Origin: Oikopleura dioica
Taxonomy: Eukaryota > Animalia > Chordata
Length of the DNA stretch: 64,000 nt
Direction: 5' to 3'
NCBI GenBank assembly: GCA_907165135.1
Contig: OU015566.1
Location: 7,564,001 to 7,628,000, forward strand
The notes beneath the pieces were generated by a model. It saw nothing but the letters and a program-made list of their open reading frames with translations, searched no databases and was not told where the DNA came from. Both the position numbers and the translations under genes were made by a program. Below, one piece after another: positions 1 through 64,000 of this stretch; positions within the stretch are counted from its first letter, which is position 1; every line of letters starts with the position of its first letter.

Positions 1-742
1 AACTTCACTTTCGATGGTAGCCATTCTTGGTCTTCGGGTACTCTTCGTTGATTCCCGGTGAAAACCTCTTTCTTGATTTTTTGAAGAATCGGGGGTTTGA
101 AGGCAAACAGCTATCTTTTGGGAAAAAAAGAAGATGTGTTTTTAATTATTGGTATAAGTTTCTGGCGCACAAGGCAATCAGGGAAGACGAAGAGGGAATC
201 GTCCAATGCGCCTCGCCCGAGTCTCAGCAGCGCCGGAGTGTGTTCGCCAGCGAGCGCCGCGGAGAGACCCCCAAAAACAATGATGGCGAGAAATTGAAAG
301 AACTTGAATTATCGTAGTTTTGAATGTTTATTAGAAGCTTTTCACTCTTTCGATTATTATCAGCAGGTTTCCTAAAATTTAAAAGAAAGAAAAAAAGAGT
401 CTAACTTAGCAAAAGCGTTTTGAAGACTGACTGTCACAGTACAGACTGTAACCACTGTGGTTACAACGTCGAGTCGTGTTGAGGAACTTTAATTATCATT
501 AATTATTGCTTATAAATTATAAGTTATAATCAAAAACTTTTAGTTACAAAATTTGGCCGATTTCCGGCATATTCGGATAAAGACAGACATTCGAATCGGA
601 ATTACAGTTGAGTTATTTCAGGTGCTTAATCAGTTATTTTGAGAAGTACCAATTAAAACTTACATAATCACTTAGATTGCCAAAGATTTTAATTGAAGCT
701 TAAAATAATCCGGTTCAATTTATATCGTCAGACACTCGCAGT

Positions 743-1055
743 CAGGGTTCGGTAATTTGAGCTCAAGCTAAAACTCATTTTGGCTAGACGCTCAAATTTC
801 CTCAAATTGAGAACTCAAAGTGACTTGAGAAATCATTTTGAGAAGATTTGAGATTTTGAGTTTTTGGGAGATTTGAGAGTTTTGAGTTTTCAAAACTCAA
901 ATTAAGCGAGCGCTTCCTTGATTGGCTCATGGATCGCCAGAATTGATTTCTCACGTGAGCTCTCATCTCTGAGTTCTCAAAACTCAAATTAAAAAACGTG
1001 AGTCTCAAGCTTTGTTTCCTTGAGTTTTAGCGTGAGCTCAAATTACCGAACCCTG
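743..1055. mobile_element. hAT-like MITE (313 bp)
   Basis: TIR CAGGGTTCGGTAATTTGAGCTCA... at 743 matches its reverse complement ending at 1055. 8-bp TSD CTCGCAGT at 735-742 and 1056-1063. The interior is built of short TGAGTTTT/AAACTCA repeats. Confidence 0.92.
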
Positions 1056-4000
1056 CTCGCAGTTAGAATTCTTCTATTTTATTTGGATCTCAAGATGAAT
1101 ATAGGAATGTTCTTTGAATGAGCGAGTTCTTTCTGAAAGAATTTACGATTGCTGAAAACAATTTTCCTAAATGTTAAAATGATAATGCCGTCATGCGATG
1201 TCATTTGATGATCTCCGGGCACCTGAAAGTTGTTAATAATTGTCGCTAATACGAGATTTACGCGCCAGGGTTGTACCATTTGCACATCTGACTCGCCACT
1301 GCTCAGTATTAGAAAATCGTCAAGAATTGCCGAGCTCAGCTATTTCCGCTTTAATAGCTAAAATGAAAGCTTAGTTAATTGAATAAATATAAAATTTAAT
1401 GAACTCCTTTCCTGTCCAACTTATTAATAAAAACATTAACTGATGTATTGGCAATTTAATATCGTAAATGAAAGGTAACAAAATAATGGTATTATTAATA
1501 ATAACGATTTAGTATTCATGGGATCTCAGGCCCTTCATTTCAGGATTTTATTTTAATAACATTTCAAATAAAGCTCCTGGAGAGTAATTCCTGAGAACCG
1601 GTTCGCGTGTTCCCAAACGATTCCGTCCTTAGAACAGTGTAATTCCAGCGATATAAAGCTTTAGGGGGCTTATGCTCGAGTTTGGGTTCGGATCATAACT
1701 GTCAGCGCGCGGCGCCTTGGGCACACGCGCGTTCGGGATCTTCATCTTCAAAAAGTGTTTTTGTTTGTCGTGAACTTGGCGCAAGTTCCACCGCTGAATC
1801 CGGCCATAAATCATTCAAGAAACTGTTAGTTTGTTATCCAAAACTTATTTGCATTATTTGAAGATACACTCTTAGAAATGCGCGCGTTTCTCCAAGATTG
1901 TCTAAGCTCGATAGAAGCGATTCAATCAGTCAAAAAGTTCTATCAGAAGCGTGACAGAAGTAAGCCAAGGTACTCCCCTTATTCGATAGCTACTGTCATT
2001 TGATGGGTATCATTTCCTCGAGCATTTTTGCAGGTCCTACCTTTTGCGTACTTTTCGCCTCGTAAATCGCGCGACATTAATGGCCCCAGGGCTGTGACTC
2101 TCTGAGCGGCACCAGCACAACTCAAATTAGGCTCAAAGCGGCACACGCTAATCCGTTCAGCAGTAAATTTTCAACGTGAAAATGGGCCTAGAGCAATAAT
2201 GGCCGGAATTTATTGCAGGAAGCGTCAAATACCCTTTCTGTCAATCAAATTGCTCGGGCTGAGCATCAGATCATGCTATTTTTGTGAAGTATTGTCGAGC
2301 TTTTTCCACGAGGGCAGCTCGGGTTGTTCATCAATGGGATAAGGGTTACTTGATGATTGCGAGGTTAAAATATGCTAAATAATGACAACATCACAACGTC
2401 ACGCACCTTTTCCCTTTCGTACTTTTCTAAGTGCTTAATTATCGCATCCGTACTGATGTAGTGTGATGCTATCCGCAGTTTTCCTCGCTTGGCAGCACAA
2501 TCGAACATACAATCATAAAATATGACGACATGATTTTATAAACAATATCAAAGAAGAATGTAATGTATCAAAACTGCCTCTGACATTTTGAATAACTCAT
2601 GAGCGCGTTAATTGCTGGAAATGAGAGTGCACACAAAGATCAATGGTCTGTAATGCTCTCTAACGAGGCTAACTCACACCCAGCTGAGTTTGAGCGTTGC
2701 CCCTCAAGCAATTTGCCCGTTGCGGGCACACATGGAACTTGTTGCAAAATGTTCCTCCTGGTCCTCGTAAACCTGCTTCAAAATAAAGGTCAGCCTGGAG
2801 AACACGCCTGGAGCGTTGTTTGGCCGCTCTCTTTGATCCAAGCAAAAAGCCGGAAGCGGAAAAGTGATTTGATCAAGCCGAAATTTTATAAAGTGTATCC
2901 AAATGCACATGGGAAATCGTAACTTATGCCACATCCAAAAAAGTAGAACAAGCAAGCACGGTAAATATTCACATTCCACCAAAGAAAAGTTGAAATTCAT
3001 ATTTCAGGAGTAAAGAATCGTAATTTCTTTCCTTTTAATTTTGACTCAGGGACCCTGAGTCAGGTTCCTGATCCGTGCTTTCGCGGCCCTGATTTGTCTT
3101 ATCGGTCTGTTTCAGAGCACAGATGCAACCCCCTCTCATGATCATTTCCTGGCCACGAAAACATGTGTCTCCCATTAGAGCAATTCAAATAGTAAATGTG
3201 ATCATAATATCGATATTAAAAATGTTGACCTTTTCGAGGACGAAGATTTTTGGGAAGGAAGTGGAGGAGATGCGATTATTGCCTGAGAAGTCCGTCGATG
3301 GCGCCAGTTTGACAAGACGACGGCGATGGAAGACGAAAACGGTACGTTGATAGTAGTCAAATTGCATCCTCGCTGTTTCCGAAGCGATCAGGAGATACAG
3401 TCAGGCGCTAGTTTCCTCGCTCGAGGAAAAAAAAAGAAATCGCTGGAAAAAAGTCGCTTTTTGATTTTATGCCCGCAGATGAGCGCTAAAGTAGGTTTTA
3501 TCTTGTTCAGCTGTAGGAATTATTAATTTTTATGGACCCGATGGTCCCGTCCATAAATCGAATGTACTTAAATCGAGAACGATTATTTCAAAATCGAGCT
3601 TACAACAGCTCAAACCTAAAACATGAAACGTTTTACCTTCATGTTGACTTTTCAGCACATCCGGGTGCTGCCAGCGGCCATCAGTTAATCTTATATTCTA
3701 TCTTCTAATAGCCGCCCATTTACACAATTAACTTTTCCCAGCATCGCCTCAATTTACGCCCAAGCTTCCGCTTGTGGCTCCATCGGAAACGTCGGGTAAT
3801 ATCTCATAACTTTGTTCGAACCGTAATTATTATAACTTGTCCGCAGTTTCGAAGCGTTAACTGCTCTTTATCGTCATTTGTTAGTGATTATTCAAAGCAC
3901 ACAATTGTAAATTTACAAAGATAAATCGATCACCAAGTCAACTAAGGAGCAATAACAGTGTATAAATTCAAAAAAGGACGCCGCAGCCGAGTCCCAAAGT

Positions 4001-5579
4001 GGAACAAGTCTCAAAGATAAAATGAATATTCACTCAAGCGCGATTGTGAGAAAATTAATCAAAAACAGAAAAATTGCAAGCTGGAAGTAATGAATGGCAA
4101 AAAGGCGAAAAGTGAAGGCCCGCAATTTTGTGTGCCCAAATGACCAAATGACAAATGGCGGATGCGTTATCAAGCGCCATTGAGGTCAGCTATCAAATGC
4201 TGCGGCGCAGGTACTTCCGAGTAAGAAGACACAAATGCGACCGCTAAGGCAGAAGGCATTTGTCAAGAATATCACCAGATTTCTTGCCAAGGAATTTTAT
4301 AACGGCTAGATCCATTAAAACTTGCTCGTTACAAACAGGGCTCATCCAGCGAATCAATCAAAATGTGATTTTGGCAGGGCAGATGATCGCCGCCTCATTC
4401 CAAAAAATCTCCATCATTTTCGATCATTTCGCGCCAAAATCATTGTTGGATAAAAAAAAGGTGCCGAGGAAATGGCACCTTACCGGATCGCTGCGAATCC
4501 ATCAAGAGGCCCGTTTCCGGATTTATCGAAAAATTAAAAAAAAATACCAAAAAATCAATCAACTCGATATGGCTTTGATTTCAACAAGAAGCTTACATCT
4601 TTAAGTCGTAAAAGATTGACTGTATGTGATTTACAGTATGCAAATTACAGTTTTAGGCAAACTTGTGGCGAAGGGTGTAGCGTGGTTATCAGAACTACAC
4701 ATGATAAAAATCTGCTTTAAAAATCATTAAAGACAATTAAGACCAAGCTGTGTGGCATGGAAAGTAGACGGAAGGAAGAGTGTATATCAGGGCTTCAGAG
4801 TTATAGCTTCCGCTGGTACGAGAGCGAGGTCTAAAAAGTACTTCATTAGGATGCTGGGCGAATGATAAAATTGGACATTTACAGCGCCCTAGAGATTAGT
4901 AGGTTACCGTAAACAAGGGTTAAAGGATTTCCGATGAGCGATCAACGCTTCGAGGGAGAGAACGACAAGTGAAATTACCATCATTTCTTTTGGTTCGGAA
5001 TTCTGCTCTTCTGGATGACGCTGGTAGATTCCCAGCTGTGTCATTGAAATGTTATAATGTCACAGATGTTCAGATAAAGTGTCCTTATGACTGCGAAAGG
5101 ACGATTTTAGCGTTCGTTAACCTTCATGAAATTTACCTTTTCAGATAAACGCAGTGCTGGGCCGGCGCTTTCGTGGAATCTTTCAATTACAGTAACCGGA
5201 TGACAGTAATGAAAATTCATCTTGTTTGTGGCTGAGAAAATCGAGTTAAAAGGGCATTAGATGAAACAGCTGAAAGTTAAGGCGCTTGACGATGTAGACT
5301 CGTTTCATCCCTTGGTTATTCAAATTTAGGATCAGATCAGATCGGCGAGCATAAATTCTTCTATGATAGATGTTCTATAGAGAAGATCTGACGAATTAAA
5401 TTATCCTGTTCGTAGCACTTTCACACACTCAAGCGTGACTATATTAAAAGCGTAAGCGCAATTTATCGCCTAAGCGATAGGTTAAAATGTAACGAGATGG
5501 AATACTCTATATATCTGCTGAATAAAAATACTTTATCCATCCTGTGTTTAAAAAGGGACTTGATTAATTGTCGAAGAGA

Positions 5580-5778
5580 GGGCTTATCATTCGGGCCTAT
5601 GATTCGAGCCATCCAATATCTCTAAAATCTGAGCTAATGATTAGGGTTAGGGACTGGGAACTCTTAAGGGGGGTCCGGGGGGCGAAGCCCCCCTGGTTTA
5701 GGCCTTAGGTGGGGGGTACCGGGGGGCGTAGCCCCCTGGGTTAGGTTTAGGCTTAGGGGCAGCCCGAATGATAACCCC
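5580..5778. mobile_element. MITE-like element with telomere-like repeats and two GC hairpins
   Basis: 17-bp inverted repeat with 1 mismatch (GGGCTTATCATTCGGGC / GCCCGAATGATAACCCC). Interior has TTAGGGTTAGGG, TTAGG variants and two GGGGGGCG(A/T)AGCCCCC hairpins. No clear TSD. Confidence 0.6.
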
Positions 5779-7187
5779 CTACTACCTTAATTCTGATGAT
5801 TGTGTTGAAGTGTCGGCTTAGCTTCGTCAGAGTAATGATTACGACATGATTTTGAAAGTATGAATATTCTTTTTACGAATCCCATATATCCACTCGTGAA
5901 AAGAAGACGATGCTTTTGCTATAATCGCTTGTAAATATTTGACTTTTTTGTTGCATTTATCGAGTGCTATGATTGAAAGCTGACAGTATCATTTACGATT
6001 AGTGATTCTTTCGTCTTCAGCAGTACGCGTGGAATTTGTCTAATTTTCATAAAAAAAGAATGCCGGTCGCGATGAATTTCTTTATTAATTTTGATTAGGC
6101 ACGATCATTTTTTGGCCCTTGACAGGTGATAGTGTGACAGTCGGATTTCCCATCGGAAGTACGTAGGTTATTGAGTGCCTAAATCATAACTGCGATCATA
6201 ACTGCGATAATCGCAAAGTTAACCGATGATCGATGGCCGGGAATCGGACTTGCGCTTTCAATAAGGATAAGAAGCTGATTCGGGACCACCAGCAAGATTC
6301 CCCGAGAAAGATTTTGAAATCAACGATGACTTCCTTTCACTACCGCATCAATCTCGCCAGAAAATGACCCGCTTTTTTTGCTTTTGATATTTTTATTCGT
6401 TTCGGGGCATATTTTTGTAATATTCACAGTTGACTAGTAATATTAGTAGTAATGGCCATCCCCCTCTCGGGAAGAGTTTTTATTATTCTAGTTGAGTGGT
6501 TAATTATTACCTCCATCTCCAAGTTCTACACCACTAATTGGCACCAACGTCAAGCTCAACACCAGTTATTTACAGCCATCTGGCATGGTTGAATAAACAA
6601 GAGCCCGTTATCATATAAAATGATTCTCATGATGTCATAAACGTATATTACAGATGATAAAATTTTTTTCAGGATCTTAAAAATCTTTCCAGCATTTTTG
6701 AGACGTCAACAAGCCAGTGCATTGTCAATAAATTTAAAATAAATGGAGAAGATGATTAGGGTAATCATTGATTTCGACATTTTTTCGCGGAGATTCTATT
6801 TGCCAATCGAGTAGAAATATATTCGAAACCAAACTCATAAACGTCATTTTCTGTTGGTCACAGGCTATATATTTGGATAAAATTAGCTGATAAAGACTTT
6901 CATCATGATTAAATATGAGAGACGATATGAAGCAGTCCGGTTCTCTCGTAGAGTTATCCTGTAAATATATTTTGAAGCTCTCTCATACCCTCAGGAATTT
7001 AGAATTCCCCATGAAAGTCATGCTTTACAAGGTCTTTCTATCATGCTAATAACCTCAGGCAAAAGATCAACCGAGGTTGAAAGAAGTAGAAAACTATATT
7101 TCCTTGCCAAAGATATACCTCTGCTTCCCGATTGAAGGCACCTCAATTCAAGGCAAAAATTTCGGAAATCCTGCATCCTGCCAATTA

Positions 7188-7748
7188 TTATTTAAGGCAC
7201 ATTTTCTCGCGATAAATTTTATTGGCACAAAATTTCAAGTTCATTTTTTGTAAAGAATGATTTGATAGAAACTTGCGTAGATCTTTTCTCTTTTTCGCCT
7301 TGAGTGTGAGTGTTGGCCTGTTTTCATCTAAAAGATTTTTAAATAAACCAATTCTCGTTATGACTGACCTCATCTTGATGAAAACTTTCGCTTTCTCTCG
7401 TATGGCGATCTGCGCATAAACATATTTGAATTTTAAAGCGGAGTCGACGATTTTAAAACTGAAGAACGTATTTTCCAAATCACATGCCACTAGTTTGAAA
7501 TAATACGGATCCGTAGTGATGGATCTGAATGCTGATCCACTGAATGGAAGCATCATAACTGTTTCTACGTTGCTTCCTTCCGTTAAGCAAATTCCATTGT
7601 AATTAATCTTGAGTATGTGTGGTGATTTAAGAATATTTTCTGTGATGCCTCCAATTTGATAGATTCCAACTTCATAAATCGAGTCTCTCTTCAAAGTGAT
7701 GTTAGGCAATTTAAGCTCTGAGCTCTTTGACAAAAGGTTGACGATCAT
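7188..7748 (-). CDS. Left-arm ORF, 186 aa: putative penton-like ORF1 fused to ORF2 by a 14-bp deletion
   Basis: Intronless ORF identical to 8108-8500 up to QIAIRE, then continuing in the frame of the downstream ORF (MRSVITRIGLF...). Confidence 0.6.
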   Translation of the reverse strand: MIVNLLSKSSELKLPNITLKRDSIYEVGIYQIGGITENILKSPHILKINYNGICLTEGSNVETVMMLPFSGSAFRSITTDPYYFKLVACDLENTFFSFKIVDSALKFKYVYAQIAIREKAKVFIKMRSVITRIGLFKNLLDENRPTLTLKAKKRKDLRKFLSNHSLQKMNLKFCANKIYREKMCLK

Positions 7749-8107
7749 TTTGAATAAAAATAAAAGTTCAGTTTCTATTTATAGCCAAAGTTTATAGCCT
7801 GGGGGCTAAAATGTTAAAACCCTTTTTCCACTACGACTTGCAGTTTCCTGTTGAGTTTCTTAACCATGGACTTATCATTCGCTCAGTCATCCGCCGAAGT
7901 AAAAAAACAAAAGAAACATCAGAGACTGTGCACAATCATACCAACAGTCGAATGACAACGATGCGGCGGATGACTGAGCGAATGATAAGTCCGTGGTTAA
8001 GAAACTCAACAGGAAACTGCAAGTTTAAACATTAGGTTTTAACATTTTAGCCCCCAGGCTATAAACTTTGGCTATAAATAGAAACTGAACTTTTATTTTT
8101 ATTCAAA

Positions 8108-8500
8108 ATGATCGTCAACCTTTTGTCAAAGAGCTCAGAGCTTAAATTGCCTAACATCACTTTGAAGAGAGACTCGATTTATGAAGTTGGAATCTATCAA
8201 ATTGGAGGCATCACAGAAAATATTCTTAAATCACCACACATACTCAAGATTAATTACAATGGAATTTGCTTAACGGAAGGAAGCAACGTAGAAACAGTTA
8301 TGATGCTTCCATTCAGTGGATCAGCATTCAGATCCATCACTACGGATCCGTATTATTTCAAACTAGTGGCATGTGATTTGGAAAATACGTTCTTCAGTTT
8401 TAAAATCGTCGACTCCGCTTTAAAATTCAAATATGTTTATGCGCAGATCGCCATACGAGAGATAGAACAATCAAAAAAGCGAAAGTTTTCATCAAGATGA
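8108..8500 (+). CDS. Right-arm ORF1, 130 aa: putative minimal single jelly-roll minor capsid (penton)-like protein
   Basis: Intronless ORF. ITLKRDSIYEVGIYQI and the C-terminal PYYFKL...FKIVD...YAQIAIR resemble recalled Polinton penton motifs. The stop overlaps the next ATG (ATGA, 8497-8500). The function call is inference. Confidence 0.45.
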   Translation: MIVNLLSKSSELKLPNITLKRDSIYEVGIYQIGGITENILKSPHILKINYNGICLTEGSNVETVMMLPFSGSAFRSITTDPYYFKLVACDLENTFFSFKIVDSALKFKYVYAQIAIREIEQSKKRKFSSR

Positions 8501-9598
8501 GGTCAGTCATAACGAGAATTGGTTTATTTAAAAATCTTTTAGATGAAAACAGGCCAACACTCACACTCAAGGCGAAAAAGAGAAAAGATCTACGCAAGTT
8601 TCTATCAAATCATTCTTTACAAAAATGAACTTGAAATTTTGTGCCAATAAAATTTATCGCGAGAAAATGTGCCTTAAATAATAATTGGCAGGATGCAGGA
8701 TTTCCGAAATTTTTGCCTTGAATTGAGGTGCCTTCAATCGGGAAGCAGAGGTATATCTTTGGCAAGGAAATATAGTTTTCTACTTCTTTCAACCTCGGTT
8801 GATCTTTTGCCTGAGGTTATTAGCATGATAGAAAGACCTTGTAAAGCATGACTTTCATGGGGAATTCTAAATTCCTGAGGGTATGAGAGAGCTTCAAAAT
8901 ATATTTACAGGATAACTCTACGAGAGAACCGGACTGCTTCATATCGTCTCTCATATTTAATCATGATGAAAGTCTTTATCAGCTAATTTTATCCAAATAT
9001 ATAGCCTGTGACCAACAGAAAATGACGTTTATGAGTTTGGTTTCGAATATATTTCTACTCGATTGGCAAATAGAATCTCCGCGAAAAAATGTCGAAATCA
9101 ATGATTACCCTAATCATCTTCTCCATTTATTTTAAATTTATTGACAATGCACTGGCTTGTTGACGTCTCAAAAATGCTGGAAAGATTTTTAAGATCCTGA
9201 AAAATTTTATCATCTGTAATATACGTTTATGACATCATGAGAATCATTTTATATGATAACGGGCTCTTGTTTATTCAACCATGCCAGATGGCTGTAAATA
9301 ACTGGTGTTGAGCTTGACGTTGGTGCCAATTAGTGGTGTAGAACTTGGAGATGGAGGTAATAATTAACCACTCAACTAGAATAATAAAAACTCTTCCCGA
9401 GAGGGGATGGCCATTACTACTAATATTATAATATATAGCAGAAATGACACTGTAGCAAGAAATTGAATATATAGTTTTGTTCTTTTGTTAATTGAAATTG
9501 CACGTTATTTGTGACTTATAATGATAATAATAAAATTATATAGATACGCAAGGAAAAACGAGCTTGGCAGCTCAGAAGAACAGAAAAAGACGAATATC

Positions 9599-11500
9599 CT
9601 AAAATGTTGTTTTTGAAGAGTTGCGGGCAGTTTTGGTGAATTTAGGCTTTCTCGGACGAATCGAGGAGTTTTTCTTTGTCGGCTTGGGCGACGCGGGCTT
9701 TTGTAGTCTGAAAAAGTTATGAAGGATGAAGTTGATGTCACGCCTTACCTGTATTTTTCGTAAGTGTAGAGAGACCCTCCAGAGAGATTAATAAGCTGTC
9801 CGATGATCAACAAGGGAGTCGCTGCAACGCCACCGAATGTGTACATGCCTGAAACACGTGTTAACAAGGCCTTTTTAAAACAGCACGAAATTTCAATAAA
9901 CAAAGTGCAGGATTATGCCACTGCTCCATAATAAGACTCTCAGACTTCGAAAAGGCCGGATTAACTAACCGATAATCGTCGTCAAGGCAGATTTAATGAC
10001 GCCAACGCATGCAGTGGTTAACGCAGAGTTGACCGTTGTGCAGAGGAAGATCGAGTAGCTACAGGCAAAAGTTAAATTTAGAAAATTAAAAGATAAAAGT
10101 GCTTGAGGCTCTCTTGCAAAGGCGCCTTTAACAACAACACCTCTGTTTTACCTGAAAACACAGGCGAAAGAAGTAACAACGCCGAGAGCAAAGAGGAATC
10201 CAGGCTCGCTCCAGTGAGGATAGCTCTTCATCGAGTTGTACTCTCCCGACAAGAAAACGACTGCGAAAACGATTGGGAGGCAGTTGACAGAGTTCACGTA
10301 CAGGATTGTGAGAGTTTTGGCAGAAGAAGTTTTGTACGAGCCGAGCTTGTTGTCGGAACCCATTCGTTGAAGAGTCAGGAGATAGAGAGCCTGAGCAATA
10401 AGATTTGTTTTCATGGTTGTTTAATTTACCTGGGTAAGAACAGAGAGCGATCCGAAAGTGTAGCTCTTGAAGTCAAAATCCAAGTCTCCCTGAGCAGCAG
10501 TAATCGTACCAGCCGTGATCAAAATGATCGCCATGATAATTGAGGAAGTAGTTCGCTGCGGGTAAATGCAAGGTCCGAGGAGAAGAGAAGCAATAGGCAC
10601 GCACCTGAAGTTTGGAAATTCGTCAAAATGGCACGTTTCTAATGTCTCACCTTCTCATTGCATTATACATCGGAATATTCATTCCAGACAAGGCAAACAA
10701 GGCTAGAATGACATTTGAGACGTAGAATAGCGAGAGCATTGACAATTTTTTGCCACGCTCGAGGGTGTAGGCCAGAACGATGTTATCATCAAGTTTACCA
10801 AGTCTTCTGAGCAGCGAGATAAGAGCCGAAAAGAGGGCAAGCTGACTAGATACGGATTTCAAGAGAGAAAAATGAAATTTAAAACTCGTTCAGCTCAAAT
10901 AAATCAAAACATGCATGACTTCAAGTTCTTCCGGCGCACGTTAATTACGTCGCGAAAATAAGCCCAGTGCTTCAGCGCGAAATTGAGAGTGAACATGTTT
11001 TATGCAACTCGGAAAAATTCCAAAAACTTGAAACCCGTTATCAGAAAACCATAAAGTTTGGATAGTGGAACTCCCACGAGTTGAGCACCCACTTATTGAT
11101 AAAGTTCATCGAGCCAGAACATATTCCATAGAAGAGAGCAGTGCCAAAGGCGTATCCAATTTGGCTGAAAAAGGAAAATAAAGGATGATTATTTTTGATA
11201 GAATTATTATCTCAGATAATTTATCTTTCGTTTTTGAATTTTTCACTGACGTTAATCGCGTTTTTATCGCAAATTATCCATGAATATACGCAAAATATAC
11301 CAATTAAAGAAAATTATTCTCGTGATTTATTTTAAGCAATTTTTAATAGATATCAATCAGTAAAGAAGTTATACAAAATTATATAAGATATAATAAATAT
11401 ATATTATATATTTGTGAATAAAATTAAATTTATTGAATAAATTTATTTATTTTAATATTGAAAATGAATTATCCTATTTCAAAGATTACCTGTCCGCCAT
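9599..11500 (-). CDS. Nucleotide-sugar transporter, SLC35D family (multi-exon)
   Basis: Exons encode ALFYGICSGSMNFINKWVL, LSGMNIPMYNAMRR, ALYLLTLQR, YSIFLCTTVNSALTTACVGVIKS and GQLINLSGGSLYTY, with GT-AG introns. ATG at 11500. Confidence 0.85.
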
Positions 11501-12151
11501 TCTTTGAAATCTCGGTCAGTCAGCGCAATCGAAATAGTTTCTCTCTTTATCACGCGAGTTGAAAGTACTTATCAGCACAGGGCAGGGCCGGAGTAATTCG
11601 AGGTGGTGGTGGAGCGCCTTCGCCCGCGGTGCTGCAGCACAATGACGCAACCGGGCAAAAATAGTGCAGAAGTAACCACAATTTTTCCACGCAGAATTTT
11701 CTCTCTTCTTTAAGTTTATGCGGAACAGAGATCCGTCTTTATTTTGCGTAGGAAGGATTTAACGACGTTTTTCCTCTTTTAAAAATGCTAGGAAAAGAAA
11801 TCCGCCTTTGTTTGATGTCTTTTATTTGCTCGTTTTTGCAGATGAGACCTACTAAGTAGATTGTTTTCACGGTAAAAGTCCTGGTACAACGATAGAATCT
11901 GTATCTCGAATTCTGTCAATTTTATGGCATGCGGCATGCGTTTTATTTCATGAAATAATAACACCCAAAAAGTGAATTCTTGATTTTTATAACACCCTGT
12001 AAAATTCGGTCAGGGCATGCACCTGCATTTTATCATCAGAAGATAGCGCTCGAGATCAATTTTATGATTATAAAATGAGGATTGTTGAAAGTATTCACAA
12101 AAAAAACTACAGAAACCACCAGAAAACATTCACAAAGACGCAAAGAAAAAG

Positions 12152-12613
12152 ATGAAACCTGGGGATCCTTCATTGATGCAAAGAAAGAAAAGACAGCCCG
12201 AGAAAGAAAACGTCGAGCAACGACCACCGAGCAACCAGAAGTCGCCAAAGAAGGCAGAGGAGAAGACAGTCCAAGAGTCACTCGTCGAGAAGGGCGAAGA
12301 GGAGGGCGAGATCTACCCCGTCGAGAAAATTATCGGGAGACGAAACTTCCGGGGAACGATCCAATACGCAGTTCTTTGGGAAAATTGGAGCATTGACGAC
12401 GCAACTTGGGAGCCACTCGAGAATTTGACTGAATGCGGGGAGAAGATCAAAGAATTCGAAGAGAAACTCGCAGAGATTCGACTATTGATCAAGATCGAAA
12501 AGGTCGCTTCCTTTCTGGACTCAATCGCTGACATCTTTTAGTCATCTTTCATTGATCTTTCGTTATTGAATGTACTATTCGTCTTATACTACAAGTACCC
12601 TTACGAATGTTAA
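12152..12613 (+). CDS. Chromodomain protein 1 of tandem cluster
   Basis: YPVEKIIGRRNFRGTIQYAVLWENWSIDDATWEPLENL. A 39-nt GT-AG intron at 12503-12541 gives a hydrophobic last exon ending at 12613. The 5' end is uncertain. Confidence 0.85.
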
Positions 12614-12912
12614 AACTTTCCCTTTAAAATTTATAGGCTATAAATAATTACGACAACTAATCTGCTAAAATCGTATCCTTTTGTAACTTTCATCCGAAGA
12701 TTTGAACCGAATAAACTGAATCCTACTGAGATCGATTGACTTCGAAACTGCAAAAGTAAACAGTATTGGGCCCGGGTTTCCATTGGGCTGTCCAAGATCC
12801 CCCGCTGTAGATAGCAACTCAAGCGCGCAAAAATTTTATTGCTCAAGGCCTAGTGAGCGGGACTAGTTTTCAAAACGAGAAACGGAAGCTTCGAAAATTT
12901 CATTTTTTGAAA

Positions 12913-14341
12913 ATGGAAGAATCAAGTACTCCTCAACCCAGAGTCTCCCGAAAAAAGAATCGAATTCAAAAAAGACGAAAGCCAAAAAGATCTGACTTCA
13001 TGACAACTAACAAGAACGTCCTTCACAACTTTATTCACTACAAGGTACTGAACCTTTACATTCAAATATAATCAAGGTTCCTAGGGTGAAGTGATTACAA
13101 TCATTCAAACAAGAATTAACGAAGAAGAAAGGCAAAAGTATCCGGACGGATACACGACGTTTTCAGCATACCGACGTTTTCAGCAACCGACGTTTTCAGC
13201 ATAACGACGTTTTCAGCGCCGTTGAATTCGTCGGTTTGCTGAAAACGTCGGTTTGCTGAAAACATCGTTTTTCACCTGAAAACGCGTGGGCGTTTGCCGG
13301 AACGAAATTTTCAAACCAAATGGATCTAAAGGCGAGGTTCTCGCAATTTAATTGGCTAGTTAATAGTTTAAAAGCATTTCTAAATGAGTCATTAAGAATG
13401 CATTATTTAGAAAACATTATTATGCATTATTTAGAAAAATGTAAGAATTAGCTAAATTACTTCTTAATACATTATTATCATAATAATCATTAGTCACTAT
13501 AAATCACCAGAAAGTTTACAGTATAAACGTATTATCTAGTTTCGTGAATCTGTTTTAAAACAATGAAAATAATGATAAATCAATATTGAAAAAGATAAAA
13601 ATAATAATTTTGTTAAATATAATCTTTTGTAAATGATTCATTTAATGAATATTATTTATATATTATTTATATATTTTATGAATATTAATAATATTACATC
13701 GATTTTATGTTATTTTACGATTTACGGAAATATCGTTTTCAGATGTAGTTTGATAAAATGATTGCCTCTCTAAACGCCCACGCGTTTTCAGGTGAAAAAC
13801 GACGTTTTCAGCAAACCGACGTTTTCAGCAAACCGACGAATTCAGCGGCGCTGAAAACATCGTTATGCTGAAAACGTCGGTTGCTGAAAACGTCGGTATG
13901 CTGAAAACGTCGTGTATCCTATCCGGACAGAATCCGATATTGGCCGCTGAAGCAAATCTATGATCTAAAAAATAGAGTTCGACCTGGAGAATTAGAAAAG
14001 GAAGAGGACGAGAAAGAAGATAAAGTCCCGTCAGAAAAGCCAAAATCAACCGCAGAATATGAAGTAAAAAACGAGGCGCTAAAAACCAAGTCTGCTACAC
14101 TGAGCTTCATGATGAGCCCGATCCCCGGCAAAAGTCCGTAGTGATAGCGCAAACCGACTTGCCTGAATATGAAGTCGAAGAAATCATCGATAAGAGAGTA
14201 GTGAAACATGATTCCGAAGAGATCATAACTTACAAAGTGCTGTGGAAGGGATACCCACCTGAGGAGGCGACATGGGAGGGTGCTTCAAACTTGGGGAACT
14301 GCTCTGAATTGATTCAAGAGTTTGAACGAAAAAGAACATGA
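12913..14341 (+). pseudogene. Chromodomain gene 2, interrupted by a transposon and an apparent frameshift
   Basis: N-terminal exons are paralogous to genes 3 and 4 (KNRIQKR.KPK.SD...HYK). Exon 2 is split by the element at 13148-13919, and the frame changes near 14060. C-terminal chromodomain YEVEEIIDKR...YKVLWKGYPPEEATWEGASNL. Confidence 0.7.
13148..13919. mobile_element. Mutator/foldback-like non-autonomous element (772 bp)
   Basis: ~150-bp TIRs starting GGATACACGACG, built of tandem CGACGTTTTCAGC units, around an AT-rich core. 9-bp TSD TATCCGGAC at 13139-13147 and 13920-13928. Confidence 0.92.
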
Positions 14342-14783
14342 ACTGATGCCGGAAAAATCATCGAAATAACAACTCTAAAACCTTCTAAATAAATCATTCT
14401 AACAATCCATCATGCTGTCTAGTAGAATAGTTGTCACTGTGTTGAATGTTTAAAACCAATAAATCACCAAAGCCTTTAACTTTTTCGCTTTCTTTAAAAA
14501 GCATAATGGTTAGCATTTAGGCAAACCATAAAAACGACAGGGGAGGAAGAGTTTTGAAATCTAGAGAAAAGCTGGAGTTGATAAATCTTGAAGTTTCAGG
14601 GCGTGGCAGTGAGGAACTGTGCAAGTTCCGGGTTTTCATTTCTGGATTCACTGGACTCTCACGAGTTCTGACTCAGAAGGCGCAACCCAATCACCGCCGT
14701 AAAGCGAGAGATAGCGAATTTTCAATTTTAATTCTCTGTCAGAAAAAAGGTTTCTTGAGGAGGACCAAGTACCAGATCCAGTT

Positions 14784-16484
14784 ATGGGGAGAATAAAGAA
14801 TCGGATTCAAAAAAGACCAAAGCCTAAGTTGTCGGACGCTATCTGTACTGATAAGAGCATTGTCAATAACCTCATTCATTACAAGGTAAATACGACTATT
14901 GAAGAGAATTATGAACGAATATTCAGGGCTATATAATGATGGTCATTCACACGAGACTAGAGCCAGGAGAGAAGATTGAAAATGAAGAAAACAAACGATA
15001 TTGGCCGTATAAAGATATGCATCTACTGAAGAACGTAGTCAGACTAACGAAGGAACAACTTCGCCCCCAGGAGAAAGAACCAGTGAAGACAGAGAGGAAA
15101 GAAAATACCGGACGAAATCAACGACGAGGACGCGCGGCGAAAAAGCGAGGCATCGACTTCTACGCTGAAAACAACGATGACGATTTGATCTTGGATGAGC
15201 CCCAGCAGCCGGTGTTAAAGGTATTCATCTGTATGTTTTTGATGATTTATGCCCTTTCATAGACGGAGCCGGTGAGTGAGGAAAATCAAGAAGAGGAAGA
15301 AGAGGTCGACAAAATCATCGGAAAGCGCTTTGACGAACGAGCCAAAACAGTATATTATCAAGTGTTGTGGAAGGGACTGCCGCTTTCTTACGCAACATGG
15401 GAGCCCCTATCGAATCTGACGAATTGCAAGGAGTGCATCAAGGACTTTGAAAAGAAGGAAACAGCGGGAAAACCCATCCAGCAGCGCGGAAGAGGGAGGC
15501 CAAAAAAGGAGCCGTTGTTGATCAAGGCCGAATACAACGATGAAGTCCACGCTCGATCTCTACGTCCAACGCCTCGACAACGAGTTCTGTCGAATACGTC
15601 GGTAAAAGTAAGTTTTATAAACAAAAATTTGCTATATTATTCGCGGAAGGTCGAACCCTCAACGAAGAAAACGAAGAAGAAAGCAGCCTCGCAGAAGGAA
15701 TGGGAAGTCCAGGAGATCATCGACAAACGCCGATTCGACAACGGAGTTATTCGATATCATGTGCTCTGGAAAGGATGGCCTCGGGAGTCAGGAACATGGG
15801 AGCGCAAAGCTAACCTCACGAACTGCGCTGCAAAGCTTAAAGAATTCGAGAAGAAGCTGTCTTCAAAAGAAAGAAAGAGTAGCAGAAGCAGACCAAGAAA
15901 GGAGGAAGTTGTAATCAAGGACAGAGGTGGTAAATTTCTCCCTAACGATATCTAAAATACCTACTATTGGCAATAGTCTATTGCTTAAAAACTAGACTTT
16001 GAGAGTAAATTATCCACCTCTAATCAAGACAGAATATCTTGAAAATCCAGAATTGCCTGTTGTCCGACAAACAAAACGGAAGAAAAAACTAGTTGATATA
16101 AAGGTATCTCAATTGTTATTATTCACAATAATATTAGTAATTTTTCGATCAAACAAATTAAAATTATTTGAAAATGAATTTATATATGGTACTTTATTTA
16201 ATAAAATTTGATAGACGGAGCCTGTGGATCTAACCCAAGACTGGGACCCTGCAACGGAATGGGAAGTCGAAAAGATCATTGGAAAGCAGAGTCTCAATGA
16301 CGGAACCGTTCAATACCGAGTTCTCTGGAAAGGATGGCCTGCCGAGACAGCAACATGGGAGCCCTTGATGAACCTGACAAGCTGCGACGAGAAAATTCGA
16401 GACTTCGAGAACAATGCCAACGCCAGAAGATCGAAGCGCATCAACATCCAGAAGGACCGAAAGAACCCGAATGAGCGAGAGTGA
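14784..16484 (+). CDS. Chromodomain gene 3: three chromodomains plus AT-hook
   Basis: Spliced model gives a shared N-terminal domain, then CD1 (YQVLWKGLPLSYATWEPLSNL), AT-hook RGRGRPKK, CD2 (YHVLWKGWPRESGTWERKANL) and CD3 (YRVLWKGWPAETATWEPLMNL). Confidence 0.88.
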
Positions 16485-17070
16485 GAATACAGAATGAAAA
16501 ACTGAAAGAAACATGTTACATTGTGCATAATTTTTGCTGGTTTAACATGAAATATAGCTCGATTGAAAACTAATAAATCATGAAATCCCATTTTTCTTTC
16601 AATTTCTTACATAAAAAAAGCATAAAGTAGATCTTATACAGCAGCGTGAAGATGATGAGTATCCGAAATTCCTACTACCGAGCTAAGGGGCGAATCATCG
16701 GCAGCGTGTCAAATGCCAAATCATGAGATATCGGTGACCGTTATCTTAAAAAGATTACATGATTCATGTGACATGGACTTTCCCATTTTCGTTTCTACGC
16801 AACTCTGTAGAACTCAGAATTGAAAAACAAGATCTAAACAACTTTTATCTACACGCTTGATGCGTTTCCGGATCAAAACTGATCCGTATCTCGAAAACAC
16901 AGCAGAGACGCATCGCCAATACTCGAGATTTGTTTTCTAGACTCAAAAGTTCTGACTCAGAAAGCGCAAGTTGCACCCCAATCACCGCGGAAAAAGCGAG
17001 AGAAAGCAGATTTTCAATATTCTCAGTCAGGAAACAGTTTCTTGAGGAGAAGAAAGTACCAGATCCAGTC

Positions 17071-18410
17071 ATGGGGAGAATCAAGAACCGAATTCAAAAA
17101 AGACCAAAGCCAAAGTTGTCGGATTACATTTGCACTGATAAAAACATTGTTAATAACATCATTCTTTACAAGGTAAGTTAACCTATTGAAGAGTAATTAA
17201 TTATGAATGAATTTATTTAGGGTTATATAATGACGATCAAACATACTAGATTGGAGCCGGGAGAGAAGATCGACGACGAAAACAAACGATATGTGCCGTT
17301 TGAAGACATGCACCTATTGAAGAACGTAGTGAGGCTGACGAAGGAGCAACTTCGACCTCAGGAGAAAGAGCCAGTGAAGGTAGAGGGCAATAAAAGCTGC
17401 GAAGAAAATCAAGGACGAGAACACAAGGCGCAAGAAGGAGGAAAAAAATCCCAAGATGAAGATAACAACGCTGAAGTTATCTGCGATCATCTAAAACAAG
17501 TTTCGCAAAAGGTATTCTCCTTTAAATTTCTGATAGTATATTTTTACTTTTCTATAGACAGCGCCACTGCCTGATGGAACTCAAAAATCCGAAAATAAAT
17601 GCAATACGCGCGTTTTACGTTCAACAGCACGAAAACGAATGCAGTCGACTACTGAGATAAAAGTAAGCCTAAGAAACTACTTCTGTTTAATTAATTTCTT
17701 ATAAGAAACTCGACGCTGAAGCTCCACAAGAATCTGAGGAATCTAAAAAAGTGGGGAATTGTGAGAAACATGACAAGAGCTCCCCAGTAGCGAGCTGCGA
17801 ACCTGCGTTAAATTCAGATGAAATTGAGGCGAGTCCTGAGGTGAGATAACTGTTCGACCTTTTCTCCAAGTAATCTTACAGGTGTCAAATATCAGCCCAG
17901 CTGAAGAAACCGACAAAAAGGAAGACACTCAAGGTTCATCTCGCTGCAGCCGAATTCAAGCGCCTCAAAAGAATGTGGATGGTCACAAGGTTCATTTATA
18001 CATCCAAAAAAATCACCATAACTTTTATTTAGACTTCAGAAAATCAAACCAATAACCGAAGATTGCGACCGAGACCAAGAAAAAGATTGGAGCCGCGAAG
18101 AATCATCGGAAAACACCGAGTAACTAGCGGAGCAATTTGTTATTTGGTGCTTTGGAAAGGGCTCCCCAGATACTGTGCAACCTGGAAGCTCGGATCTCAG
18201 TTGCCCGCTGAGATGATAGAAAAGTTCGAAAAGACGATCAGACGGAAAGATGATACAGACCAGAATGTGTCAGGCGGACAGAAGGCAAAGAGAGGAAGAC
18301 CAAAAAAGACAGAAGTTCGAGCTTTCACAAGCAAAGTCAGCGTAAGAAGATCCACTCGTATCAACAATCAAAACGTCCGACCAAATCCAAATCGACGACA
18401 CCGAAAATAA
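17071..18410 (+). CDS. Chromodomain gene 4: one degenerate chromodomain plus AT-hook
   Basis: N-terminus is highly similar to gene 3 and the exons splice in frame. EPRRIIGKH...YLVLWKGLPRYCATWKLGSQL is followed by KRGRPKK. Confidence 0.82.
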
Positions 18411-18575
18411 AGAATAGGATCCAACGACAATTTATTTGTATGATAAATATTTTGTGATGTCTATTAAAATTCGAGTTCACATGGAAAATATATGTACTGC
18501 TCACATTCAATGCTGAAAAATCAATAAATCATAAAATTATATCTCCTCTTTATTTCCTGTTTCTGGCAGAAAAGC

Positions 18576-20015
18576 ATGACACCTATTGAAGCAGAACAGG
18601 TCCTAAACCGGACGATCAACAACCAATACGGCCTTGTTAGAAAGATTGGCTCTGGTTCGTTCGGAACCATTTATCTGGGCACAGAGAGCAGGACCAAAAC
18701 AGAGCTCGCCATCAAAGTTGAGCGCAAATACTCCCGCAAACCACAGCTTCCATTCGAAAGCCAAGTCTACAAACGGCTCAACCACCCGTTCATGAAGAGC
18801 ATGAGGCCACCAGGATTCCCGAAATTGAGATATTTTGGGGTCGACAATGATTACAGTTATTTGGTAATGGATTTGGTCGGACCGACGCTAGAGTCTCTTT
18901 TCAACTTTTGCTCGAGAAGTTTCAAACTAAAAACAGTTCTGCAGATTATGGATCAACTAGGTTTTGTGACAGCTTTTTATTCATTACAGACAAAACGGAC
19001 AATTCCGGAACGGGCAATTCCGGAGATTTGAGGGAAATCGTTAAAAATTTTGTAAACGCACAATTCCGGAAATTTCAGACAAAAAATTCAACTGAGAGGT
19101 CTATTTTGTATATAGGACCACCTTTTCGCGAAATATTACGAAGAATTTTCAGAAAAGAAATGAGAGAAGGGTCAAAAAAGCCATGAGTAGCACTAAAAAA
19201 GCCCATTTTCTGGTTGACACCCTTAAAAAGGCACTTTGGAAGCAAAAAATTTTCAATTAGAATTCGGACAATTCCGGAGATTTGGCGCTTTTCCCCGAAA
19301 AAAAAAATTCCGGAATTGTCCGTTTTGTCTGTATATTGATTTTCTAGTGACAAGAGTTGAACATGTCCACAGCAAGGATCTCATCCATCGAGACATCAAA
19401 CCAGGTAAAAACTATGATCGAATATCTTCTTGAAATCAAAGAAGACAATCTGACAATCGGACTGGGATCGACTTCAAGTCAGATAATGATGATCGACTTC
19501 GGTCTGTCCAAATTCTACCGCCATCCGAAAACGAAAAAGCACAAAACTTTTGAAACGGACGCTTCTTTCGTGGGAACAGCAAAATTCTGCTCTAGGTACA
19601 CTTCCAAAGGAGAGACATCTTCAAGACGAGATGATATGGAAAGCGTTGCGTATACTATGATTTGTAAGAGACAATAACATTTCTTCTAATGGTAGATTTT
19701 TTACTCGGAACCCTTCCTTGGGTGAATTTGAAGTCAACGACAAGATGGCAAAAGCTAGAAATGATCTTGGACTCGAAGCAAACCATGGTCGTTGAGAAAA
19801 CTTTGAAAGGCTTTCCTAAGGAGCTTCAGCAATTTGTGACCTACTGCCGATCATTGAAATTCGAAGATCAGGTACAAAGTCAAATGTAAATTGGACTCTG
19901 GTTATGTCTAACTCTTCAGCCAGACTACATGTATCTACGAAATCTGCTCAGAGGCCTTGCGTTTCAGTGGAAAATAGAGTTTGATGGAGTTTATTGCTGG
20001 AACAAAAAGAAATAA
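18576..20015 (+). CDS. Casein kinase 1 family kinase (divergent)
   Basis: IGSGSFGTIYLG, LAIKVE, YLVMDLVGPTLESLFNFCSRSFKLKTVL, HRDIKPDN, IDFGLSK, SRRDDMES, LPWVNLK and PDYMYLR across GT-AG introns. Confidence 0.93.
18987..19331. mobile_element. Tc1/mariner-like MITE inside CK1 intron 1
   Basis: 24-bp TIR CAGACAAAACGGACAATTCCGGAA with TA on both flanks and internal CAATTCCGGA repeats. Lies within intron 18961-19346. Confidence 0.88.
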
Positions 20016-20080
20016 AGAACAAACGAGATCAAAGAACGACCCTTTGAACTCTTCAAAACTTTTAAAGTTGCTTTGTTTAT

Positions 20081-23000
20081 TTACTTTGATAAAGGTAGAA
20101 GGGCAAATGAACTCATGAGGAACATCTTGGAGAAATAGTTTTTTGAAATAATGTTATCATTCGTAACTTCCTCTGCAACTGAACAAAAGCTGCCAGGAAT
20201 GCTGCTGAGAAATTCATCAATAATCTTTTCTTCTCGTTCTGATATCATCAAAAAACTAATGTACAGTATTTTCGATGGCTGAGGTAAAGAAGCGTGTCAT
20301 GGTGCGAGGGTGGGAGTTGAGTCGTCGTGGAGTTCGTGCTATTTCTTCTTATTTCATATTTTATTAAATATTCTAGAGGTTCGTTTCTTCTTCCAAGAGA
20401 TACGTTTTTACCATTCCCTTTCCTTTTACAAATATTTCACCACGTGGCACCCAGGAAAATCTACAAATATTAGTAAAGAACTGTTAAATTTGGCAAAAGT
20501 ACTTTAATTTGTCTAGATTGCGCTTGTTTCCAATGAGGCAGAGCTGGTTCATGAGGTCTTCGGTGATCTGGATTTTGTCGCACAGCCCTGTACTGTCCAT
20601 TCGCGACGCAACGTTAACTGTATTTCCCCAAATATCGAAGAGCAACTTTTCGATGCCCATCACTCCAGCGGTTACTTCCCCGCAGTGGGCGCCAATTCGT
20701 AATTTCCACCTTGAAAGCAATTTTAGACAAAGAAAGAAAAACATTTTTTCATACTCGAATGAAATCATATTCTGACTGAATGCTTCGACGGTCTTCTGGA
20801 TGTCAATAAGAAATTCGATCATTCGCTCAATCGGATGGATGTCGACAGTTTCGTCGTGCTCGTCTTCTGACCATCTAAGACCCGCAGCGCCCATATAAGT
20901 TGAACTCGTAGTCTAAGAAAATTTTAAAAAAGAAAAGACGGCCGATAAATACCTTGATCTTGTCGATGCTGGTTCGATAGACATCCTTGTCGAGCAAATC
21001 GTCGATGTCGGAGATCAGTTCACTCAGAACACTAGAAATGATAAACTTTAAAAGTTGACAGGGAATCGAATTGGTACCGGATAAATTCAGTGCCCGAGTT
21101 GAACTGCTCTTCGTACATTTCTTGAAAGTTTGAGACGGAAGCGAAAAAGACGCCAACCATTTCGTGGTTTTTGGAATAATGTTTCTAGCAATGAAATAAC
21201 CGATAATAATACTTTTGACTCTTACTCTGTCGCGGACGCAGGAGATAACATGCTCGGGGATGACGTTGTTTAATAGCGTCTTGGCAAAGTCGCGTTGTTC
21301 CTTTACCCGCTGTCGTTTCAGTTTAGCGATGATATTTGCCTAATGAGCCGATTGCAAAAGGCGAGAAAAGGGGGCATTTACCTTGAAATTGAGACGATGC
21401 GAAACCTCGTAGGCACGGTTTTCGAAGAACAGCAATAAGGAAAGCAAGAATAAGGCCATGATCCATTGGAAATAATCAGTATTCAATAAACAGTACTTTG
21501 AAATAGTTGATAAGCGGGCTAATTAACAATCTGTGGATTACCATGTACAAAGAGGAAAGGCAGAATCCGACAATAATGATGATTAAGGCGATAGTAGTGC
21601 GAAGGTTTGAAGAAAGATTGGAAAAGTTGATTGAGTGGAGCGCGCAGACAGCCAAGATGATCATCAAGTATTCGTGTGCGCCTGGAGGATAGTGTCCGGT
21701 GAGGGAGGGGTCGGGAGAGGATGAACTGTTGAGGTTGGAATCGTTTGGTTGGGAGCAATGCTCTTGCGTAGCGGCAACAATAGCTAGAATGATGATTTAT
21801 TGATGGAAATTTTGCACAGAAAAATCTTTTCTCGGAGATTTTTTCTATGTAGTACATAGTATGTACTTCTCATTAGAAAATTGTTTTCCAGACAATTTTG
21901 CGATCAACTAACCTGGTAAGCATGGAAAAATAAGAAAGAGAGCTCCTAAAGTATGCCTGTATTGCCAGGACATGAGAAGGTCAATAGAAGGGCGCAAATT
22001 CTTCGCCTTGCAGAGAACCAAATAGACGATTGAAAGAACAACGCAGGCGATGAAAACGGCGAGCGCTGCCGGGTGGAAGCCAATTGCTACTGTGACGGCT
22101 GCGAAGAGCACGCTCTGGGAGATGATGCTCAAGATGATGTCGCGGCACCAACGGTCGATGGGAAATGTATTTTCAGCGAGGGAGGATGCGCTTGCGCTGA
22201 AGGAAGCATTCTCGACTTCGAAACCTTGGCGGTAAAGGTTTTCTAGGCGCAAGCTACTTCTAAAAACGGCTTTTTGATGGAGTAAAGGGGTAAAATACCT
22301 TTGGTTAGGAGTCGAACTAACAGCGAATTCGTCATTTTCAAGCTCCTTTTGGACATCTTTGAAATTGAGCGTGACGGCATTCATTAGTCCTCCACCGAGC
22401 TCTCCTCGCCGGTGGAAGTACTCTTCGGCTTTGCCGCCATGAGTTTGATCCTGATTTTCAGTTTGTTTGTGAATCAGAGCAATGGCCGTCGTCCGTGGGG
22501 CTTCCCCATATCTCCCTTCACCATTTTCAAGCTAGAATCAACAAATCAACTTTTTGATTTTGTTCACCGATTTGGTAAATTTCTGCAAACTTTCACGAAA
22601 TGATAGAGCGGAGAAATTTGTTGAAAAACAAATTAATTCGATCCCGATTTTAATATAAATGGATAATCATATAATGTTTTATCCGTGCAGCGGTGTTTTT
22701 CCAGAAGCGGAATATTCCTAAAGTGGAACTCGCTATTCTGGTGGATTTGCGTGAATTACAGAATTAGCAAGGATTGAAAAGGATTAATGATTTACCAGGG
22801 ATACCTGGCAGTCCTCCTCTCGGAGGGCCAGCTTTGAACCATCATAATCGTGGGTAGATCCGTCGACTGTTACAAGGTTCAGGCGATGAGTAGGATAATA
22901 CAGCGCTCTTACTGTATTACAAATAAAAAATATAAAACAATGAAAACGTCCACTATTGCAGGCTCATTCAATTTTAACCTTTCCTGTCGAATTGAGCTCA

Positions 23001-25794
23001 TCGAAGCGCTCGTTTTCGAAGAAATTCTCAGGCAGGGTTTCAATTTAATGTGCCAAGGCTATCCCATAATTTCTACATGGCTGTCCGAATCTAGTACTTT
23101 GACACCTTTTTGGAATCGTCTTGACAAGATCTGTCGATTTATTGAGCGAAAATTTAAAAAAAAATTGATGGCTTCGGACTTACATGGACTTGAAAAATGC
23201 ACTAGAAAACACAAAAACCGATAAAAACTCGGAAATGAGTTTGAAATCTAAAAATCGGCCTCGATAAAACAAAAGATCTTTTTATGAGGATTCTTAAAAG
23301 GTATGATAGTACTAGGCTGGCACCTATAGTTTTCCCGCAAAACGAGAAGCAAATCTGGCACATTAAATTGAAACCGGACCTCAGGTTCGCGAACGAGCCA
23401 GGTAGTCTCGGCATATTCCGGATGCTCATGGTCCTCGAAGAGTTGGTGGAATCGAGCGCGCAGAGACACTTTCGAATTGGAATTCTCAGTTTCTTCGAAA
23501 AGCCGGTTCCAATCTTCCACTACGCCGCGGGAGTAATGGGCGCTCGGATTTGCATCTTCGAATTCAAGCCCTGCACCTTTCAAATATCCCCTTGTGCAGC
23601 CAGAAATGTGAACTCGGCCGGGAATGCCCGTCGATTCCAACTTATTTGCCCAGGTTACATCTAAAAGAAATCTGGTTGAAAGCAAATAAATCAAAGTCGA
23701 AATGTTACCTTGTCCGTACACATCAAACTTGTATCGTTTACTGCCCACAATGGCGTAAATCACCCGGCCTGAGTGGATACCGACGCGCATATCGACAATT
23801 TGCCCTTCGAAGTCTGGATTGGCTGCTTTGTGTCTTCTAGCGCTTTCGAGGGCGACATCGTTTTCTTGGCAGAAAACTAAAAGATTTCATAAGAAGATAT
23901 TTTCTCGTTCGTCCAAAAGAGTACCTTTGATTGTCTTGCAGATCTTGAGCCCCATGACGACGCAGTTGTAGGCATGATCTTCATCAGGCTCTGGGCACCC
24001 AGCGACACAATAATAACAATCGCCCAAGATTGCGACTTTCTCGCACTTCATCGAATAGCAAAGTTTGTCGAATCGACCGAAGAGATCGTTGAGCATGTTG
24101 ACGAGTCTGGACGCTTCCAAGCCCGAGCTCAGTCTCGTGAAGCCGACAATATCGGCAAAAAGGATGGACACTTTGTCCTGGAGAGAGATATCACCCGCAA
24201 TGTGTCGCATCAGCTTGTCGTTGCTCGTGCTGATCACGCACTTGTCGGCGAGCGTTTTTGGCATGACGGAGTTGAGCAGCATTTGCGTCGTTTTCATGTC
24301 GCTCTCGTATTTCTGGTTGGCGCGGACGACTTCGCAGACGTTTTCGTACGACTTCATCAGATCGTCTTTCGTTTGGCGAAAGTGCTTGAGGCAGATGAGG
24401 TGCACAACGATTTGGAGGCATATTTCGGACGCGATGTACTTCAACTTGTCGGTGTGAGCTACGAAGAAATCCATTTTTAACTGACTTTGTAATGAAAACT
24501 TACCGTTGTAATGGAGAATAAATTCGAAGAGGATTGAATTGCACATTCCAATAATAAATAATTTGATCGTAGAGACTCTAATGGACGTATAAAGAACCAG
24601 GGTAACTTCGATATGTAGAATCCACGAAGCAAGAACATGAGGGAGTTGAGATTGAGAGCCGAGATTCGAAGTGAAAAGATCAGTCTAATGTGCGGGCTCA
24701 CCTTGTGCAAATGTAAAAAACGAGTGTGTCAGATTTTTAACAGCTCTTTAAATATTTGAAAGTGGATAAATGAAAATCACACGTATTCAAAATGAGCGTT
24801 GGTTGTATCATTTGCGAGCCCGGCCGAAACAGAGAAGAGGGTAAAGAGAAGAGTTCCGACCAAGATCAAGTGATGAGAGGAGGGACGAGATCGAACGCCA
24901 TTTGCGCTTTGTTTCCACCAGAAGGTTGCGGCGATTAGGAAGCCAATTATTAGTACTTTTTGAAGGATATACATTTGGCTAGCTATTTAGGGAATCAAAC
25001 CCTTCTTCAAAAATAGATGCAAGAGTAAATCCATTCCTAAGAGTACTGAGGCATAAATAATCTGCCCCAAAAAGGAGCATGATTTTGAATCGACTCCGCT
25101 TTCGTCATCCAATTGACAGTACACATCAGCAGCCTCAGCATAGATGTAATAAGCTTTTGCGCCGGTTCAGCAGATTATACTCGAGCATGAATAAATTTAA
25201 TTTTCAAAAGTCCGATTTTCGACAGAATTAGCTGAACGGGGAAATGGAAGGTGAGTCGGCCACCCAGACCCGATATTCAAAAATATAACAGCTGCACGCT
25301 CTCTGCCACCATAAGGCGGTGTATCAATCATCACCCAAGGGGGGAACTGGCTGTTATCAGCATGGAAATCATCACAGTACAGAGCAAATCGGCCATTATA
25401 GAATTTGGGATAACATACGACCAAAAATGGAATTCATTGAAAAACAACTGAATTTTATTATTTGATATTAGGATAACGAATCCATTGATATATTTGACTT
25501 CAAGCAACATATATATTATAAAATCACATTCTTAATATTTAATTTGAAATTCATTTTCGGCAAGTATATGGCCCATATAATATGGGCAAGAATACTACGA
25601 TAAAAATGATATGTGAGAATGCACGAGATTCGCAGTAAATTATTAACCCTAATTCTTAGTAAATGCTGCGCTCCAGCCATCCCTGAATTTGAGCACTTTT
25701 CATAGGATCTTGAATGTAGATGCGAGCACCTGGCAGGAGACAAGCTGCACGATGCATCCTGCATCTCCTTGTTACCGGCTGAAGGCCTCCCCAT
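20081..25794 (-). CDS. ADCY9: Transmembrane adenylyl cyclase, type 9-like (multi-exon; both ends approximate)
   Basis: C1: SILFADIVGFT...LNDLFGRFDKLC...LGDCYYCVAGCPEP..DHAY and MRVGIHSG. C2: LRIGAHCGEVTAGVMG..KLLFDIWGNTVNVASRMDSTG. Hydrophobic exons lie between them. Confidence 0.9.
23033..23379. mobile_element. hAT-like MITE forming an entire ADCY9 intron (introner-like)
   Basis: 20-bp inverted repeat GGTTTCAATTTAATGTGCCA at both ends. Direct repeat CTCAGG at 23027-23032 and 23380-23385. Confidence 0.75.
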
Positions 25795-27941
25795 GATGGG
25801 GGCCTATCAAAAACTCATTCAAAAATAAAAAATAGTCATTTATGAATATGATTATTATATTGACCTTCTTCTGATTATAGAGTTTATCAAATCTGCATTT
25901 CTTACCTATTAAGCTCTAGGTTATGGTTAATTTGAGATCAATTTCGAATTTTAAATTTTTTTATTTTATGAGTTTTCTATGAAAAGTTTAGCAATACTTT
26001 TCAAATGTTGAGAATTTCGAATTGAAATATAACATCAAATTCCCAATTTGGGTCCATGTTCCCTTTGGCCGATGCAGATCTATATCACTCAGCAGGTAGC
26101 ATTTGGCATTGTTGGCCTTTGATGCACCGAGCTTGCTCATGCAGCTGTTATCATTTTGAAAATCTTGGTCTGGGTGGCCGACTCACCGTCCACAACCTCA
26201 GCTGAACCAGACCTAGAAATAGAGCGGCGGCTAGGAGGAGGAAAACTAAATTGTCCCTAGCCCGTCTCACTAGATCCGGAACTTGGCACTAAACGACAGT
26301 AAAGTGTCTGTAGTCAAAGTTTAGTACTTACATTGACAAAATTAGTATGAGCGGATGCATCTAATCTGGTCGAGCGCCGCGACCGAGCGCACATTATTCA
26401 ACAAGTCATCACTAAAACAGTTACAGTTATAGATCTTACTGTACAGTTGCAATGCAGAAAAGGAAAAACGGTTATAAATGTCTCTTCAGTTGAAAGTGGG
26501 AAAGATGGAACGGCCTTAGACAGTGCCAAATCAGTATTGAGCCGCTTCACATATTCAAAAATCGATCAACTCGTACTATTCGTGCTCGGCTCATTACAGA
26601 GAAGCCGTCGCAATTTCAATCACACTTCCTCATTCTCTGTCTAAACTGAATTTATAACCAGTTGCAAGTTGTCCTAATTGCGAGAACTATTGCGCAACTC
26701 CTCTTTTCTTCTTGTCCTTGAAATCAAGGAAGAGAATCTGCAATTGGCAAATCCGTAATCCGGCTTATAACTGTCGAATTCGAAAGATTGGATTTAGATA
26801 AATTATAAGCTTGGTTGATGGGTAGACGATTCGGATCAACTGAGATCAATCGATATAATTGAATGATCATATCGAAATTCAGACGATTATCTACTTACTC
26901 AGTAAAATTTATTCCTCTGGCCTTTCTCTTTCTTTTCTTTTCATTGCCGGATGATTATATTCGTAAAGACAAGAAGGTATCAATAATTCATTGGCCCTCC
27001 TTGTGTCTAAATCGAGAAACTACTTACTCGCCGAAATTTTCTTTACGAAAAAAATATCCACTCCTTAGAACCGAGGATCTCTTTGATTATCCAGCCAGCT
27101 TCAGACAAAAATATAATAATCCACGGAGCGAAAAGTTTAATTAGCCGTGAACGCAGTTTTTTTTCTATTCTTGACTAAAAGAATCATCATTTCACGCGCG
27201 AAAAAAGGAAACCAAGGCGAGATTTATAAACCGCGTAAATTTAACAGTCGTAAACTCATCACATTCATAATTTTCAATCAAAAGCGGGCATTTTATTTCC
27301 ACAGCTGATTGCTATTACTTTTTCAATATTTATGTCTGTCGAGGATCGCCTGACAGCTAAACTTTGCAACCTCATTACAAAGTTTAGTAAAAGAATTTCC
27401 GACTTCGGAATCCAATAGGATCTTTTATGAATGAAAAGGTTGATCTTTTGTTGACAAAAAAGAGTTCATTAGTAGGTGAACTAATTGAGTAGCAAGAGTG
27501 GCGTAGTCAGATGTTTTTTGCCGCGTCATGAGCATAAATTTAGTGTTGTAGAATTACGACTTGCTGGTTCAAACGAATTAGGAGATCATAACTCACGGAG
27601 TATCCTCGGGGAAACCACAAACAATAACTCAAAAACAGCCAACTTGTTTTTCTCGATTTTTTTTTCTGATTAATCTTCGCTATCTTAACTAATAACAAGT
27701 ACCAAGAGATCGGTATTTTCAACCTTACAAATTTACGTAATGAAAATCAAAGCACCATTCTAAAAGGCAATAAAACCTACTCAAGCTGATTGTCAATGAT
27801 TGATCAATGAAAATAGCCGACATAGAAATAACTACTCTTATAAAGAATAAACTTACATAAGATTTCAAGTAAATATGACCCTTAGTTAGATCAGAAGCAA
27901 ACCCCTCCAAAATGGTAGGATCTCAAGTTGAGCTCTATATT

Positions 27942-28357
27942 TAGGGCCGACGAGCAAAAATGGACATGTCGAACCCGTGGAGATAAAAGTCTCAAACTCC
28001 AGTAGAATATACTTTATTAGCTAATTAAAAGAATTGTAGTTGTAAGTTTTTTGGTATGACCACGTGATCACGTGATAAAGACCCTCGAAAAGCTTGAAAA
28101 GCTTGCCGAGCTTGATCCCCTTATTGCATCATCTCCTCGACCGAATAGAAAGAAAGGTCTTTATTAGTTCTAGTGATTTAGTTAAAAAAATTCTTGGTTC
28201 CGTCTTTAGAAGAGGCGCTAGAAGCGATAAAATGCCTCAAAACTATCTAAAATTGAGGTAAAAATCCAAGTTTCACGGGTAACTTACATATTGTCCCAAA
28301 GTTTCACGCATTTACCTCAAGGGGTTCTAGGGGTTAATTTTTTGCTCGTCGGCCCTA
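27942..28357. mobile_element. hAT-like MITE (416 bp)
   Basis: 19-bp TIR TAGGGCCGACGAGCAAAAA. 8-bp TSD TCTATATT at 27934-27941 and 28358-28365. Confidence 0.92.
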
Positions 28358-30023
28358 TCTATATTTTTGTTCTCTGAGAAAAGCTAATTTGCTGAACTTC
28401 CAAATCGACTGGCAGCATCTTTTTTCTAATTCAATGGGGATCGTGGATAAAAGGCCACTAAACTCAATTGAAAAGTCTTCATAAGCGATCTTCAATGATC
28501 TTCCAGTCTATTTTTTTTTGTTCAACTCAACATTCAACTTGGTTACTTTCGACAAAATTCTGGTTGATTGCCAGAATTACAAGGGCAAACAATAAGTAAA
28601 AAACTTACAATTGCTAAAAAGTGCTTCTTCTTTTTCAAAATCCCTTTGAAACTTCTGGTCAAATAGCTAGTATTTCCTCTTCTGATTAATTCTCCACAAA
28701 AAGCTTTCTCTGAATTGAACCAAAAATAATCACTTTTTAAAACTGAAAAAGGATAAATCAAACTTGCAAAAGGGGGTTTCAAAAACAGCAATCAGCTGTC
28801 TAAGAAAAGTGATTTGGGAAATGCACAGCGCGAAAATAAATTATCTCAGCAAAAGCTCTTAAATCCAGAGCACACAGCTTTCATCATGAATAAAACATTT
28901 CCTTCTCCCATAAATCTATCATGCTCGAAGTTCAACTCAAAATCCCAAAATCATCATCTTCTGAAATTGACACTCAATCTGTCTCTCATTCTTTCCAAAT
29001 TTACAAATTTGACGAATCTGAACTATTCAGATTCAAAACAGCCAAAGTCAAAGTTCAAAAACTGCGGCGTAAATCCTCCTGATGGCGTTTAAATTAGAAG
29101 CCATCTGTTAAAACAGTTTTTGAGCAGTACTGTAAGTATTTCTGCCCTCAGGCACCTGTTACTGGCTCTTGCTATGTGCCCAAATAATGTCCTACTGATA
29201 AGAAAAAGCCGCCCAGCCACGTACTTGATAAAAACAGCCTCAACACAACCACTCGTAATGAAAATTTAACTGTAACACAAATAAACTGTTACTGTATGTA
29301 TGCACACTGAATAAGCACTATCTTCTTCTTTTCTTCTTCAATAAAATAATCTCTGGACAAATATTGTTTCTTCCAACCAAATAAGCTTTAAAAATCATAA
29401 TTTTTATTTCATAAAATTTATTGGAGAAAAAAGAGAGTAGAGTAGCTTCAACTCAAGGTGCCAATTTTCACTTGATTCAACTCGGGCCCTCTCTCTTTCT
29501 CTTTTCTTTCTCAACGATCCCGAGAGAGGATAAATGAGGTCGCCGCTAGAGCCAATCAGCGTAGGCGGTCCACAACAGATAGAAAGAGAGAGTCCAGTTC
29601 TGAGAAGAAGCCACTGTAATATAAATTTCCCTGGGAAGAGTTAACTTCCACTTTTCTTTTAAATGATGATCTTCTTGCTGAATATTTCAAGAGCATATTC
29701 ATGAAGACAGAAATCGAATACGACTTGGGAATCCCAAGTTGGGATAGGGGCGCTAAAATTGATTTTTCTTCGGAGATCTAGAGATTTATTTCGGAAAATT
29801 ATTCTTTCAAGTAGAAAATTTCAACTTTTGGCCATTGAAAATTTAAATGAAAAGGGCAATTTTGTAAGCAAAAATAGTGTGTTTTTCATGTTTTATTTAC
29901 GAAAGTTTTCACAATTAAAAAAACAGCACGGGAGGAGTCAAAAATGTCTATGAGAAATCCAAACACTCGAGCAATTTAATAATAACTGTCTTCGATTTTT
30001 TATGTTTCGTTTTTTTCCTTTTC

Positions 30024-30299
30024 TCAGATTTGTCGTAAAGAACAAGAGGAAGCCATCGTTGACATTGAAGTAGATCTTCTTGAGCTACTGCAGTTAGTGA
30101 CAGTCAGATAGGGTCGGGAGGATACTTACTGTGAAACGCGTTCCTTTCGTTTGGTCAAAAATACGCAGAAGAAGAACAAAGAGACCAAAATCAGCGGTTG
30201 CAGAATCGAGAAGCCGATCACTACTGTCTTCGATACAATAATTACAGAACTGTTTCCGTTGAACCAGCTCTTTGAACCGTCTGTTAGATTATCGTTCAT
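30024..30299 (-). CDS. Putative small single-pass membrane protein (~77 aa, two exons)
   Basis: MNDNLTDG...VVIGFSILQPLILVSLFFFCVFLTKRKER, with a strong GTAAGT...CTAACTGCAG intron spliced in frame to a Ser-rich tail. Confidence 0.55.
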
Positions 30300-30612
30300 T
30301 TTCCGTGTTTTCTCTGGTAACTGTTACTGCTCTTCGCAAATATGGCTAGGCTAGGTAGTATTGGGAAGAGAAGAGTACGTTTTTGGTCATTACGCCTTTC
30401 AATGATGCATGGTTTCGTACACAGAAGGAATCGCTACTGACAGGCTATCGCTGCATAACAAATTAACCGTGAAAGAATCGGGATAAGAAGAAATATGGAT
30501 TGAATAGCATCAATTTTTTATGTTAGAAAATTGATAAACTTGAAGTCGCGCTATCCAATATTGTCGATAAAACTCAAGACGAGATCCAACAGATTGTCCA
30601 ATAAGGCATATC

Positions 30613-31512
30613 TAGGGATTCTCACGGAAAAACATAGTGTACTCAAAATTTTCACTCTAGATGTAATTTTTCCGCTGATTCTGAATATGCCGAAATCATT
30701 ATGAAATTCCAAGTAAGTGGATATTTATAGCTGATTAGGTCGCTTGGTGGTAAGCTCTAGTACTTGGTTCGATTTGGAAGTAATCCTTGACTCGAGTCGA
30801 CTAATTCTTAGTAAACGGGTAGCTTACCACTTCCGGGAACTTTTTTGTCCAGATAACCCGCCGTTATTTGTGACAGATTTCCTACAGTAGGTCATAGTGT
30901 GCACCCACCAAGAATACGTGGGCGCGCTAATGCTTTCCGGGTCTCCCGGAGAGCGCGTAAAGCACTAGCGCGCCGTCACTTTCAGTCAATCATCCGGTGA
31001 TTTCTTGAGGTGTGGGTGTCCCATATTCTTAAATTTTTCACAGGCTCGAAAGAAAAGTCTGCTTGAGAACATTTCCAAAATTAGCGTTTTTAAGCTTGTT
31101 TAGGGCTTCAAACGCAAGAAAAACTCATTTCTGGGTCGCGCTCACCCCGTAATGCTCTACCGGGGCGCTAGTCTCGGTGAGTCTACAGGTGGTTTCGAAG
31201 GGTTCTAGTTTAGCCATAGTCTTAAGATTTTGACTGATGCTGGCAAAATGTCTGTTCTATAATATATCTAAAAATTTGAAATTTATGAGCTTGTTTGCGC
31301 ATACAAAAGTCTTGTTTTGTGTCAAATTTGCTGATTTCTAGGGTATTTTGCCAAAATAACTATTTTTCGAAAGCAGATAATGAATAAGCGTCATCATTTA
31401 AGTAAGTTCAAGATGTTTTTCGGTCAAATTGTCCTAAAAATAACAGAATATCATTCGACAATTTTGGGTGCGAAGGGCCGCGCCGCGCGCCATTTTTCCG
31501 TGAGAATCCCTA
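30613..31512. mobile_element. hAT-like non-autonomous element (900 bp)
   Basis: 20-bp TIR TAGGGATTCTCACGGAAAAA. 8-bp TSD GGCATATC at 30605-30612 and 31513-31520. No transposase ORF. Confidence 0.92.
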
Positions 31513-32012
31513 GGCATATCTACTGATGTAGATACTGTCGATTGAATCAAGCCTGAAATAAAGTCGGCTTCAAGTTAAAAACTCAAGAAGTGTAAAGCGC
31601 GGGTTTTCTTCATATTTTCGCACGAAGTCCCAAGCGGCTTCTCGATATTTTTTTCAGTTTTATATAGAATATTCAGCAAATTGGAAGAAAATCGCTGAAT
31701 AATTGAGCAGATATACCGGTATATCTGGCAGCTCGTTCAGCACAGTTGCATAGCTATTTTTTCTGTCGGGAAATAACTTTCGCCATCTGTCGTATTAATT
31801 CAAATAGCGCGCCACTTGCCTCTTGGGATACATTTTTCCTGCTCGACCAGTGGCCACTGGCTTCTCCCGGGCAATATTCGTCAAAAAATGTCAGCGATCG
31901 ATTCCGTGACTCTTTCCTAATGAGGCTTCTTTTCTCTGACCTATCGCAGTAGTTGACAAAAATTCAAAGAGAAAAAATGATGATTTTAGAATGAAAATGA
32001 AATCGGGCGAAA

Positions 32013-35000
32013 ATGGGTAGCTTCGACCTGCGGATCCTCGAGCAAGGAGGACTCAGCTTTGAAGATTTGAAGACAAATGTCTCCAAAGTTGCGCACGAGC
32101 TGGAAAGAGATCGGAAAGCGCTCAAACATCTCAAGTCAATCTTCAGAGATGTTCCGAGCAGCATTCTTGAGCAGACCAAGCACGAGAAGTCATTGAGGTT
32201 CACTATTTATCCATTAACAATTAGATAAGAGAGAAGCCGCTTTCGGCTTTGATTATTAAAAATCAGAAAGCAAAGCGCGGCTTTTTTACATTTCTTGCGA
32301 CTTCGAGCGTAATCACGTCGATCTTGGCGCGACCATTTAATATCTAATGAGAAGACCTTTCTTTACGAAAAATATTCAGCAATACGATAGTCGACCATGC
32401 GATTCCACACACTTCCGACAAAGAAACGAGCGAGTGTTTTTCGAAATACAATGATTTCATCAACGAACTCATCAAATTACAAGAGTCCTATTCGCGTCAA
32501 ATGAAGTCCAGTCTCTGTGATCCGATCGTCTCAACCGTGAATTCGCTCAAAAACCTCGACACCGTGCGAAAAGACTGGGATAGCGCGAAAACGGAATACG
32601 AACGGAAAAGCAAGAAAGGAGTAGCGTTGCAAACCGAACAACCGAATTTGAAACGCTGCGCCGCCGAGTATTTCAAAAAGAGACAACGCGCCGAGTCTGG
32701 AATTGGCACAAACTTGGCGTTTTCGTTGATCGAGTTCTCGCAGAGACAGACGGAGTACTTTCAGGAAGCGTTGGACCTTTCGAAACGATTACAAATTGAC
32801 CTTGAGCAGCGACAACCGAAGATTGCTCAGCAAAGGAAAAATGATGAAGTCACTTTGCAAAGGTTATAATTAAACCCAAGAAGAAAATAGAAATTTTAAA
32901 CATTGATATTTCAGGCTTGATGAAATCTCAAAAAAGTACGGCGGCAGTTCACACAACGAGTCGTACTCTGTCCACCAGAATCTGATCGCGTCAAACTCGA
33001 GTGCGGGCGAGACGAAGAAGGGGACGGTGTTCGTCAAGCGTCGCCACTTAGTGTCAATCGTTCAAGGTTTCAAAAAGCGCGTGGCTCACGTTCGCGAGGA
33101 CGGCTACTTCGAAATTTATCACAACAACGCGATGGAGACGCGGATCAATCTGCTAACAAGCTCCGTCAAGCGCGATCAATCGGATAGAAAGGCCTTCGAG
33201 TTGACCGCAGCAGAGAAGAATAAACCCTACATCATCATGGGCACTACTGAGCCGGAAACGGAGAATTGGGTCCAAGGTAAATTCAAATTAATTTCTTTTC
33301 AAAATCGTTTTTGTTGTTTTAAAAATAACATTTTTAGTCATCCAAAACGCTAAAAACGCTCTACTGAACAAATACTTCGAGCCCTCTGTCGACGAATTGA
33401 CAAAAAAGATCCTCGCCGCGGTGAAATCCGTGCCCGGCAATGATTGCTGCGCCGATTGCGGAAGCAGGGCGCCGACTTGGTTGAGTTTGAACTTGGGCAT
33501 TTTGGTGTGCGACTTTTGCGCTGGCGTGCATCGCGAAATTGGCGTCAATTTCTCCAAAATCAGATCAATTACGCTCGATGAATGGGGCACTGCGAATCTT
33601 CTCGTAGCGAGGTAAAACCTACTATATTTGCTGGTTTCTCACTTTGTAATTAGAAATCTTGGGAACGAAATTTTCAATGAAGTCTACGAAGCAAATCTGC
33701 GCCTAAGCGAAAAGCCAGACACATCATCATCTTCAGAGCATCGAACAAATTTCATCAAACAAAAGTACATCCACAAGCGTTTCATCCAAAAAACAGTCTA
33801 CTCGGAACAAGAGGGCATTCAAGCGCTAGAGTCCGCGATCCAAGAGTCCGACATCCATGCTATCTTGCAAGCTTACGCTGAAGGGGCGAGACCGGAAGCG
33901 AAAAGAGACCAAATTGGCTTGAGCTGCTTGCATCTCGCTGTTGAATTTGGACAGTTGCACATTGTCGAATTTTTATTGCAAAATGCTAAGGACTCGCCGG
34001 ACGGGCCAGTCGATTCTAGAGGCAATACGTTGCTGCATCACGCGCTAGAGCACTACTGCGGCAAAGATTTATGCAAACTCATTTTGAGAAAATACCCGAA
34101 TGATGCATTCAAGTCTAACTACCTCGGAAAACTGCCCTCAGAGTGCACAAAGTAAGATATAATTTGATTGAGAATCACTGTAATTTACTTTTGCTAAATC
34201 GATTTTTAACTTTCAGCAGCAACGAAATTAAATCAAGCCTGAGGGATATCGAAGGGCAGCCGGACAAGTTTAAGCTTTTGAATGTCGACTATCAGTGGAA
34301 TTTCGAGCGTAGCAATGGCGAATCAGATGATGAAGGGCTAGATGATCCAGCATCTATGAGCATGAGCCGGTCGAGACCGATGAGCACATCGACCAATCCA
34401 GCGCCATCAGCGAAAACTCCGAATACTCCAAGTTTGACGACGTTTTCCTCGATGGATCCACCATCGACAGATGCTAATTTTCTCGACCGCTCTACTGCGG
34501 ATTCGATAACAAGGTAAGAACCTAACATTCCGTGTTTCGCACTAAAACATCAAAATGAACAGCTCACCAATGAAAACTTCCAGCCCCTCGCGCTCCAAAT
34601 CACAGCGGACGAGCTCAAGCTCGAGCAATAAAATTCTTCAACATGTTCCACAGTTCACCACAAAAAATGAAGACGTCATGGATCAGCTTCGGCAACGGCT
34701 GAAGGATCCGAATCCGAGTATTCCGAGAAATATCGCTCTCGTGCCGGATCGTCACACTCCAGATCGACCGGTTGCTCGTACACGTGGATCCCAAAGCACA
34801 AAGGTAACAATATTAGTGAAAAACTTGATGTTCATAAAAATTTAGGAGCCGCGGGTAAAACTAAGACCAACTGGAAGCAACAGTTTCAGAGACAATCGGC
34901 GCTCCCAAGGAGATTCTCTCAATCGCTCGGCAAATTACCGAAACTCCGCTGAGGTAAAAAAAAACACTTTTCCTTATCTAATTCTCGAATCTATCAGTTC

Positions 35001-35693
35001 TCGAATCCGACTCCAAAAGCAAGAACAATCATCCCATCCATTCATAAAAGTCATTCTCCAAGCTCAACTCTTGTCAAACGAGATAGTCATGGTAAAAACT
35101 TCCTAATATGTCCCTTTACATCCTTTTTGCAGATTATGCAGAAGTAGGAATACTCGAGTCGACAAAAACATCGCCAAGTTCGCGTTCAAACACATTCCAA
35201 TCCCAACCTTCGCCAAATAATTCCCTTTCCTCGAAGGATGACTACAAGCGCAAATCGCGAAGTCTCGAGTCCACACTTCGCTCTGTCGATTCTTCCAACA
35301 ATTCTAGCGTCAGCAGGAATAGCTCCTTTAGCTCAAGAACATCCAGGCAAAAGGTATCTCCGTCATTCTTAAATCTTATTAAACAAATTTCTTTTCAAGC
35401 CACCATCTGAACCTGAGCAAGCGATTTTGCCCGAACCAGTGCTGGAGCAAAGCAGGTTGCCGTCAAGAGTGAGGGCGATCTACGACTGCGACGCTGATGA
35501 CGATGACGAATTAACTTTCGTCGTTGGAGAGTACATCACAATTACTCGTACGCAATTAAAAAAACTTATCCATATCTTATCTCTTGTTTTAGGCGAAGAG
35601 GAAGAAGGCTGGCTCCATGGACACATCGAATCGCAGCCTCATCGCGCTGGTCTCTTGCCTCAAATCTTCGTGGAAATCCTCGAATATCGCTGA
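32013..35693 (+). CDS. ASAP1: ASAP-family ArfGAP (BAR-PH-ArfGAP-ANK-SH3)
   Basis: ArfGAP zinc finger CADC...LNLGILVCDFCAGVHR, a PH exon, ankyrin repeats (LHLAVEFG, LLHHALEH) and a C-terminal SH3 (VRAIYDCDADDDDELTF...WLHG). The symbol denotes the ASAP1/2/3 family. Confidence 0.9.
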
Positions 35694-36219
35694 ATATGAA
35701 TATCCCTATTTAATGTTCGTCACATGGCCAAGCATCGAATCACAACGAATAAACATGTCACATAGAAAATGAACACTCTAACTGCTGCACTCATCAACAA
35801 AAAAATCAAGCTCACGAAAACTTTAAACAGACCTAACTCCCATCAGCGGCATCAGCAATTATAAATTCATTCATCAACTTTCACTTGTACCACCTCTTTT
35901 TAAAACTGCTTTCAAAAAATGAAAAAATACTTCAAATCATCATTGACTCTCTCTCTCTCTATTCTCAATTCTTATTCCTTTTCGTTCCGGTTGCATTACC
36001 TACTGTATTTAAAAAGAAAGAACTTTTACTTCCGAATACACAACACAAAATTCAACATCCGGCTTTACTACACTGACTACTCTCAAACCGCAATCAACAA
36101 AGACAACTATGAGGGGATTGACCAAATATTTTTGGTTTTATTTTTTACAAAAGTCCTAGAAATGTACAGAAATAGGGGATGAGTATACAAGAAGTTTAAA
36201 TCGCGTCGGCCACGGGGAT

Positions 36220-37336
36220 TTAAGCAGTTCGCATGGCGACGTAGGCGTCCTTGACCAAGTCGAATCCAGAGAGGACACCAGCTCCGGCAATACCTCGGAG
36301 AACGTTGGCACCAGCGCCCTTCATGAGTGACATGAAGCCTTCGTTTCGGATGACCTGCATGCCGCAGTCGAGGGAGGACTTGTAGTGGACGCCAGTTCCG
36401 GAAGTCATCATCATTCGTCTTCGGACGGTGTCGATGGGGTAGGAGGCGAGGCCAGAAACGACGGTCACAGCTGAGAAAGAGAGGGTTAAAATATGAAAAA
36501 ATCGAAGATAGAATTTTGAGAGAATTCAATTTAAAAGTGAACTTACCCCATCCGAGAAGGAAGGAAAGGAGGAAGCTGGATTGGTCACCAAGGAACAGAG
36601 GCTTAGCAGTATCGTAGAGACCAAAGTAGAGACCTCGGTAGATAAAGATACCAACGCAAGAGATGGTGAATCCTCGGTAGAGACCAGAGATACCATCAGA
36701 AGTGAGGGTCTTTCGGTAAACATCGATCAAACCGTTGTACTGTCGTTTGCCGTCCTTGCCTGAATTAGAGAGTTAGATTTTTTGAAAAAAAAATTCGGAA
36801 AGTTTCTAGAACGACTTTTGTTGTTTTTATAAAATTTACCTTTGGCGTCGTTGGCAAGTCGAGTACGGGCGTAATCGAGGGAGTAGACGAAAGCGAGCGA
36901 GAGGGAACCAGCGAAACCACCGGAAGCGATGTTAGTCGCGAACTTGGCGGGGGCGGAAGCGTCCTTGGAGAGGGCGAACAAGCTCTTGATCTGTCCTTTG
37001 AAGGCAAAGTTCAAGGCCTGGGTGGGGAAGTATCGGAGAACGTTGGCAAGGTTTCCTCGCCAGAATGAGCCGATTCCCTAATTATCATCGTTATTTTCTT
37101 TTTCTCAAACGACTAAGGACTCAAAGAGTGCCTGAACCCACCTCGGAAGCCATGGTTCGCTTGGTGCAGTCGACGATGCCAGTGTATCGTCGATCAAGAG
37201 TGCCCTGCTTGATCATCTCATCCTGGTTCTGAACCAAGAGCTTGATGCGCTCAATGGGGGCGGCTCCAGTCTTTGAAACACCGGCGGCGACACCGGAGAG
37301 GAGGAATTCCTCAACGAAGTTCAACTTCTGGGTCAT
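36220..37336 (-). CDS. Mitochondrial ADP/ATP carrier (AAC/ANT)
   Basis: [39 protein letters not shown] and the RRRMMM signature. Confidence 0.97.
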
Positions 37337-37683
37337 TTTGGATTTAACTAACTAAAACATAATTGTGAGAATGATGAAAGATTAACACTTCAAAAAGAAA
37401 GTTGAAATTTAAAATTTTGAAAAGAAAATTGCAAGGGCTCCGCCTGTTATTATTTTTAGCTCCTTACCGGATAGAGCGAAAAAACGAACTGACGAAAATT
37501 CGATTTTCAACTCGAAAATAGGCGAGCATTCTAGAAAATTCTAGCGCCGTGATTTGTTTTTCACCACTTTTTGCTCGTTTCAGCTCAGAATCATTGGTTT
37601 TTGCTTCAAAAGAGATCTTTTAGAATGGAAGAGGAAAGTTCAGATTCACTATCGCTCTCGGTTGTACCATATCAACCTAGAGA

Positions 37684-40600
37684 AATGCCAATTCATTCCG
37701 GTAAACTGAAAATTCCGCCAAAAATTCGCTAAAATCGCATTTTAGACCTAAATATCGCTCCTCCAAACTGGCTTAGACCAGTTGGACCAAAAATAAAGTA
37801 GGTACTGATAGCCCTTGAAAACATCTTTAAATCTGTCCAAATTAGAACTCCAAAGATCCGGAAGAAAACCGACAAGAAGAAGAAAATGACGTCAATGCTC
37901 GTCGCAAATCACTATTTCGAAGGTTGGTTGTTTTCGAAAATCTCTCGAACGTGAAATTCTAGAGATTTTCTTATTGCACGAAACTCAACCCTTTTAGATC
38001 ATATTCCGACGGAACTTCACGATCTCAGCGGAATTGACGCAGTCGCTGCGGCAGATACGATCAAACAACTAGTCAAACTTGGAAAATCATCCGAACATGT
38101 CTCCTTGCTCATTCATCGAATTGGTGATTCGCTCTTCATGGACGATTTTGACTTGGAAAAGCTCTTCCGCGACACTTCTTCACAAACTCATCATTGGTTC
38201 AAATCTTATCTTTCCGAAATTCTGGCAAAAGATGGCAATTTCAATCAGCTAGAAAACGAGCTAATCTCTGCTCTTACCAAGCATTTGCGCTCGACTTCGA
38301 TCAAAGCGCTAGAATCGAAGTTTCTGTATCATTCGTTGATGCCAGCTCAAGATGGCCAGGAAGCGCGCCGACAAGAACCGTGTGCCCACGAGGGCTGCTT
38401 TTTGCAAAATAATGTCTGGAAATTCCACGACTTGGGCTTTCTCGTCGGATCAGATATTCCAATCTTTGGCAATAAAAATCATCCTGCAGTTACGTTGCGA
38501 TTAACTGACTCGCAAGAGATTAATGTCCTCACAGGAATAGATTATTGGCTCGAGAATCTTATGTTTTCCGTGCCCGAGGTGGTCATGTGCTTCCATATCA
38601 ACGGAATCGTCGAGAAGTATGAAAATATTTCAACGGATGATATTCCAAAGCTTGCTGGTTTTGACCCAGAAATGGTGAAAACGACCGCGAAAAGCATCCT
38701 TTCTTTCCTGAAGTCCAAATGTACCGAGCCAGGACACACCTACTGGCTGTTCAAGGAGAAAAACGATGATGTAGTGAAGCTGTATGATCTCAGCAGCTTG
38801 TGTGACACGAAAAAGGACGAAAAGAAGAAGTCGCAAAAACCGACAAATCCTTACGTCACCCCGGTTGCGAATCTCCTCCTGAAGCTTGTTACCAACTTAG
38901 AAAACGAAACAGAAACGATCCCAGTTACCGATAAAAAGCTAAGAGACGAGAACGACGAAAACGTAACAAAACTCCTGCACCAGGCGCTACAGATTTCTGA
39001 CGATTTGCCAGAAGTACGCGAAAAAGTGCTGAGAAAGCTCGCTTTTCGAATGTCTCGGAAGAAATCTGAACCAGCGAGTAGTAAAAAACCGACCAAAACC
39101 AGAAAACCATCCCAGAATCTTGAAAAGACCAAAGGAGCAACTTGCGTTATGAAAACCTCAGAAATTGTCAACCAATATGTCCATAATTCGCAGTCATTTG
39201 AGGCGAGCAAAGGCAAAAATGACATGGAAGAGGAATTGAAATGGATTTCTGCCGCTTGTCAGCTGCTCGAGAGAGATGACGATCCTACTGATGTCTATCT
39301 TGCATTTTCTAGCGCCCTGGCGACTTTTGCTGAGAGGGAGCAAGTGGGAACAAAGCCGAAGGACGAGGAACTTGCATTGATTCTTTTAGCCATTCGGTAG
39401 ATTTCTTTTTCACAAACATAACGGTTGAAAATTGTTAATCAAGGTGCATTCTATATTCCGAACCTCGTGATTCCAGCCAGCAAAGGACGAGAGATGCGAA
39501 TTTAACGATATTGACGGAAAGGGCAGCTGATTTACAGATACCCGTTCTAGAGAAAATTAACTTAGGAGAGCTCAGGAAGAAACTCCTGCAAAAATATCCG
39601 TCAGGTAAATTTTCTTTTGATTTCTTGAAATTTTACTACGCCGCTCTTTTCGCGTTTTTTTTTCTAGCATTCTATTTCAGTAAACTGTCTCCTATCAACC
39701 TTCGAAAATACAATAAACAAGCGTCAAGAATCCGAGCTGGGCAAATTCATCGCCCGTGACTACAAAGACGTCATCCAACTGTACGATCTAATCAAGCACC
39801 ATCATCAGAACAAGGGAACTATCCACCGCAAGATCGCTTACGTCTACAATGAGATTGGGAAGAAGATGATCGATAGTCTCATAATTGCGTCGATTGAATC
39901 GAACGACAGGAAAAAGCCAGATGATTTTTCGTCAGATGAATTTAGATCTGCCGGGCTTAGGTTGGCAGTTAAAATGAACGATTGTGTCTAAAATGAACTT
40001 TTTTTAGCGCTTTTGAGACTGCTTGCTCTATTTTTGATCGATGGAATGATCCGAGTAATTTTGCCCTGTGCCACGCAAACATGGGAAGACTGTATCTTGT
40101 CCTCAGCTCAGTTAACAAACCCGACGGTGAACTGGAGGAAGCAGAGGAACAAGATCTCCTTCTCTCGATAAAGCACTATCGAAAAGCTGTCGATACAGTA
40201 AAAGAGCAGAAAATGCAGGAGAACTTCACCTGGGATTTGATTAACGCGCAGTTGAAGCTGGCTACGATGCTGCAAGAATGCCCGCCAGGTATTTTCCAAC
40301 GAAAAGCGATGCAGTAGTTTAAACGACTGTTTAGTTTCTCGTTGCACGATCCGCGAGTTAGAGCGAAAGCTAATCGACATTCTGGACCAGGCAGAAAAGT
40401 ACGCTACAAATCTGCTTCGGACAACTTCCCAGCCGCACCACGGCCATTTAAGACTTGCGGAGATTAATTATAGAATTGGAGCGATGCATCATGGTCACAT
40501 TGTCAAAACCGGCCTCCAGAAGAAGCAACTTTCGCATTCAATCCGACTTTCGGAAAAGTATTATCTCGCTGCGGAGAAACACTTTCAATGTGTCAATTGG

Positions 40601-41020
40601 AAAGATCAAAATCAAGGTAGAGAAAACCCTCTTTTAGTGCCTTTTCATCGATTGAATTTTGAAGGGTGGTGTGTTCTTCATTTGCGATCGACGATTGAGC
40701 GCGTTGCTCTTATTAAAAACCACCGAAATGACAAGAACCGTCTTCTGGACGCCCTTGCGGCAATGTTACAGGCACGCACTTCTACAGACCGTCTCCAGCA
40801 AATTGACTCGAGTTATTCCGACGATGTCATAAAAACAGTCCTCAAACTCATTCAAATGGTTCTGATGGAGCTTTCCAAGAATATTTCTTCCTTCCCAAAT
40901 ACTTATAAAACAATGAAAATTTTGGACGTGAAAAATTTGATTCTTCGATGTATGAAAATGGACAAAAACATTCATACGATAAATGTTATCATGTCAGATA
41001 TTGATGATTTGATAAGTTGA
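37684..41020 (+). CDS. EDRF1: Erythroid differentiation-related factor 1 homolog
   Basis: HRIGDSL..D, LVGSDIPIFG...PAVTLRL, INVLTGIDYWLENL..VPEVVMCFHINGIV and GHTYWLFK...VVKLYDLSSLC. The start is approximate. Confidence 0.92.
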
Positions 41021-41165
41021 CTGAATGAAATTGAAATGAATTCAAAATTCCAGCATTTTTTTCTGTTTCAAAATATCCGTTTCCGCCTCTCAACGCCACT
41101 TCCCTTCAATAAAGATAAAAAACGATTTCTTTCAATGCCACTTTTCCTTTATTATTCCTGCTAGA

Positions 41166-42164
41166 ATGTCTGAACAATCTGATTCGGAAGAAGGAATGAG
41201 CTCCATCAACTGGTGGCTAGACTTTTTTGCTGATGCGGGAATTCCACCAACATCTGCTGCCGAGTATGCCGTTTCCTTCGCCGAGCAGAGAATCCCACAG
41301 GAATATGAAATAATTCTTGAGCTTGGCACAGACGAGTGGCGAGAACTCGGCGTTACTGTTCTTGGCGACAGACTTGCCATGAAAAATTTGGCGAAATCAG
41401 GAGGAAAAACGAAAATGGTTCGAGGATTTTTTAACTTAATTTTTACGAATTACTCCTAGGCGCCGAAAAAAGTCTCAAAGAAAATGAAAAAAGCTGTCAG
41501 AGAACCGGAAAAGCAGAGCTCAGAAGAATTCTTGAGCTCCTTCATCTCTCAAGAAAAGAAAAAGGCGAAGCCGCTGGGAAGGCAAAACGTCGAAAAAGAG
41601 CGAGTCAAGAGTAAAAATCCCTTTAGGAAATCCTCTGGAGACGAAGTTGACTTTTATCAGGAGGAAATATCTGAGCCTAGGTAAATCTTTAATGATTTGG
41701 AAGCTTTCATGATTGATTTTCAGCGCTGTAACTTTCACAGAAGAGATGGAAGATGAGCCAACAGTTCAGTTCAAAGTAACTCTCGACAAACAATTTGGCA
41801 GTAGTAGGAAAAGACAGTCAGATGTAAGCTTGCGTTCCCTTTTACTGGCAGGCATTGATTCAACATTTCAGCCCATGAAAATGTCTTCTGAGCCGAAAAT
41901 CACGCGTACGATAGGGTCACATCCAGTAGTACAGGAAGATACTGTCTCTTCAACCTCAAAAGTCAACGTCACGTTCAATGGATTAACTGGATTCGGCAAG
42001 CAACCTAAACAACCAAAGATTTCCTGCTCGGTAAGCTCTCCCGAAAATATATTTTCAAGTAATTTTAGTCATTTCAACCGAGCCCAGAGAAGAAAAAGAG
42101 TAAACCTGAAACTGTCCGATCTCGATTGGGAAAGAAAAACGTAAAAAATCGACTTGGCCTGTAG
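41166..42164 (+). CDS. C19orf47: C19orf47-like protein (N-terminal SAM-like domain)
   Basis: WLDFFADAGIPP..A..YAV.F...RI...ELGVTVLGD, with C-terminal RLG motifs. Confidence 0.85.
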
Positions 42165-42337
42165 AAAACTGAAGAAACTAGTCATTACACCTGACCTTTG
42201 TAGACAATTCTAGCTGCCTCCAATTTCCTTTTCATTTCTGTTGAAAACGTATTCGTGCTGGTTTTCATAAAAAATCATTCTTTATTTTCGAAAATTCAAT
42301 TTCTTTCCAATCAAAAATGTCCATATTCCGTAGAAAA

Positions 42338-44114
42338 ATGCAAGAGATTCCCAAAATCGGCTTTGGCACTTTTCGTTTATCCGGAAAGAAGGGAAAAGAA
42401 GCGGTAAAGGCTGCCATCCGGGCCGGATATAGACATATAGACACGGCGCATATGTATAAAAACGAACATTTGGTGGGAGAGGCGATTGATGAGTGTGTGA
42501 GCGAAGGAGTAGTGGAGAGGAATGAACTTTTTATGAAAGGGGCGGTTTAGTTTTCTTCTTCGATTGGGAGCGATGAAAATTAACCCATTGAAAGAACTTC
42601 AAAACTACACTCAAATTTCCACAATCCCGATCTCATGGAAGGTCAAAATTCATAGTACCTTTATTCTTATTTCTCACTTGTTTTCACCTTCTTTTGAAGA
42701 ATTCCGGTGATAAAACATCAGCTCAAGCTCTTGAAACTTTCCTTTTTCGATCTTTATTTGATCCACGCGCCTTGGGGCACTTTGTCGACCGATCCTGACT
42801 CCTTTTCTGTCGATAATGTTTATGAGAACGATTTGCCTGTGATCAAGGACTTTGATCACGTGTCAATTTGGCGTGAACTTGAGAAAGCGGTGGATGCTGG
42901 GCTAGTGCGTCGTATCGGCTTGTCCAACTTTGATGAGCTCCAGGTCGATAAAATAAACACGGTTTCCAATGTTCTTTTGTGCAATTATATATGAGCAAGT
43001 TCATCAAGGTGGAAAAGCAGAGTGCATATAGCGGCCCCTGCTATTCTGTCAATTTTCGTTTTTGTCTTTTGCCAAAAGGGATAACCGATTAGAAGTCTTA
43101 GTTCTTGTCGCCGAGCTCCATATGCTAATCAAGTCGAGTGTCATCCTTTATTAAACCAAGAAGAGCTCCGAGGATGGTTGTCGCACTGAAATAATAGTGT
43201 GTTCCCATGTATTAGATATGTATGCATTTTAATCTTGAATAAGCTCTGGTTGAGAGTTTCTCTTATCGAAAGAAAGTTTAACTGGTGGTTTGACCTCTTC
43301 AATGTCGATAATAAATTTTAATTCTTGAGAAAAATCTGAGTCAAATTGACTTCTCTTACTATGGGAGGATTTTTATGTTGAAAATATAGAAAGAACTAAA
43401 ACTCAACCTCTTTCTATTTTACTTGCCGCTCCAAATTGGCAGGATTAAATTATTGATGCCCTTGAAAAGGTCAAAGATCTCTTTCGATTTGTGCTCATTT
43501 TCGATAGTAGACAAGGTGACACAACCAATCAAGCTCACCATGCCGCTCATGGTTTGCATGTCATTGCGTACATGCCCCTCGGCCGCTGCAAGGCTGATGA
43601 TTTCGATGGTCTAATGTTATCACAAAAGCTAGTGGTAAAACAAATTGCCCGAAAACACGCGGCCAGCCCTGAACAGGTCTTGATAGCTTTTCATATAAAC
43701 AGAAACATGGCGCTGCTTGTCAAAAGGCCCGGAGTCCTATCTCAAGTACAAACTTGTTCGTAACAAATGGCATTATGATTCCAATACCAAGCCGAGATGA
43801 GCAGAGAATTGAACACAACTTCCAAGCAACTCAGATTCGCCAAGGGTGACAAATTTAATTTGCGCCATCTATGTACTGCTAGAGATATCAACACTTCAAT
43901 TTACTGTAGTTAGACTCACAGTTATCACCCAGGATTAAGTCTGGACGAGGATGATTTGAAGACTCTTCTGAAAATGAACTCTTCAAAAAGCCACCGGGAT
44001 AATTTCAGAAATAATGATAAAATTACCGCTTTAGATAAAGAATTTTCATCCCACCAAAGATTTTGCGAGTTTCAAGTTTATAGCAAGTCGAAAAACTTTC
44101 CAACCCGCTGGTAG
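42338..44114 (+). CDS. Aldo-keto reductase (AKR1-like)
   Basis: IPKIGFGTF, GYRHIDTAHMYKNE, DLYLIHAP, IGLSNF, NQVECHP and AYMPLG. Confidence 0.92.
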
Positions 44115-44272
44115 TGAGTGAACTGGAGCGTTGAAAATAAATTCTATGGATCTCACTATTTTGGATCGTGTTCTGATTAAATTAAGCGTTTTGAAAATGT
44201 AAAGCGAAATGTTTATATTGCTAAAGCGTGCGGCTGAGAGCCTAGGCCTAGCTAGGTTAGGTGAGCATTGCA

Positions 44273-44860
44273 TCAGAAATAATGGTCGAGCTGCGGCGCT
44301 GTCAGCACGGCATTCTGCCGGTGGTGGTTTGTGCTTGTCAAGGCGTTCTCGCCGACGACGAGAATCGATTTCGAGAGGGGCAGAAACCTATGAGCACGGC
44401 GATGACACCGAAAACATCAAAAATTTAGAACGCTCGAGCTTGAGCTCGGCGCTAGCCCTATCAAACTATTCACCCATGGCGCCAAGAGCTAGCAGCATGA
44501 GAAAATATAATTTTGAGAATCAGAGATCAACACAGTTGTCAATGAACAGGTACCTTCTCGAGAGCTGTTTTGTTCTGAAAATTTTTATACGATGTCGTTC
44601 TTCTATAACATGATTAACGCGAAAACTTCACTGTTATGGTGGCGAATTTCCATGAGGGCTCGCTCTTATAGACGTTAAAACCATGGAAATGATACAGATT
44701 GTCAGGATAAGCCTTCAGCCTAACGATATTCGATGACGAACAATATTTTGCTCGTCATTGCTTCATACTTACAACCTCTGTGGAATTTCTCCAATGCACT
44801 CGCAAGTTCGAGTAGCAAATTTTTCTGGCAAAGGAAAAAGGACGGATGAGCATATTCAAG
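44273..44860 (-). CDS. Unidentified multi-exon gene (weak CENP-L-like motif)
   Basis: Splice-bounded open segments include YPDNLYHFHGFNVYKSEPSWKFAT and ALEKLLAPWVNSLIGL. The model is incomplete. Confidence 0.3.
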
Positions 44861-44990
44861 CTTTTCTATCAAATTGAGATTGATTTTATTGATGAGCTTA
44901 ATATAAATTCCGTGTTGAAGTGGACAGAGTGCTCGAACATCGAGCAGCAAGGCATTTTTGTCAAGTTGATCATGTTCAGATTGTTCAGTG

Positions 44991-45933
44991 ATGCAGCCTC
45001 CAGATCGCTATCGCGCCGCTACTCTGATCCAAGCTGCTTTTCGTGGATATCGAACACGCAAAAGAAATGCTAATTTGGACTTAGTAAGTAGACAAAAAGA
45101 CGTTAATGCTCAGAAAGAGTCGTTTTCTGATTAGGAATCGAAATGCGCTCTCGCGCAAAATTGAGCATTTCAAGATGAGCAAATTTGAAAATTGTAATTT
45201 AGGAGTTCGCTGCGCTTGTTGCCGAGATTGAGCCCGAGAAGGTCTGTTGGGATCGCGACTTAATTAACGTCGGCAAAGTCGAACCCGTCAAGGGCTCCTA
45301 CGAAATCGATAGCGAGTGTGCATGAGAGAGATAGCTAGTTTCGTTTCGAACTCTCAATATATATGTACCCGTTCTTTTTCGATCTTGATATCGACCTTGC
45401 CTGGCATGGCGGCCATTTGCCCTCTAAGAGGCTTTGGATCAGCTCGCCGAGCTCAAATACCATTTGTCGCATTTTGGGACGGTTGCGTTGCGAATCCGAC
45501 TTGAGCTGTTGCGATTTTGGGATGTCGAAGCGCTGAGCAGACGAAACTATCAACAGATTGCCTCGAAAGGAGAAACAGTTCAGACTTACTCTCGAACGAA
45601 GAATGAAGGTTGGGAGAAACAATCATTGTTAACTTGAGTATAATCATAGAAAATCAAGCTGTCTCGTCGAATATCGAATTAATCGCGACTGAGGAGGAAA
45701 AAGAACTGCCCAACAACCAAGAGTCACGAGATGTACAATCATACTCTTATATTAACTCTTATATAATGGATTTTCAGCAGGAGGATCACGGAAATCTTTG
45801 TGTTACGAAAGAGCAGCTTGATTCAAAACGACTGGAACTTCTTAACGACCTCTGGTGGCTTCAGCATTCAATCATTTCTCGCCGACAAAATCTGTCCCAG
45901 CGAACAAACAAAACCAATGAACCTCAAAACTAA
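44991..45933 (+). CDS. IQCC: IQ-motif protein C homolog
   Basis: IQAAFRGYRTR...EFAALVAEIE...W and C-terminal ELLNDLWWLQHSIISRRQNL. Confidence 0.75.
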
Positions 45934-45979
45934 CAGGAACGGATGTCATACAAATAAAAACCATTGATTGTGAATTAGA

Positions 45980-47205
45980 ATGGGTCGGATTTTGGCAGTC
46001 GGGGAATATTTGGATAGGTTTGCGGAGCTGGAAGACGATTTTGACGAGGAAAAAGAAACCGGTGATTCTAACCCCCTCTTCTTTTGAGCGCCTGGCATTA
46101 ATTTTTAATTTTGAATAATTGGCGACCTTCAGTGGATCTTGGCGAGGGCAGTGAGGTCCTTTCAAGCCTCAATGACCTTGTTATAATTGACGCAGATAAG
46201 AATGGTTCGCGACCTTCCATTTTCGCTTTGCTTTGAAAATTAAATTTAGATGTTCGAATTATCAGCAACAATGTCCAAGGCGTCCAGTCTTTCTTCCAAG
46301 AGTCGAAAGGTTTTGTTTTCTTTTTAACTAAGCTTCAATAATGAGCTCGCTTAGCTTCCCATTTCCAATCGCTCGTGCCCAACGGTCCCGATGATATATT
46401 AATAATGCACGATATGAAGTATTGGAGCATGAGGTAAATCCATCGCTACGATATATGCGCGGCTAGCGTATCAATCTTTTAGAGAGATTAAAAGGGAGTG
46501 GTTTCGCGCGTCGCTTTAATTTTAATTCGAGCCTATTCCAAGCAACCGAACACAAGAATACCCGAACACGAAGTTGGACAAAATGCAAAAATAAGGGCTG
46601 GCTTCGAGCACTGGGCAAGGCTGGAGGAAAATGGGGATTTGATAGTTGGGGGGGACTGTTTTCATGGTCAAAGAGGCCATGCACACTCGTCCATCGAGGT
46701 TTGAGAAATGCTTCAGGCATCGAGATTGTCAACAGGATATTGATGGTTGAATCAGAACGGCTTGTCGTCAATCGGGAGCCAGGCTTCGTAGTCTCAGTAA
46801 ATAAAAAATGCCCGTAGGAAAATGGCAACGATGCTGTTGTAAGGCAAAATGTGAAAAAGATGGCAGTGCTAGGATGGGCAACCGTATTCATAACCCAGTC
46901 GAAAAAACTTGAAGTCCTAGGTTTAATTTCATGTCATAAGCTCATTTCCTTCCCTTCTTTACCGATTTATAAATTATAAATAAGGGTACTTAAAACATGA
47001 CATCCGGCTTGAAGAACTACAATCTTTGATTGACTCGTCTTCGCTTTCGAACATCCACCTCGCCGCTGGAACACATCACATTGCCGCCACTGATGGCAAA
47101 CGCTGCGTCATTTCAACCCCGAAAGGAGTCAAAACCTTTACGTTCGAGGCCATCTCAGCTCTCACTGCATCATTCCGCGAGACTTTTATTTTCTTTCGTT
47201 CTTAG
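45980..47205 (+). CDS. RCC1-repeat protein (RCCD1-like)
   Basis: Spliced model contains IRAGFEHWARLEENGDLIVGGDCFHGQRGH and LAAGTHHIAAT. Confidence 0.65.
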
Positions 47206-47274
47206 CTTGTTAGGCTTTAATATTTGATCAGATTGCAAAGTGAGCCTTTCAGTCTTGTGACGTTCGCGTTAAGA

Positions 47275-47790
47275 ATGAGTAGTCCGAGGCCGCAGAAGAA
47301 AACTCAGAATAAGAAATTGGAGGTGAACGAGGAGATAGGCAGGCAACGACTCGCACAGAAGCTTACTGTAATCGATAGGCCCAAGCCGAAAATCTACCCA
47401 GTCGCGCAGAGTTCGATTTTGAGTAGAGTGCGGACCTTTATGCCAGCAATGCAGAAAGCACAAGAAGATTTATACAAGAAGATGAAGGCAGAGGTGAGCT
47501 GCAAAGCTTTGAATAACTTGAGAGACTTGTCACAATTCTCAGAACAAACATGCCAGATAAGCATTTTTTCAAGGGTGACGAAAGTGTAAATTTGGAAAAT
47601 ACAGAAAACGACGAGCGAGTGGTAGAGTTTAATTGTGGAATCGTACCTTCGGAACTCATTGCAGACTCATCCGATTCCGATAGCGACACCGACTCAGATG
47701 AAGAGATGGATCCAGAAGAATTGAGACTTATTCATCTGATTAACAATAAGGTAACCCCGATCATTCTCTTAGATAGGTATCAGATGACGG
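47275..47790 (+). CDS. C12orf45: C12orf45/NOPCHAP1-like (DUF4598)
   Basis: SSILSRVRTFMPAMQKAQEDL...NLEN.E...VVEFNCGI followed by an acidic SD tail. Confidence 0.8.
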
Positions 47791-48148
47791 ATTTTGATAT
47801 TAAATTCTTCATATTTACAATTTTTGTACTCGAAATTATGATGTAACCAATTTGAAAGCCACATTCTGAGCCCGAGCGCCAGTCTATAGCGCCAAAAGCT
47901 CACCATTCATTTCAAGATGGGCCATCGAAACGAGGCAAGCAGTGAGGCAAGCTCGGGAAGCACAGGAAACGGAAACAAAATTGAGATGCTCAAAGACAAT
48001 CAAATGATGGAGGAATAGTTTTTCGTTGACCAAAATTCTTCCTGACGCCTTTTCTCTTGTGCCTTCTCTTCTATTCCACGCCGCTTAGAAGCAAAAAGAA
48101 ACTGATGAAAATAACGGTGATGACTTCTAATAACGATCATCTTTAAGA

Positions 48149-49148
48149 ATGTCAGTTGTTATACCAGAGATTGTAATCAGAGACTTGTCGAAATACGAAG
48201 AAAGTGAATTCGAGGGTAGCCCACGATGGAGCATTATTCGAAACAATGCTGGTCTACAGTTGCAAATGTTTTGGGTAAGAACTATATTTTTCTTCATCTT
48301 GATTGATTGAGATCTATTAGCAAGCGAAATCTGACGATGAAGAAATCAAGGAAGAGAATGGAAATGTTGTCGACTACCCGATTCCTCGAAAAAACAAGAG
48401 AAAAAGGAACCCGATCAAAATTGAAAAGACTTCAGAGGATGAACGGTACTTTTACTGATTGTTGGATTGTCTCTAATTGTATTTAAGAGCTGACGGATCT
48501 GCCAGAACATCTTTAGAAGACAGTGAAACATCCAGGTACCGAAAGTCTAAAAAGACATCTTCAATTTGAATTTTTTAGCGAGATGGTAGAAGTCGACACT
48601 GCGTTGCGACCGGAACATCTGAGCCAGCTTCACGCATACCTTGCTAACTCAATATCAAACTCTTTATCATCAAGTACTTCATCTTCTTCGTCACTGCCAG
48701 CTCTTCCCAGCACGCGTGGATTGGAGGGACTTATCAATCTCAGAGGCGTTTCTCTACCTGATGGTAAAAACACTCTTTTGAAATCAAGGAGGAGAACGGA
48801 TTTTTAGATACTGCAGTTAATGCGAATCCACCTCGCCCGAATAAACGCAGAAGCCCAGCTCCTCGATTTTATCCACTGACAGACCCTGTTGTCAAATTTC
48901 TTCAAGAAACTCTCGTTGAAGATACTCAAGGGCGCGTGGCTTGCTCTGATCTCAGGTATGCATAAAATGAATGAAACTAGAATGACGACGTTTTTTGCAG
49001 TGACTTATCCGCCCAGAAGTTTGGCAATGCAATCAACATGGTCTCAATGGGTATGAAACTGCGGTTTCTCTACCCTAATGTGACACGAGTCAAAATCAAC
49101 AATCGAGCATTTTATACCAACGTCAAAGTCCGTGCTGGAGTTTCCTAA
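48149..49148 (+). CDS. Uncharacterised protein with C-terminal RFX/winged-helix-like domain
   Basis: Six exons join in frame by GT-AG introns. C-terminus VVKFLQETLVEDTQGRVACSDL...SMGMKLRFLYPNVTRVKINNRAFYTNVK. Confidence 0.7.
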
Positions 49149-50165
49149 CTTTCGACTCCTTACTTATGATTCATAAGTATGTCTTCACACAGCTTTGGTG
49201 CAGAAGCTACCCGTCCCCATTTATCCGAATACGATTTATACAAAATGCGAATAGCAAAGTTCATTCACCCTATTAATAATATTCACCTTGTTAGACGTTC
49301 ACCTTAATCTGCTAAAGCATTATTCTGTATAATCCTCATGTAGGATATTCACCCTAAAGATGCTCTCTCACTATTCTTCACACTGTCAAAAATTGTTTGT
49401 CAAAGAAATGTTCTTAAAACTTTGTGTCTTTATTGGCTCCAGAAAACTAAAATAAATCGACTTCAAGCGTCACCTATTTATCGGAAACCTATCCATCAGA
49501 TTAGCGATCATATCTCGGTTCATAGATTTTTTGAATAGATTCTTAGACCAGATCATGATCTCAATATATCATATTTGGGTGACGTAGAAAATGGAACGCA
49601 TAAAGATAAAAGATATGCGTATTGGTGCTAATTGCCTAGCAGTACTTCCCCTTCAGTGTTAAATAGCATTTCTTATAGTTGCCAAAAACCTACAACAGGT
49701 TACTTTTCTTTAACGGAACACTGTATTGTCGCTTAAATACTTATTCTTTCATGATTTTACGCACTATTTTCTAATATATTTACCTGGTATAGGCGCTTTC
49801 GTTGGTTGTTTAGCCTCGTATTTTTTGGAGTATGTTGGCTTTTTATTTGCTTAGAAGAGGAAAGCTGCTCTCTTATAGCCAATATTTATTGGGTTTTCCC
49901 ATAATTCCAGCACGGAATTCGGAGATGCGCCTATTCCAGATAAAAATTTAATACTATTTTTAACTCTCTATAGTTTCACATTGATCTTCTTATCTTCTTT
50001 AACTTCTCTGGATCCCATATTGTAGCGGGTTTCAGTGTTTTTATCGTTACATACTTCTTGAAAGTTCACATAAAAAACTTCAAAAGAAAAACTCTGTGCT
50101 AATACTATCCCTGGTGCTTTTTCGACCACAGAAAGCTTCTCTTCTATGATTTCAAAACTTTCAGC

Positions 50166-50735
50166 ATGGACGAGGCAGCGAAACGCGTCAACACTGTCCT
50201 CGATGAATATCAGAAGAAACGAGAGGACTTTGCCCTCGACGCCGCGATCAAGATCGGTGGCGGAGCAACTATCGGATTGACTTTTGGTATTTTGACCAAG
50301 AGACTCATCAAGATCCGACGTTCCGTTGTTGCTGGCAGCTTCATCGGACTTGGAATGGCGGTTGAGCGATATTCTCAACAACTTAGGTAGGAATCTTTGA
50401 AATCTGCTTGACATCGAAGGATCTTCATCTTCAAAACTTTTCTAGCGCTCCTTACGTTCTCCCTCCAACCTGTGATGTCACCCCTGCCGCTCGATTCTTC
50501 CCTGACAAGTTCGAATGCAGCCAGGCTAACAAACTCTGCGCTCTTCTTGGACTCGGTTCATCTGTTGTTGACGAAGTAAAGGTCAGTTCAAGAGAGTTTT
50601 CAGGACTGATGCTCACGAGTTATCCTCTTGCGACATTATTTTTCATTGCCTTGAGTCACAATACGAGGCCTTGGGATATTTTCAAACTCCGCGCGAAATT
50701 GAACCAGTCTCAGAGTTGAATAAATACAAAAAATA
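50166..50735 (+). CDS. MICOS10: MICOS subunit MIC10-like
   Basis: DAAIKIGGGATIGLTFGIL...GSFIGLGMA...APYVL matches the MIC10 glycine motifs. The 3' end is approximate. Confidence 0.75.
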
Positions 50736-50753
50736 AAGACAGAGAATCAAAAG

Positions 50754-51041
50754 ATGGGAAACTTCTGGGCTAAATCTGAACCCGTTGTTAAGGCTGAAGC
50801 TAACGAAGTCGCAAAAGAAGTCGATCAGGTTGCCGAAACCGTCGACACCGAAGCCAAGGTCGTCGAAGCCGTCGCCGAGGAAGTCGAAGCTGTCGCTGAA
50901 AAGGCTGAAGCTCTGCCCGTGGTTGAGCCTGTCGCTGAGAAGATCGAAGAAGCTGCCGAAAAGGTCGAAGAAGTTGCCCAGGAGGTGGAAGCTGTCGCTG
51001 AGAAGGTTGAGGAAGTCGCTCAAGAGGTTGAAAAAGAGTAG
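50754..51041 (+). CDS. Small acidic E/V/A-repeat protein with N-terminal MG (candidate myristoylation)
   Basis: Intronless 95-aa ORF MGNFWAKS... with AEKVEEVAQEVE-type repeats and strongly biased codons. Confidence 0.8.
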   Translation: MGNFWAKSEPVVKAEANEVAKEVDQVAETVDTEAKVVEAVAEEVEAVAEKAEALPVVEPVAEKIEEAAEKVEEVAQEVEAVAEKVEEVAQEVEKE

Positions 51042-51711
51042 GGATAAGAAATGATTCAGACTAACAGTAAGAATTTCTTATGCAAATTTTATCATTCAAA
51101 ATTCAACTTCAAGCACTAAAAAAACTACAAACTAAGCACGAACTCACGAGAACTCCACTTTTGTGACCTCGTATCGGCGGTACAAGATCATTAAAAGCTT
51201 CAATTTTATGCTGACTTTCAGGCTAAAACTTGAAAACAACCACTTATCACATAAACCAATCATTAACCATCCGTAACAATAAAATGATCCAAATCATACT
51301 TATCCCACTGCAAGCGACTGAGTAATAAAACCACTAGAAGAATTACTAGAATCAAGATAAAACCATCACCAAAACATCCTTCACTCCTCCTTCATCCCTC
51401 TTCTTTCGAGCGTCCATGATGGACAAGGACCATCCATATTCGAATTTCGAACCATGCATATTTATTTATTTCAGTAAAAAAGTTCAAGTTTTGCTTTTAC
51501 TGATAGTTCTATCCTGCTGAATTCCTGCAAGAGTTACTTAAAATTACGAAAAATACAATAATAAAAAGCAACATAATAAAACGCTTGTTTTTCAAAGTAT
51601 ATAAATTGAAATTTTCGAATTCTATATTTTGAAAGGAGGATTTTAAAAGACTTCAATTGACACTTGTTGATTGCTCAGCAAAGTAATAAATAGGAAGAAT
51701 GTGCAGTCTTC

Positions 51712-53045
51712 TTACAAGTTCTTAATGACAGCCTTGGTGAACTGTTCAGTGGTAGCGTAGCCGCCCATATCGAGTGTTCGGGTCTTCTTCAGCTAAAATG
51801 ATGGGTTATTTTCAATTCTAGCAGGTATTAATAAAATGTCTTGTAAATGGAGTGAGTAAACTGTACTCTTTGAGTAAAAATGAAATAAATTCATACCGAT
51901 TTTTGTTGCTAAAATAATCAAAAATAAAGAAGAACTGCAGGTAGAAAGAGAAACTTACCTTGATGGTTTTGTTGACAGCATTTCGGATTCTTGAGCCGTA
52001 CATGGAGAGGGACATATGGTCAAGCATGTTGGCGGAGGCAAGGAGAACAGCGGTAGGGTTGGCGATGTTCTTGAAGGCGGCGGCTCCAAAAGTGTGTCGA
52101 GCTCCGGATTCGAAGATGCAGTTCTGGGTCGAGTAGCATTCAGCTGGAATAATTATTGATGAGGGGTTTCTATAATGGTTCGCTTACCTGGAACAACACC
52201 AGCGCCACCAACGAGACCGGCAGCAAGGTTGTCAACGATGGCGCCGTACAAGTTAGGCATGACCATAACATCGAACTGGTGAGGGTTGGACACGAGCTGC
52301 ATGCAGGTGTTGTCAACGATCATGTCCTGGGACTCGATCATTGGGTACTGCTTGGCGACTTCTCGAAATCGTCGGAGGAAGAGACCGTCACCTTTCTTCA
52401 TGATGTTGGCCTTGTGGACGCAGGTGACCTTCTTTCGGCCGTGTCGGAGAGCGTAGTCGAAGGCGAACTAATTTGGTTTGATGGCGGTTGACTTTTCACA
52501 GTTTTACCTTGTGGATTCGGTCCGAGTTCTGTTCAGTGGTGATCTTGAGGGCCTCGACAACTCCCTGAATTGGCTCGTGCTCGAGGCACTTGTACTCTCC
52601 CTCGCTCTGTTCTCGGATGGCGACGATGTCAACATTGGAGAACTTCGACTGGAGACCTTCGATGGACTTGATCTTGGCGACAGCGCCGAAAACACCGAGA
52701 TCGTTTCGGAGCTGGAATGACATGGACTGCTGAAGACCAGCGGCTTGAGCGTTTTCGAGTGCTCCCATCAAGCAGACACCATTCTTGGAAATGGAAGCGA
52801 TCGCTTCTTCGTAAGCGCCTTCTTTAGTATTCACACCAGTGAGGCCGACTTCTTCGAATTGAACTGGAACAGTGGCGCTCTTGAAGACATCCTAAAAACG
52901 GAATAGAAACGTTGATTGGGAAAAAAGAAAGAACCTTGACGGAAGCCATCAATTCAGGACCGACTCCATCACCAGGGATGAGAGAGACAGTCTTGACAGC
53001 AGCCGACCTCGTGTTGGCAATGCTGACCAAACCTCGACGAAGCAT
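51712..53045 (-). CDS. IDH3B: NAD-dependent isocitrate dehydrogenase non-catalytic subunit (beta-like)
   Basis: [37 protein letters not shown] and [29 protein letters not shown]. Confidence 0.9.
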
Positions 53046-53199
53046 TTTCTGAACGAGGAATTTTCTGCATTTTAATAGAAAAAATGATGTTTTTCTTTTG
53101 TAAACGAATATTAAGAGAAAAGCGATAAAAAGCAGTAAGGATAACTTTAAATAACTGTAACTGACATAGAAGGCGTGGGGAACAAGCAAAATAGGGAGT

Positions 53200-53689
53200 T
53201 TAATGCTCGGTTTTCATTTTTTCTTTGGTTTCATGTTTTAATCGGTGATGGCGCGCAACGTACAGGAAAAAGTGAATTGTTTCGTTTTCGTCAGGAACTG
53301 GTGAATTTCTAAAACACGCTAGAGATACTTGAGTGAAAATACAGTTTACCGAAAGTGTTGGTTAATCCCGTGGATGAACTCTGCTCGATTCTTTGAAGTG
53401 ACTTGATCTTTTGAAAGATTCATCATTTATTAAAAAAAAAACAGAAAGTCTTACCTTCATAATTTGGATCTACAGAGCGTTTATATCTCTTCATCGTCGG
53501 CAGCGTCAGTTTGCCGAAATCAACAAGAAATTCGGAGTTTGCCTCTCGCTGACGCTTACTACGAGATTTTTTTGGCTTCGTTGTCTGTAAGAGAATGATA
53601 AAATAACGGCCTTTATTCTAGAGAGAAGATCTAATCATAAATTTCTTTGTCATTTTTTCCTGTTGTGGAGCATCTGAACCTGTTGTCAT
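53200..53689 (-). CDS. SAP30: SAP30/SAP30L-like Sin3-binding protein (short)
   Basis: VDFGKL.LPTMKRYKR...NRAEFIHGINQHFRNSPVPDENETIHFFLYVAR. Not shown in the ORF track. Confidence 0.75.
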
Positions 53690-53900
53690 TATGATACTTC
53701 TTTCTCTTGATGATTCTGTCTCACGACTGTAAGGTTAATCTCCCTGTAAGCGTGATTGGCTACGCAGCTCGGCCGCGATTTCTAAACAAATTCAAGAGAT
53801 GAAAGAAGGTTACTTTACTGATTCGAACACAAGATTTTAGAAATAATTTATTAGAACTGTGAAAATATGAATACATGGATAGATGCAGAAAAAAAAGGAT

Positions 53901-54871
53901 TTAGGATGAGCTTGAGGAGACGATGATATTTTCAGCCTGTTTCACAAGCGGCATGTCTATCATTTTGCCACGGAAGACAAATGCTCCTGTTCCGCTCTTT
54001 TCGTGTTCGGCGAATTGCTCTAGAAGTTCTGTCGCCCACTGGATTTTTTCTTCGGAGGGGGAAAAGACTCGTTGGACGGTCTCGATGTTTGCTGGGTGAA
54101 TGACTTGCTTGCCGGTAAATCCAAGATTTGCTCCTTGCCTCGAATTTTCTTCCAGACCTTGGAGATTCTTGAAGTCGATCCAGACCATGTCGATAGCTTG
54201 GATATTGAAAGCTTTCGCGTGAGCAACGAGTTTTTGTCGAGCGTACATTAGTTCTTCTCCATTTTGACTTCGATGAGCCCCTATAGAAGCGACGAAATCA
54301 TCGGAGCCAAAGACTGTAGCTTCGTGTTTGATGTATTGGCTGTCGAGGATCGCTTGGAATGAATCCTTCATGTTGAGGAGTCCTTGCGCTGTTTCGATAA
54401 ACGAAACTAACGGAACAGGAGCTTTGAGTTTCCATCGACATCTGCCAAGTGCCAGCGAATACGTTTCCACAAATTCCCTGACTTCTTCAGGTGAGTCGAC
54501 TTTGGGAAGCAAGAGACAGCTTGGCGCCGACTTTAGCTCGCGAAGAATGCGCAAATCCTCGGTTAATAAACCCGATGATACGGAATTGACCCGGATACCA
54601 AACTGAATGTTGGGCATATCAGAGCGAAGTCCTTCGTATGTTTTGGCAATGTTTTCCCTAGCTTGGGCTTTTGCTGATAGAGCGACACCATCTTCAAGAT
54701 CTTTGGAAGAAAAGTGAGCTAACTTGAATTTTGCGTTTCCTTACCGAGGGCGACAAAATCTGGGACGCCAGCCCCAGATAATTTTCGCAGCTTTTCAATC
54801 TTGCGCATGTCACTTCCTGGGGTGTAAAAGAGCGCTCGACGGGGCCAAACTCGACGAGCAACAACCGACAT
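53901..54871 (-). CDS. CLYBL: Citrate lyase beta-like (citramalyl-CoA lyase)
   Basis: PRRALFYTPGSD.RKIEK, LEDGVA, IRVNSVSSGL..EDL, LLLPKV, FGSDDF.ASIGA, GFTGKQVIHP and GKMIDMP. Confidence 0.95.
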
Positions 54872-55270
54872 TTTTAGAAAATCTTGAATTTTGTTTGAAA
54901 TCAGAGACGGTATTAATTGTTTCCAGTACGATTGCACAATCCAGAAAAGGGGAAAGGTAGGTAGTAGCGAGAGAGAAAGAGTTAGGGACCCAAAATTAGG
55001 GTAAAAAGCTTGCTCTTGAACAGTAAAGAGAGAGGAAATTATGAAATGATTTCTAACAGTAATTGTAGCTAAAGAACGCAAGTAGTCTCTGTATGCATTT
55101 TTGAATAATAAATGAATGATACTATTAGAGGAACACTTGGCAGACTCGAACGTAATGAGTTCCTAAAATGAAAAACAGAAAATGCCCAGCTCTATTTCAC
55201 TATATAGAGCTGATTATAAAAAGGATTCGGTTAAAAAGAATATCCTAGATTTTAATAGCACAAAGCTTGT

Positions 55271-56963
55271 TTACTTGTCCTTCTTTTTGTCACCATCATC
55301 ATCTTCATCGTCGTCTTCTTCTTCCTCCTCTTCTTCGTCATATGCGAACAGGGCACTCAGCTCGCCAGAGACAAGGGCAACTACAAAGGGGGCGCCAAGA
55401 CAGGCTGGAACTAGATAGAGCAGGGCAGGCTATAAAAGGAAAGAAGTACTTCGAAAGAAAGATAATTCTAGCGCTACCTGTGCGTGTTTCCACACATGCA
55501 TAACGTAGATAGTTGCGACCAAGCCAATAATGTAGGCGATAAAAGTAGTCAGGAAGTATTTTCTGCTGCCGGCTTTGATCTGAATCGACAGTAATAAAGA
55601 GTTGAGGAGAGAAGGAGACTTACGTTATCATCAAGTCGGAGCATAAGAGCGATCAGAATACCGGGAATGACGATGTCACCAAGACCAAGCATAGACAAAC
55701 GAGAGGAGCTGTCGAAAACGTCTTGAGGGAAGACAAGTTTGATGGGGGCATCGAATTTCTAAAAGAAAACCTCTGAATATGATTGCTGTCGAACCCGGTC
55801 GGCCTATTTATAGAGAGAGCGGGGAAATTACTGATTGGAAACTTTCAACTTGCAGGATTAGAACCTAGAACCTTGGTACTTTTCCAGCGGCATTTTGCAG
55901 CTTTCATCAGTAATTTTAAACAACAGGGAGTGTGTTGCACAATGACGTACCTTTGCGACAGTGACCATTACGTCAGTACCGAAGACCCAGAAGACGTCGT
56001 AGAAGAAGAGACCGCCGAGAAGCATGCAGCCAGTCTTGTAGTTGGGCAGTGAGAGAAGCTGGACACCCTGAACGAAGAGTAATTTGTATTCGTCATTTCT
56101 CCTGAGAGCATTTCTTTGGAAACCCTTGGAGAGGGTTTCCTTTTTTGGATTGTCAGACAAGTGTCTATTTTTACTTATAATGCGATCTATATTTACCTGG
56201 ATTGCGAAACAGAGACCAATGATGTTATTTGCCAGCCAGTGCTTATTGAAAAGGTAGCACGACGCAACAGCGGCTGCAAAAGCGAGAACAACGAGACCTA
56301 GAAAATATTGTAGCAAGGAGGTTTGAATACGGGTTCTGTTACTTCGTCGATTGAAGTCAAGGTCGAGCTGAGACTTCTTGTTCTCAGTAAACACGATTTT
56401 GTACTCGGCATCTTCGCAGAGTCCAGGGAAGAGGAATTTTAATTTGGGAGCAATCATTGGCTCAAGAATGGTAGTGACAGCGGCGATTCCTTTTGAAAAT
56501 GTTCAGAAGCATGAAATGAGAAAGATAATCCTACCGAGGAGGAAAAAGTAGCCAGTAACAACGTAGTACATCTTATCGGCAAAGTATTTGTAACAGACAT
56601 AAATTGAGAAAAGGGTGATTGAAGCCATGATCGGGAACTTGGCAGCATCTTTTGAAGATATGACTTCGATTTCGTCTAAAACCGATTGAACCTTAAAACA
56701 ACGAAATAAATCCTACCAAGATCTTTTCCTTCTTCCTTATCTTTGATACGCTTCTTTCTAGCTTCAAGAGCTCTGATCGATCCAAACCAGATTGGGATCA
56801 GCGCCATAACTATCCGCAAAAACATAAAACGTGAAGTATAAAGAAAGTAATCACCAGAAAGAGCAGCATAAGCGATCATAAGGGATTGAAATGGCACTGG
56901 GGTTGGCTCTGGAACTTCATCCTCGACAATCTCCTCGACAACTTGCTCTTCAACGTCCGCCAT
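55271..56963 (-). CDS. HM13: Signal peptide peptidase
   Basis: GLFFYDVFWVFGTDVMVTVAK, DAPIKLVFP, MLGLGDIVIPG and QPALLYLVP, with an acidic KKKDK tail. Confidence 0.95.
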
Positions 56964-57114
56964 TCTAAATGAATAAATGTCTTTTCTCTGAATCCGATTA
57001 TTCTAGTGGCTTGAACAAAAGCCTTAACTTATTTAATGTGAACGAAAATGTCTCGGACACTGTTTCAATAAAAACAATTATATGTCTTATTGTCTGTCAA
57101 ACGATCTGCAATCT

Positions 57115-60100
57115 TCAAGAGCCTTCTCCAGCCATAGCTTTTGCTTTTGCCTCCTTTTTCTTGTTTCTTTTTCTTTGTTGAAAATACGAAGTTAATTTCT
57201 TCGGTGAAATATTTCATCAACAACAGTTCCTATAATGTCTTTTCATTGAAGGATCAAATCCTCTTTCTTCCGATCCATAAACTGCCCAAGATGGCGTCTC
57301 TATCGAATAATCAAGTCCCGTAAATTTAGTTCCATTTTCTTTCCACTCATCATATAATTGTTGAAATCTAAAAAGAACCAGTCTGTAATGTCCGGTAATG
57401 CCACGTGTCCTTACCTGTGATAATCGATCCATGTCTTCCAGCCAGTTTCTGTTTTATACTTGTGGTTCGAAATAAGCACACAATTTGAATGCTCATGTTC
57501 GCAGGAAATCGAATAATCCGGCAAATGAGAGCACATTTGCTCGCAAAACTCTACCACCTCTTCGTGCCACGGCACATTTTTCATACTAAAAATAGATAAA
57601 TCGATAAAATATGAAAGCCATGTTTCGCCCTTACGTTAATTCAGCGTTATTTGATGTGCCACAGTAAGTGACCCCCTTGACTTCAATGAAATCCGGTTCT
57701 CCAAGTTTGACAAGCTCGGCATAATTGTCAGCATCGAAAAAGTTGAAGCCTCCCACAAGAGTCAGACGATAAACTGTCCTTCCGCAAATATCCTTTTGGG
57801 GAAAATCAAATCAACTTTTATAGTTCAATGAAATTCCTACCTTCATGTTATGGAGCGACTGTTGGAATCGCTCCCAAAAGTCCTTGTGGAGTGGTCTATC
57901 TATCGCCTTCAACTCTGCTTGTGTGGATGCATCGATCGATGTGTAAAACTGAGTCACGGGAGGCAATGTCTTTATTTCATCGGGAAACTGAATTATTTAA
58001 AGGTAACTATCAAGCTATCAGTGTATTCAAGAAAGCATTCAAACGGAGGGGGCTAAATATAAAAATAAAATTATATATATTAACCGCGTGGGACGAATTG
58101 TACATTCCAATGTAGTTTAAGACTTTGAAGAGCCCTAGTTCAAAAACTACTGATCGTATAGATCTGAAAATTGAAATGCGCCTTTGCACATCCTTAATCT
58201 TTCGCTCTTTAAAATTTCACCGAATTATCGCGCACCACCAGTGCTCTGCAGCGGATTAACTCTGACCTACTTCGCGCTGCGCTCCTTTTCTCACTCGTAA
58301 TTCAGGTCTCAATTGGGATTTTTTATTTTTTTCAAAGTGAAAATATAGGTTTTCGATACTGGAGATTTCGAATTTTGAATAATATTTACAAAAATTCAAT
58401 GCGAAATCAACTCAAACGGTCAAAACAAGAGCTACAAGTAATATGAGAATGAGGTTTGCAGACAGGAAAACGGAAATTTAAGTTGAAATTATGAAAGCCT
58501 GTATTCGATTTAGTATTGTCTGTAAATTTGGCGGGAATCGGATGAGCGAGTCGCGAGTTATTCAAGCTTTCGCTTAAACTACAATGGAATGTACAATTCG
58601 TCCCGCGCTCATACGCGCGGATTCGTCCCACGCGGTTAAGATCGTCATCAAATTAGACAACGATAAAGTTCATATCATTTTTAAGCTTTGAAGTAACCTA
58701 TTCTCTGTCAATTGATCTTTTATGATGATGTTGAAAAGGCGTCTGAACATTACCTGTGCGTTCGTAACAAGGTAAGACGACAAGCCATGTGAGTGAAGAT
58801 AGTCCAAGAATTCGGCGATTCTCGGGTACATAATTGGCTCACCAACTAGCGACAGCGCACAGTGAACGGGATTCATCGCTTCTACCATTTTCTCAGAAGT
58901 GACTCCTGGTACTCCTCTGAGTTGTTTGACCATTCCTCTGTGACCAGCGAGCATTCCATCGACCAGCATTTTCGGCTCGTCCGTCACCCATCGCCAGCTA
59001 GTTCCAACTGGGTTGGTATGATGCCGCCAGCAGAAGACGCATTTGTTGGCGCATGCGAGACTTGGCGTCGCTTCCATGCAACGATGTGACTCGATTCCGT
59101 AGAAGGAGTGTTTGTAGCAGCCTCCCCGACCCCGAAGTTGGGCTTTCGTCCATCTGCAAATTTTCACACCGGAATGGCTTCCAACGAGGTGGTAGCCCTG
59201 TTTCGACAGTGCACCACGAAGCTTATTTCGATTTGCGAAAATATATTAAAATTTGATAATGACGAGTTCTCTCTTTTCTATCGCATTCATATTCGAACTT
59301 TTTTTACTCAATTTAAATCGATTCCTTATCTGAGAGCATCTCTTTCGCCACGCGCGTTCTTCTAGGTCTCACTTGACTGCTCGTGGGCCTCACTACATTT
59401 GCTATATCTTCGAGATCCGGTACGTTTCCACTTTTGCAACTGTTTCCAGGAAGCTCCAAATCTTCATCGCTCTCCAGTGCCTCCTCATCAGAGCTCCCCG
59501 TTTCAACACCTTCGTCGACTGGCTCTTCGACGCAACCGTTTCCAATGGTTTCGTCAATGAGCTGACAAATGTCTTTGAAGTACGCATCTGGCTTTTCTTT
59601 TAAATTGTCGATTTCAAAGTGATTGGTTCGCAATCCGCCTAGCAGAGAAAACTGCCGGGCAATCGTACGAGCTGGCTCGCAGAAAACGTCGTCACCAAAG
59701 GTAGAATCCCCGAGGATAATTGGGATCATGCCCGCACACTTTTTCAGCTCACTTTGAAGAGTTTTACACGCGTTTATATATATTGCTTTTCTTAGCTTTC
59801 TTTTGTCTACCGTTCTTATGCACAAACGGTGAGATAAACCATATAAATCTAAAACTCTGCCTTTTCGAAAAACGCCAATCTGTAGCTGACTCACTAAAGA
59901 ACGACTTCAAATTGTCCACAAACTCATCATCGGGATACGATGCGCAAATGAAGACAAAGAGCGTGTTTCTACCCTTATCACAGAAAATCTCTTCCACTTG
60001 CTGAATGCTCATTTCTTGCGCATCAATTTTCACCATTTCCAATCCTTGATTGAACGCTGAAAGGTATTCCTTTACTTCATCAGTGAGTTTTTCTGCTGCA

Positions 60101-60534
60101 CCACTTCTGCTTGCGTACAAGAAGATAACTTTTTCAACGAGTTTTTCTTTGGGAGCTTTTCTCATCTTCCCCTTTCTGACAGTTTTCTTTGGAGCACTAG
60201 AACCGCCACAGCAGCTTCCAGTGCCGCAACCTCCAGATGATTCAGGAGCTTTTTCTGGCGTTTCATCTTGGCAGCAGGCTCCAGTGTTATCTGAACACGA
60301 CAAAGGCTGCTCATCTTGGCAACATGGAGTAGCTGGACCGGGGAATAAAGCTTGTGATTCCAGACGACTAAAATCTTAGTCTTGAAAAAGCTTCTCCAAA
60401 GAGCAAAAATATCACCCAAGAATATAAACTTACTTTCTCCTTTCTCGTAAATATACTGTAATGAAATATACTGCCGCTCCGAAAGCGACTCCAATACCAA
60501 GATTGAAGATCGCCTTGTCGACTCCCTTGCCCAT
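57115..60534 (-). CDS. TYW1: tRNA 4-demethylwyosine synthase (flavodoxin + radical SAM)
   Basis: N-terminal TM segment, flavodoxin (LYASRSGAAEK), GGCYKHSFYGIESHRCME.TPSLACANKCVFCWRH, HCALSLVGEPI and YGSEERGFDP. Confidence 0.96.
58084..58635. mobile_element. piggyBac-like MITE in a TYW1 intron (552 bp)
   Basis: TTAA TSD at 58080-58083 and 58636-58639. TIR CCGCGTGGGACGAAT plus a longer subterminal inverted repeat offset at the right end. Confidence 0.9.
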
Positions 60535-60883
60535 TCTGTATTCATAATTCAAGAAACATTGATTTTTCTGGCGTAAACGTTCGTTTTATTTGAACTAATG
60601 GAAATAATTGATTTCGTGTTTCGTATTCAGTTAAGGACCAATAATAATAAAAATAGTAATAAAATGGTAACAAGCAGCAGAAGCAATAATAATTAAAATT
60701 AGTAAGTTTTATTCATAAATTGAACCTTATGCGGAACTTTTTTAGTTTTTGTCAAAAAAGAAAAAGAGAGAATGAATTTTGAACAAAGTCTGAATCAGAC
60801 TTAAAAACTTGAGAACTTGGTGAACTAAGCAGACTAAAACGGCTTTGAAGTATTTCATTTCTTTTCAATTGAAATTGGTTATT

Positions 60884-63641
60884 TTAAGTTTCTCGAGTGA
60901 GTGTAATCAGCCCGTGTCCATAAATAGGAGTAGGAAGGATGGCAATATTCGACCAAGTTGACGTCTTTGGATCGTACATTTCCACTGTTCGGTTTATGTA
61001 TTCATTTCCATGCAAACCTCCTGAATATTCATTGAAAAGATGAATTAAAATTTAGAAAAAACCTGCAACGTATATTTTTCCTTTATAAATCGTCGCAGCT
61101 CCGTGCACATGCCCTCCATTTGTGTCTTTTAGTCGCGACCACTGGTTCAGTTGCCTTTAAAAAACATCAAGTCGTGACAATATATAAATCTACTGACGTA
61201 TTGAAGGCATAAACGCGGCCAGCATGGCCGACTACATATATAATCCCAGCGTTGGATACTGCCGATGCTCCGCGCTCTGGCTCGGGCAAGTCCGGGCACG
61301 GGGTCCATTCTTCGCTCGACGGATCGAAGCTGAACACTTTTGATACTGGAACATCGCCCGTCGTAGCTCCTCCTGAAAGGGATATTAACTTTGGGACTTG
61401 ATAGCATAATAAATTATTGTTATTAATAATTAACCGATGATGAAAAGTTTGCCATCACAGCCAACGAGACAAGAAGATGAGATTGGAATTGGCAGTGAAA
61501 CAACATCTTCCCATTCATTCGCATCCGGGATCCATCGTTCAACCGAAGATAATCGGGTCTTATTATTAACCAGGCCTCCCGCAACATACTTAAGTATTGG
61601 TTAAATTTTGCTCTTCAGCCCTTTTCTTACCAAAAGTCCATCAACTTCCGCCGAGGCATGTAAGTAACGCGCCTGTTTCATCGGAGCCATTTGCTGCCAA
61701 AGATCAAGCGAGGGAATGAACGCATGGACTTCGTCACATGCGGAGTGTTGGCTTAATCCTCCGCTAGCGACGGCCAAGTTTTTGACCTTCGCGACGCAAT
61801 ACATAACGTGAGCTACATTTGGCGAAGAAAGCCGTTCTGGGCGAATGACAAAAGCGTCGCTATTGTTGTTAGAGGCAAGTGGGAGTTGTTTTGTGGGAGG
61901 ACGGAAGACGAAGCAGTCGGAGATTTGCTGCTTGTCTCGATTTAGCCCGCCGATAAGAGCGATTACCTCCTATAGATTCATTGAAAAGAATATCGGGAGA
62001 ATTTGATAAAAACCTTGCAATACGATCTTTTCGGTTTCTGACGCTTTTGAGTCCTCGTTGATTGCATCAGTGGCCGCTGATCAGCAAGCATGTGATAGCG
62101 AGTAGCTTCTTCAAGCAGCTGCTGGCATTCACTGAAAAATTAAATGAATAACGCAGGCATTAAAGGATATGCTGAGCGGGGATTTGGCGCGCCGCCAATA
62201 TTTATCTCGGAAGCTTGGCAAAGTGGCGAGCTCTTACAGTAATCAGGTGGTCTATTCGCCTCTTTCTGCTGATTTTATGCCTTTGGCGCGGCGCCAGATC
62301 ATCAGAACACTACGTGATTTAGCAGGTAATTTGTGAGGTGAGACTTTTTACAGTGAAACCCCTTTAAGTTCAAGGTTTAACCCTGAGTAAAACAACTTGA
62401 GCTATCGATAAAATAATTCCTAAATCCGTGATGCCAGCGAATGCGAAGAAGATCCTTTAAATTTTCAACGACTCACCTGCTTTGTTTAATAAGCGGCTCC
62501 TTTTGAACCACGTCCAGTAAAAACTGCGGCTTGGCAAGTGGCAATCTGACATGCTGCAGCAACCGGTAGAGAAGAGCGCCATCCACTCCGCGTTCTGGGT
62601 CGGCCTTTACCCATTTTATCGCGGCTTCGTAGACCTCTTCCTCGCTTTCAATACTGAGCAAATTACTGGAAATCAGATGCTCTACTTCTTTGACGGGCAG
62701 GGTTAGAAATTCCGGATCAGAGGTGATTTCGGTAAATCGTGAAAAGGCAAAAGCCCTTGCTTCGTCAAGAAGAACGGTGCTTGTTGCGCCACGGGAGCGC
62801 TTAAAAATGGTCACGTCTCTATCGTTATAAAACATTGTTGTTGAGTTTAAGCTTGCTAGTGGTCACATGCTCAGTTCAAATAGAACAATGGCTACTACCT
62901 TGAGCGTTTGCAGCACGATGGGTACGGTAAGTCTGAGCTTGAGAAAATTTTCAACAGCTTGCTGAGCTGATGCCAGCTCCAAACGCACCGCGGTCGAGAG
63001 TAATTCCTTTGCGCCTTCGGCCGTAATTGATAGCCTAGAAGTGTAAAGAAATCCAATTAGGTCGCGCACAGCTTGACCCGGGCAATCTGTCAAGTCCAGA
63101 CTCTTAATTTCCGGGCTTTCTTCAATTCGTCGTCGGAAAAAGGAAGAACTGGCGGAGAGAATTGCCTTGTGAGCTGGAATACTCGAACCATCGGGAGTTC
63201 GTAAATCAATGTCGGAAAGAAGCTCTCCGCCTTCAAGACCAGAGAGGATTTTAGAAGCGTTGCCAGCTTCGTAATGGACGATTTTGGAGGGCAACTCGGG
63301 CTGGATTGCCTCTGGGCTGAGTCTATCACTACTTGAACTAGCGCCATCTCTAGAATGATAACATAAATTCAAGGCAATTAATAGCTGTTCGGCAATTCTG
63401 GGGTGGGGCAGATTGGTTGATTTCTAAATGTGGGGTTCTTTGGGGACATTTTAGCCAATCAGAACCTATTATTCTGAGCCAATCATCATTGATCTTGCCC
63501 AATAAAACCCCACCAAACCCACAACAAATGCCTACCCCAGGTTAAAAGATAAACTGCTTACGTAATTATTTCATTTTCGCATGTTTCCGATTTGATACAG
63601 CGCACCGGGCTTGCCATTTTTCTCTTTCTAGCCTCTGGCAT
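60884..63641 (-). CDS. Kelch-like protein (BTB-BACK-Kelch)
   Basis: BTB (IPAHKAILSASSSFF), BACK (ESEEEVYEAAIKWV...LLQHVRLPL) and kelch repeats (VEMYDPKTSTWS). Confidence 0.92.
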
Positions 63642-64000
63642 TTTCATATCACAAATTTAGCCAGATCTCTCAAAAGCGCTTATCAAAGTTCTATTCCAAC
63701 ATGATCACGATCGGGGTCGAGTTGGCAATTGCTCTGTTGATTCCTCTGAACCAGGAGCTCTGAGAGAGAGCGGCTCGTGGGCAGGAGCGGCGCCTTTTCT
63801 GACTTGGCACTGGGCCAACTGCTGAGCCATCGTCCAACATTCAGAGTGCGACGGGCCAACTACCGCACGCTCCGCGCCAACCAAGACATCACCACTACCA
63901 GCTACCAACACCACACGCTCCCTTTTTTGCCGACGCCAGGAGAAAAAATAACGCGTGCAAAAACGAACGAACGAAAGAACGGACTACCACACAACGAGAG

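Follow-up and report, generated by a model that had tools for sequence, protein, structure and literature searches.

A probable Maverick/Polinton derivative built as a near-perfect palindrome in the genome of Oikopleura dioica, and its possible origin as a snap-back defective genome

Mavericks/Polintons are inferred to be linear, protein-primed viruses; to our knowledge, neither their virions nor their free replicating genomes have ever been seen. Full elements, as described in vertebrates (PMC8097293) and nematodes (PMC10748475), measure 13-25 kb and encode polymerase B and integrase, plus a major capsid protein, an ATPase and a protease. Their published signature consists of 5'-(AGT)2//(ACT)2-3' ends together with a 6-bp target-site duplication (PMC8097293), and their terminal inverted repeats (TIRs) reach 1,447 bp in vertebrate Mavericks (PMC8097293) and 1,500 bp in nematode Polintons (PMC10748475). 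The pentons of Polintons are single jelly rolls (PMC4028283), and the minor capsid proteins of nematode Polintons can be as small as ~110 aa (PMC10748475). The polintons of butterflies are full-length elements with a complete interior that hold virion-type genes, hexon and adenain, inside TIRs of ~2 kb, hence in two copies per element (bioRxiv 10.1101/2025.02.07.637071). The literature that we searched contains no report of Mavericks in O. dioica.

Foldback (FB) transposons, like long-TIR, MITE-like elements, are nearly all inverted repeat and are non-autonomous; the arms of FB elements are made of tandem subrepeats. A snap-back genome contains two inverted copies of one terminus together with the gene next to it, joined by a short turn-around, and thereby has two identical ends as signals for replication and integration. 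The DNA of adenovirus incomplete particles, studied by Daniell in the 1970s, reportedly carries long inverted duplications of one end. Snap-back genomes are a recognised kind of defective DNA-virus genome, extrachromosomal or encapsidated and seen in infection, as described for AAV (PMC8235507) and in a review (PMC13506859).

We analysed a stretch of 64,000 nucleotides of O. dioica DNA (the window; Okinawa assembly GCA_907165135.1, contig OU015566.1, positions 7,564,001 to 7,628,000), and all positions given here are those of the window. Positions 6445-9421 form a near-perfect palindrome of 2,977 nt. Its left arm (6445-7896; 1,452 nt, measured from the AGTAGT terminus) and right arm (7964-9421; 1,458 nt, measured to the ACTACT terminus) are inverted around a non-complementary central loop of 67 nt (7897-7963), and the complementarity as a whole spans 6438-7896 and 7964-9428. 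Aligned with each other, the arms show 98% identity and differ by 5 substitutions and by 6 indel events. All five substitutions and two of the six indel events are held by the 75 nt that adjoin the loop, whereas the outer 1,377 nt contain no substitution and four indels, three of which are differences of 1-2 nt in the length of homopolymer runs. These three may be residual Nanopore error, the assembly having been made from Nanopore reads, and polishing of the repeat by multi-mapping reads could, in part, account for the absence of substitutions (PMC8008620).

The earlier note, made from the sequence alone, had described the locus as fully palindromic. Its inverted arms of ~1.45 kb and its 67-nt loop were confirmed, but the full symmetry was overstated, as the structure contains the loop and also a non-complementary patch of 14/10 nt, which interrupts the stem. 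A near-palindrome of 14 nt lies exactly in the middle of the loop; six of the seven central pairs match, a value reached in 46 of 20,000 shuffles, and the 26-27 nt on either side of it are unpaired. Folding of the central 461 nt as single-stranded DNA gave -222 kcal/mol, compared to -43 +/- 4 in shuffles. A blastn search revealed no further copy of the arm in the window, Tandem Repeats Finder detected no tandem arrays inside 6445-9421, and there was no Rfam match to any RNA family in the window. A templated origin of the loop and the patch was also considered and found unsupported, since the sequences they have in common with the rest of the window are isolated 11-mers at chance level.

The palindrome begins with the motif (AGT)2 at 6445-6450 and finishes with (ACT)2 at 9416-9421, both read on the forward strand, which is the conserved Maverick end motif (PMC8097293) and one of the two forms, (AGT)2...(ACT)2 or (AG)3...(CT)3, that are conserved in the family. 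AGTAGT occurs at only 25 of 128,000 positions of the window, and its presence at both exact ends of the complementarity is thus not attributable to chance. Considered as TIRs, the arms have lengths that fall between the published limits of 46 and 1,500 bp. Directly outside the end motifs lie two identical hexamers, AATATT, at 6439-6444 and 9422-9427, which constitute a putative target-site duplication of 6 bp, within the 5-8 bp of the family. The termini and hexamers are therefore as the earlier note had reported them, with a caveat that it missed: AATATT is its own reverse complement, so that what is a 1-in-4096 match when read as a direct repeat can also be read as lengthening the palindrome by 6 nt; the complementarity does reach one base past it (6438/9428).

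Each arm contains one small gene that reads from the centre of the element towards the terminus. The copy in the right arm (8108-8500, plus strand) encodes 130 aa, the length typical of its family, while the copy in the left arm (7188-7748, minus strand) is broken by a single indel that shifts the frame, and its ORF continues to 186 aa, as against ~125-130 aa in the family; homologues cover only the first ~120 residues of this longer ORF. TATA-like motifs can be proposed ~30 nt upstream of the ATG in the left arm (7776-7783, minus strand) and in the right arm (8073-8080, plus strand). There is no annotated gene inside the element in the source genome, and an exact look-up of either arm ORF in the protein collection returned nothing. 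The earlier description of protein genes in both arms is hence borne out as far as one small ORF per arm is concerned, and the frameshifted left copy and the missing annotation make the element less coding than was implied.

A protein search with the 186-aa ORF gave no result; a search without length limit recovered an unnamed family of ~125 aa (120-145 aa) that is known solely from metagenomes. This second search produced no evidence for longer relatives or fusions of the arm protein, the seemingly longer kin (P0008-P0010; 473-1,309 aa, matching in several short stretches) being low-complexity repeat proteins of unrelated Pfam content. Neither the arm ORFs nor the family as a whole matched anything in Pfam or PHROGs, and a profile search against PDB sequences gave nothing even at E <=10; none of these three collections ties the arm protein, at the sequence level, to a known Polinton protein or a named penton. 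The AlphaFold model of the 130-aa protein is an all-beta sandwich, a single jelly roll, with pLDDT 84 (a run without alignment gave pLDDT 35 and was discarded). Among viral proteins, the top Foldseek match of the model was a Drosophila-associated adintovirus 2 protein that is uncharacterised (E 1.6e-4, TM 0.62), followed by small capsid-associated jelly rolls of iridoviruses; at TM 0.5-0.6 the fold match is weak. We consider the arm gene a candidate for a minor or vertex capsid protein, on the strength of its predicted fold.

The element is flanked by unrelated host sequence. An annotated host gene at 9599-11500 (minus strand; 305 aa, membrane-protein-like exons) is not part of the element, and its low-coordinate end is 172 nt from the flanking repeat. 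The sole nearby host protein that was found by exact look-up is present on one contig only. Elsewhere in the window, a true foldback-like element with subrepeats occupies 13148-13919 and looks quite unlike the palindromic element; an excess of TTTTCAG in the window derives partly from this repeat.

No gene for a polymerase or integrase, for a major capsid protein, or for an ATPase or a protease is present in the element or in the window. Outside the element, every ORF of 130 aa or longer in the window is a host gene. This confirms, by ORF inspection of element and window, that PolB and integrase are lacking, as had been noted before. A retrovirus-like (rve) integrase was not found in either, and of the virion module, which comprises a double jelly-roll major capsid protein, a single jelly-roll penton, a packaging ATPase and an adenain-like protease, the one small gene, predicted to encode a single jelly roll, is a candidate member. 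Because the required core-gene ORF is absent, the element is not itself a Polinton by the definition quoted in PMC5499653, only a derivative of one. The derivation proposed in the earlier note is supported by the end motif and the 6-bp duplication (PMC8097293), and by the jelly-roll gene with its adintovirus fold match. We regard it as highly probable that the element is a non-autonomous Maverick derivative. With Mavericks it shares the trinucleotide end motif, the flanking duplication of 6 bp, long TIRs in the published range and a small predicted jelly-roll gene whose product would suit the role of a minor capsid protein; it differs from them in its length of 3 kb, in the missing core genes, in consisting wholly of terminal repeat plus a 67-nt loop, and in its host, a larvacean tunicate. 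With the butterfly polintons it shares a candidate virion-type gene inside the TIRs, but it comprises only the repeats, and the gene in them encodes a 130-aa jelly roll.

How a Maverick could have given rise to such a molecule is less certain. In the origin that we tentatively favour, which the earlier note had also proposed, one terminus would have been copied by fold-back (snap-back) and the product then integrated in trans. The parent Maverick would have been copied as a linear, protein-primed molecule, and a strand that ended ~1.5 kb from one terminus would have folded back at a short inverted repeat. Copying of the folded strand back to the same terminus would then yield a snap-back defective genome with two identical ends. 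A helper integrase could have inserted this two-ended molecule and generated the 6-bp duplication, because an integrase of the retrovirus type requires only identical ends, and later decay of the centre would have left the loop and the patch. The element may accordingly, though we hold this with some reserve, be the integrated fossil of a Maverick snap-back defective genome that a helper integrase inserted into the germline of a chordate. As in the snap-back genomes of AAV, a terminus and its adjacent gene are found twice, in inverted copies around a short turn-around, between two identical ends; in contrast to those genomes, the O. dioica element is integrated in the germline with a putative target-site duplication, and its replicative origin is deduced.

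Several observations count in favour of the snap-back origin. The whole 2,977 nt have a single symmetry axis, and a near-palindrome is located at the exact centre of the loop, which is not expected of an arbitrary deletion junction. In addition, zero substitutions in the outer 1,377 nt are expected if one arm templated the other. Other observations count against it. Fold-back at the central near-palindrome predicts unbroken symmetry, whereas unpaired stretches of 26-27 nt and a patch are seen, so that later changes have to be assumed to explain the unpaired sides of the loop and the 14/10-nt patch. Furthermore, known Maverick terminal repeats are as long as the arms, and in butterflies they bear genes and extend to ~2 kb. 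The self-complementary flanking hexamer, the possible effect of read polishing on the arm identity, the weak fold match and the missing sequence-level link to Polinton proteins also weigh against this account of the element as a whole.

Non-autonomous DNA transposons usually arise by internal deletion. The main rival to the snap-back origin, which we judge rather unlikely, starts from a full-length Maverick with unusually long, gene-bearing TIRs (at least 1.45-1.5 kb) whose interior was lost except for 67 nt, either before integration or in the chromosome; if the loss took place in the chromosome, the 6-bp duplication would go back to the insertion of the parent itself, without any need for mobilisation in trans. 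If each long repeat held one end point of the deletion, equal arms would automatically be left and the surplus would form the loop. The arm substitutions, all at the inner ends, are placed as they would be where a natural TIR frays at its inner edge. The TIR maxima of vertebrates and nematodes, and the gene-bearing TIRs of butterfly polintons with two gene copies per element, make a suitable parent conceivable, and O. dioica relies on microhomology-mediated repair, which produces deletions (PMC11067885). On the other hand, the TIRs of the parent would have to equal or exceed the known upper length, the two end points of the deletion must lie at nearly equal depth (within 67 nt), and a near-palindrome precisely in the middle of the loop, reached in 46 of 20,000 shuffles, is left unexplained.

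We find it improbable that the element is not derived from a Maverick at all, being instead a palindromic non-autonomous transposon of the foldback type or of some other kind, or host DNA duplicated locally in inverted orientation, with ends that resemble the motif by chance. Such an origin would agree with the lack of all five core genes in element and window, with a self-complementary flanking hexamer that could belong to the palindrome, with the further small inverted-repeat elements in the same window and with the 44% of O. dioica genome repeats that are unclassified (PMC8008620). It is contradicted by the placement of (AGT)2 and (ACT)2 exactly where the 6-bp repeat starts, by flanks of unrelated host sequence, and by a gene product that is predicted to be a virus-like jelly roll with an adintovirus protein as its best match. 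The Foldback family in particular was ruled out by Tandem Repeats Finder, as there is no tandem array in 6445-9421: the element resembles FB transposons in being nearly all inverted repeat and non-autonomous, but its arms lack Foldback-type tandem subrepeats, bear a gene, and have the Maverick end motif and duplication length. Fold-back in place after a chromosome break was rejected as well, since the flank would have been copied too and a flank copy is not seen. An assembly artefact, be it a chimera formed by fold-back of Nanopore reads, an error in the merging of haplotypes or a full-length element that was collapsed, is very improbable: although Canu was used to assemble the genome from Nanopore reads, Racon and Pilon to polish it and HaploMerger2 to process it further (PMC8008620), and three arm differences are homopolymer lengths typical of Nanopore error, a chimera would carry on into one and the same flank, reverse-complemented, whereas here the flanks differ beyond 7 nt and are different host sequences, the right one holding an annotated gene, the termini of the element are defined, its loop is asymmetric and it has indels specific to one arm, and the 221x coverage with reads to ~43 kb is enough to span a full-length element (PMC8008620).

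If the snap-back origin is true, the element would be an indirect record of a step of protein-primed replication, and evidence at the sequence level for Maverick replication as linear DNA outside the chromosome; it would also mean that Mavericks spawn parasitic defective genomes of their own, as true viruses do. Since the arms show zero substitutions over 1.4 kb, the data suggest a recent event and a helper that is active now, or was until recently, in the O. dioica lineage, and near-identical arms would, under the snap-back origin, imply recent Maverick activity in this species. Even if the interior was lost instead, the element is a clear trace of a Maverick in a larvacean tunicate. The genome of O. 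dioica is very compact and has been described as poor in DNA transposons. Under interior loss, too, the element would indicate that the integrase requires no more than two ends, and a ~125-aa family of predicted jelly-roll proteins known solely from metagenomes would become linked to Maverick-type elements.

A repeat finder and a global alignment agree on a large palindrome at 6445-9421, as the earlier note had described. Inverted complementarity joins 6438-7896 with 7964-9428; counted inward from the termini, the arms measure 1,452 nt (left) and 1,458 nt (right) and enclose a loop of 67 nt (7897-7963). Contrary to the 'fully palindromic' of the earlier note, the palindromy is incomplete, given the loop and an unpaired patch of 14/10 nt that interrupts the stem ~62-75 nt from it. 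Between the two arms, global alignment detected five substitutions and six indel events. Every substitution and two of the indel events fall within the 75 nt adjoining the loop; further out, the remaining 1,377 nt contain no substitutions and four indels, three of which are homopolymer-run differences of 1-2 nt. The centre of the element, folded as single-stranded DNA, reaches -222 kcal/mol vs -43 for shuffles. The exact centre of the loop holds a 14-nt near-palindrome (6/7 pairs), matched within 2 nt of the centre by 46 of 20,000 shuffles, and on each side of this core 26-27 nt are unpaired. No second copy of the arm was found elsewhere in the window. We noticed that a 33-nt piece of each arm (6697-6729 and 9140-9172) matches 10714-10746 inside the neighbouring host gene at 79%, a similarity that is probably due to chance.

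The element begins with AGTAGT at 6445 and ends with ACTACT at 9421. The hexamer AATATT, which the earlier note took to be a 6-bp target-site duplication (TSD), is indeed present at both flanks, but it is its own reverse complement, so that two readings fit it equally well, a direct repeat and a prolongation of the palindrome; complementarity reaches one base past the hexamers. Barreat and Katzourakis reported that Mavericks have 6-bp motifs conserved at their ends, the commonest being 5'-(AGT)2//(ACT)2-3', together with perfect 6-bp duplications and terminal inverted repeats (TIRs) of 46-1,447 bp (PMC8097293); in nematode Polintons the TIRs span 100-1,500 bp and the TSDs 5-8 bp (PMC10748475). 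All three terminal features (end motif, duplication and TIR) are found in the element and match the published descriptions, so that the proposed Maverick/Polinton affinity is well supported. None of the expected gene content, namely genes for polymerase B and integrase and for the major capsid protein, the ATPase and the protease, was detected in the window. With the termini of a Maverick and none of these genes, the element is very probably a non-autonomous Maverick derivative rather than a Polinton in the strict sense. The literature searched yielded neither published Mavericks in Oikopleura nor a short palindromic Maverick derivative.

Each arm carries one real ORF, directed from the centre to the terminus and preceded by a TATA-like motif ~30 nt upstream; the remaining ~940 nt of the arm out to the terminus contain no convincing ORF. 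A protein search without a length limit identified as homologues a family of 120-145-aa proteins, the closest at 53% identity (E 2.5e-35), all of which align solely to the first ~120 residues of the arm-gene product. The alignment revealed a conserved I-R-E motif, a few residues beyond which the family proteins stop, and since the family ends there, the right-arm copy (8108-8500, plus strand, 130 aa) is of family length. The left-arm copy (7188-7748, minus strand, 186 aa) is broken by a single frameshifting indel, whose length is not a multiple of three, and reading continues in another frame. The suggestion of protein genes in both arms is borne out as far as one ORF per arm, with the left copy broken: the element holds one gene in two copies, with one frameshift-type break and zero stop codons. 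A profile search enlarged the family to >20 clusters, all unnamed and lacking any Pfam domain. The members are all metagenomic and nearly all lie on contigs of 0.6-3 kb, almost always close to 1 kb (P0001-P0007, P0011, P0028-P0036); one homologue sits on an 11.4-kb contig. The short contigs may reflect the general shortness of metagenomic contigs, or repeated terminal segments collapsed in short-read assembly.

Protein alignments of unmodified natural sequences (A1 and A2) supplied the profiles for searching and were fed into structure prediction. AlphaFold with a 20-sequence alignment gave a confident all-beta sandwich (pLDDT 84, pTM 0.76). Among viral models, Drosophila-associated adintovirus 2 supplies the top fold match, an uncharacterised protein of 161 aa (E 1.6e-4, TM 0.62); small iridovirus proteins come next. 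Matches in the PDB are a small chain from the capsid of Singapore grouper iridovirus (8hif_y3, TM 0.50), as well as TNF-like folds, nucleoplasmin and carbohydrate-binding jelly rolls. Based on the model and its fold matches, the arm-gene product is predicted to be a single jelly roll. Pentons of Polintons have this fold (PMC4028283), and minor capsid proteins of nematode Polintons have been accepted from 110 aa up (PMC10748475). Searches through Pfam, PHROGs and PDB sequences gave no match to a named penton. The product is a reasonable but unproven candidate for a minor or vertex capsid protein.

To the right, 172 nt from the element, is the low-coordinate end of an annotated host gene of 305 aa (9599-11500, minus strand). 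The annotation contains no gene at 2152-9598, over >7 kb; the average gene density in O. dioica is ~1 gene per 3.7 kb (PMC8008620). The left flank may hold further unclassified repeats. Two 31-nt direct repeats of G-runs and C-runs, spaced by 44 nt, lie at 5668-5742, ~700 nt left of the element, and a MITE-like 35-nt inverted-repeat pair (97% complementary, spacing 243 nt) is located at 743-1055. Chromodomain coding units are clustered within 12152-20015 (12152-12541, 14141-14341 and 15272-15955), the first being a 129-aa ORF annotated as a protein in GCA_907165135.1. Together with direct repeats at a distance of ~2.29 kb (14745-15196 vs 17032-17487) within an annotated 1,199-aa chromodomain-kinase gene, the cluster suggests internal tandem duplication. 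The same gene contains a foldback-like element of ~770 nt (13148-13919), with 148-nt inverted arms (98% complementary), each composed of ~17-nt subrepeats; this element raises the TTTTCAG count of the window.

As to the origin of the palindromic element, we tentatively consider a snap-back event, a copy-back account that is attractive and slightly favoured over internal loss. A free linear parent would undergo protein-primed copying, during which one strand would stop ~1.5 kb from one end, fold back at a short inverted repeat and be copied back to the same end, giving a product with two identical ends that the integrase of a helper could insert. The global symmetry of the element is consistent with this course, and the near-palindrome kept at the exact centre of the loop favours it, because a deletion junction has no reason for one.

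Alternatively, a parent whose terminal repeats contained the gene and measured at least 1.45-1.5 kb could have lost its interior, possibly in place. Repeats of such length are known (PMC8097293, PMC10748475), gene-bearing repeats of ~2 kb have been described (bioRxiv 10.1101/2025.02.07.637071), deletion is the common route to non-autonomous elements, and the concentration of substitutions at the inner arm ends points the same way. We nevertheless consider this origin somewhat less likely, as it requires parental repeats at the far end of the known length range and both deletion end points at nearly equal depth, and leaves the central near-palindrome without a reason.

The assembly of this larvacean tunicate (OKI2018_I69, from Okinawa) rests on 221x Nanopore reads put together with Canu, followed by Racon, Pilon, HaploMerger2 and Hi-C (PMC8008620). 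That a Nanopore fold-back chimera produced the palindrome is highly improbable, since a chimera would return to its starting flank in reverse complement, whereas the flanks here differ past 7 nt and a host gene occupies the right one. The ends of the element are also defined, its loop is asymmetric and its indels are arm-specific. The palindrome is real; where the arms differ in homopolymer length, residual Nanopore error may be the cause, and their perfect identity outside homopolymers may be partly owed to repeat polishing.

Neither snap-back nor internal loss gives a simple account of the unpaired 26-27 nt on each side of the central core. Both require the centre to have changed afterwards. 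O. dioica mends breaks by microhomology-mediated joining (PMC11067885), and such a change at the centre of a long palindrome would be plausible in this host.

Follow-up and report, generated by a model that had tools for sequence, protein, structure and literature searches.

A very recent exonic MITE insertion in the AC9-like adenylate cyclase gene of Oikopleura dioica, a probable introner-type intron at birth

The host gene

The window considered here, i.e. the whole analysed stretch of 64,000 nucleotides (contig OU015566.1, positions 7,564,001 to 7,628,000), lies on chr1, an autosomal scaffold of 14,533,022 bp, in an assembly totalling 64.28 Mb in 19 pieces. This assembly, OKI2018_I69, represents the Okinawan Oikopleura dioica and derives from a single adult male (PMC8008620). 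On its minus strand the window encodes a membrane adenylate cyclase that is AC9-like, with a MITE inserted in one of the coding exons. The ORFs flanking the insertion carry the Guanylate_cyc domain, as detected with Pfam, and the best solved relative of the protein is adenylate cyclase 9 (residues 391-482, E 3e-37), followed by AC8 (2e-34), in agreement with the ADCY9-type identity given in the initial annotation.

The insertion falls in the middle of the gene, within the C1b linker, with the second membrane block and the C2 domain both encoded downstream of it. The upstream coding exon (23380..23660, minus strand) encodes the end of the C1 cyclase domain and the linker; an RNA contig covers 23380-23619, and the exon start near 23660 was deduced from the acceptor TTTTAG. 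On the other side of the element lie the remaining 43 nt of the same ancestral exon (NFFENERFDELNST; 22984..23026, minus strand), delimited by an RNA contig and by splice-site sequences, and then a non-canonical GA..AG intron at 22867-22983 on the minus strand (ACAG/GAAAGG...TAACAG/TCG, the slash marking exon-intron boundaries), which is seen in a metatranscriptome contig with a joint ambiguous by 4 letters. Introns of the GA-AG type, along with other odd forms, are common in Oikopleura dioica (PMC7072748). Further downstream on the same strand are a GT..AG intron (22532-22795; RNA contigs), a membrane block (21908-22384; ORF reading) and the exons of the C2 cyclase domain (20484..21160), recognized from the sequence as ORFs with VFFASVSNFQEMY and IGAHCGEVTAGVMG...DIWGNTVNVASRMDSTG; a Pfam search with one short C2 exon gave no match. 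A placement of the insertion in the C-terminal tail was considered and rejected: the stop found 20 codons downstream is bypassed by the GA..AG intron. As read from these exons, retention of the element in the message would cost the cyclase its second half, including the C2 domain.

Anatomy of the insertion

Read across the site on the minus strand, the sequence is ...GAACCTGAG/GTCCGGTTTCAATTTAATGTGCCA ... TGGCACATTAAATTGAAACCCTGCCTGAG/AATTTCTTC. The element is a 348-bp MITE of the group termed subfamily A below (23032..23379, minus strand), whose edges were taken from a four-copy alignment in which the homology ends at the TSD. On the gene strand it starts with GTCCGGTTTC and finishes with GAAACCCTGC. 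Its TIR core is an exact 20-nt inverted match between 23356..23375 (the element 5' end on the gene strand) and 23036..23055 (the element 3' end), for which 0.01 matches were expected by chance; two matches were obtained in 0 of 100 shuffles. The element is bracketed by two minus-strand copies of the target, CTGAG on the gene strand (CTCAG on the plus strand). The upstream copy (23380..23384), identified by family comparison, forms the final five exon bases and yields AG/GT at the donor; the downstream copy (23027..23031), identified by family comparison and from the empty site described below, would provide with its AG the 3' splice site of a putative GT..AG intron. This putative intron (23027..23379, minus strand) is 353 nt long, comprising the 348-bp element and one 5-bp TSD copy, and is the segment skipped by a joint from 23026 to 23380. 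Taking it out restores ...WLVREPE/NFFENERF... in phase 0, as checked locally at the site; if it were retained, translation would run through 44 extra codons before reaching a stop. The initial annotation had anticipated this anatomy in several respects that hold up, namely that the removable unit is a transposon plus one TSD copy, that GT lies at the TIR edge with AG coming from the duplicated target (as seen in the family alignment and the flanks), and that the frame is regained without a scar.

The predicted RNA fold of the 353-nt unit has an energy of -101 kcal/mol (z -5.8) and is closed by a terminal stem of 21 bp, outside which 4 nt on the 5' side and 9 nt on the 3' side stay unpaired. 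The cyclase-locus copy has weak splice signals, with GTCCGG as donor, GAG as acceptor (a G at -3) and no pyrimidine tract. By comparison, nearby introns with RNA support use GTAAAT or GTTAGT at the donor and TAG or CAG at the acceptor. A perfect GTAAGT is also present inside the element (window 23160-23175, minus strand); of the four subfamily-A copies, only those in AC9 and CLU have it, and it could be either a competing donor or a chance occurrence.

The MITE family and its termini

A genome search for the 20-bp TIR, as recommended in the initial annotation, recovered 12 TIR ends that fit the pattern, 18 DNA matches and about 16 family members, with sister copies in exons of CLU, LCMT and OATP genes. 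Three subfamilies were recognized: A, which includes the cyclase copy (four full copies, 94-99% identity), B (five copies, 98-99% identity) and C (four copies of about 520 bp, 97.5-98.5% identity). The further relatives are one 619-bp element, some solo ends and two ~4-kb elements with the same termini. The cyclase-locus copy and the CLU-locus copy are 99.1% identical. The three subfamilies are young, and under the explanation favoured below the family is a small and currently active one.

Full-length copies are flanked by a 5-bp repeat of the form CYNAG (CTGAG, CTCAG, CTTAG, CTAAG, CCAAG, CCCAG), with CTAGG found once. The repeat is 5 bp in each of the 14 full-length TSD pairs, 11 of which are exact and three of which show one mismatch or a 1-bp indel. 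Within subfamily A, all four copies, each in an unrelated flank, have ...CTNAG/GTCCGG on one side and GCAGGG on the other, such that the termini are independent of the flank (GCAGGGTTTC at one end and GTCCGGTTTC at the other). In subfamilies B and C and in the ~4-kb elements GTGGAC, GTGGGT or GTGCGC is found at both ends. The element ends start with GT in all copies, except that subfamily A has GC on one side. The constancy of the GTCC end at unrelated loci, together with the GT at the ends of the sister subfamilies, indicates that the GT is borne by the element and that the TSD is 5 bp long. A 5-bp CYNAG duplication is the simplest reading; formally, the empty site and the copy sequences fit either this or a 3-bp YNA duplication in a C_G target, with GG..CC termini.

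The window contains another MITE at 743-1055, to which the element had originally been likened. It is unrelated: it has a different TIR, of 35 nt and 97% complementary (CAGGGTTCGGTAATTTGAGC...), and has only CAGGGTT in common with the cyclase-locus element.

Sister copies in coding exons

Three further copies interrupt coding exons with identifiable domains. One, in the GT..CAG orientation (G000:C2:7910126-7910472), lies in a single-copy gene on the X-specific scaffold and splits the CLU Pfam profile exactly between positions 130 and 131, the two parts spanning positions 1-130 and 131-225. A second, in the GC..TAG orientation (G000:C1:7544929-7545274, on the 17.09-Mb scaffold), lies in an LCMT-like methyltransferase, where LCM profile positions 53-171 are matched and the ORF then runs on in frame. 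The third, in the GT..TAG orientation (G000:C5:744102-744625, on the 16.16-Mb scaffold), lies in an OATP transporter, with the profile matched at positions 193-240 ahead of the element and at 272-401 beyond it. In all three the frame is regained once the element and one TSD copy are removed, as checked locally. Beyond these there are two more probable exonic cases, bringing the exonic copies to four confirmed with Pfam and about six probable among the about 16 family members; at 4/4 of the confirmed ones the gene-strand TSD ends in AG. By a rough estimate this exonic fraction is near the coding share of the compact genome, and exonic copies seem not to have been purged.

The CLU copy is particularly informative. 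The gene that it interrupts is the sole CLU-domain gene in the genome, and retention of the element leads to a stop after 44 codons. It is located on the XSR scaffold (12,959,145 bp), which is haploid in males, and the assembly was made from one adult male (PMC8008620). That the only CLU gene is split on a hemizygous scaffold in an animal that nonetheless reached maturity argues that this copy, near-identical to that in the cyclase, is removed from RNA.

An empty allele and the transcripts at the site

The reads surveyed comprised two metatranscriptomes, one single-cell RNA run and one DNA run of another sample (X6), the organism code of which differs from that of the other runs. X6 covers 30/30 bins, introns included, at a depth of about 76-93. 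A contig of X6 DNA joins 23026 to 23380 at a depth of 76, the same as that of the single-copy flanks, with 41 letters on its short side; the empty site holds a single CTGAG copy, and the joint is ambiguous by 6 letters. The MITE sequence itself is found in X6 at a several-fold higher depth and runs into other flanks. An exact empty site in DNA at single-copy depth indicates that the insertion is polymorphic and recent. This substantiates the earlier proposal of a recent gain, for which a search for samples lacking the insertion had been suggested. The empty X6 haplotype differs from the reference by many flanking SNPs.

The same joint, from 23026 to 23380, occurs in a contig of a wild metatranscriptome (X11) that extends across the GA..AG intron and was the only RNA contig to cross the site. 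At two SNPs, 23446 G>A and 23575 A>G, it agrees with the empty X6 haplotype, and it is for that reason most likely a transcript of the empty allele, giving no evidence of splicing. The RNA junction 23380/23026 that the initial annotation proposed as a check does exist as a sequence, but on the haplotype that lacks the element. The X11 contig indicates that the uninterrupted sequence of the empty allele is expressed as one exon. The single-cell RNA run of the species has zero reads at the site.

Separately, loose ends in X6 at window positions 23030 and 23384-23385 represent MITE copies with flanks that match no reference copy, and one X6 MITE flank resembles the CLU locus. The unmatched flanks suggest ongoing insertion polymorphism, and the CLU insertion is possibly shared with the X6 sample.

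Long elements and superfamily affinities

The two ~4-kb elements, L031 (G000:C3:2399712-2403671, TSD CTAAG) and L032 (G000:C4:3500545-3504582, TSD CCAAG), carry the TIRs of the family and contain conserved multi-exon coding segments, together of ~690 codons, with 66-85% amino-acid identity between them. In both, tandem and inverted repeats occupy a central block (2191-2755 in L031 and 2066-2793 in L032). We regard these elements as candidate autonomous parents. Pfam searches with their ORFs recovered no match, including none to any transposase model or to a RAG1-like domain. A word-index protein search with a long-element ORF recovered only the Oikopleura dioica gene model chr1.g924, and an exhaustive HMMER search recovered five strong matches, three of them identified as Oidioi.mRNA.OKI2018_I69 models, and two weak metagenome proteins. 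A related annotated model (P0004) has stretches reading ...TTDY..., ...VQSDGA... and ...SGHGKGEIDS..., which, when compared by eye, form a possible D-D-D/E arrangement. Language-model neighbours of the long-element protein carry DUF7869; a search of the long elements with the DUF7869 profile gave no match, and a literature search returned no mention of this domain. The AlphaFold model of the long-element protein (mean pLDDT 48.6) was too poor for a structure search.

Members of the hAT superfamily have an 8-bp TSD and symmetric YARNG termini; Transib elements have a 5-bp TSD, CACWRTG-type termini and a RAG1-like transposase. The hAT assignment made initially was rejected: the ends read GCAGGG/GTCCGG or GTGG../GTGC.., neither an 8-bp TSD nor symmetric YARNG termini are present, and the ~4-kb elements have no Pfam transposase. 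Transib, with which the 5-bp TSD agrees, was likewise rejected, given the GTGGAC/GTGGGT termini and the lack of a RAG1-like domain. A DDE_Tnp_4-type transposase of PIF/Harbinger, with its Myb-like partner, was sought in the ~4-kb ORFs with Pfam and none was found. A metagenome scan for the 20-nt TIR core returned two stretches (L041 and L042); the match in L041 (984-1003) is exact over the 20 nt, has no element context and looks like chance.

A proposed mechanism and its alternatives

The explanation we favour, with fair but not high confidence, is that a MITE of a family built for scarless GT/GC..AG removal has very recently inserted in the exon, i.e. that the cyclase locus holds an introner at birth. 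A non-autonomous cut-and-paste MITE entered a CTGAG site in a coding exon of the AC9-like gene very recently. Any insertion of this family, on either strand, reads exon-CTNAG/GT (or GC)...element...C-CTNAG/exon, such that the 5' splice site would come from the first two bases of the element (GT, or GC in the other subfamily-A orientation) and the duplicated target would supply both the exonic AG preceding the donor and the 3' AG. The long terminal stem may bring the two splice sites together, and splicing from the GT to the AG of the TSD would drop the element with one TSD copy and exactly restore the original message. The insertion, its TSD, the end structure of the family, the empty allele and the place of the element in an exon are observed directly, and from these we infer that the spliceosome removes the cyclase-locus copy in this manner. 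Among the features that characterize introners, near-identical copies are seen in unrelated genes (cyclase, CLU, LCMT, OATP), the splice sites are drawn from the element or the TSD, removal restores the coding sequence and presence is allele-specific; as to splicing, the joint seen in RNA (X11) is on the empty-allele haplotype, and the site has no cover in the RNA run of the species.

More tentatively, and with rather less confidence than we place in the core proposal, the family as a whole might constitute an active chordate introner system with presence/absence alleles and its own candidate autonomous parent encoding a D..D..D/E-like protein. In such a system, the elements would be splice-competent in both orientations through GT or GC, the terminal stem would define the intron over weak signals, and the copy in the hemizygous CLU gene would be a newborn intron that has to be spliced.

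The locus could instead represent a plain disruptive insertion, a null allele that is recent and rare, is spliced poorly or not at all, and is tolerated because the reference male is heterozygous for it, with the GT..AG frame a by-product of the ends and target of the family. The element is missing from both X6 DNA and the wild RNA haplotype, its GTCCGG donor and GAG acceptor are weak, its 99.1% identity to its sister marks it as very young, with little time for selection to have acted, and the autosomal nature of chr1 makes heterozygous carriage by the reference male possible. These points lend the null allele some plausibility, but it is set against four Pfam-confirmed and about six probable exonic copies among about 16, near the rough coding share, and against a copy that splits the sole CLU gene on a hemizygous, X-specific scaffold in an adult male. 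On the whole, we consider it the less likely reading.

Considerably less probable is that the empty allele is not ancestral and arose by precise excision, the insertion then being older than it appears. Some cut-and-paste transposon families do excise precisely, but many flanking SNPs separate the empty haplotype from the reference, and the 99.1% sister identity, taken with these SNPs, fits a young insertion on one haplotype. The scenario of the initial annotation, in which a hAT MITE generated an 8-bp TSD (CCTGAGAA) whose upstream AA then mutated to GT as a post-insertion splice-site optimization, is scarcely tenable: CAGGG at one end does resemble hAT termini, but GTCC is intrinsic to the family end in 4/4 subfamily-A copies, standing at four unrelated loci beside the TSDs CTGAG, CTCAG, CTTAG and CTAAG, the duplication is 5 bp in the 14 full-length pairs and at the empty site (formally 3 there), and GTGG occurs at both ends in other subfamilies.

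Comparison with known systems

As a proposed introner at birth, the cyclase insertion has several points of reference. Both the introner concept and Oikopleura as a carrier are already established; the present case offers clear anatomy and an empty allele. Introns turn over fast in Oikopleura and, to our knowledge, intron gain has rarely been seen with the filled and empty alleles both extant.

As regards the transposon itself, the target of the maize PIF element is CWCTTAGWG, of which TTA is duplicated. The palindromic core C-TNA-G of the targets described here is like that of maize PIF, and the termini can be read as GG...CC; unlike in PIF/Harbinger, the ~4-kb ORFs match no Pfam transposase, and the duplication is most simply of 5 bp.

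In the introner IE1 of Micromonas pusilla the introner gives the 5' gt or gc and the TSD gives the 3' ag (Huff, Zilberman and Roy 2016, as described in PMC11282704). As far as that description goes, the two systems are alike in having a short element with TIRs, a short TSD, gt or gc depending on orientation, an ag borne by the TSD and scarless removal, the last being putative in the family described here. They differ in that IE1 is present in thousands of copies, as opposed to about 16 here, its sequence is unrelated and the host here is a chordate animal; moreover, the present family has a 5-bp CYNAG TSD (or 3-bp YNA inside C_G) and candidate 4-kb parents, and its splicing is predicted from structure and coding frame.

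Closer in taxonomic terms, Oikopleura is one of the few animals given as introner carriers by Gozashti et al. 2022, with the Oikopleura dioica tip flagged (PMC9860276). In the entries of their Dataset S01, the Oikopleura families, which are of the same genus, are likewise multi-copy intron families with mainly GT donors (PMC9860276). They differ in that the introns are about 195-215 nt long, come from an Arctic metagenome-assembled genome and have their TSD and TIR entered as '?' in that dataset (PMC9860276, Dataset S01), whereas the family described here is of 338-524 bp, has a defined TIR and TSD, and belongs to the Okinawa lineage; this comparison is one of descriptions. A further larvacean tunicate, Fritillaria borealis, has MITE-derived non-canonical introns (Henriet et al. 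2019, as described in PMC11282704). As reported there, those introns also have TIRs and TSDs, and the exon-side TSD helps to form the splice site; they are, however, mostly AG-AC or AG-AT, in contrast to the canonical GT-AG, or GC-AG, of the present family.

With the cyclase locus and its sister copies in CLU, LCMT and OATP, it can be asked in a simple animal setting whether fresh exonic transposons splice at once, and what share each of the hairpin formed by the termini, the GT or GC of the element and the AG of the TSD has in this. Set beside these known systems, its value lies in being a well-defined and testable example rather than a new principle.
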